A DNA stretch of 53,960 nt, the filler included, from Squatina squatina (taxonomy: Eukaryota), in assembly GCA_031763465.1 (NCBI GenBank). It is 3 parts of 3 records of this genome, joined end to end, with 100 filler letters (N's around TTAATTAATTAA, not from the genome) between each part and the next. Parts side by side here need not be neighbours in the genome. Positions count along the whole stretch, not along the records: positions 38,551 to 53,960 come from JARFOE010000019.1; 2 more parts are not named here. One strand, written 5' to 3'. Below the pieces are notes generated by a model, which saw only the letters and a program-made list of their open reading frames with translations, had not been told where the DNA came from and made no database searches. The translations under genes were made by a program, and so were the position numbers. Positions 1 to 53,960 of the stretch are shown in pieces (position 1 is the first letter of the stretch; each line of letters starts with the position of its first letter).

Positions 1-1714
1 ATCAGTTTAGGCAAGCTTTGAAACCTGGCAAGAGGTATAAAGCCAGTTGGGTAAGCCACTGATCCATCCAGTTCCCTATGTTATTCCAACTGCTTCTGCT
101 GCTATGACATGTATCCTTAATGACGCTTAGAGAGTTCCAATTAATGCCAAATTACATGCAGCTTTGTGCTGTAGACAAGCACCCATTGGGAACTGGTATG
201 AAACTACCCAAAATTATTTCACTTCAAACCCAAACAGCAGTCAGAGAAAACGTTCAGACCATCTGTCTCGGCTGGGTTCTAACCCAGGTCCCAAAGGTGA
301 AAGCATTGTGTTCCAATTCACTGTAGTCCCATGCTCTTAGCCATAATAAAGATTATTTCAAAGGCAGATTGAGCCTCTACGCTTTACTTTCACTGATTGA
401 ACACTATAGTTAATTAATAAAATCAGAAACACATGAATTTGTATTTTTTTACTTATTTTCAACAGCAGTTTCCACCTTCCTGTCCTTCCCTGTCTGTATC
501 CACTTACTAAGTGCTGATCCTTTGATTTGGAGATCAGCCAAAAAGCCCCTAATAGCTGTACAATGTCAGATGGATAAGCTGGAACAGCATAAAATCAAAA
601 TAAGAGTATAAACCAAACCATCAGTGTTNNNNNNNNNNNNNNNNNNNNNNNNNNNNNNNNNNNNNNNNNNNNNNNNNNNNNNNNNNNNNNNNNNNNNNNN
701 NNNNNNNNNNNNNNNNNNNNNNNNNNNNCATTTTGTTTTGACAAGACTCCATTTTAAGGCCCAGGTTATTGTCCAGAAAGTCTCAATTTGGGCACAATTC
801 TACACTGCTTTCTTACTTATGACACAAATTACATAATCCCTTACCAGTCATTAAAATGTCATGCTTCCTATATGTGTTTAATGGCAAGTAAAGCCCATTA
901 AAGGGAACACCACAGGAATGCAAATGTCATCAATGTTCCTTTTCCAATATTTGATGTTATCTTTGAGTATTGCAGCATGATAATAGCCCCAATAAGAAAT
1001 ATGGATTTTTAAAAATGAATGACAACATACCTGTTTGAAAGCATTCAGTCTGTTTCTCTTGCTGATTTTCCATACGAATATACATAATATAGACATCTCA
1101 TTAATCAGACTTGTTTTAAAGAAATTTCCTCCATAATGAAGTACATGCATTATAGTGGCCAAAAGGGATGCTGTAACTTCAATTAAAATGGATATTAGTA
1201 CATCAGAAAGACACGAAACTAATGAAGGACATTTATTGAAGCAAAATATCTGTTATTGTTCTTTCACTGATAGTAATTAGCCTATCTTCAGCTGAGAGAT
1301 TTCACTGGTCAAAACTTCAGTTTGGCAGATTGAGTATTGTAAAGTAATGTAATAATGTTAATAATTTTTATATTCGCATTTAAAATAGATAAAGTGAAAA
1401 CGCAGCAGTTTGACATTCGTGTTGTCATTATGTTTAAGCATCTTGTAATAATTATAGCTTTGCTTATTACAATGTGGTGAAATTGTACTGTGAGTGATCA
1501 AGAATGTGTTAGCATTTGTCCAGCTTCCCAAACTAGATGGTGGTAAGGCAAAAGCATCTGAGGGAATGACTGTTCACTTTTTATTCTAAAGAATCTATAG
1601 TCTCTCCAATAAATCTGGGGTATGGTTCCATTTTTGACACCTGTGATTATAATTTAACGGGAATGAAACATATTGTAAATAATGGCCATGATATGATTGA
1701 ATTTGATATTTTGT

Positions 1715-2060
1715 TTGAGAGGGATGAGAAATGAACTGACCACAGTAAACTGGGCTGAACTCTCAATGGATAAACAGACAAACAATGAGGAATATTTAAA
1801 GAACTATCATTATGATACAAAACTAGTAGATAACCCTAAAAGCAATGGCTTCACTTGTATAGTTAAGCAACCAAGGTCAACAAATGAGATAAAAGACAGC
1901 ATGCAGCTAAAAAGGCTTGCACGAAATGGAAGGAAAAGTGAAAATTCAGCAGACTGGAAGAGTAATAAAAATCAAGAAAGGGATATAAAGAAAGTAATGG
2001 GATACAAAAAGGGAATATGAACAAAAGCTTGCAAGGGATTTCAAAGCCAACAGCAAAAAT
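1715..2060 (+). mobile_element. Highly decayed CR1-type LINE ORF2 fragment
   Basis: Residual peptides GMRNELTTVNW, EIKDSMQLK and EQKLARDFK resemble the region between the CR1 endonuclease and RT. Boundaries approximate. Confidence 0.45.
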
Positions 2061-3737
2061 ATATTGGGCCAGTATTTGCTGTCAAAATAATGGCAAGGCT
2101 AATGTATTGCCGTTATTTNNNNNNNNNNNNNNNNNNNNNNNNNNNNNNNNNNNNNNNNNNNNNNNNNNNNNNNNNNNNNNNNNNNNNNNNNNNNNNNNNN
2201 NNNNNNNNNNNNNNNNNNCTGCTCAGACGCCTGCCAGCATGTTACACATTAAGGAGACCTTGTTGCCAATATGTCGCAGCAAGACTATGCATTAAACATT
2301 TTGGCAAGCTCTATGACATTATTTTTGCAAATTTATATAAAATGCAAGGTAGTTGGAACAGGTTCAGTCACTGAAGTGGGGGAGGACGCACTAGGTTTTA
2401 GGAACACTTGATGGACGCTGTGTCTTTTTAAGAATTTCAGTACAACAATCTAATTTATGTTTGCTGAAGGTGATGTTGATCTTGTCTATAAGGCCAGAGC
2501 AACGTTCATGCCATCTGTCACCTTGACTATATGCAGTGTCCTCTGGGGAGAGCCCGCTGGCTCCTGACCGCTTACAGATTGTACAGCCTGCATCTCCATA
2601 AGGCTCACAAGTACAGAGCCAGATGGCAAATGCATGCACACATTATGGGTCTTTATCTCTGTGCAGGAAATGTAGAAACCATTAGAGTTCTCTGTTGGAA
2701 AAATCTAGAGTTCCCTGTTAGATCAGCACTCGCTGGCACTACCTGATTCATTAACTGTTGCAATAGTAGGTGAATGTATAATTCATAGCAGAAAAAAGTA
2801 AGATTAAAAAGAAATTATTCATCTTGTTCAATTAGTTCTATTGTAAATCTTTTAACAAGCAAATTTACATGTCAGTACCTTTTGCATAATCAAGCTTCAT
2901 AANNNNNNNNNNNNNNNNNNNNNNNNNNNNNNNNNNNNNNNNNNNNNNNNNNNNNNNNNNNNNNNNNNNNNNNNNNNNNNNNNNNNNNNNNNNNNNNNNN
3001 NNAAACAAGCATATTTTTATTATTCAAATGTTCAATATAGTTATTTATTCCTTTGATCAATATTGTATGAAAATAAACTTTCTATGTAAATTTTACTTAA
3101 TTTACTTTGTTTGCTCTTTCTAGGTATTACCTCCCACTGTCTGTGCCGAGCTTTCAAATACCAGCTATAAATACAAATACTAGCTCTAAACTGCAATTAG
3201 TGGAGAACAGAAAGCCAGAAAATCATTAAAATAATAACCGTGAAATCCATTGAAAGAATTGACATTTCCCATAATTATTAATAAGATTTGATCTCGAGCT
3301 GAATATAGCTAGGGGAGCAGTTCAGTGTAATGAATTGATTGGAAGCGAAGTAGTCAAAGCAGAATCCTTCTGGTTGGACTAGTCACTCTCTGACACAGTC
3401 AAATGAAAATGATGTAGATTCCCTGTGAGGTGCACTTTGTTAATGTCTGGCATTATTAAGTTAGAGGGCAAACACGATTCCCTCTGGTCAACGGAACTGA
3501 ATTAATTAGTGACTTGAGCTAGTTAATCATGGAAGACAATTACTGTGATTCCCTCCTGATACTGTACTGTAGCAAATGAAGCTAGGAACATCTTAGGAAC
3601 TGTTTCCAAGTTTTCACTGAACAAAATCAGAAACGANNNNNNNNNNNNNNNNNNNNNNNNNNNNNNNNNNNNNNNNNNNNNNNNNNNNNNNNNNNNNNNN
3701 NNNNNNNNNNNNNNNNNNNNNNNNNNNNNNNNNNNNC

Positions 3738-3838
3738 GCGCCTGTTCCACCATGCAGTGAGATCATGGTGATCTTCTGACCTCAACGCCATTTTCCTGCA
3801 CTATCCCCATATCCCTTGATGTCTTTAGTATCTAGAAA
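3738..3838 (-). mobile_element. CR1/HER LINE 3' fragment
   Basis: Reverse-complement similarity to the 3' end of the copy at 8860-9423 (gatcatgg, ccccatatcccttgat). Confidence 0.65.
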
Positions 3839-4717
3839 TTATATGAGCCTTGCTTTAATTACTAAATAAACAAGCTGCATTTATTTAAAAAAAAGTAAAC
3901 TGTACATTGTAACATATCCTGGTTTCAAAAGTTGTAATAGTCACCTCGTGTTCAAGAACAAAACAAACTGAACAAAAGTACGTTTAAAACTCAATCAAAA
4001 CGAGAACAAGAAGACACCAGCAAATTTCCAACAATAATGCAAACATGCACACACGCAAAATTAGAATAAACAATATCCAAAGCGGGAATGCAGAAAAAGC
4101 TGGAATGCGCAGCAAGTTCAACAGCATTTGCAAAGAAAAGTCAGGTTAATGCTTCAGGTGTAAATCTGTTCCTCCCCAGTCTACTCCAAATTCAAAGCTC
4201 ACATGAAGAATCCAGTCATGCACATTAAACAGTTTTAATGACAAGGTATACCAGAACACTGGAAAAGATCACGAAACCTCAAAGCAAGTATTGCAGTGCA
4301 CCCGATCAAAAGTCTAAAGTTCGGTCATTTTGCAAAATACACTGCGACCTAGGAATAGATAGAACTGGCAGCTTGCAAAAGGAATTTCAGCCGTTAGGGG
4401 ATAGATTAAAGGGCAGGCCCAACAAAAGCGGCAATCTCAGGATTACTCCTGGTGCCATGTGCTAGACAGCATAGGAATAGTAAAATACGGCAGCTAAATT
4501 CCTGGCTGGTGAGACGGTGTAGGAGGGTAGGGTTCAGATTCTTGGGAGATTGGGATCAGTTCTGGGGCAGGAGTAGCCTTTAAGGAGATCGACAGGCTTT
4601 TCTCCAACATATCATCTCTTCCAGCAAACATCCCTTATTTCTTGTGCCTCAGAGCACTTCACAGATTGAGTTACTTCCCAAGTGCAGCGGCTGTCGTTAT
4701 GTCGCAATGTGAAGTGA

Positions 4718-5258
4718 ATAAATTGTGTACCGTTTTGGTCCCCTTATTTAAGGAGGGATATAATTGCATTGGAGGCAGTTCAGAGAAGGTTCCCTCGGTT
4801 GATTCTGGGTATGGAAGGCTTATGAGGAAAGGTTGAGCAGGTTGGGCCTATAGTCACTGGAGCTTAGAAGAACGAGAGGTGATCTTATTGAAACATATAC
4901 TACTCTGAGGGGGCTGGACAGGGTAAATGCTGAGAGGATTGTTCCCCTCGAGGGGGAATCTAGAACTAGGGGGCATAGTCTCAGAGTAAGGGGTCGCCCA
5001 TTTAAGACGGACAGAATTTCTTCTGAGGGTTATGAATCTTTGGAATTCTTTACCCCAGAAAGCTGTGGAGGCTGAGTCATTGAATATATTCAAGGCTGAG
5101 ATAGACAGATTTTTGAACAACAGCGGAGTCAAAGGTTATGGAGAACAGGCAGGAAAGTGGAATTGAGGCCAGAATCAGATCAGCCATGATCATGTTGAAT
5201 GACGGAGCAGGCTCGAGGGGCCAAATGGCCTACTCCTGCTCCTACTTCATATGTTCTA
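4718..5258 (+). mobile_element. 5'-truncated CR1/HER-type LINE (end of RT ORF plus 3' UTR)
   Basis: Decayed FWSPYLRRDIIALEAVQRRF...WNSLPQKAVEA...IDRFL, ending in the family tail gatcagccatgatc...ggcctactcctgctccta that recurs in this window. Confidence 0.88.
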
Positions 5259-5369
5259 ATACAGTTTGGGAAAAGGAATAGTTGAAGAAGGTAGCTAAAT
5301 TCAGAGTGAAGGAAGAGAGATCCAAGAGTGTAGATGCAAAGATTTAAAAATTTGAGTTCAGATAGAAAA

Positions 5370-5690
5370 AGGTAATTAAAAAAGGTAAATGGATACATGA
5401 GCCATTGAATATAAACTCAAGGAAGTGATGTTGAATTTATACAAGACATTGATCAGGTGCAGTTGGGAGAATTGAATGCACCCCATTATAGGAAGAATAT
5501 TTACAGCCATGGAAAAGGTACAGCAAAGATTCACTCGCATAATAGCAGGAATAAAAGATCATAGTTTTGAAGGCTCAAAAAAAAAAAATAGGCCGTTTTA
5601 ACTGGAACAGAAAAACATCAGGGGGTCTTAGTTTTCAAAATTATAAACAGTTTTGCAGAGGATAAAAAGTGAAAAAATTGTTTACATGCT
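5370..5690 (+). mobile_element. Old decayed CR1 fragment
   Basis: Residual EVMLNLYKTLIR and MEKVQQRFTRII motifs of the CR1 ORF2 C-terminus. Confidence 0.55.
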
Positions 5691-6591
5691 ATATGCAGCA
5701 GCTCTCCATTAATGCCAAACATATTTTGCACCCTCCACTCATGGAGAAGGACACTACACCCAATTTGAGCAGATAATAAAAAAAAACTAGTAATTTGAAG
5801 TTGAAATTTATTATCTATGTCAGCACTGTATGGAGTGCATCTTTTATTTTAGTATATTAGGTGATATAACGCCATGGTACAGGAACAGTAAGACCCAATG
5901 TCTCAGGAATTTGTTTCTGGTGGTTTTTGTATGCTGTGAAATGCTAGATATCAAGGGCAAGTTTCAATGGATGCCCCAGCATCCTGATTCATTTAGTGAT
6001 GAATAACTTTGCATTAGAATTTGAAGTTCAAGGGACCGATTATTATTAAGGCCTAATCAGACAGAGAAATAAACATTAGTAGTAATTATTGGTATAATTA
6101 CAGCATTCTAAAAGATACTGGATAATAAAGGGGTATGTGGTGAAGCAGGAAAATGTGTAAATCAGCCCCCCAGAGAGGCCTATATTCAGCACAGACAAGC
6201 AAGGCTTTTACCTCCATCTGTGCAAAGTTTCTAGGCAGGAAAATGAGCCGACTTGGCTCATTCTTCAAGCAATGTTTTATACTGAGATATTACATTTTTT
6301 GCCCATTGATTTTTCTGATAAAATTTTCCATTTAAGAATTCATGCGATTACTTAAAAAAAATTAATCTTAAAAGCAATCTTAAGACGATGGTTGAAGATT
6401 TACTGTTACCTTGCTGATGGATAGTAAGAAGCTTAAAAATCACAGGTGGTTAAGGTGTGCTATTGGGAAAAATTGGTCCGGTTCAGATTAACCACCGTGA
6501 GAGCAGAGCAGATGATAACAAACATCATTCATACACGCAGCACGTGCAGTCCATCCTGACAAACACCAAACGCATTTTAAGAGATTCATAT

Positions 6592-6990
6592 CTCACCTCT
6601 GAGTCAGAAGGTTACGGGTTCAAGTCCCACTCCAGAGACTTGAGCAAAAAAATCTAGGCAGTGCCGAGGGAGTGCTGCACTGCCAGAGGTGCCGACTTTC
6701 GGATGAGATGTTAAACCGAGGCTCCATCTACCCTCTCAAGTGAAAGATCCCACGGCATTATTTCAAAGAAGAGCAGGGGAGTTATCCCCAGTGTCCTGGC
6801 CAATATTTATCCCTCAATCATCGCAAAAAACTAAATGGTCATTGCTATATTGCTGTTTATGGGAGCTTACTGTGCGCAAATTGGCTGCCACGTTTCCTGC
6901 ATTACAACAGTGACTACACTTCAAAAAGCACTTCATTGGCTGGAAAGCGTCCAGAGGTTGTGAAAGACGACATATATGTGCCAGTCGTTT
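6592..6990 (+). mobile_element. tRNA-derived Deu-domain SINE (SacSINE1/AmnSINE1-like)
   Basis: tRNA-like head with B-box gggttcaagtccc, Deu core gagggagtgctgcactg...ggatgagatgttaaaccgagg, and 3' part gggagcttactgtgcgcaaattggctgcc...cacttcattggctg. Fragments recur in the window. Confidence 0.85.
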
Positions 6991-7312
6991 TTTTTTAAAG
7001 AGGAGGCCCATTGAGTAATTCAGTAAGTGCTCAATGACCGGTTCAGCAGCCTGTGCAACCAATGCTGCAGTCGCTCTAACATGCAGGCGTTGGAGAACGT
7101 TATGGACTGATCCAAAGGTTACAGGATCAGGGAATGCTCTGCATGACTATGTCTGGATTCTCCTGAAATGATCGATAATTCTCCAGCTGCCAGACATCAG
7201 GACAATGATCAGCAGTTCAGGCTACAGAACCCACTACACTGTAGAATAGAAAACAGAACAGCAGGCAAAATACTGAGTTTTAACAATAAAGAATATAAAG
7301 TAAATCTGACCA

Positions 7313-7730
7313 TTATATTGGCCTTGGAGGGAGTGCAGCGCAGGTTTACCAGAATGATACCCGGACTTCAAGGGTTAAATTACGAGGCGAGATTACACAC
7401 ACTGGGGTGTATTCTCTAGAATTTAAAAGGTTTGGAGTTTTCAGGATATTAAGGCGAACAGATCAGGTAGATAGAGAGAAACTATTTCCACTGGTTGGGG
7501 AGTCTAGAACTTGGGGACATCGTCAAAAATTTGGAGCTAGACCTTTCAGGAGTGAAATTAAGAAACATTTCTACAATGTTTGGAACTCTCTTCTGCAAAT
7601 GGCAATTGGTGCTGGATCAATTGTTAATGTTAAATCAGAGATTGATAGCTTTCTGTTAACCAGAGGTATTAAGTGATATGGGCCAAAGACGGGCATATGG
7701 AGTTCGGTCACAGATCAGCCATGATCTATA
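7313..7730 (+). mobile_element. CR1 LINE 3' fragment
   Basis: ILALEGVQRRFTRMIPGLQGLNYEARL...EKLFPLVGESRT...VWNSL...EIDSFL, then the start of the 3' tail. Confidence 0.85.
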
Positions 7731-7942
7731 AGATCATAAGAAGTAGGAGCAGGAGTGGGCCATTTGGCCCCTCGAGCCTGCTCCACCATTCAATAAGATC
7801 ATGGCTGATCCGACATTTCTCAAGTCCACCTTCCCACCTTCTCCCCATAACCCTTGATTCCCTTGCTGATTAGAAATCTATCTATCTCGGACTTAAATAT
7901 GCACAAGGTCTCAGCCTCCACAGCCCTCTGTGGCAAGGAGTT
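7731..7942 (-). mobile_element. CR1 LINE 3' end, inverted, tail-to-tail with the previous copy
   Basis: Its reverse complement is nearly identical to the tail at about 9346-9421. Confidence 0.85.
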
Positions 7943-8094
7943 NNNNNNNNNNNNNNNNNNNNNNNNNNNNNNNNNTGATAAGATTCACAGTTCCTTGAAC
8001 CTAGATAAACACTATTTAGAACATTAACATTTAAAAATGATATTCTTTCTTTTTCAAGACTGTGTAAGAATTCAATTTGGTTTGAAATCATTGC

Positions 8095-8237
8095 TTAAAT
8101 GTCTACCCGTGTTGCCTGACCAAAGATGATAAAGACAGAAAGGCCAAATGTGTTGACTATGCTGATCAAGTTGAAAACTGACGGCCAGGATCCTGAGGTT
8201 TCTATGAGGTAACCTGCAAAGTACACTAAAGCAACCC
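8095..8237 (-). CDS. SLC17A9: SLC17A9 (vesicular nucleotide transporter VNUT), last coding exon
   Basis: Minus strand: acceptor ttcttcattgcag, then (G)VALVYFAGYLIETSGSWPSVFNLISIVNTFGLSVFIIFGQATRVDI-TAA. Matches the recalled human C-terminus GVVGVCLGGYLMETTGSWTCLFNLVAIISNLGLCTFLVFGQAQRVDL. Confidence 0.93.
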
Positions 8238-8859
8238 CTGCAATGAAGAAAAAGTAAAATTAACAAAGTTGGTGTCTGTGGGGAGGGAGGAAGGATGCGT
8301 AGTAGCCCTACTCAATATAAACCTCCGACACACCACTTAGCTGTTTATTCTGCATCAATGGGACTTGATTTTCACATGCATCAATACAAAACTGGTAGTC
8401 AAGTCAGTGATCGGACTCCTGCATGCACTAAAATTGCAGCAGGTAGTTTTAGCTCAGGTGCAGTATATCTGCAGTCCAGTACAACATCAAGTCTAAAAAC
8501 GTTTCCGTATGATTCATGTGACTGCCAGGGAATTCTCCTAACATTAGAAAATTAAAATTTCACAAGGATCCCATGATCCTGCCTGCAATCTACAAACATT
8601 ACAGTGTAACTGTCAGTGAATAGAGTTCTGCATATTTGTGCATGCACAAAGCACCCACCCTGATGGTCATAGAACATGATGCACCCAACAGCATAACATG
8701 GCTCTACCAAGCATCCATAACAGTTCTGTTCCTTGCTTGGTAACTTCAGTAGGTCGTTCTAACAAAAAAATATTAAATATTATAGAGATGTGTCTTCTTC
8801 CTGCCCCAGCCCATTTTCTTTCCACGATTGGAGTTGTGGGCCACCCGTTTATGCTTAGA

Positions 8860-9423
8860 AGGGCCATGGTGAGACCACACCTGGTGTACTGCGTACAATT
8901 TTGGTCTCCTTACCCAAGGAAAGATAGAATTGCTATAGAGGGAGTGCAACAAAAGGTTCACCAGACTGATTCCTGGAATGGTGGGATTGTCCTATGAGGA
9001 GAGATTGAGTAGACTAGATCTATATTCCCCAGAGTTTAGAAGAATGAGAAGTTATCTCATTGAAACATACAAATTCTTACAGGGCGTGACAGGATAGATG
9101 CAGGGAGGATGTTTCCCCTGGCTGGGGAGCCGAGAACCAGGGGTCACAGTCAAAGAATCAGGAGTCGGTCATTTAGGACTGAGATGAGGAGAAATTTCTT
9201 CACTCAGAGGCTGGTGATTCTTTGGAATTCTCAATCCCGAAGGGCTGTGGAAGCTCAGTTGTTGAACATATTCAAGACAGAGATCGATAGATTTTTTGAT
9301 ATTAAGGGAATCAAGGGATATGGGGATAGTGCAGTTGAGGTAGAAGATCAGCCATGATCTTATTGAATGACGGAGAAGGCTCGAGGGGCCAAATGGCCTA
9401 CTCCTGCTCCTATCTCTTATGTA
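8860..9423 (+). mobile_element. 5'-truncated CR1/HER LINE within SLC17A9 intron
   Basis: RAMVRPHLVYCVQFWSPY...MFPLAGEPRTRGHS...RNFFTQR..ILWNS...KTEIDRF plus the complete 3' tail. Confidence 0.9.
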
Positions 9424-9754
9424 AACAGAGTCGCTCTTCAATGCCATTATTCAAATATCAAAAATTCAGGTGGAGTATGCATCACTTAAGATTCCCTCTA
9501 AAACTGAAGAAGATTTATGTAAAAGGGCATGGGGTTAATTTGATCTTGCCGTCTAGGGAGTTGCAAGTGTCTGGGAATGTGGCACACAGCCAATATATGA
9601 ATACACCATGTGGGAATCTCATCAGTAGAATGCCATAAGAACATTCAGGAGCTANNNNNNNNNNNNNNNNNNNNNNNNNNNNNNNNNNNNNNNNNNNNNN
9701 NNNNNNNNNNNNNNNNNNNNNNNNNNNNNNNNNNNNNNNNNNNNNNNNNNNNNN

Positions 9755-9850
9755 CCTGAAATGGGAACTCGGTTTAGTGTCTCATCTGGCAGTGCAGTAC
9801 TGAGGGAATACCCTGGAGTGGAGCTTGAACCCACAACCTTCTGACTCAGC
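9755..9850 (-). mobile_element. Deu-SINE 5' fragment
   Basis: Reverse complement of the head and core of 6592-6990 (cttgaacccacaaccttctgactcag). Confidence 0.65.
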
Positions 9851-9968
9851 AGATGACAGCCCTATCATTAAGCGATGGCTAACACCTTAAAATAGTTTTA
9901 TACCATATATTGTAGAACTTAATAGATGGTCCAAGACATGCAAGTTTAATACAACTATATCAGCTTAC

Positions 9969-10084
9969 CTGTGACTGAAGGTCTGGAATCCTAAACTAGC
10001 AGATATAAATATTAAGGCTTGGGAATAGCTGCCTGAGTAACACAATAATTTGGTAAAGATACTGGATATTCCCATGGCAATCAC
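9969..10084 (-). CDS. SLC17A9: SLC17A9 internal exon (116 bp)
   Basis: Acceptor ttttaaatag and donor gtaagc. Encodes VIAMGISSIFTKLLCYSGSYSQALIFISASLGFQTFSH(S), like human GMGLGLSSVFALCLGHTSSFCESVVFASASIGLQTFNHS. Phase joins the 35-bp exon upstream. Confidence 0.92.
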
Positions 10085-10188
10085 CTATTTAAAACAAAAA
10101 CAAAATCGGGGATTGGTTTTACCTCTACTCTCTTACATAACTGAACTATTCCAAAAATGTTTTAAATAAAGTTTATCAGTCATCATAC

Positions 10189-10223
10189 CTGCATTAACTT
10201 ACGCACCTTAGCGGTGTCAAATC
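10189..10223 (-). CDS. SLC17A9: SLC17A9 small internal exon (35 bp)
   Basis: Acceptor ttatttcag and donor gtatga. Encodes (G)FDTAKVRKLMQ, like human GYRAITVRKLMQ. A 104-bp intron separates it from the next exon. Confidence 0.88.
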
Positions 10224-12442
10224 CTGAAATAACATACAAAATATTATCAGTATCATCAGCTTCCTCAAAACCACAATATGAACATCTATCTTATTGTGTG
10301 TGGAGTTTAACCCACATATTACATAAATTTTTTCCATTTAAAAAAGGTTTATTTTCAATTATACTGTTGCTATGTTCCTATTATGTTGCCCAACAGCTTG
10401 CATGCCTATATCTTCCATTCCTTTCTTCACATATGTTACTGAATTTCTCAGGAGAATAAGGTTGTCCTTACAATCCCAATACCGCTACAGAAATGTCAAA
10501 CTTTAGGTCAACTCGCAAGCAGCCCTTCACGACTCTCATTGTTGACTGTGCGGTGCTCAAATAGCTCTGATGTGAAATGCATGGAAGGCCATTTAATCCA
10601 AGATTGGAGAGTTCTTTTTAAATCCAAGTTCTTTTATCAAAACTAATGGGGACTCTGTGTGATAGTGCAATACGGGTGATAGCGAATCATTACCTCGTTT
10701 TACATTTCTCCCCAGTTTCATTTCCATCGTAGTCAACAATCAGAAGAGATGTAAAACGAGCTGCCGACTCGCTGTCAGCCGTTTTACACTATGACACAAA
10801 GTCATAGTGTGTCCGAGAATGCCCATACTTGGATCAAGAGAGTGTAAATTAGTTGTCCCTGGGCCTCTATCTGTTCCTGTATAGCAGACTACTAGAGGGA
10901 GGGGGCTGGATTCCTTCCCCCAGTTTTGCATAGCTCCCTGCAGGGACTGCCTGCTCTGCATAGCAGCTCTTATGCTGACACACCTGTGACAAAATGACAG
11001 GTGCAAACCTACAATTCAGCACTCTGTGGCATGCTGTGCCAGGCCTGCAAAACAGTGCTCTACTTGGAACTCAACTATAATTAATTAATAAAACAATTTC
11101 TTTACACAAAATATTTTGACTACTTTTTTTTCCACTGGCAATCTGACATTTTGCACCAATGGACATTACTCTCATGAAGGGTAAAGTTATTCTTAGCACA
11201 CAGGCAGTGTTAAAAGAAATGTAACATTTTCCCTCNNNNNNNNNNNNNNNNNNNNNNNNNNNNNNNNNNNNNNNNNNNNNNNNNNNNNNNNNNNNNNNNN
11301 NNNNNNNNNNNNNNNNNNNNNNNNNNNNNNNNNNNNNNNNNNNNNNNNNNNNNNNNNNNNNNNNNNNNNNNNNNNNNNNNNNNNNNNNNNNNNNNNNNNN
11401 NNNNNNNNNNNNNNNNNNNNNNNNNNNNNNNNNNNNNNNNNNNNNNNNNNNNNNNNNNNNNNNNNNNNNNNNNNNNNNNNNNNNNNNNGAATGATAACAA
11501 TATTCTCAATGAGGAGTCTGGTGAACAGTTACAAAGCTCTACTGCACGATCGTGGGTAATTTTCCGACTTTGCACTGCTGGCAGGGAGGCTTGTACACTG
11601 GAAATTAGGTGCGACTGCAATTAATGTTCACAAAATTAAGCATAGTATGTGCCTAGGGCTCCATGTTGGCAACGTCACGTAGGAAAGTTACCCTCTGGTG
11701 CTAGCAGCAAAAGGAGTTAAATCATTTGCACTGTACAAATGCATTTAAAAGTACAGCTCCATGGCACAGGTGCTCACAGGGCATGAGCTGCAAGCCTTTG
11801 AGTACTATGCTGACATCTTATAAAATTATATACAATCAAACATTAATTTAACAAGCACTATGACAAATGAATGCAGCTTCTTAGCACCTGACAATCAACA
11901 TGGGGCAAAAATGTATTAGTTCTCCAGGGAATTGCATCAACCTGTTCGGCTAAATAACTTCAAATGCTCCAGACTCTGCCCAGCAAAAGGGAACGCAGCG
12001 ACATAAAGACAAAACCACTGAATGGCTCAAGCCTTCCAACTCCCCTCGGTGAAAATAGTGAATCGATGTTGCAATCACTCAGTTGGAGATAGTTTTTCAG
12101 CCACTGGCAAAGCTACAGGACAAAAAAAAAAAGTCTCTTTAAAAAAAAAAATCAGTTGTGGGCCACCTGTGTTGAAAGGAATATTAAATGTTCCCTTTGC
12201 TCCACCAACTTTCCCAGCGGCTTGAGTGTGCTGTATAGATGAGGGGTAACAAAAGCAATGTTATTACCTGCTTCTTTTTACAATGGTATTAACACCAGCC
12301 CCTCGAGTTGGTCTCCAAAAAGTCAGAGGTGACTTTACAACTATTTGTAGTGCTAATTTGCTGCCAGTTTTCAGCAGTTGTGTTGGATTCAATAAAAATC
12401 AGTATTGGTTAGTAGCAATGCTCTGCCCCTCAATGTCTGCTG

Positions 12443-12556
12443 CAAGCTTTGTACCTCTGTAATCTCCTCCAGCCCTACAACCCACTGAGATCTCTGCGCT
12501 CCACCAACTCTGGCCTTGAGCAACCACGATTTTAATCACTCCACCATTGGTGGCTG
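12443..12556 (+). mobile_element. L2-type LINE 3' fragment
   Basis: ctctgtaatctcctccagccctacaac...gagatctctgcgctcc encodes LCNLLQPYNPLRSLRS, an L2 ORF2 C-terminal motif. Cut by a gap. Confidence 0.55.
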
Positions 12557-13284
12557 NNNNNNNNNNCATTTCTGAAAAAAAAAGAGTATGGCCTGCATAT
12601 ACTGTACCAAGGGATAGAAGACAAACAGATGAGCTTGGAGGGGATGAAGTGACCCTTTTGTGCTGTTTAATCTCAATTCTCTAGTAGAGTTTGTGTGAAG
12701 ATTCATCACTCCCAAAATTAGAAATGTATCATCCAGAATTGTCCAGTGTTTGAAACATGTAGCCAAGTTTAGGATTCAAAAAATTAGTACTGAAACATAC
12801 TCTCATATACCCGCCAATTTAAATAGGAGTCTGTAATAATCATTAGCTTTTTATCTTGCTCTAGGTTGTTCCATCATTTTCCATGCAACATTCCCCAACT
12901 GAGAAAGCAGGCAAATCTCTGCTACTGTAACTCTATACAAGTGCTAAAATCTACAGCTCATGGCACATGCCATGGATTTTATATTCCCCAGGAGGGAATT
13001 GTCAAGCCTCTAGTGAGCACTTCCTTCTGTTGTAATGTTCTAGTTCAGAACCTCATCACCATGGCTACGGATTTACAGTTTACACAGAAAAATGGACAGA
13101 GTCACAGAGTTTGATCCTGCTTTCATACCTATTCTGAAAATGCACTTGAAGATCTTGTTTTAGTGAGAAAATAGTATATTGTAAGCAGGATGTTCTGAAG
13201 GGCTTTTGCTCAAATATAACAACGAATTAAATAAACTATATCTTATAAAGAACTAGATGATTCACAGGCTAAGAGACAACACAC

Positions 13285-13381
13285 CTTAGATTCAGGAAAC
13301 AAATCATGGAAGAAGGTTGGCATCCACGACAAAAGGCAGAAAAAACTGCTGCCTAAGCAAACATGAGCTACAATGACAGCC
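13285..13381 (-). CDS. SLC17A9: SLC17A9 internal exon (97 bp)
   Basis: Acceptor gcttttttaacag and donor gtgtgt. Encodes (W)AVIVAHVCLGSSFFCLLSWMPTFFHDLFPESK, like human WAAVVSQLSAACSFFILLSWLPTFFEETFPDAK. Confidence 0.92.
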
Positions 13382-15702
13382 CTGTTAAAAAAGCAAAAAT
13401 TATTAGAAGAATTACATGCAATCGACTAAATAATACAAAATAAGGAATGTAGTAGTGATGCAAAATGACCAAGAATGTGAAGGGAACTGACACCGAGACC
13501 TCATTTAAAATAAAATTAAAGAATCTCTCAAGATGAGGTGGTCAAAACTGTGCATTCCCATTAAGTGGTGGTAGAGGAAAGAAGGTGCTTTTCTACTGCG
13601 ATGGAGGAAACAAAATTAAATGTTGTAAGTTAAATGTCAAAGTTAACAGAACCTATTTTAATTGGAGATTTGGGGTGGGGATGAAATACGAGAAGAGGTC
13701 TTCAAAATGCTGAAGAGGTATTGACGGTGCAGATGCAAGCACACTACTTCACTCGGGCTGTAAGCAGAGAACTGCAAGTCACAGGTGTAGTGCGAACAAG
13801 CCTCAAACTGAAGTGGATTAATATCTGGTTGGGAATGGATGGAAGATTATTGGATAGGTATGGGCTGAAATGATAAAACCTTCCACAGGGCAGGATAGCT
13901 CCTGTAACGTTAGCTGGCTGCATTATCTGTGGAGGTTAGCGAACCAGGGATGGGAGATATGCTGGAGTTTTATTGAATCACCTTTGTCAATCATTCTGTA
14001 TTTATACAGAAGTTTTCTGGAGGAAAATAAATTTGGGGAGGGGCGAGGTTATCGCATACCTTGTGAGAGTGTGGATTATACATGGTCTGTGGAAGGAGTG
14101 AGCTTGACAGGCCAAATAGTCTTTCTTCATTCCATGCTTTCTTATGCAAATCAACTCAGATCACTCACATTCAACTTATCAAAGGCTTGGGAGAAGGAAG
14201 CTACAGCCCTCCCAACTTGATAATGACAGGTGGCAAGGGGGCAGAAGCAAGATAGAATAGTATTCTGTAGCACTTAGGTGTCACTCAATTACTCAAGGAT
14301 TCAATTTATGTTTCACCTTTGATCACTGATGAACATGGACATCCAATATTTCTGGGGAAAGCTGCAGAATTTTCAGTAAGCACTGCCAAATAGCCAGGAT
14401 CTGTTATTCTATTTGCCTGCGTTACTTCTGGGAATCTTCCTGAATGGAAGATAGTGGGGTTGACTTCAAGTCTCAGGTGGGAACATGGCCTAGCAAGTGA
14501 CTGGCCCGTCTGTTGGCAGAAGCAGGGTAGCCCAGCCGATTTTAATGGCAGGGCCTAATTAGCATGTTGCTGGCCGATTTCCCAATCAAAACGACCTAGA
14601 AGTCGTTGGGAAGCAGGTGCCCAGCCATTAAAATTGGGTGGCTGGAGGCTGCTGCCAGGGACCAGAGGGAACAGCCCCTGGCTAAGTGATCAGGAGGAGG
14701 ATTCACCAGGGATCGTGGTCAGGTAGGGGGAAAGAAATGCTTGGGCCCAATGTTTCCTGGTGGAGCCCAAAGCAACATAGCTGCTCCTTCGGACTCAAAG
14801 AAACTTTAAAAAAAAATTATTTTACTTCTCTGGAACTCTTCAAGCCTCACCACCTCACCACCGCTCCCCCGCTCAGACCTTGGGTTAATATTGCAGTCAG
14901 GCATCATTGGAGCTCGATCTACATATTTAGAGAAGGAACCTGCATGCTTTGGGCAGGTGTCCTTGCTGCCTGTGATTTAAAATTGGGACAGGGGCTCTAG
15001 TGGGCAAGTTCTACCCCCACCCCCCCACACTGCTCCATTTTTACTGTCCCCTTCCCGGTTTCCACCAGATGGAGAAAGGTTAAAATTCTGCCCATTGTTT
15101 CAAATCATGGAATCTAGAAAATCTACTCAATGAAGCATTACATACAAAATATTATGAAATCAGGTAAGTATCTCTCTGTCACCGATACCTTTAATCTTTA
15201 AGTAATATTTATCAATTAGAAAGAGACTAAAATATAACTGGCTATTTTTACCATGGGGATAAATTATATATCTCAGTTCCTTTAATTCAGTTTAAAACAG
15301 AATACGAATCTTTTTGGATAGCAACAGAATGTCCAATCATCAAAGTCTAACAGATGTGCCACACCCGAGCAACGGAAGCAAATCCTTAATATCAATCTAC
15401 CCACGTCCAAATCTATTCGAGTTAATTTTTTTTTGATTTTTTTTTTAGCACCGGTTTCAGGGTCCTGCAAAATAATGAGGTATTGGTCTCTTAGAAAAAA
15501 AATTCAGTGGTGTCGCTAATGGGGGCACCAATCATTTACATTTTATTTTGCCTATAAGACACTGCATTGCAGGAGATGGGATTGATTTTGTGTGCGGAAA
15601 GCTTCTTTTAAAGTGAGATTTGGAATATCACCAAGCCTATACACTGCACTAGTTTACTCAGGAGAAGTTTCCTTTGGCAGAGCTGGTTTTTGGTGGGGAT
15701 TC

Positions 15703-15721
15703 CAGCCTCTAGATGGCAGCA
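15703..15721 (+). promoter_or_regulatory. Candidate CTCF site
   Basis: cagcctctagatggcagca fits the CC-N-C-Y-AG-R-K-GGC-R core. Motif match only. Confidence 0.4.
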
Positions 15722-15877
15722 TTTACATTATAATTAACATAGTTGCGTCCAAATGAGAGATCTGTGCAGATGACTCANNNNNNNNNNNNNNNNNNNNNNN
15801 NNNNNNNNNNNNNNNNNNNNNNNNNNNNNNNNNNNNNNNNNNNNNNNNNNNNNNNNNNNNNNNNNNNNNNNNNNNNN

Positions 15878-16482
15878 CAGATTGGGAGACCGCTTTGCAG
15901 AACACCTCCGTTCAGTCCATAAGCATGACCCTGAGCTTCCAGTTGCCTGTCACTTTAATTCTCCGCTCCACTCCCACTCTGCTCCCCCCGTCCTCGGCCT
16001 CTTATACTGTTCCAACAAAGCTCAACGTATGTTCGAGGAACAGCACCTCATCTTTCGTTTAGGCACTTTACAGCCTTCTGAACTCAACATCAATTTCAGG
16101 CCATAACCCCTGCCCCTATTTTTTTTCTCTTTTTCTGTTTTTTTTTCTCTTTCCCACGGCAGCTGTTGATGATTCTGCCATTTCTATTTACACCCTATCT
16201 AGACTCATCTTTTGTTTCTGAACTTGTCCCATTACCATCTCCTTTGCCTCACACCATCATCCCTTTTGTCTCTTAATCTCTTCTGCCTTCCACCCTGTCA
16301 AGATCTACACTTTTGTTCTTCCCTCCCCTTCCCTCTTTCCCTGCCCCTGCACTTGCTTAAAAACCTGTCACATCTCTAACTTTTTCTAGTTCTGACGAAG
16401 GGTCATCGACCTGAAACGTAAACTGCTTCTCTTTCCACAGATGCTGCCTGACCTGAGTATTTCCAGCATTTTCTGTTTTTAC
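15878..16482 (+). mobile_element. Penelope-like retroelement 3' part (GIY-YIG C-terminus plus pLTR end)
   Basis: LGDRFAEHLRSV...PVACHFNS...EEQHLIFRLGTLQP..LNI, then a pyrimidine-rich tail and the terminal ctgacgaagggtcatcgacctgaaacg...gatgctgcctgacctgagtatttccagc. Confidence 0.88.
16388..16424 (+). ncRNA. Minimal type I hammerhead ribozyme in the Penelope 3' end
   Basis: agtt-CUGACGA-[agggucaucgaccu hairpin]-GAAAC-GUA-aacu. Both core boxes, stem I (agtt/aact), stem II and a loopless palindromic stem III (ACGU) are present. Activity is not shown. Confidence 0.7.
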
Positions 16483-18283
16483 TTCCAACTAAAGAGCTGT
16501 TTGCGATAAGACTATTTGTATACAGTACAGGAAAAGAATGGAAAGTCATGTTTATGAATTGTGAAATTCAGTTTTTACTCTGAAGTACTGTCCAAATGTT
16601 ATAAATGGTACATTTGTAGGTTTTTTTGTTGATAATGAGCAGGTTCTCTGTTGCAGAACAATGGTCCTATTTGTGACTGTCAGTGGGAGAGAAAATTAAG
16701 TAGGCATTTAATTCCAAAGCCCTTAGTGTCTTGGCGCAAAACTGTATAAAAGCCTGAGGAGTATTAGATGAAACTGCCTGGACTTTTGCAACAAGAGATC
16801 CACACCAGTCATGTGAGTTTTAATTTGCCCAGTCAGTTAGCCTTATTTTTAATTTGAGAATACATCCTGTGTGTCATTTGAAGAAGAAAACACACTTCAG
16901 ATTATCTACAAACTGACCTATCTGGCATGTCAGTTCTATAGTAAAATAGGTGTGTCATCAAATTACATGCAATACCTGTTGCACCTGTGATGGGTATTTT
17001 CTACGTTAAATGTTAGTAATATTAGCTGTCAAAGCCATACCTCCGACTGTGTATCGGTCTGCAGGTATCTCCGCCACTTGACCAGTGATTTGCAACAATT
17101 TCTTGCTATACACAAAAGAACTGCATAATGCCGCAAATAGTGAACCCCAACCTNNNNNNNNNNNNNNNNNNNNNNNNNNNNNNNNNNNNNNNNNNNNNNN
17201 NNNNNNNNNNNNNNNNNNNNNNNNNNNNNNNNNNNNNNNNNNNNNNNNNNNNNACTACTTACAACTGCTTAAGTATGTCTTACCATCAACATTCTTATTA
17301 AAAAGTCAAATTAAAAGAATTCTAACCAACGCACCTTTGCATTTTATTATTCTGCAATTTTTTGAAAATGTATTTTAAATGATGTGTGGTGAAGAGATCA
17401 TTAAAGACCTAAGCCAGACCATTAAGAGAACTTAAAGTGATCACTGAAGGACTCTGTGCCAATGACACACCAACAATGCCTTGGTAAAAGGCAAATTCAG
17501 ACTGGCGTTAGGAAGTACTTTTTCACACCAAGCGTGATGATTACCTGGAGTAGAATTTTGATGGACTAATGAAGACAAAAGATCTGCAACTATTCAAGAG
17601 GCATCATGATGTTGTGATTGGGGCCTCAGGTTTCAGTCATTCCAAGAACATCATCTTCCTCATTTCTAATTTTTTTTTATTGCTGGTTCTCTGTACATGC
17701 AAAATAATATGCTTTTATTTTTTATTACTCCTGCTTTATTTTTATCAGTTTGTTTTATTATTATTTCCTATGTTATTTTTCTTTTTGTACTCTGACCTTT
17801 GCTCTCATCCCTTTTTCTTCTTTAGGTTACTATTATATCCACCCAAAACCCGTGCCCCTTTACTTGTTTAATCCATTCCGCTAGGACCTTGGCCCCAGCC
17901 CAATTCAGCCCGTCCCAGCAGTACAGCTCCTTCCTGCCCAGTTATTGGTGCCAGTGTCCCATCAACTGGACCACCACCGCTTTTGATTTCCCATGTTGTT
18001 TTGAATTCTCTCTCTGGGCCTTTTTTCCCCCCCAACGGGTTGGTGGGAAAAACAATGGATTTTGGGGGCTTTATTACGAAAAAGACAGCAACTGACTGGC
18101 CAATTTATAATTTGCGGTGACATCATATGCAAATTCCTGGCTCATGAGTCACCAAGTCTGGCTGTATGGAAATTAGCAAATCCAAGTGTTGGAGAAAATC
18201 CAGCATTCATTCACTCTGAAATGGTTTTAAACATAACGTTAAGAGAAAATCTCTCGTCCCTTCCTCTCATTGTTGCTACTCAC

Positions 18284-18423
18284 CCTGTAATAGGCCCATA
18301 AGGAATCTGGACATGGTTAAAAGAACAATTGGTGCAGAGCTGCAGTACGTAATAAGTGGAGTTACGGTGATTACTGATCCCCATGCAGCAGTTGAAAGCA
18401 GAAGTATTTTATCACCACCCAAT
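18284..18423 (-). CDS. SLC17A9: SLC17A9 exon 3 equivalent (140 bp)
   Basis: Acceptor tttttgttaacag and donor gtgagt. Encodes (R)LGGDKILLLSTAAWGSVITVTPLITYCSSAPIVLLTMSRFLMGLLQ(G), like human RIGGEKVILLSASAWGSITAVTPLL...FSRILMGLLQG. Confidence 0.94.
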
Positions 18424-18893
18424 CTGTTAACAAAAATGGATAGTTTGTCAGTGATCCTCAATGAAAAAATATAGCATTTTCACTGAGAAAGCATGAATGC
18501 AAATTGCAACCCAGTGGGTATCATTAATACGTAATAAATTATGTAATACATTACAACAGTGGCTACAAACTAGAAACAATTCTATAGCACCCTGAGGTAT
18601 TAAAAGATATAAATGCAAGTTCTTTCTTTCTGAAAATGGTCGAAAAAGCCGGTTTGTTAGCATCTGTAAAGAGAAATAGCAGGGTAACATTTCAGAACAC
18701 GTTTTTTAAAACTGCACTGGACCTAAACCCCAAGAAGGCCTGATGCTATGTGGACAATAATAGAATGGTCCATTCCTTGATGCTAGACAAAAAAGGCCTT
18801 GAAGTCCCCCCTTTAAATTGACCCCAGCTGTTACATCAGTGATACATAAACAGATAAGCAGCAGAGCTACATTGACATTGAAAGGTTTTCACT

Positions 18894-19047
18894 GGGGTAG
18901 ATTTTCATGTTCACCACCTGGGCAGGGCAAATTGCACAGCCTTCATTTTATTGAAATCAATGGAATGAAAACAGGCAGGGTCTAAAAAGAGCATGCAACA
19001 CGCCCCGGTAGATTACCATCCAAGCAATGAAATTGAAAATGTACCTC
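18894..19047. mobile_element. Short MITE-like element with imperfect 14-bp terminal inverted repeats
   Basis: ggggtagattttca (18894-18907) and tgaaaatgtacctc (19034-19047) are complementary at 12 of 14 positions. A Harbinger-type origin is inferred. Confidence 0.5.
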
Positions 19048-20878
19048 ATTGCGACGGCTCATAAAATCAAAAGTCACAAACTTAAACTACGATGCTTTGA
19101 TTGAAATCTGGAAATAGATTAATGAGTGATAGAAGCAAAGTATTAAAGCAGTTATTAATCTATCATAAACACAGAAGCGCGACAGTAATGAGTACTGCAA
19201 GCTATCTTANNNNNNNNNNNNNNNNNNNNNNNNNNNNNNNNNNNNNNNNNNNNNNNNNNNNNNNNNNNNNNNNNNNNNNNNNNNNNNNNNNNNNNNNNNN
19301 NNNNNNNNNAGGACTGAATAGGGAAACAGGACAACTTTTAGATTGAAGGGGACAACATACGCTTGTGGGAAAAGGTGTTAAAACTGTTCAGAAAGGTAAG
19401 ATTTTCCACATAAATACAAAATTTCAACAGCTTCCTTATAGGATCTTAAATTTTTACAACAGGGTTTACCAATTATGTGAATATTATCGAGGATGCTGAG
19501 CTTTTCTCACTGTTGTGCTAAGCTACTCCTGATGCAAGTCCCTAAAGTATTAATCTATTGTGAGGAAACCTTGAAAACAAGGGGGCAAAACAATCAAAGT
19601 CCACATTTATTTATGTACAAATGTTCTCATCATTCTTGGACCAGCATTCATCCCATCTGTACCTCAGTTACATTTTTAAAGTCAATCTTGGGAATATTTA
19701 CAAGACAGAAGATTGCATCTGGAATTTTCCTTCTACTACGCTAACAATAAAAAAAGTTCTGGAAAATTAAATAAAGTACTGTCAACTATTTTGTTTGAAA
19801 AGTACCAGACACGCAGAATCTGCATTCCTAAGCTATAAAACGAATTAAAATAGTTGTCAATGACTTTCCATTGTACATTCCCAAAATATTCGCTGATATA
19901 CGCAATGATAAATTAACATCTTAGTATTTCTTTAAACAAAACATGTCAGTAAACTCAACACACATGTTATGCACACACAAAAGTGTTTAAAAGCACATTA
20001 GATGAATTTCAAAGTGTAAAGCACTTTTGTATTGGGAAATCATATTATACGACTTTTTTCTGCAAGGAATTGCATTATATACAAACAACTCATATCTAAG
20101 CGAGTCATTGCCACAAAATATACAAAACCTTGAGATTAAATACTATGACATACAAGCTTGTGGATTTTAGTTTGGTAACAAGGCTACTTAATGAGAATTA
20201 ACAAACATGTGAACTTCTTCCTGCACAATGGAACATTTTAAGGAGACTGACAAAAATGTAAAATGAATAGTTATTTTCTACTAATTACATTCTTAGTATC
20301 CATGTTACATCCACAACTGGTTCCAAATAAATTTAATAGCGGTCAGTAGGATACTATATTAACAGTAAAGTTGCTGAGGATATTCCATCAGAAGAAATAA
20401 AATAGGAGGTTAGTTTCAGATGCAAGATGGATATTAGTAGAGAACAGACAGACTTTTAGTAAAGTGGTTTTGAAAATATATAAACATACACTTAAGAACT
20501 GTTGGCATATGAAACAAAGAAACTGCGAATAGAAACTCTGTACAGCAGCCAAAAGTAAATACCAAATACTCTGTATTTTCAGTCCAACGTGCGAAGTTGG
20601 TAAAGTTATAAGTTACCATAAAAATGAATTTAGGACTGGGGTGAATCTTGCAATCCCTCGACCTTTCAGCAGCCATTTGGTGGCGTTCCCGGATGTAATG
20701 CGTTGGTGATGCTTTGGACTTCATCCCAGCCTTAAATGTGATTATTCTTAACCATAAAGTCATATTCACATGTTCTGTCATTTATTAGTGAATTTAATAC
20801 AGTCCTGTCTGATATACTGTAACCAGTAATGGTACAGCAAGACACTTCATAATCCTGTTCAGTCCCATCATACAGCCT

Positions 20879-21052
<174 letters not shown>

Positions 21053-21714
21053 CTAGAAAAAAAGGAAAAAAAAAAACAAATACAAGACTGTAGTCAATTA
21101 AATTTGACATTCAAATCCAGTTTCTATATATTAAAAAAACACAATCAAAAATCTACGAGACAGATTTTCATTCAAGATCACATTTTTACTGGCAAAATGA
21201 AAAAACACCAATTTTCCACGATGAGTACTTTTATACTGATTCCAATTCCATGTCCTTACATGGAGATCCTGGATTTTATATTAGAAGTCATCAGCAACTG
21301 CGTGGTTGACACCATCTGTAGACTCAGTCAATGAGCAGATAGTATTTGTTTCATTCTTGAATACACTAAACCCTGAATGAATCAAAACTAACTGCTTCAG
21401 ATTGGCTGCTGGGAAAAGGGCACTTTAAACAAAATGACAAAAAAAGTGAAAATTCTTCCTCTGTAATTAACTCATTAACAAAAGCGAGAATGTGTAACTC
21501 TGAAATGTGCAGTTTCGGGGGATACAATTTTGTTCGTGAGGCGTTAAATACAAGAAGAAAAGGAGAGATTCTCTTGTTTGATCAAAGTGGAATTTCATTC
21601 CCCCAGTACACTTTAACACTTAACTTTACCTAGGTACAAGGACTGCTGTATAGCTTACATCCTTTTCTAGCTCATTATTGCCCAATTAGTAATTTGTGAG
21701 AGTAATAATAATGT

Positions 21715-21788
21715 AACTCTTTAGATTCTGGAGTAGTTCCTGAGGATTGGAGGGTAGCTAATGTAACCCCACTTTTTAAAAAGGGAGG
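21715..21788 (+). mobile_element. CR1 RT fragment at gap edge in GID8 intron
   Basis: Encodes SLDSGVVPEDWRVANVTPLFKKG, the canonical start of the CR1 RT domain. Confidence 0.8.
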
Positions 21789-22740
21789 NNNNNNNNNNNN
21801 NNNNNNNNNNNNNNNNNNNNNNNNNNNNNNNNNNNNNNNNNNNNNNNNNNNNNNNNNNNNNNNNNNNNNNNNNNNNNNNNNNNNNNNNTGATTAAGTCTT
21901 GGAGCTGGGCCTCAATTCCTGGAAATCACATGATCGAAAACAAAGGTGTGTTGGAGAAGAGAAACAAAAGTGAAACTAAGCTTCTTGTTATAAAATCCGG
22001 ACCTTCCAACGGGTTTCACAGACACAGAACAGAAGCAGAACAGACGCAGAAGAGATCAACAGGGGAAACAGAAGAAGAAAAGAGCAGGAGGAAAGTTAAT
22101 AAGCTACAAGAAAAGCTTCAAGAAAAGCAAACAGCTACAAGACATCAGTTACAACAGAGAAAGGAGAGAGCATGCAGTAAACACCACTACTGGGTCCTAG
22201 AGGTAGTGTCTGCCGACAGCAACTACAAGAAAGTGAGCAGGCTTTGTCTCAGCAGATGATAAGTAACTATACAATATCTGATGTCCCAATTTATGTTTAT
22301 AGAGTCGAGTGTTTAGTAATAAAGATTATTTTGCTTGAAATTTAAAGTATTTGAGACGTTTGTACCTAGTAGTTTATGTGTCAGGTCAAGAACTCACAGA
22401 GGGATAGTAAGGTAAGCCCTAGAAAAGCTTACACTAAAATCTTAACAGCCCAGGTCAATTTCATCTTTAGATTCTGATTGAATGAGATCAAGGAACAAAC
22501 ACAGACCATTACATCATAGAGTATTTTTTGCTGGAGAAGAGTGCAGGTCACAGATTAGCCTTGTAGTTTTAGTTACCTAGCTGCAACTCGGGCTCCCATT
22601 CAGCAAGGTTATGTACCGGGAGCCTCATAAAATTTACCTTTATGTATATTCAAGATGTGTATTGGGGTCTGAATTATGGTCGAATATACATGAAACAAAC
22701 TTGTAAATGCACGTTTCAACTAATAGTTCATCAAATGTTA

Positions 22741-23067
<327 letters not shown>

Positions 23068-23376
23068 TTAGCACCAAGATTGTTAATTTTTAGCTTTGAA
23101 AATTTTCACAAAATATTACTAGATTTCATTATTCCAAAGGTTTTCACATGAAATTTGGTGTTTTTTTCAGCTCACATAACTTTCCACAGTATGGGTGATT
23201 TTAATTCCCTGCACCTCGTGCAGCTACACTTTGAAAGAATGTCTAATGTGAACTTGAGTGTTTCGCCTCTCCACTGCATCATCAAAATGTAAGTCACAAG
23301 AGACTCTCTGCTGTTGCGGCCAACCACATTTCCCCTTCCCTTCCTAGTGCATCCTTAGCCTTTCCTCTTTTTGCAA

Positions 23377-23476
23377 NNNNNNNNNNNNNNNNNNNNNNNN
23401 NNNNNNNNNNNNNNNNNNNNTTAATTAATTAANNNNNNNNNNNNNNNNNNNNNNNNNNNNNNNNNNNNNNNNNNNN
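23377..23476. other. Artificial scaffold-joining spacer (N44-TTAATTAATTAA-N44)
   Basis: A palindromic 12-mer with stops in all six frames, centred in exactly 100 positions. An identical construct occurs at 38451-38550. Confidence 0.93.
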
Positions 23477-24234
23477 AAAACTTCTACATAAACATTTCCT
23501 GTGGGAATCCTAACATAAAAGTGTCCACATTTCTGTTATATTTCTCTGTGATGCCAGTAGATGGAGCTTTTTATATTTTTGTTGTAGCTATTGTTGTCAC
23601 CAAGCTATTGATCCTGATCTTCACTGTTCGGCACAGTTAAGTACATTACTCTACCACACCCTTCCCAACATGTGAGATATAAAAAATATATATTTAACAA
23701 ATTAAAATAATTGTACAACAAATCTCTCAAAACCAGAAAAGAAAAGAGGTGCACAATGGGAAATCAATTTAATAAAGTCAAGCATTCACAACATTAGCCA
23801 ACAGACCAATGTGACATTCAGGAGATTTCCCACGAGCCCATTTTTTGGGTAACTTTTGAGCAGTATTTCTGCAGTGTAGGATTTCTTCCCTATTTCAAAG
23901 GGTAAAGAAATAAAGACCCATAAAGACAGATATACAGATCTTCAAGCATAGAAATTTATCACCTACATAAATATGGATCATAAAGTTATTGACAAACACA
24001 CTGAGCAACAGCTCATTAAACCTTGTTGGGCAGTCACTTCAGTCTTGACATTGGGAACTCATTCCCAATTTATGGCAAAAGGAAAAATGATAAAGCAGAG
24101 GACAGAAACAGAAAGCAATTAAGATGAACAAGGTAGAAGAGATAAACGGAAATCCTGTCTGAGGGAAGAGCAGAACTTCTTCAAGGTGGGCATTCTTGGA
24201 AGAGAAGTGACAGTGAATTAAACAGTAATACAGA

Positions 24235-24416
24235 AGCGAAATAATGCGGATGCTGGAATCTAGAATATAAATAAAAAATGCTGGAAAAAACTCAGCAGGT
24301 CAGGAGAGAAAAAGAGAGTTAACGTTTCGGGTCGATGACCCTTCATCCTGAAAAAAGCCAGAAATACATGAAGTTTTAAAGCACCGGCAGGGAAAAGGGT
24401 TGGCCGGGGGGTGGGG
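24235..24416 (-). mobile_element. Penelope-like element 3' end
   Basis: Reverse-complement match to the end of 15878-16482 (aacgtttcgggtcgatgacccttcatc, aaatgctggaaa..ctcagcaggtcagg). Confidence 0.8.
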
Positions 24417-27400
24417 NNNNNNNNNNNNNNNNNNNNNNNNNNNNNNNNNNNNNNNNNNNNNNNNNNNNNNNNNNNNNNNNNNNNNNNNNNNNNNNNNNNN
24501 NNNNNNNNNNNNNNNNTTTACGGAAATAAACTGGTTATGTTCACCGCCCCCTGTCCATTCTTCACCTGTTGAAATGTGCTTGTGAATGGAGGTAATTTTA
24601 AGCAGAGTTAAGTGAGCAAACTGCCCCAAGAGTGAATCCTGCTCTAAATTTGGTTGATTCACAAAGGATGCACCAAAAAGAGATGAACAGTTCCATCAGA
24701 CCTTAAAGCATCCTTCTAGTTTGTAGCATTATCCAGTAGCTTGGAATGTCTGTCATGGACAGTCTACAGCATTGTTGAGTATCCATCAAAGGATCCCTAA
24801 AGTATCTATCTGGGGAGCGCAGAGCATCAGTCAGAGAATGTCTAAAGTGTCAGTCCTGGAGCCTGGCATGTACAGCAGGCCTCAAGGGCCTGTTTGAGTA
24901 AACAGAAGCTTAGGGAAATTGACTTTGATACAGCCTGTAGAAGGAAGCTATGTTTAATGGTACAACATTTTTTTCCTGTGTTGGGTGGTAGTGTTAAGTG
25001 GAAGGAGGAGAGGAATATTTTTCTGTTCTATATTATAGGATTAAGGTAGATGTAGTGGGAATTTAACAGCTTTGTTTTTTTTTAGGATTAGTATAAATGT
25101 CTGGAATGGTCCTGGGTTTAATCTTTTTTGCCCTTCTCAACGTAGGTTGATCCAAGCTGCTTCATATTTTAAAGTAGAAAAGCCTTTTGGGATTCTGCCC
25201 CATTTTGCATATGTTTTTCACAATTGCTTACATTTCCCATCTTTCCCGCTTTCTTTTATTCCACAATGTAGTTTCTTCAAAAGTTAAGTATGGGGCCATC
25301 ACATTTAAATGAATAGTTTAATATTTAAACTTTCAAGGAAAATAATTTTTTGGTGCAGAGAAAATATAATTCCTGCTTTGGAAAGAAAATTGCTGGCCAT
25401 TTATGGAAATAGGTCAGAAATAGGAGAGAAAGGGTTCAGTCCTAACAATCNNNNNNNNNNNNNNNNNNNNNNNNNNNNNNNNNNNNNNNNNNNNNNNNNN
25501 NNNNNNNNNNNNNNNNNNNNNNNNNNNNNNNNNNNNNNNNNNNNNNNNNNAACAATCTGTACAAATGGTTTTTTGCCATGTGGTCTGCCTGATGCTGTAG
25601 CTGCAGCTAAATCAAGCAGTTTTGTTCTTGCCATGTTCAATCAAATCAGTATCAAACTGAGGTCATTTAGTTAAGCCTTCCAAATAAATTAAATCACTTC
25701 TAAAACAAAGATTTTTTTTTACTAATACGTCCATCTGCTAGACAGTGGTACCTAATGTTTGCATTTTGCTTTCAACAGCATTTAACACTTAAAATTCCTA
25801 AGATTTGAACCTGAATACCTGTTGAACTGCTTTAGAAAGAGCCTTGCTTGATATAAGCTGCAGGAATGTGAGGTACCACAGAACCCTTCCTTGCCGAGGA
25901 TAGCTCCAGTTCATTTTCATATTTAGCCTGATTCCACAAATGGGATACCAAAGTTTGCAATGATTTTACATCTACAAAAAGCACTAGAATTCTGCTGCCC
26001 CTTACTTGGAAAGTCTTGATTTTTCAAGGGATTGTGATTTGTGTGTCTGGCACATAGTATCTCTGCTAAAAATAGGGCATAGTGTAAGATTAGACAGCAC
26101 TCAGTTCTGTTTGATTGATGCACAGTTTCATCCCAACATCAATTTTCAGTTGGGACTGGAGAGGCATTGTCAGGGAGCTTTAGTACTGTATTCAAAAGGG
26201 GACAGGGAAGGGTGCCACTCCATTTTGTGCTTTGTGGGTGTGCTGGACACCAAGTCCCCAGCATGCTTAGAAAATCTGGCATGAAGTAGATTTATGGACA
26301 GACTTTTCAGGGGACAAAGCCTTTAAAAGTAGGTGTTGGTGGGTAATTCTGGGCCATTCTTGTTATTTTCTCTTCCTTATTTCTTGCTAGGATTTAAGCT
26401 TTTGGACTAATTCTTGCAATTTATTTTTGCCCCAACTCCTTTATTGGCACTAATGGGTTTGCCAGTGGGAATCCGCTGAGCTGATGGAAGAAGAAGAGAG
26501 CCTGCAGAGGGATACCTGGCAGATCTGGCTGTGCAAGAGGTGCTCTGTGCTGGCACTCGCATTTATTGACAGAAGTGAAATGACCTCCAATGAAGCTACA
26601 ACAGCAGTCAAAAAACAGCATCAGTAATGTCAGTGAATGGCTGATTAGCCATTCAGCTGGATTGGTCGTCAATAGGATCCTATCAGAGCACATCATGCTT
26701 TATGTGGCACTGCATGAAAGATGACATGTGATTAAGAGCCCACACTGCCTGATTGACATCTTGATGCCACCAACCATTGCCACAGCTCCTGGCATACCTG
26801 TATGCCAATTACCATAGGGATATGTCTTCTGAGCATCTGGGTCACAGACAGACAGATGCCGAGCTGTACCATCTGCGATTACCTTGCAACAGAGGGCTGC
26901 CACCTGCAGAAAAAAACTGACAGTCAATTGTGGCCTGAAACTTGACTGCTCCTCTTTGCAGGTGTGGGACTGTGCAGCTCCATCATGCGTTTACAGAATT
27001 TGGTTTTACCTGCCACTTCTTAATCACTTACCCCTTCATCCTTAGCAAAGGCTGCTATGAATAGAAATATCCTTTAAGGCTTNNNNNNNNNNNNNNNNNN
27101 NNNNNNNNNNNNNNNNNNNNNNNNNNNNNNNNNNNNNNNNNNNNNNNNNNNNNNNNNNNNNNNNNNNNNNNNNNNNNNNNNNGGTGACGCACTTCTGGCT
27201 GGAAATCTGCGCCCACTTCTTGTCCGCCAAATTGGGTTCTTATTAGGCTGGTTAGCGCTCGAAAAATGCTTCTTGTGGGTCTGCATTCCTTGGCCTAGGT
27301 CACTCAATGACCTATTCTCTGTTCTAACTTCAGATATACTTATTTGAGGTTTTTCTCATTATATTTTATGTTTTACACTTTAATTGCTACATGCACAAAG

Positions 27401-30400
27401 GAAGGAAAAGGAACTGCTGTTCTGGGAAACTAAATATTTTCCTACCATGCTCACAAGAGCACCCTCTACTGCACCAGTGTATCATTTTTATTTCCTAGCT
27501 CCTTAACCCAAGGTCTATCTGAGCCAGATTGCTGATATAGGCCAAACTGCTGCAGAATATTATGCAGATTCGTGTCTACTGGGAACCAGGTCAAGTTTGC
27601 CTGAACTCATTTGTCTTAGGATCCTTGCCAGCTGTCAAAATGTAGACATTGTCCCCTTAGTCTGGGTTGGACACCATCCTTTACACCCTGCTGGCTAGAA
27701 ACCCAGGGCTAGTCTATCCTATATCCTAATAAACCCTATATTCATGGGAGTAGCTACCCTGAGATCAACGGGAGTTTAACTGGCTAATTAAAACACAAAG
27801 AGACCTGCTTTGAATTCCACTTCATACAAATCAGTTCTCATTTTTGGCAGCCCTTTCATCCAGTCAACATAACAGCTGTTTGCAGAATAGCAATAATTCT
27901 TAAGAGAAGAACTTACAGAAAATTTTAAACCATTAAAATCATGCAGTCACTGTATATGGCCTCACCTCTACTATAAATCCCTGTTCTCGTCAATATCCCT
28001 ACAACCCTTACTGCACTCCCTGTTCAAACATACTGTTTCAATCTTCAATTCTGCCAGTGTTTATCTCGTCTAACCAAGCTGCTTTATGAGAGCAGCTAAT
28101 TTATTCTTGTTTGACAAGTAAACATACCACAATGTCCATAACACACAGGGTAATTCAGTAAAGAAAAGTTATCTGAACTTACCGAGAGTATCAAAGACTT
28201 GCAAACACTGTACGTCTCTGACTGTTTATATGCTGACTGGCTGCCTTCTAGAGAACTCATTCTCTCAGAGGGAGATGATAAGTTTCTACATATTATAGTT
28301 CAGACTATTGATTGACTAGGCCATTACTTTTGGATTGATCTAGCTGTATTAAGTACCTTCTTTAGTAATAACCAGAATCATTGTGTGGACAGGTGTTGGG
28401 TAACGTTACAGTTGCACCACCATACATTTCTTTTTAATAATGTTTTCTCCTGGTTCAACATTAGCACATGCTTTCCTTCAATATGAATGCTAGTAGGTTC
28501 AAGTAGTCTATTAACTGTTAAGTCTTTTCTGCTGAGATGAGTGTGAAAAATAATGAACACACTGAAGGAAGAGAGCAGCAGTCTGTCCATTATTGATTGT
28601 TTGGCATAACTTCAGTTAAGAATATACATAATGGAACAATAAGACAGACTGAAAGCAGCTTATGAAAGTAATAGTAAAAAATACACAGTATAGTATGTAA
28701 CCCTTAGGCAGCAAGATTTAATGCACCAGCCCTAAAACCAGTAATAGAGTCTTTCACAGGGTCTTAATTATTTTCGTGACATATGTATTGACTTTGAACA
28801 TCAATTATCTGAACATTGATTATCCAGCCTGTCTGATTACCTGCCTACCCTAAGGTGCTTTCTTCCCCAGCACCCCCCTAAAACTTACAGTGCAGTACAG
28901 GTACATGCACAATATATTACACAGCCATAGGAAAAGCTTGGTGTGTATGTTTTCCCAATTGGTGTTTGACTATTCAAACAAATTGACTATCTGAACACCC
29001 TCTGGTCCCAATTAGTTTGGATAATTGACGCTCTACTCTGTTGTTGCCTGCTAATGGAAGTAAGTTGTTACTTGAATCCTTTGCAGGNNNNNNNNNNNNN
29101 NNNNNNNNNNNNNNNNNNNNNNNNNNNNNNNNNNNNNNNNNNNNNNNNNNNNNNNNNNNNNNNNNNNNNNNNNNNNNNNNNNNNNNNTCTTTTCCAAACC
29201 ATAATAACATAAATAATGAGTGCTGTGTTTTTTTTAGCAATAGTACAAAAGGATGTACTCTAAAGTATGTGAGGTTACATGCAATGAAACAAACTATTGG
29301 TGATTATTACAGTTAGTACTTATGAAATTAATATTTGCAATAGTGATATGAAATATAACAATTTCACCAATAATATATTATGCCATGTACATAATTGCTT
29401 TCCTTTATTGTTTTATGAAGGNNNNNNNNNNTGCTCCAGATTTGTGCACAAAAATGTACTACAATTAAACCATTTACAGCTTTTAATGTATGCCGGTGCT
29501 TGATCTTGAGAAAAAACACAAGATACTAGTAATAAAGTAAAACTTTACAAGATACATATTCCAATACAAAGGTTAAGGTTGTGGAAACTGCTTTTGTAAG
29601 TTTGACGGTATACAAATCTATTTTTACAATTTTGACAAGTGACATGAAGAGTCTCGTAGAGACCTCTGTTATAAATTATATTCTCTTTAATCTAAATTAT
29701 GTTAATACAGAATGCTTGGTAAATGAACACAATCTTATAGAAGATTGCTCCATTTACAATGTAAGTTTGACTTGGTTGCTGAGCAGGATCAGTCCTAATC
29801 ATATGCAGTGTGTCTTTTTGATCCATTGCAGATTTTTGTTTTCATTTGTTCATGAATTTTTTATTTTCATTTTTACTGCTTCTTCAAAAAATGTATTAAC
29901 TCAATTCACTCATTTCATCCTTGAAGGAGTACGGTTATCACAGTGACACTTAACAATACNNNNNNNNNNNNNNNNNNNNNNNNNNNNNNNNNNNNNNNNN
30001 NNNNNNNNNNNNNNNNNNNNNNNNNNNNNNNNNNNNNNNNNNNNNNNNNNNNNNNNNNNTGAGAATGCTTCCATTACTTCATGCTATTCTTCAAGGGAAG
30101 AGCGTAAAGGCACGAAAGCAAACAAACCAACATACTCTCAGTTTGATGTTTTTAAAATATTTCTTTTAAATTGGCAACTATTTTACTAATTCAAAGAATC
30201 TGAATTTACTTTAGAAATAGGATTCTTCAGGGAGATTTTTAGCCTAGACTCGTGAAATGTTGAAAAGTGTGGAGTAGACCCTGAGCTGGAGAGTGCAATT
30301 AGACCTAGAGTGACAACGATAACAAGAAAAACTTCAGGGAATTGTTCTCAAACTCGTAAAAGATACTAAAATATAAACATGTAATCTTGATTATTAAGAT

Positions 30401-32187
30401 ATTTCACACTGTGCTGATGTGAAATCTTTACAAATTTCCCATGAACTTTCATCACTTGTATTATAAATGGCATTCAAAAATAAATGTTTTACTAACCTGT
30501 ATTTCAATAGTTTTATTTTTCAAGAATATGCCTGTGTTAAGTGCAGCTAAACAACATCACTATTATTGCAGATTTAACAAGTAAGAGACATCTAGCAGCA
30601 TGGAGGAATTTTAAAGTTTCAATAAAATGTTTTTAATTATATTTTATTTCAGATCTTACAAAAAATTATATTCTGTTTCCAAACAAATCTTGATAATCAA
30701 CCTGGACTCAGCAAATGGTGGGGCAAGTATGTTATTGCGAATTCTAACTTCAGGCAAATTTTGTTTTTCATGCATAAAGCATATTACAGCTAAAATCCTT
30801 GTGAGGTTAGCATTGGCCATTACAGTGTTTTTCGATACTTAATAATAGATGTTTTAAAGTTTAAGTGCAGCCTAAGGCATTCATGAGCATTTATTACAAA
30901 TCGTTGGTTGCCCATCTTATGCAGAGAAGAATAACATTTACATACACTAGCCTACATTAATAACAGAAAGAAAAAAAGGCTGAAACTGCCGTCANNNNNN
31001 NNNNNAAGAGTAACCGGTGCTAATAAAGCTGACTATATTCTTCTGAAATATCAAGCCGTCTGTTCCAATATATTGTCTTCTCCCATGGGATCCACAAATC
31101 CAAATCTGATAACATTCTAGCAATGGCAGAGAGACGCTGCTCTGCTCTCCAGTTGCACTAAGCCGAATCTTTTATTCATCTTTCCCGCAACTGTACTTTC
31201 AGCTGTATCAAAACAAAAATGTTACTGCACGCACCCTTCATTGTAAATTTTGATACCAATAGTTTAAACTTCTACCTTTTCTCAATGGACTTTTATGTTT
31301 ATTTTTTTCCCTTGTTGCAAGAAAGGAAAATAAACACTAACTCAATGACATGATTGGCAAGCACTAATGCCACCATACTGGCTTTCTGCACATGCCCAGC
31401 AATGTGTTTCTGGTAGGCAATGACTAGCCATCACGACTGGAAATGGTCTATACTATTCAAAAGGGTTAAAAGCCACCAAAACAGCCAGTAGATAAAACAC
31501 ACTCTAACTGGTAATAAATAAAAATGTTTAAGAATAACACAAAAGAGGCCGAGTATAATAACTAATGATCGAGGTCAGATCTGTCTATCCTGCAGAATTA
31601 TTTTCAGTGTAAGTTTACTACTAGGCTAATATTTAGCTTATAAAGCAGGAAGCTGAAGGTGAGGCTGACTGTATATCTACATGTTTCTTACATTCCTTCA
31701 CTAAAGCTTGTTTGAATCAGCCATGCCAAGCAACATGCACATCAGAGGCTCGGTTTAAAAAAAGGACAGTCTCATTACTCTTCCTTGACTCTGACTATGC
31801 ACACAATAAAATAAATCCTGCCTGACCTCTCTAAGGAACATCCTTATTGTTCATTGACGATGAAGTGACTGCAGCTGCCTGGTAACCGCAAACAGCTTCA
31901 GTAAACGCATGGATACAGACTAGAAAATGAACAGTGCACGATGAATGGGGTTACTTTCGAAGTAATTATGATTCTCTAGTTTCTGTGCCTTCGATCTGAT
32001 GCTTTTTATTTGATTAAAACTACCCTTTATTGATGTTGCTACAGTGCAAACCCTTTTTGTGAAGCCTTTCAATTTGCCAACAGTCTCCTCCCAGAAAATA
32101 ACCATAAGCTCAGCAAAAACAGCTGCAAGGCTTCATTCCGATAAAAATGTGCTGTTCTTCATAGAAGTGGTTTTGTTCTGGACATTC

Positions 32188-32434
32188 ATGGCAGCTGCGT
32201 ATTGGAGGACGAGGGCCCCCAAATTTTCAGATGCTGTCCTACAGACTCTCGTTGGTGTGGTTGAGAGGAGGCCAGAGAGGCTGTTCTCGCCTGCAGGCAG
32301 AAGGGGCACTGCCAGAATGGTGAGGCGAATGTGGAAGGAGATTGCCATTGAGGTGTTGGCCTCAGGCCTGGCAGAGAGAGCGGTGTGAGGATCAGTGCTG
32401 CAAGAAATTTAATGACCTCACCCGCATAGTGAAG
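32188..32434 (+). mobile_element. Harbinger transposon Myb/SANT-like DNA-binding gene remnant
   Basis: RAPKFSDAVLQTLVGVVERRPERLF...RRMWKEIAIEV, then after a frameshift QCCKKFNDLTRIVK followed by a GT donor. This is the trihelix pattern of Harbinger ORF2/NAIF1-like proteins. Confidence 0.75.
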
Positions 32435-33182
32435 GTGATTGTGAGTGTTTCATCAATGGCCACCTCATATGTAAGTGTGTGATTGGTAATGTGTGAAAGA
32501 AATTAGCTTATTGAAGGTGTGCTCACAGTGNNNNNNNNNNNNNNNNNNNNNNNNNNNNNNNNNNNNNNNNNNNNNNNNNNNNNNNNNNNNNNNNNNNNNN
32601 NNNNNNNNNNNNNNNNNNNNNNNNNNNNNNTACTTGGGGTCTTTTTGAAGCAATTTTCTGGCAATTTATGGACAGTTCTGTATGTTCATGCCGCTAGCAT
32701 CTGGACTAAAGCTGCACAATGATAGAGCACTTACAATTTGCAAAGAGAGAAGACTTTTATCACATCACTCCAAGTTAAACTGGAACCCAAACTAAAAGGA
32801 TCGTATGCTGTATCACTCAGTACTCCTTCCCAGAAAGTTTACCTTATGTTTACATTCTAAAGACAACTAGGGGAAAAAAATGATTACCACATGAAATTTT
32901 ACTCCACTCTTGTCCATTCAATCCAGTATTGGCATTGGAGTCTGAATTACTCCTAATTTCAGCATCTTAGATCCAACACTGCACTCAGTCTCAGCTACTT
33001 GTTTCTTGGCATATCACTACTCCCCTTATTGTGTTCAGTACCAGATGTAGTAGCATACCTACATCAATGAAACTCAGTAAACAACTAGATTCAGAGAAAC
33101 ACAAATGTCAGAACTGAAATTCAGCTAATTTTATTATTGTTTAAAGTTATTTTTCTGCTTTCGGAACTAAACATTAACTGAC

Positions 33183-33295
33183 CTGCCAATTGTCAGGTGC
33201 TATGACAATTTTATGGATCTCGAAGTCTGGCAAGTTTTTCGCAAGATAATCTGCCACATGTTCTGCCTTGGCGTAATAAGGGCAGTTTGCTCGAC
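33183..33295 (-). CDS. MDH1B: MDH1B (putative malate dehydrogenase 1B), exon 2 equivalent (113 bp)
   Basis: Acceptor tttgctgttgcag and donor gtcagt. Encodes (G)[37 protein letters not shown], like human [38 protein letters not shown]. Not shown in this frame by the ORF track. Confidence 0.88.
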
Positions 33296-34911
33296 CTGCA
33301 ACAGCAAAACAAATCAAAAGATATGTCATTTTTACAATGCTGTAAGAACATCACCATTTTTAGCAACAGGAAAATGACATGAGGTCCAACAAATAATCGC
33401 TTTTTGATAGATCTCACCAGAACAGGGAGTGTCATATTTCCGGGTGTCTCAATTGATCCAAAATTGGGAAATTTCAGGCACATCCAAACATTCATTGTGG
33501 TCAATTTTGATTCCTATGAAATTTATCAGTCCACTGAACCAACATGTGCAGTGAATAGTAACAATGAGGACTGTCTTACTTATTATTATTTAAAACAATC
33601 TATTGACCTACATGACAAAATAAATGGTTTTAATGGTATATCTTTTATTGCATTCATTTATTTAAAAAGCAGTACAGCACTACAACATGACTATACTGCA
33701 CAAATTTCCTTTCTAAAAATCAATAATAATTTGATGTCACTGTAAGAGCGACATGAGACACACATAAAAATGAGCTACCACTTTTAATGTTATTATATCT
33801 CTCAGATAAAAGAGCCCCAAATCATGCTGTTAAGTGCAAAGAACAGTTACTGTTCCACCAAGGATGGTGAAGAACCACCATGGTGAAGGTCTGTTCTTGC
33901 GATATGGGCAATGCTGGTAAAGCTGCCTTTGTTACCCATCCCTAGTTGCCCTGAGAAGGTGGTGGTGGGACTTCTTGAACTACGTACATATGAACATNNN
34001 NNNNNNNNNNNNNNNNNNNNNNNNNNNNNNNNNNNNNNNNNNNNNNNNNNNNNNNNNNNNNNNNNNNNNNNNNNNNNNNNNNNNNNNNNNNNNNNNNCCT
34101 TGACTTTGTTCCTTTCATAAACTCAATGAGATCCTGCTATATTTCAGCTTCCTCTGACCAAATTACATCAGTGACTCACCTTGTCATGTACACATGAGAG
34201 ATGACAATGCCAGCTGGAGGATGTGCACTGCTGAGGCGGGTAAATTGGTGAGTTCCAGTAGGTAATACAGTGAGTGTGACAGGTGCTTTAGCCGCTAACT
34301 ACATTATCTTTGCCAGTCTATTGGCTTTTAAAAGTAACAAAATGGAAACATTGTGAATTTGGATAGCTTGATCACAAACAAAATCTTTGTCAAGTGCCCT
34401 CAATTATGTGTCGCAGTACTGTGGAGAGGCACAGCATGGTATATAGTATCTTTTCACCATCAGATTCATGTCATTGGCTCGCTATTGTGCAGTGCACCCT
34501 GGGTAAGATCATATAATTGCTATTGGCAACTTGTGCCCTACAGCTGTGCTATAAAACTCTCCACAGAATTTTGGTTCAGAAACAAGACAGATATTTATTA
34601 TTTTTTGATCAGCTGTGAAGAATTTTATTGTACAGGAAGGAGATAAAAATTACCAGAATGGGGCTGTGTGATTTAGTTAACTGGGGGAGCTGAGTGGTCT
34701 TTTTTCATTCCTACTTTCTTATGACTTTATGTAATTATTACTCTATTAATACTAACTATCATTCTATGGAAATATACAGTTTTGTAAACTGAGTAGAATT
34801 CTCATTCCCATCTAACACTGATGCCAATGATATTTTGGCAGCACAAGAAAGAAACAATTGCCATGATTAATTTATTCTCATGCATACCTGCACCGCTCAA
34901 CCACAGCAGTG

Positions 34912-35175
34912 TGACTGATAGGAGACCAGGGATACGTGCTCAGCCTTGGTCAATGACACCTTTTCAGAATCCATGGACAGAGGCTGAAAACAGGGCATTG
35001 ATGCTTTTGGGCACCACCAGGGTCATTGTGGAACAGACCGACATAATTCTCAAGTCCTGTTTCCTGTACCTGGACAGTTCAGGGGTTTCCCCTGCAGTAC
35101 AGTCCAGCAAGGGTTTCCAGAATGGCAATATCTTGCTGCATCCACTGTAACTTGGCCATTACAAAAGGACAAACA
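34912..35175 (+). mobile_element. Harbinger transposase (HARBI1-like DDE) C-terminal remnant
   Basis: LIGDQGY / PWSMTPFQNPWTEAE...TTRVIVEQTDIILKSCFLYLDSSG / LQYSPARVSRMAISCCIHCNLA across frameshifts. Matches the HARBI1 pattern GDxGY..WLMTP..TRxxVExxxGxLKxRF..CCxLHN. Confidence 0.78.
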
Positions 35176-35835
35176 CAGAAGATGAAGAGGGAGAAGACGG
35201 CAGGGAACAATTCCCTGTGTACAGCAAAGAAGCCCAGGAGAGAGAGGGGAGGTGGGCCCAGACACTCGACTGTCAGCAGCACATGCCATCAGGCAGGAGA
35301 TCATCACCATCTTCTTCCAGTAAAGAGGATGCCCTCCATCCGCATGGCATCTTGCCTTGCTCTGAAACAATTCATCTAAGCTGTAAATAACTAACATCCT
35401 CTCTGGGAAAAGGACATTAATCACCATATAGGAGAGATAACACAAGGTCTCCCTGGAAAAAATACACAAAAGGCCACCTTGACCTGCATTCTACTGCTAC
35501 CTTTTATCACTGTGACAACCCCTTGTGCCTAAAACTCTTTTTGTGCCTGCTCCTAACCTCCTACTTCTGTGCCGTGATACTTCAGGGTCAGGAATTGTGA
35601 GGTTTGTGGCTGGGGCTGTATCAATGGGGCCCTTGAGGACGCAGGTGGCGCTTGTCTTAGTGAAGCCAATGTCGTTGAACGACCTACATCTAGTCTCATG
35701 TCATTTATGCATCTGGTGCCTAATCGGTGCGGACCAGAAGATCCCTACTGTGGCGGATTTGGAGGCAGCTGTATTGATGTTGGTGCAATGTCAGTGCTGG
35801 GCATGGCCTCGGTTGGGCTAATGGTCTGTGTGAAA

Positions 35836-35920
35836 GCATAGAAACATGGAAAATAGGAATGGGAGTCAGCCGTTCAGCTCTTTGAGCCTGCTCCGCCATT
35901 CAATACGATCATGGCTGATC
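35836..35920 (-). mobile_element. CR1 3' tail fragment
   Basis: gagcctgctccgccattcaatacgatcatggctgatc matches the inverted tail at 7731-7810. Confidence 0.7.
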
Positions 35921-38450
35921 GAATAGTCCCAGTGAAGNNNNNNNNNNNNNNNNNNNNNNNNNNNNNNNNNNNNNNNNNNNNNNNNNNNNNNNNNNNNNNN
36001 NNNNNNNNNNNNNNNNNNNNNNNNNNNNNNNNNNNNNACATTTCAAAGGTGGCCTTTTCTTGGCTATTTCAGAAGTGCTGACTGGAAGTTACTAGTTTGG
36101 ATACATGCCACATTAAAACGAGGCTCACTTTCCGAAGTACTGAAAATACTTAATTTTCCCTGGTACACAAGATGAAACTGTTATTTCAGCACAAACATAC
36201 ATATTCTCCCATTCACAAGCCCTAATATTATTCTTTGCTACGTTCGTATTTAAATATGCACAAAGTCACTTCACGTTTGATTTTGTATTCCAATGAAGCC
36301 AATGGGATGGAAAATTGGGTGGGGCGCATAATAGGCAGCCAATTTGATATCGTCAATTTTACACTACTGGCCAAAGTTAAAATGACCCACATTCAGTCGC
36401 ATGTCAATTCTGATCACTGTGCACCACATTGCATGTGTAAATAACAACTTTCTGCACGTTTGCAGAACATACAATGTTGCATAGAGATTAGTGCAGCACA
36501 TAAGGAGAAAATTGAGGCCTTATTCTTTTAGTATTCCAGCTGTGCCACAGTAGAGCTTTATTAGTGATCTTTCACATTGCTAAGCTTCTTACACTTGCAA
36601 ATAAGTTCCACATTTTGAGCACAGTAAATAACTACTTTGTAACAGTTGGATAGTTAGCTTAATCATTCAATGCAAGTAAATATACTTTCCAGGATTAGGA
36701 TTCCTGNNNNNNNNNNNNNNNNNNNNNNNNNNNNNNNNNNNNNNNNNNNNNNNNNNNNNNNNNNNNNNNNNNNNNNNNNNNNNNNNNNNNNNNNNNNNNN
36801 NNNNNNGTATCGTGAGGACGAGGTTGATGGTTGTGCATGAGTTGAACTATTCCATGTGATCGGTGATAGTCTGGGAAATGACAATTTGGTGCTTGGTAAT
36901 GGGACCATGGCCCAGAGGGAGATAGGAGATATGAGGAAAAATCAGATAGTTTATATTGATGCAGAATGAAAGATGGTGTGGAACAAAGGTTCAAAACAGC
37001 AATCATATAGATTGATCCGTAGCTGCTGAACACAGCAAACAAAAGCATGCAAGCAAGGACACACGGTAGAGAGGATGGATTGCGTATCACGGTGATGGAT
37101 ATCAGTTATCATGAGTGGCTCCAAAAGAGGAAGCATGAAGCTTCAGCTAGAAACCTCATAGGTTGAGCCGTAATAGCTGTCCTCAGTCACCAGCCCTCTT
37201 ACCGCCTTGTGCCTATGAGCAATGGTGGGAAATACAACACATGCCATTGAAAATACACAGAGATAAACTGTACCTTTGCATGTATACAAACACTTCTTTA
37301 ATTTAAGCGAAGGAACAGGCATACTTGGATCTGAAATAACTTTAATTAAAGCAAGCCTGGGCTTTTGGAAATAGATCTGAAGTGACCTAACTCAGTTCCC
37401 TTTGGTTCCTGAATGCAATTCAGCCCACATGCCAGGGAAGTACACTTATTCTGAATGTTTGCCTACACACATTAAATGAAATGTTCCACCACCGCTTACA
37501 AACAGCCCCATGCCCTGGGCTGACTGCTTGTAGTTGGCTTAAGGGGATCTCAAAACAAGAATGGTGAATTTTAGTTTAAATTGCTTTCATTGGGGGGGAA
37601 GTAAGAATCCAATTTCATCGAGCTGCGAAACATGTTTAGAATTAATGAAAGTATATGAATTTCTGCTGTAGTGACACATACTCAGTCATTGTTTTCTGGT
37701 TACATGGCAAGGGAGGAATCTTAGTTTATCTGTCTCTACACAGTTACAGCACAATTCCCTCAGAACCACAAGTTAACATTACCAAACATCCTCCATCTAT
37801 CATATATAATATATTAGGAGATCTGCATATAGCATTCATTTCCTGTGTCATACTGTCTACTTAACCGTATCTCATCACTCTTTTATCCCAATTAAATTTA
37901 CCCATTCGGTCCTTGCCTCTGATTGAATTCTCCAAGCTTAGCCTTCAAAATAGATGTTAGCTGTAAATATGCCACAGTGCTCTCAGTTCTATCTCCAAGA
38001 TATGTGGTGGTGTTATTCCAAACAGCATCTTCCTTGGAGCTTCTAAAACTCAGGCCTGTTGCCCAATGTTACTTACCCCACCTCCTTGCTGCTGTCTCCT
38101 TCCCCTCCCTGCTACTACTGNNNNNNNNNNTACAATCTGAGAAACTGCATTCCTTTGAAAGTGCTGGTGGCGGTTGTTTTCATATCTTCACACTCCTCCT
38201 TTGGACAGTAGTGAGAAGCAGTGTAAGGACTTGCAGGCTGATTAATAATCTGAGGCTGCGACGTGAACACCCCTTCCATGGGCTTAACTATCTTTACACC
38301 AGTCGATAGCACGGTTAGTCTTTTATGGGGTCCCACAACCCATATGCTCAGGGGGGTGGGGGGGTGGGGAGGTGGTGCGGTGCTACCCACTCCCACTGGA
38401 CACAAGTAACCCGCTGCAGATCAACCCAGAGCTGGAGCTCCGGTCTCCAC

Positions 38451-38550
38451 NNNNNNNNNNNNNNNNNNNNNNNNNNNNNNNNNNNNNNNNNNNNTTAATT
38501 AATTAANNNNNNNNNNNNNNNNNNNNNNNNNNNNNNNNNNNNNNNNNNNN
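38451..38550. other. Artificial scaffold-joining spacer (N44-TTAATTAATTAA-N44)
   Basis: Same construct as 23377-23476. Gene content on the two sides is unrelated. Confidence 0.93.
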
Positions 38551-38654
38551 TTTAATTCTACGCTGGCAAAAGCAGACCTTATACCTACTTTTACCAGGCG
38601 TCAGAGAATTTCACGGGCATTCGCTGGGCAGAAGTTGAGCAAATAGATTCGATA

Positions 38655-38815
38655 ATAACTTTCAACAGGGAATTGGATTAATACTCGAAAAGGAGAAATT
38701 TGCAGGGCTAAGAGGAAAGAGTGGGGGAGCGGGACTAATTAGATAGTTCTTTCAAAGAGCCAGCACAGGCCCGATGGGCCGAATGGCCTCCTTCTGTGCT
38801 ATGCGATTCTATGAA
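38655..38815 (+). mobile_element. CR1-type LINE 3' end (different subfamily)
   Basis: gaattggat...ttgcagggcta...gatgggccgaatggcctccttctgtgct...ttctatga is a typical CR1 3' terminus. Confidence 0.65.
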
Positions 38816-39547
38816 ATAGCCCAACTCTCCGCCCACAGATGCCCTTTTCCCAGGAATGCTTTGGATCGGTCAAGAAAATTCCTGACGGATGGCAAGTTCT
38901 GGGTTTTCGCACGCATGCGCTTCGCCCCGTGACCTGCGAGGCCCTTACGGTCGCGTGCAGACCTCGTACACTCCCGTAAGGACCTGCAAAATATGGCCCA
39001 ATGTTAGTGAACCAACTAGCAAAGACTTATGTGTGGATAATTGCTTCACAGATGAGGGTGCAGAGCATTTTGACTGCGGTTTATCATTGAGTATTATTTC
39101 AGTATTGTACATAATGGATTTGTTCATAAGCTCCCTTAAATTGACAGCCATTGCTAAACTGGAGGCCATAGTCACTGCGGTCTAAAATTAAAAATGATTG
39201 TGTAAATGGGGAGTTTATGTATTTGAAAAGGAAGAAACTAATCCTTAATCCGCTTAATGTAGTACCCCTTAGGATAACAGATACATTCAGGATATTGGGT
39301 GTTTGCAATATAAAAAAGGATAATCTTTCTCTTTCCTGGGTTCAGAGAAACTTCTTTTTCAAACTCTGAGCCAGGCGTCTGGGGACACACGAGGTTCTGA
39401 TTTTGGGGTACTTGCTGCATCTAGGTTTGAACCCACCCCAAGTATTTCAGGTGACCGGAGTCTTTCACTACCCCTTTCTGGAAAGTTCCTGATGGGACGT
39501 TCCCTTCTTCTCCTCCCTTATGAGGAGAACTTATAAAGGAGGCACAT

Positions 39548-40022
39548 ATTTTTTATTCTTTCGTGGGATGTGGGCAACGCTGGCAAGGCCAGCATTTATT
39601 GCCCATCCCTAGTCGTCCTTGAGAAGGTGGTGGTGAGCTGCCTTCTTGAACAGCTGCAGTCCGTGTGGTGAAGGTGCCCCCACAGTGCTGTTCGGGAGCG
39701 AGTTCTAGAATTTTGATCCAGCGACAATGAATGAACGCTAATATACTTCCAAGTCAGGATGGTGTGCGACTTGGAGGGGAACCTGGAGGTGGTGGTGTTC
39801 CCTCGCCCCTGCTGCCCTTGACCTTCTAGGTGGTAGAGGTCATGCGTTTGGGAAGTGCTGCCGAAGAAGCCTTGGCAAGTTGCTGCAGTGCATCTTGTAG
39901 ATGGTGCACACTGCAGACACGGTGCGCCGGTGCTGCAGGGAGTGAATGTTTATGGTGGTGGAAGGGGTGCCGATTGAGTGGCTGCTTTGTCCTGGGTCGT
40001 GTCGAGCAGCTTGAGTGTTGTT
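39548..40022 (-). mobile_element. LINE 3' end (L2/CR1 group)
   Basis: Minus strand encodes the decayed ORF end HSLQHRRTVSAVCTIYKMHCSNLPRLLRQHFPN. The terminus attgcccatccctagt..ccttgagaaggtggtgg recurs at about 33900-33985. Confidence 0.7.
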
Positions 40023-40549
40023 NNNNNNNNNNNNNNNNNNNNNNNNNNNNNNNNNNNNNNNNNNNNNNNNNNNNNNNNNNNNNNNNNNNNNNNNNNNNNN
40101 NNNNNNNNNNNNNNNNNNNNNNTCCTGGAGATTTGTCTATCTTGAGTCCCGTTATTTTCGCCATTACCAGTTGTTTAAAACCTAGATTAAATCCACTAAG
40201 TACCACCCCTTGAGTTATTTGTCAGCTCCCTTGTACCCCTGACAAAGGCCTTTGCGCCCCAGCTGAATTCCCCGGGAGGCGAGATGGCTGCCTCCCGCCG
40301 CCATTTTGTCCTGTTTCGCCCCGCTAGCGCCCCTCGGAGGCACTAACGGGACGCAACAGGAGATGAAGTTCCAGCCCCTAGTATCAGCGCGAACTGTCCG
40401 TTACTGTTTTAACAGGCTCCAATCCAACATGCTCCAAGAGGTTTACTAATAACAGCAATATACATGTTGTCGTTAGTTTCTTCCTCTGTCTAATGCAAAA
40501 TAAAGACACAATAAATTGTACTTTTACTAGAAAACATGCAATTACTCAC

Positions 40550-40604
40550 AGGTCAAATATGAGGTAGTGAAACCCTTCTTCTGATATGCTGTCATGGAGA
40601 CGTA
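40550..40604 (-). CDS. CAMK2G: CaMKII kinase-domain exon 4 (55 bp); paralogue probably gamma
   Basis: Acceptor ctttctctttccag and donor gtgagt. Encodes (V)RLHDSISEEGFHYLIFD(L), diagnostic of CaMKII. The gamma assignment is inferred only from linkage to POLR3A (both on human 10q22). Confidence 0.8.
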
Positions 40605-40949
40605 CTGGAAAGAGAAAGTGGAACATTTAGATTCATCACGGGTTATAGATAACAACGTCTTGCGTCTAAGAATGTGTCCAACCTGCTTCAATTTGACAAA
40701 AATATTTTTAAAAAAGGAAAGAAAGCCAGTTATTTCTGGCTGGTTCTTCTGACCTTGATAATTAGAGCTCTCGCCAAGGAGAAAGGGTCTTACAGGCGAC
40801 TGCTAACCTACAGAAACATTCCCCGACAATTAGCTTCCAACTGATCTTTGAGTACTTCTTGAACAGGTCATCTTGAACACAGCTCCACCCTTAAAGCAGC
40901 CAAAGCTCAGACGACCCAACATCACTAAAACAAATAATCGGGTCAATGA

Positions 40950-41100
40950 CTCATTGTGGGAGCTTGCTGTGTGCAAATTCGCTGCCGCGTTTCCTACATT
41001 ACAACTTCACTTCAAGAAGTAACTAATTGACTGTAAAGTGCTTTGGGACATCCTGAGGTTCTGAAAGGCACTACAGAAATGCAAAAATCTTTTTTTTTTT
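40950..41100 (+). mobile_element. Deu-SINE 3' fragment
   Basis: tgtgggagcttgctgtgtgcaaatt..ctgccgcgtttcctacattacaac...gaaaggcactacagaaatgcaa matches the 3' half of 6592-6990. Confidence 0.75.
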
Positions 41101-41386
41101 TACCCGTGAGCAACATCNNNNNNNNNNNNNNNNNNNNNNNNNNNNNNNNNNNNNNNNNNNNNNNNNNNNNNNNNNNNNNNNNNNNNNNNNNNNNNNNNNN
41201 NNNNNNNNNNNNNNNNNAGTACCCCCATGAACGGTCCCATTGCACGAATTATTGGCACCAACCCCCCTCCCCTCCTTTTCTCGGTGTAAATTCCGTGCCG
41301 TTTGGGGGAGTCAATCCACCCGAGGCAAAGTCAGGTCGAGCAGCTCCTCACTAATAAATGGGCACCAGAGCACAGTGCGTCTTTCA

Positions 41387-41482
<96 letters not shown>

Positions 41483-42146
41483 TCAGGAATGCAATTTTTA
41501 AAAAAAATATATAAAACTGTGAATTGATGGATACATTAAAGCCACACTCGAGTAATCTACATCTAATGTTAACAGTGAAACTGGATGCTCCTGACATGTC
41601 CTGCAAATCGGCCGAATGGGAAAGATTTGCAGAAACAAAGCTGGAGTATCGGTTTTACTGCAACGTGCAAGCCAGTGGCAGGTCATAGTTCATAGTTCAT
41701 AGTTCTTCAGTTCAAAATCCTCCGAAAATTAATCTCGCCGTACTTGAGCTGGTTCAGAAGTATGCCGGGTACAGCAGTGCAGTGATTATGATAATGGAGT
41801 AGCAATCCAGAGGTCGTGATTTCAAATCCCGGATGTGAAATTGAATACAGTGAATCTGGTAAATTGGGCCGGCACCAGAAAAAAATGAGCTTGAACACTN
41901 NNNNNNNNNNNNNNNNNNNNNNNNNNNNNNNNNNNNNNNNNNNNNNNNNNNNNNNNNNNNNNNNNNNNNNNNNNNNNNNNNNNNNNNNNNNNNNNNNNNC
42001 ACACAGTGCTGAGCTCAAGCTCTGCAGTATAGCCTGTTGGAGCATTGGCCAACCAGGACATCGGGAAAACTACCTGCTCTTCTCTGAACCATGCCATTTC
42101 ATCATCAACGTCCAGTTGAATCACTGAACCAGGATCACAGTATAAC

Positions 42147-42215
42147 TAGGGTGACCAGATGTCCTGGTTTTGCTGGGATACGTCCTGGTTTGTCAGGACA
42201 CATCCCTGTGTCCCG
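42147..42215. mobile_element. hAT (Blackjack-like) DNA transposon terminus
   Basis: tagggtgaccagatgtcc followed by repeated gtcctggttt/ggaca subterminal motifs. No partner TIR found. Confidence 0.45.
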
Positions 42216-43771
42216 CCACTTTGCAACAGCTTATGAGGCTACTGTGAAACTAATATATTTTCTGAAATAAAAGTCATGATGTGTAATTAGCAACTATCCA
42301 CAACCATTAAAAATATGGATGCCTAACAAGAGGGAGTGAATAGATATGCAGATGGCACCCATGCTATTTACTATGCGGAAGGTTTCATTTCACAGTGAGT
42401 GGAATACTTGCTTTCAACTGGTTGTGTCTTGCACTGTTGTTCTGGATCATGAAGCGAGCATCTACTGCCTTCAACGGGATTCATTTGAAAACAGCTCAGC
42501 CTAATTTTAGGCCACAGGAATCTAAATCCATGTTGTTGCTAACAGGTGGATCTCAAAGATAAAAGGCATTCAGAGTCAGAATAACACCATTTTCCTGTTG
42601 CAAGATAATCATCACAGGTCTCGAATTCCATTACACTGTTTTTGCAGACTAGCTGTCACAACTGAGAATTATAGCACCAGGTTAATCAGGCATCTCCCAC
42701 ACACTCCTACACACCAAAGAGGTTTTTTTTAAAAATGGGTTCTGCACTTCATTTCTGTCAGGTGGTGACTGAAAGGTTACAAGTTGGAAACCATCCTTCA
42801 ACAATTCAAGGAGGTCTAAGGCAGAATCATGGACCCAAGAAATTCTACAAGCCAATTTAAGTTGAAGGCGAGCATTAATTGCAGTGGTGAAGCCACAGAT
42901 ATGAACATCTGATGTAGGGTTTAAATCAGACAAGAGACACTAAACAGTGAGGCACTACTCCAGGACAAGCTCGTGCAGAAAAAAAGTAGAGTTGCCTGGC
43001 TTCATGACTCACCAATAGCTCAAAATGATCAGTGTCCTATGCAGCAATACTGTGCTTGTAGCAGTTGTAAGTAGGTGCGGGTGAGGTGAAGCAATGAATA
43101 TGAGGTGTGAGTCGTGTTTGGTAGAGATTGTTGGTAGGTGAGCAATGGGGGTGCAGTGCATTGAGCATTGTTTGAGGCTCGAGATGCGGATGGTAGGATA
43201 TGGTGCATGCTTTTGCCCCTGCTGTGCCTTCACTAGTTCTTTTCCCGAGTCTTCATCAGCCAGTTAAATGAGCTGCTTCAGGCAGAAAGCTCCTCCCCTT
43301 TAAGAGGTGCAGACTGCTTATAAGAAGTGCAGGCTAGCTTTAAGTGGTGCTGGCCTCACATGAAAATGGGCCCCCTGCTAAGCATTCAGTGCTGGGCTGA
43401 ACACCACAATCATGGAAGTGAGCAGGCAGCACAAAGTTTGTGATGCCCATTTTTGGGGGCAAACAAATTTCTAGGCCAAACTGAATACATACATTGTTGT
43501 ATATTATTATATTCTTCAGTTGACCTTCAAGCTTTTTTTAGCAGGAGATTTGCTAATGCTGTCATTCTGCTGATTGATATCAAATTGACCCAGATTTTCC
43601 ATTTGGTCATTACATTGTTGGAGTGTGACAGGGTGGGGGGTTTTACCCGCTAAAAGGATACACCCCTGAACNNNNNNNNNNNNNNNNNNNNNNNNNNNNN
43701 NNNNNNNNNNNNNNNNNNNNNNNNNNNNNNNNNNNNNNNNNNNNNNNNNNNNNNNNNNNNNNNNNNNNNNN

Positions 43772-43846
43772 GTACTTCATTGGCTGTAAAGAGCTTGGGA
43801 TGTCCGGAGGTCATGAAAGGCGCTACAGAAATGCAAGTCTTTCTTT
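43772..43846 (+). mobile_element. Deu-SINE/L2-type 3' tail
   Basis: tacttcattggctgtaaa...gaaaggcgctacagaaatgcaagtctttcttt. An inverted copy of the same tail lies at about 50433-50467. Confidence 0.7.
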
Positions 43847-44169
43847 ACAATCCTAACCTTTTGAAATGCAGGAATATATTCAAGCTAATTAGCAATGGCT
43901 TAAAACATCGGATTTTCAATTTAGCTCAACTAAGATAAGGGCCTTGGCTAAGGCACTAATCCATCCATCCCCCTTACCAGATGCTGACTGACCTGCTGTG
44001 TATTCCCTCCATTTATCTTTTTTTGTTTCTAATATAGTCCATAGCTACCGTGAAACCCCGAAGAAACAGTCAATGAATAAATGGGGTCCCAGCGTGGGTG
44101 TGGAGCCACGGATCAGAGAATCCCCAGCATTCCCGACTTTTCCGTGATTCATTAAGACCAGCAGGTTTT

Positions 44170-44409
44170 ATTCCAACCCTCCAGGATTGCCCTGGTGTCT
44201 CCAGGAATTCAAGATTAATCTCCTCAATGCTGCAGCGAGCAACCAGAAAGAAAAATCAGAGGGGCTTTAAGAAAAATTCTTTTTTTTTCATTTCCTTTAT
44301 TAGTTATAAAAAAATATTGGAGCGGAGAGAGAAAAATGAGTGTCTGGCCGGGCTGGGTGGTCATGTAACGAAGCCTACAGGAATATCTCCAACCAGAGTT
44401 GGTAACCCT
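44170..44409. mobile_element. hAT-like non-autonomous element
   Basis: Left end ccaaccctccagga and right end gagttggtaaccct resemble (T)AGGGTTGCCAAC termini, with internal ctccagga-type repeats. Confidence 0.45.
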
Positions 44410-45779
44410 GCTGCTGATCTGTGGTGACCTCAGGAAGTCCGGCCCACCAGCCAAGTGGTCTATTCATGGGCCCCAGGCCACTCTTGCGCCCCCAGAGAGG
44501 AAAGAGAGGTTTGATATCATCAGGAAACATGAAAACGTTCAATAAAAAAATTCTCACATTGCTTTGGTGCGTGGCAAAAAAATGACTTGCTTTCCCAGGC
44601 CGACAACACTTTACTTTCACAATGGAGGAAGGAGCAATGTCAATGAAGGTTTGGTTGTATAATCATCAGCCGATAACACCCGAGTGTTAATTCGTATTCA
44701 GGCGCCTATCAATTAAACTGACAGTGATGAGCACAGAATCTAATCCTTTCTAATTACAGACTTCACTTTTTACATAATCACTGTGCTTACATTCTGCAGG
44801 ATAAATAAATACTCAAAAATGCATACACTAATATAGGCTTTTTAAATGTTAAAAATTGGAAATCAGTATTTTCTTCACAAGACATTTTTCTATGCAGTTT
44901 GTGTCTTGTAGGTTCAACTGGTGACTACTGCAGTCACAAAAAACTTTGCACAGTGCATTCTACGTTCCAATCAATGTCTTATCCAATCATAATAAGTGAT
45001 CCAAAGCTTAATTATACAACAATGCCCATCTCCACCGAGTCCAGCTACAAGGTACATCATTTTGTGTCAAGGTTACAGACTGACCCTGGGGTCTAATTGG
45101 CTCCGAAATTATACCTGGTGATGTGTGTTCGGAACCGAGTCAATCTTCTGTGGCAGCCTCAGCGATCTGATACTTTGGCTACAGGGTACAGTTGATGATT
45201 GAAATTCAACCTGCCTCATGAATGGAAGCGAACCAGTCAATGGAGGATCCAAATAACCGTGGAAGCCACTGTCCGAAGGGCTTGGCTGGCACAATCTGGA
45301 NNNNNNNNNNNNNNNNNNNNNNNNNNNNNNNNNNNNNNNNNNNNNNNNNNNNNNNNNNNNNNNNNNNNNNNNNNNNNNNNNNNNNNNNNNNNNNNNNNNN
45401 AAAGAGTCTCTTCCATAGAGTCATAGTACTGATTCCCCACACCCTCAAACATAAATACCATGGGATGAGGGAGTGAACATTTTTAGCACAAACACAGCTT
45501 GGAACATACAACCCTCCGCAGTTAAGGTTGACCAGAACACCTTCATACAAATTATAAATTTATATTCAGTGCTGTTTCTCCAGCATTACTGTCCCTGCAG
45601 CCCGTGTTTTCGAACACTACAAATCAAATTCCCCGAAAAGAGCTGGACCGCTCTCTGCAGTTAGGTTTCTGAGCAGACAAGCTTGTAGAGAGGGGCTTTT
45701 TTTTTAAATAAAAAGTTCAATAATCCATCTTCCTCACACAAGTCCAAGGGTTGAGATGTGGCCAATTCAGCCTGTGGAA

Positions 45780-46020
45780 TAATTCGATCCTCTCCACCTC
45801 TCAAACACCATTGTTTCCGAAGACCCCACAGGCGCTCTCTGCTGTAGTCATGAGGAACGCCATAGCAACCGTGAGTAGTCGCGCACCGGGTTACAGAGCG
45901 GGGGTAGGAGGCGGCCCCTGGAGCAGGTCACCTTCCCACGCTCTCAGTCAGGAATGATGCACGGCACTAGTGGGAGGTGGGAAAAGCTACAGAAAAGGAG
46001 GGGGGGCGGGGAAATTGTAA
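45780..46020. promoter_or_regulatory. GC/CpG-richer promoter-like patch upstream of the CaMKII exons
   Basis: Several CpGs in unique-looking DNA, an RFX half-site ccatagcaac (45860-45869) and a GC box ggggcgggg (about 46003-46011). Position suits the CaMKII 5' end, but exon 1 is not visible. Confidence 0.4.
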
Positions 46021-46439
46021 CCAACAAAACGGAGGGGAAAAATTAAAACCTGTGAGCAAAATGTTTGAAGTAATACCCAAGCAAATTACAACACTGCATT
46101 CTTTCTTTGAGAAAATTCCCTAGTGACAGAATATAAAACATCAATATTTACTGGCATCAGCTTTCAGCCTCCATCGTCAGGTTTTGNNNNNNNNNNNNNN
46201 NNNNNNNNNNNNNNNNNNNNNNNNNNNNNNNNNNNNNNNNNNNNNNNNNNNNNNNNNNNNNNNNNNNNNNNNNNNNNNNNNNNNNNAGGATTACAAAAGT
46301 ACTCACTTGGCACAATGTTAGCCAAAGTCAGTCAAGGCCCATTTGCTCCACAAGAAATACATCATCCTGAGGTAAAAAAAGTAGTGTACTTTATTGCTTT
46401 AGGTGAATTATCTATAAACTACATTACTGCAGCAAAATA

Positions 46440-47270
46440 GAGCCAGGAAACTACAGGCCCATCAGCCTGACATCCATCATTGGGAAGATGCCTGAAGGAA
46501 TCCTAAGAACTGCCCTTTATGATCACTGGGAAAGAGAAAGGGTCATTAGAAATACATAACATGGCTTACGGAAAAATAGGTCATACCGTACAAACTTCAT
46601 TGAGTTTATTGAGGAAGTCACTAGGGTAGTGGATGATGGAATTCCAGTAGACATTATCTACTTGGACTTTCAGAAAGCCTTTGATAATAGACCTAGGAAA
46701 TCTGTCGTATCAGTAGGAATTTGATCTGCTGAATTGGCTGCATTCTTCTAGCCAAAAAGTTGTAGTTAACGGATGTGGTTCAGCCAGGAGACTTGTTGTT
46801 TGTAGTGCCCTCTAGGGATTGGTCCTGGGCCCACGACTGTTCACTTTCTTTATTAATGACCTGGACAGTGGTGTTGGGAGTACAGTAAGTAAGTTTGCAG
46901 ATGGCACCAAAATCTGTGCAAGGGTTAAGATGGTAGAGGAGTGCACTCAAATCTAAAAAGATTTAGCTGTGCTAGGGGAGTGGGCAGCCCAATTCATCAT
47001 ACACGTATCATTGCTTAGAACAATACTCAGAGGTTGATAGAGAAAAATAACTTGGTGTTATTGTGCTCAGATCACTGAAGGTTCATGACCAATGCAGAGA
47101 AACTGTAGCTAAAGCAAACAAGATATTGGGTTGCATCAATAGAACCATTCAATATAAATCAAAGGACACCATTTTGGCACGATACAGGTCATTGGTCAGT
47201 CTGCATCTGGAATACTGTGCTCAGTTTTGGTCCCCCCACAGAAGTGACATAGTGATCTTGGAAAAGGTCC
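46440..47270 (+). mobile_element. Decayed CR1 reverse transcriptase fragment with internal deletions
   Basis: PGNYRPISLTSIIGK...HGLRKNRS..TNFIEF.EEVT..VDDG.PVDIIYLDFQKAFD, GLVLGP.LF..INDLD...SKFADGTKI and HLEYCAQFWSP motifs, broken by stops. Confidence 0.88.
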
Positions 47271-48647
47271 ACCCGAGAGGTCCTGGTTCGGGTGAAGGGT
47301 TCATTGAACAAACTTAAACGATTGCCAATACTTGGGCGTAGTGCAATTGTGGGCATAATTCACTTACGCCTAAAATTACTCGATCTTTTGTGCTATTTGA
47401 CTTGGTTCCACCCGGATTAAGCTGTTATCTGGGCAGAAATAACAGCTTAATCCGGGCTGTTCTTTCTGCCGGATAACAGCTGAACCTCCAGGCCCAAGTA
47501 AAGCAAGTCAAGATAATTCTGGCCACAATGGCTTGGGACAGATAATGGGGCGGGAACAGCTTAAGGACATGCAGATGGTGCAGTGTTCCGACAGTCGGGC
47601 ATGGATATGGATAAAGTGCCAAGCTGCAAAAATAAAACAGAAGACACAGTAAGTTCTTCTCCGTTATAAACTGGACGCACCTGCCTTTGTGTCGCATATC
47701 ATTGTATCTGAAAAAGCTCCGCACTCTTACTCCTGCTGTGCAGATTTCTGACTCAATATTTCCATTTCACAACCTGAAACTTAGGTTTCTATTTCTAACA
47801 AAAAGAGCTAGAAAATAGTTATCCAATTCCACCCACACACCTACAATAATTGGATAGAAATTGGTTTGTGAAGAATAAAGGCAAAGAGTTTAATGACTAA
47901 TTTCNNNNNNNNNNNNNNNNNNNNNNNNNNNNNNNNNNNNNNNNNNNNNNNNNNNNNNNNNNNNNNNNNNNNNNNNNNNNNNNNNNNNNNNNNNNNNNNN
48001 NNNNNNNNNNNNNNNNNNNNNNNNNNNNNNNNNNNNNNNNNNNNNNNNNNNNNNNNNNNNNNNNNNNNNNNNNNNNNNNNNNNNNNNNNNNNNNNNNNNN
48101 NNNNNNNNNNNNNNNNNNNNNNNNNNNNNNNNNNNNNNNNNNNNNNNNNNNNNNNNNNNNNNNNNNNNNNNNNNNNNNNNNNNNNNNNNNNNNNNNNNNN
48201 NNNNNNNNNNNNNNNNNNNNNNNNNNNNNNNNNNNNNNNNNNNNNNNNNNNNNNNNNNNNNNNNNNNNNNNNNNNNNNNNNNNNNNNNNNNNNNNNNNNN
48301 NNNNNNNNNNNNNNNNNNNNNNNNNNNNNNNNNNNNNNNNNNNNNNNNNNNNNNNNNNNNNNNNNNNNNNNNNNNNNNNNNNNNNNNNNNNNNNNNNNNN
48401 NNNNNNNNNNNNNNNNNNNNNNNNNNNNNNNNNNNNNNNNNNNNNNNNNNNNNNNNNNNNNNNNNNNNNNNNNNNNNNNNNNNNNNNNNNNNNNNNNNNN
48501 NNNNNNNNNNNNNNAGATCGTAATAGACGGTATCTATTTAATATATGCTTCTTAAGGGATAAGGTTCTCACAGCAGTCAAAGGGTTAGCAAAAAATTTCT
48601 CTTTGAATTTGCAGCACAACATATTCTTGGATGGTTTTGTTTGGGAG

Positions 48648-48677
48648 AGGAGGAGGAGGAGGAGGAGGAGGAGGAGG
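48648..48677. repeat. (AGG)10 microsatellite
   Basis: Read directly from the sequence. It explains the poly-R run in ORF 48603..48785. Confidence 0.9.
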
Positions 48678-49421
48678 TGGGCAGCCTGCCTGCAATTGCC
48701 AAGACAGGGTACGAAAGAATCTGTTAATGACTTGCTCCATCATAGATCTGAATTATTCTTGGAAGTCTGCGTTGTATTTCTTTAAACAATCTCGATTATT
48801 TTTTTCTTGAAGTATTATAAGGGTGTTAGGCAGCACGCTAATCTTCTACATATTCTATCGACAAATGATAATCATTATTCTACAAATATCTTTTAATTGC
48901 TCTGCTTAGAATTCTCTCCCTCACCCCAAATTTTCTTCCCACCTCTCCTGTAGGTGGCAGTTTATGTTGGGTTGCGTAATAACTTGAGAACCTTGGCTGC
49001 TGAACCCAATTGTCTGTTCTTTATGTACGAGGCTTTTTGAAAAGGGGGAAGCATCATAACTGAGCCCAATCCTGGCTTAACGTAGGAATTCCTAGATGTG
49101 AAAAGACCAAAGCTCATCTGGTTCGCCTTCTACCACCCTGATAGTTGCACAACATAACGATAATGTAGTTGTTGACTAATCACAACAATCAATCTCTGTC
49201 AATGAGTCTACAACAGACCCAGGCATGACACGAGGAAAACCCCAGAGGTGGAGAGTTTTGGGACACAGCGGTCCAACATCAACTTCTTCCTCCCAAGTAC
49301 GATGCACTCACCACACGTCNNNNNNNNNNNNNNNNNNNNNNNNNNNNNNNNNNNNNNNNNNNNNNNNNNNNNNNNNNNNNNNNNNNNNNNNNNNNNNNNN
49401 NNNNNNNNNNNNNNNNNNNGA

Positions 49422-50252
49422 ATGAAACTATTGTCCTCCACCCTTTCACTTTACATATGGACTTTGGCCATCTTGAAGGCGTCATTAGCTGCTAAGATAA
49501 TGATAATCCCGCCCATCATGTTTGAGAGTCATTTGCTCATATTTAAAACACTGGCGAAGGCATTACACGGGCAGGGGCATGAGGTTGTCATCGTAACGTC
49601 AAGGGGCCGAGTGATCGAGGAATCCCCTCACTACAGGTTTCAGCAATATCCTGGTATGTTCTCCACCCAAACTGCAGACGACTTCCTGCAGGAGAAAATG
49701 AAGAACATCTTCTCCGGGAAGTTGACTTCGCTGGAACTCTTTGGCATTTTGGACAGTTACACCGCCAACTGCAACCAGATGGTGGGCAATCGCGACTTAG
49801 AAGAGCGGCTGAGGGAAGAAAACTTTGATCTGTTGCTGGTTGACCCCAATGAAATGTGTGGTTTTGTATATGCTGAAATCCTGGGCGTAAAACACGTTAC
49901 ATTCTCCACCGGGCTGTGGTTCCCGGCAGAGCTCGGTGCTCCTTCACCGGTTTCTTATGTTCCAGAATTTAACTCCCTGATGACCGATCGGATGAACCTC
50001 TTGGAGCGTGCTTGGAACAGTTTGATTTACGCCGTCAGCAGAATAGGCACCAGATATGCCATCCTTCCGAAGTATGATGCCATCATGAGGAAGCACAATG
50101 TGAAGCCCTCCAGATCCATGATGGAGATAGTCCAGGGCTCCTGCATGTTTCTGCTCTGCACTGATGTAGCTCTGGAGTTTCCCAGACCGAGTCTACCGGC
50201 CATTGTTTTTGTGGGAGGAATCCTCACGAGGCGTGCAAACCCATTGCCGGAG
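49422..50252 (+). CDS. UGT8: UGT8-like 2-hydroxyacylsphingosine 1-beta-galactosyltransferase, first coding exon (277 codons)
   Basis: ATG at 49422 with a signal-peptide-like start, then AAKIMIIPPIMFESHL...FDLLLVDPNEMCGF...FSTGLWFPAELGAP...YVPEFNSLMTDRMNL...CTDVALEFPRP...GGILT...PLPE and donor gtaagt. Collinear with the first coding exon of human UGT8. May be a paralogue rather than the orthologue. Confidence 0.92.
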
Positions 50253-50596
50253 GTAAGTTATACGATTCCGCCTTTAACCAAAGATTGACAATAGAAACTG
50301 TTTCGCACAAATATCCAAACCCTTAAAGTAAGAAAGAGAAATGGAAACATACCTCGTATATCTAAGTTTTCAGATGACGCTTAATTAGAGGGTGGTTTCA
50401 ATGATTGGGATGGGGTAAACCAAATACAAGTCTGAAAGAAAGACTTGCATTTCTGTAGCGCCTTTCACGGCCAGCAGACNNNNNNNNNNNNNNNNNNNNN
50501 NNNNNNNNNNNNNNNNNNNNNNNNNNNNNNNNNNNNNNNNNNNNNNNNNNNNNNNNNNNNNNNNNNNNNNNNNNNNNNNTATATTGATGAACATAT

Positions 50597-50826
50597 GAAT
50601 GACTCAGCCTCCACAGCTCTCTGGGGTAAAGAATTCCAAAGATTCACAACCCTCAGAAGAAATTCCTCCTCATTTCGCTCTTAAATGGGTGACCCCTTAT
50701 TCTGAGACTGTGCCCCCGAGTTCTAGATTCCCCGAGGGGAAACATCCTCACAGCATCTACCCTGTCAAGCCCCCTCAGAATCTTATATGTTTCAATAAGA
50801 TCACCTCAATCTTCTAAACTCCAATG
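50597..50826 (-). mobile_element. CR1 fragment in UGT8-like intron
   Basis: Reverse complement is nearly collinear with about 4860-5085. Confidence 0.85.
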
Positions 50827-51066
50827 AATAGCTCGTGGGGTCGGGTGCGCACGCATCTTCTGGGGCCACGTGTGCGCTGCTTCTGGTGTGCATGGTCAAC
50901 AAGATTGCTTTGGAAGCAGGGACAGTGACTGTGGGTGTGATTCAAACTCTGGTACAGGCAGTATCCACTGAGCTAGACAAGGGAGGAGAGTCAAACCAAG
51001 CTTTTCTCTCAATCGGGTATTTTATTACAATGCTCATTTTACTAACTTGGAGTTTACTTGTTTTAG

Positions 51067-51286
51067 GTCACCCAAATGTGAAGACATTTTTGAGCCATGG
51101 GGGCTTGAATGGCATCTACGAATCCATCTACCATGGCGTGCCAGTGGTAGGGATTCCACTTTTCGGAGACCATTATGACATCATGACGAGAATCCATGCT
51201 AAAGGAATGGGGATTTTTCTATCCTGGCACACAATGACTAAAGAGGATATTTATCGAGCCATTGTTACAGTGGCCACAGATCCAAG
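51067..51286 (+). CDS. UGT8: UGT8-like exon carrying the UDP-glycosyltransferase signature (220 bp)
   Basis: Acceptor cttgttttag and donor gtaaga. Encodes (G)HPNVKTFLSHGGLNGIYESIYHGVPVVGIPLFGDHYDIMTRIHAKGMGIFLSWHTMTKEDIYRAIVTVATDP(R). The two preceding exons probably lie in gap 50480-50579. Confidence 0.92.
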
Positions 51287-51663
51287 GTAAGAATCAAATA
51301 TCAGAATAGTACAGCACAGGAGGTCATTCGGCCCATCGAGTCTTTTGAAGAGCAATCCAGTTAGTCCCACTTCCCCACTCTTTCCCCACCTAGGCTTCAC
51401 GACCACCACGTTTTGCACTCATTTTGTCGTGAACAATCTCCTGTATCTGTTTTTTTGTTACTGGCTCACGCTGAGCAACAACCTCTGTTGTGGCTACTTT
51501 CTCAATAAGCTAATGAAAAGCTTGAACAGATCTTACAGAACCAACTGAAATCATTTCATTGAATTAATATAGGATTACAATATTTGTATTGTAGCTCAAG
51601 TTGTTACAAGAATATGCTCAGAGTACAAAATGTTGACAGAAATGAATTTTCTCTGATCACCAG

Positions 51664-51815
51664 GTACAAGAAGCAGGCGATGTACTTATCCAAACTGCAT
51701 CAGGACCAGCCTCTTCACCCAGTGGACCGCACGGTCTACTGGCTCAACTATGTTCTCCGTCACGATGGAGCGACACATCTACGCCCTACCCTGTACGACC
51801 TGTCCTTCCATCAGT
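51664..51815 (+). CDS. UGT8: UGT8-like last coding exon, 5' part (cut by gap)
   Basis: Acceptor ctgatcaccag, then (R)YKKQAMYLSKLHQDQPLHPVDRTVYWLNYVLRHDGATHLRPTLYDLSFHQ, the typical pre-transmembrane UGT segment. Runs into Ns at 51816. Confidence 0.9.
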
Positions 51816-51915
51816 NNNNNNNNNNNNNNNNNNNNNNNNNNNNNNNNNNNNNNNNNNNNNNNNNNNNNNNNNNNNNNNNNNNNNNNNNNNNNNNNNNNNN
51901 NNNNNNNNNNNNNNN

Positions 51916-51970
51916 AATAGTCCTGTTCCTATGTTCATTGGGATTCCCATGATAATGCACTCTGACACAC
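51916..51970 (-). CDS. POLR3A: POLR3A last exon, 5' part (cut by gap)
   Basis: Acceptor cttctaaag, then (G)VSECIIMGIPMNIGTGL, the conserved region H end of RPC1. A 155-bp intron separates it from the preceding exon. Confidence 0.92.
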
Positions 51971-52054
51971 CTTTAGAAGCAAAGGGAAGAGCCAGTGAGT
52001 GGGATGGAAGCTGTTAGGAGCACAGAGAACAAAGACTAATGAACAGTACACTTA

Positions 52055-52288
<234 letters not shown>

Positions 52289-52551
52289 TTAAGTGGCATG
52301 CAACTTAATCCTTGTTCGACATGCAGAGATGAATGCTAAAAATCCCAAATGTGGAAACTAAACATCTCTTGGAATTGTTTTGGAAATGGCTACAAATCAG
52401 TTTGGAGGGGGGGGGGGGGGTGGCGGGAGAGGAGAGGAGAGGAGAGTGGATNNNNNNNNNNNNNNNNNNNNNNNNNNNNNNNNNNNNNNNNNNNNNNNNN
52501 NNNNNNNNNNNNNNNNNNNNNNNNNNNNNNNNNNNNNNNNNNNNNNNNNNN

Positions 52552-53058
52552 CAGAAGGCTGTAAAGTACCTAATCGAAAGATGAAGTGCTGTTCCTCGAG
52601 CTTGCGATGGAACAGTGTAAGAGGCCAAGGACAGAAAGACCAGAGTAGGAATGAAGGGGAGAATTAAAGTGACAAGCGACCGGAAGCTCGGGGTCACGCT
52701 TACGGACTGAACGAAGGTGTTTTGAAAAGCAGTCACTCAATCTGCGTTTGGTCTCCCCAATGTAGAGGAGACCACATCGTGAGCAGTGAATACAGTATTC
52801 TAAATTGAAAGTAGTACAAGTAAATCGCTATCTCACCTGGAAGGAGTGTTTGGGGCCCTGGACAGTGGGAAGGGAGGACGTAAAAGAGCAGGTGTTGCAT
52901 CTCTTGCTTGCTTGCGCAGAAAGGTGTTGTGGGAAGGGGAGGGGGTGATGGAGGTGTGGACTAGGGTGTCGTGGAGGGAGTGGTCCCATCAGAATGCAGA
53001 AAGGGAAGGGGAGGGACATATGTGTTTGGTAGTGGGATCATGCTGGAGGTGGCGGAAA
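52552..53058 (-). mobile_element. Penelope-like element GIY-YIG fragment in POLR3A intron
   Basis: Minus strand KRCNTCSFTSSLPTVQGPKHSFQVR*RFTCTTFNLEYCIHCSRCGLLYIGETKRRL shows the Cys motif and the YIG of the endonuclease. Same family as 15878-16482. Confidence 0.88.
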
Positions 53059-53292
53059 CGTTATCTGCCTATTGCATCCCAAGGCAGAGGTAGCTGAAGC
53101 CTAACCTACCAAGTGTCCACCTAGTCATAGGCAACACACTTTGCCTTTGTTGCTCTGGGGGCAGCCAAAGGACATCTATCAAACATCTATCATCTATCTG
53201 GATTCAATCCAGACCACTTGGTCTGTGGCCGGGTGGACTAAAGAAATTGTTCTTCAGTGAATCATCTTGTTCTGGGAGCTACGGATTCTAAC

Positions 53293-53424
53293 CTTGTACG
53301 TCATCAGGTCTGACAAAAGCATGACATGTCTTCTGTCAATGCTCATCCCATGATTTTTCATTGTATACTGGATCTCGTGGATGATGGTGGATCGAGCACC
53401 TTCGATCCCCAATGTCTTCTCCAC
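53293..53424 (-). CDS. POLR3A: POLR3A third-last exon (132 bp)
   Basis: Acceptor ttgtccacag and donor gttaga. Encodes [44 protein letters not shown], in phase with the next exon. Confidence 0.95.
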
Positions 53425-53960
53425 CTGTGGACAATTTCAAAACACAAACTTAAAGTGTCAACATTTCTAGTCTAATTTTCAAAAGATTTTCAAGCAAGCA
53501 CGGAAGGCTAAGTTGAAGGTAATTGTGGAGCTTATTCAGCTACCCTCACATTTGAAGGAGGCTCCTGTGGGTGAGTGGCATCAATAATTAAATTCAGGAT
53601 GCAATGCAAAAAAATCTCATACACGCCCACACACACTTTATCATACGCACATACCACCGTGAACTATAGAGAGAATCCGAGGCATTCTTCCTGCTTATCT
53701 ACAAGAAAAATTCTCTATGTTACACACAAGATCACAAATTAGGGAAGATCACTTGATTTATCTTAGTTTATACATGCAGAGAAACAACCCTATTACATCA
53801 TCTAACTGAGCTCTGAATAAGGCTTTCACCTCCGCTACTCTACCAGGAAAACCATTCCAAGTACTGATCGCTCCACAAGAATTTCTTGCTGACATCTGCC
53901 ATAAATTTACCTTTTAATGGTTCTAACCATTATGGCTTTGGATGAAGGACAGGTGGTTCC

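Follow-up and report, generated by a model that had tools for sequence, protein, structure and literature searches.

UGT8, the ceramide galactosyltransferase that produces the myelin lipid galactosylceramide, has been treated as a one-gene family on account of the single mammalian gene. The window analyzed here (i.e., the whole stretch of 53,960 nucleotides of Squatina squatina DNA, a pack of three stretches) carries a UGT8-family gene in its third stretch (positions 38551 to 53960), and the question is whether this gene is a second UGT8, what its product does, and how it arose. Our analyses indicate a second UGT8 clade (UGT8L), likely derived from whole-genome duplication, whose shark enzyme likely still galactosylates ceramide-type lipids in the endoplasmic reticulum (ER). 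The gene itself is already annotated; new here are the clade evidence, the link to NOLC1, and the DH-to-DQ shift in lobe-fins. The degree of surprise is moderate, since automatic annotations already include the gene and since mammals have commonly lost ohnologues that other lineages retain.

Two UGT8 loci and two clades

The third stretch matches positions 4111488 to 4126897 of scaffold C19 of the S. squatina assembly with 0 mismatches. As originally predicted, it contains a UGT8-family gene on the plus strand, and the three exons found (Table 1) each match the Pfam UDPGT family (E values for exons 1, 4, and 5 of 1.6e-27, 3.9e-23, and 1.8e-19, respectively). Membership in the UGT8 family is indicated by identities of about 60 to 65% to UGT8 proteins, versus 28 to 40% (over exon 1) to other UGTs in the assembly. 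Exon 1 encodes a signal-peptide-like N terminus and the acceptor-binding domain with the FESH histidine; both FESH and the signature ending in FGDH are found in the gene, and the intron positions and phases around exon 4 match those of the canonical copy on scaffold C1, in agreement with the proposed UGT8-type phases. The description of the exons as three intact ones holds only in part: they are UGT8-family exons without stops, but they represent the first, fourth, and fifth of five coding exons, exon 5 is broken by a 100-N gap at 51816, and exons 2 and 3 are absent from the scaffold.

The window copy shares with canonical UGT8 (i.e., UGT8A1, ceramide galactosyltransferase, or CGT) the UDPGT domain, FESH, the signature His358, the terminal DH, and the intron positions and phases around exon 4, and a KKxx-type tail is found in its shark UGT8L relatives. 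It differs from canonical UGT8 in being only about 60% identical, in belonging to a separate clade, in lying on another scaffold, in its faster rate, and in lacking the N78 sequon.

Table 1. Features of the UGT8L locus (positions along the window unless a scaffold is named)
Feature	Position	Strand	Remarks
CaMKII hub exon, same gene as the kinase-domain exon	C19:4075408-4075638		Outside the window
CaMKII kinase-domain exon	41398-41457	-	60 nt; likely CAMK2G
UGT8L (UGT8 paralogue B) coding exon 1	49422-50252	+	831 nt, 277 codons; GT donor, phase 0
100-N scaffold gap	50480-50579		Likely site of missing UGT8L coding exons 2-3
UGT8L coding exon 4	51067-51286	+	220 nt, AG/GT; UDP-sugar signature, His358 equivalent, terminal DH
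UGT8L intron	51287-51663	+	377 nt, GT..AG; absent from contigs of 4/4 relatives' runs
UGT8L coding exon 5, 5' part	51664-51815	+	Truncated by gap ahead of transmembrane helix and KKxx-type tail
POLR3A, three 3' coding exons	53293-53424, 52126-52258, 51916-51970	-	Last exon cut by gap

UGT8L exon 1 has 13 matches in the assembly, and only those on C19 (100%) and C1 (61%) exceed 40% identity; the genome thus has two UGT8 loci, not one. The C1 copy, with 94% identity to catshark UGT8 and 75 to 78% identity to the UGT8 of mammals and coelacanth, is therefore the canonical gene. Several other UGT frames of the assembly (L005 on C339045, L008 on C23656, L009 on C358136, L006 on C46, and C52:211883-212464) are intronless at the UGT8 intron positions and may be UGT5-like; L005 and L009 each contain an internal TGA, and L003 contains a TAA. 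UGT5 is given as teleost-only in the available text of PMC6209164.

Exon 1 of the window copy is 78 to 92% identical to nine proteins, eight of which are named from cartilaginous fish, and 59 to 65% identical to the other 111 matches listed (120 of 205 matches). The annotated cartilaginous-fish UGT8-like proteins (e.g., XP_067828581.1 of Heptranchias, XP_038638988.1 of Scyliorhinus, and XP_007896395.1 of Callorhinchus) are direct orthologues of the window gene, with those same identities over exon 1; they are automatic annotations and show no difference of kind. The suggestion that the gene may already be annotated as UGT8-like is therefore borne out, the database entries being named UGT8-like. 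The focus on cartilaginous fish proved too narrow, however, because the copy, under the symbol UGT8L, is also retained in birds, turtles, crocodilians, and lizards and, among lobe-finned fish, in coelacanth and lungfish. A search with the coelacanth "like" protein (120 of 257 matches listed) yielded proteins from lungfish, birds, turtles, crocodilians, and lizards, and cluster listings place the second copy in sharks, rays, a chimaera, chicken, and many other birds and reptiles. In 13 of the 13 compared species with both copies, the two are 50.5 to 61.0% identical. No amphibian or ray-finned fish is named among the 108 proteins of the second clade drawn from the matches listed (120 of 257 and 120 of 205). 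The predicted absence of the second copy from humans agrees with the single mammalian UGT8 member reported in PMC11795506. A literature search that covered few subscription journals turned up no study of how a second UGT8 copy arose or of its activity. A search of the ESM Atlas returned generic UGT clusters only, and the PDB matches listed (60 of 75) were UGT2B C-terminal domains and distant GT1 enzymes, with no UGT8 structure among them.

The proposed phylogenetic check gave two jawed-vertebrate clades, canonical UGT8 (clade A) and UGT8L (clade B), each with an SH-aLRT value of 99 in a quick tree of 65 rows. In a careful tree of 28 rows rooted on two hagfish proteins (partial, redundant, and long-branch rows excluded), clade B received support of 100/99 and clade A 94/95. 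The window protein falls inside shark B, adjoining a sawshark protein on a short branch (0.05), and is not nested among the canonical orthologues; nor does it lie at the CAMK2D-arylsulfatase-NDST locus, whereas the C1 copy belongs to clade A and lies at that locus. A shark-only duplication (i.e., all cartilaginous-fish copies as one clade) was rejected by the AU test (p = 3.6e-13), as was the grouping of shark B with clade A (p = 8.3e-4). In a careful tree of 36 rows rooted on amphioxus (branch length, 4.7), B was not one clade, shark B and lobe-fin B forming separate branches of an open fork; we attribute this to the long amphioxus branch, and it remains a caveat. From these protein trees, we infer that UGT8L split from canonical UGT8 before the shark/bony-fish divergence.

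In the 65-row quick tree, amphioxus matches fall outside A plus B, and hagfish UGT8 is placed relative to A and B with support of 30 and 55. Since this placement is weak, the gene tree does not settle between the first and the second duplication round. Chicken chromosomes 4 and 6 are presumably a first-round pair. That pairing was not found in the available text of PMC7269912, which places both whole-genome duplication rounds before the shark/bony-fish split. Two Logan proteins, P0181 and P0279, form a deep UGT8-related pair (44 to 47% identity) that branches near hagfish. The signature of P0181 ends in DQ, as does that of amphioxus P0190, which may place the origin of DH close to the base of the vertebrates. 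Another Logan protein, P0256 (314 aa), is a long-branch member of clade B within the sauropsid group.

Predicted activity of the UGT8L enzyme

By homology, UGT8L is predicted to be a GT-B enzyme of the ER lumen, held in the membrane as a type I protein: besides a signal peptide, it would have an acceptor domain at the N terminus, a domain for the UDP-sugar, and a single membrane anchor. Its N-terminal histidine, which is the catalytic base in other UGTs, would activate the acceptor hydroxyl. By analogy with human UGT8, the shark enzyme may make galactosylceramide or related galactolipids, and the residues kept at its donor site point to transfer of UDP-galactose onto a ceramide-like lipid as the likely reaction. 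Equivalents of His358, Asp382, and His383 are present in the window copy and in 28 of the 28 scorable shark-type B proteins (31 in the set). His358 is required for mouse UGT8 activity, and the DH motif occurs in UGT8 but not in other mammalian UGTs (PMC11795506).

Among proteins of at least 280 residues that matched one of eight reference proteins at 62% identity or more and were classified accordingly, and in sets that are redundant, DH occurs in 158/158 scorable A proteins (177 in the set) and in 28/28 shark-type B proteins, while HCG..DQ occurs in 74/74 scorable lobe-fin/sauropsid B proteins (77 in the set). The latter also carry E32D, T244H/N, and F380Y. The lobe-fin/sauropsid copies thus have FDSH and HCG..YGDQ (e.g., P0052, P0122, P0123-P0139, and P0435) where the shark copy has FESH and HGG..FGDH, although both belong to the same clade (100/99) and have the same NOLC1 gene upstream in read-through gene models. 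The DQ state probably represents one event. The change from HGG..FGDH to HCG..YGDQ is a possible sugar-donor shift, and the clean split between DH (shark) and DQ (lobe-fin) offers a ready test of sugar-donor choice.

An alternative with the same origin is that clade B changed early and uses another acceptor (e.g., diacylglycerol, bile alcohols, or sterols) or another sugar donor, the lobe-fin/sauropsid copies having gone further to accept UDP-glucose or similar. Several features are in its favor. Clade B evolves faster than clade A (Heptranchias-Callorhinchus identity, 78.5% for B versus 92.6% for A), its identity being the lower one in 8/8 species pairs. Shark B also departs from A at 20 columns that are fixed in A; the N-terminal acceptor domain accounts for 12 of these, the loss of the N78 sequon included. 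The uniform HCG..DQ, E32D, T244H/N, and F380Y states of the lobe-fin/sauropsid proteins point the same way, as do the appearance of UGT8L in non-neural transcriptomes (see below) and a review stating that a His-to-Gln change allowed human UGT8 to use UDP-glucose as well (PMC10932239). However, the shark copy retains every donor-site residue checked, the A/B differences are mostly conservative, and several B-type residues are shared by hagfish, so that some of them are ancestral states. Moreover, mouse UGT8 with H383Q retained galactosyltransferase activity (PMC11795506), which makes DH a weak predictor of the donor. On balance, we consider a change of function across the clade unlikely and prefer a conserved ceramide galactosyltransferase activity for the shark enzyme. 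Since UGT8L evolves faster than UGT8 and has fixed differences in the acceptor domain, it likely serves different tissues or acceptors, and canonical UGT8 likely stays the main myelin enzyme.

The original prediction also connected the second copy with myelin, a link for which we found no support. In the available text of the sources, mentions of UGT8L are limited to gene lists from chicken liver (PMC12355073) and chicken granulosa cells (PMC7900633), quail uterus (bioRxiv 10.1101/2021.09.15.460419), and a cardiovascular study of the snapping turtle (PMC8420019). Judging from cluster names, the symbol UGT8L in the chicken and snapping-turtle lists denotes clade B. A term search of the available text of PMC12008523, on the evolution of myelin-lipid enzymes, found no mention of UGT8, and that of PMC6209164 lists UGT8 only as a family. 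Hagfish have a DH-type UGT8. These animals, to our knowledge, are without compact myelin, and the UGT8 family is thus older than myelin.

A bolder reading, which we put forward tentatively and rate as improbable when its parts are taken together, is that UGT8L has gone unnoticed as a second lipid glycosyltransferase of vertebrates. The shark enzyme would supply galactolipid and sulfatide outside myelin, for example in salt-secreting epithelia such as the rectal gland, which, like bird salt glands, is reported to be sulfatide rich; the lobe-fin ancestor would have switched or widened the donor via the fixed DH-to-DQ change with G359C, F380Y, and E32D. If this is true, birds and reptiles have an ER-lumen glycolipid activity missing in mammals, and shark and chicken UGT8L are a natural pair for the galactose/glucose choice in animal UGTs. 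UGT8L is a second candidate enzyme to consider in galactolipid work on chicken, quail, and catshark.

Genomic neighborhood and mode of duplication

Scaffold C19 carries ELOVL (2.75 Mb), PITX (3.61 Mb), a ZSWIM4-8-type exon, NDST (minus strand), CaMKII (minus), UGT8L (plus), and POLR3A (minus), while C1 carries ELOVL and PITX (7.73 to 7.77 Mb), CaMKII (minus), arylsulfatase (minus), UGT8 (plus), and NDST (plus). The CaMKII gene is of the beta/gamma type on C19 and of the delta type on C1. Both orders rest on gapped scaffolds. Five gene families (i.e., CaMKII, NDST, PITX, ELOVL, and UGT8) are paired between the two scaffolds and span 0.9 to 1.4 Mb of scaffold; the synteny comparison thus finds C19 paralogous to the canonical C1 locus through five more or less adjacent pairs, as a whole-genome duplication would leave them. 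The isoform names used (CAMK2G, NDST2, PITX2/3, ELOVL3/6, ARSJ, and ZSWIM8) are in part our assumption. A chondroitin N-acetylgalactosaminyltransferase exon lies about 120 kb upstream of UGT8L (L055:10-261; C19:4000010-4000261). A third CaMKII hub exon, which we take to be alpha-like, is on an unplaced contig (L038; C443784).

UGT8L had been described as flanked by CaMKII and POLR3A, both on the minus strand. Exons of both genes are indeed on the third stretch (the POLR3A exon at 52126 to 52258 matches a PDB RPC1 chain at 40/40 residues), but every link between them crosses N gaps, and NOLC1 is the direct upstream neighbor in catshark, pigeon, and turtle gene models. The gap at 51816 to 51915 is bordered by coding sequence at both ends, UGT8-like at one and that of POLR3A at the other, so that the adjacency of these two genes rests on scaffolding. 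In the gene models mentioned (P0448 of catshark, P0339 of pigeon, and P0389 of green turtle), NOLC1, recognized by its SRP40_C domain, is fused upstream of the B gene. The fusion is probably annotation read-through, a real read-through transcript being possible. These models make NOLC1 the conserved direct neighbor of the B gene and, without recourse to the present assembly, connect shark B with sauropsid UGT8L. Searches of the window and of stretches of C19 did not reveal NOLC1; its exon matches are on unplaced contigs, and the gaps that separate CaMKII from the B gene may hold it. The idea that UGT8L kept a divergent CaMKII/UGT8 pair is not supported, since an arylsulfatase gene lies between CaMKII and UGT8 on C1 and NOLC1 is the conserved neighbor of UGT8L.

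The C19 and C1 blocks presumably correspond to the human 10q and 4q25-26 blocks. To this extent, the human counterpart region proposed for UGT8L (i.e., 10q22, with CAMK2G and POLR3A) agrees with our assignment; its exact site is less certain. Quail UGT8L lies on chromosome 6 near PITX3, PSD, and CUEDC2 (bioRxiv 10.1101/2021.09.15.460419), so that the site of mammalian loss may not be the CAMK2G-POLR3A interval. Canonical UGT8 is reported to adjoin NDST4 in vertebrates (PMC4359090).

Could clade B stem from an old segmental or single-gene duplication, with the CaMKII-UGT8L-POLR3A order a product of scaffolding? The gaps across all C19 links, the placement of NOLC1 off C19 despite its position in the models of three other species, and the different near neighbors in quail would fit such an origin. 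We consider it very unlikely, given the five families paired between C1 and C19 and the PITX3 gene near quail UGT8L, a PITX gene being also on C19. The view of UGT8L as a whole-genome-duplication sister of UGT8 accordingly stands with respect to the age of the clades, which precede the shark/bony-fish split, and to the paralogous neighbors, with the qualification that all order links in this assembly cross gaps; an ohnologue pair from vertebrate whole-genome duplication is, in our judgment, highly probable.

Missing exons and other sequences in the window

Gaps of 100 N interrupt the assembly at intervals of one to two kilobases, and the canonical copy on C1 is likewise interrupted. The exons in the window span residues 1 to 277, about 348 to 422, and 423 to 473 of the 531-residue shark relatives; residues 278 to 347 (exons 2 and 3) are missing from C19, and the region of the C-terminal transmembrane helix and dilysine-type ER tail falls in a gap, shark orthologues having lysine-rich tails. 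An unplaced 1.3-kb contig (C423311) carries an AG acceptor and the 5' part of an exon 3 that resembles shark B proteins, not canonical UGT8. Since the start of a B-type exon 3 sits on this unplaced contig, the missing parts look like assembly loss. Exon 2, the remainder of exon 3, and the C terminus of the Squatina copy were not found in a search of the assembly; an exon-2 match on C330837 was rejected because it belongs to the canonical copy (92% identity to catshark UGT8).

The search for sequencing runs listed 16 runs (shares of 0.05 to 0.06), none of them an RNA run of S. squatina. Contigs of four of these, from four studies, were compared with the window; they come from relatives about 91% identical to the window and are only guessed to be RNA. 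In 4/4 runs, exon 1 lies inside one spliced contig (1574 to 2038 nt) that joins exon 1, 212 to 218 additional letters, exon 4, and exon 5; in relatives, exons 2 and 3 together measure about 220 nt. The exons meet at splice joints, and all UGT8L pieces are in one frame in these transcript contigs. The joint of exons 4 and 5 of canonical UGT8 is present in 3/4 runs. Of the window-versus-relative differences, 30 of the 38 scored are at third codon positions (40 of 188 difference rows were shown, and two were dropped because they lie inside an indel offset).

The window copy is very probably a functional gene. That it is a decaying fragment or pseudogene without exons 2 and 3 and the membrane anchor is hardly credible: these parts are off the scaffold, and exon 2 and the C terminus did not turn up elsewhere in the assembly, but an N gap lies at the site of every missing part, gaps interrupt the canonical copy likewise, a B-type exon 3 piece with its AG acceptor exists, the exons present have no stops, and the branch is short. 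A lesion in the unfound exons is possible.

Elsewhere in the window, degenerate frames at 52573 to 52827 (minus), 15879 to 16103 (plus), and 46400 to 47320 have what we take, by eye, to be a likeness to retrotransposon fragments; two of the three were scanned against Pfam and gave no match. In the second stretch, positions 32014 to 32385 (plus) have a weak Myb/SANT-like match below the Pfam cutoff, perhaps a transposon remnant. The first stretch contains a CTLH-domain exon at 22741 to 23067 (minus; Pfam E value, 2.1e-9), presumably GID8-like, which is unrelated to UGT8L.
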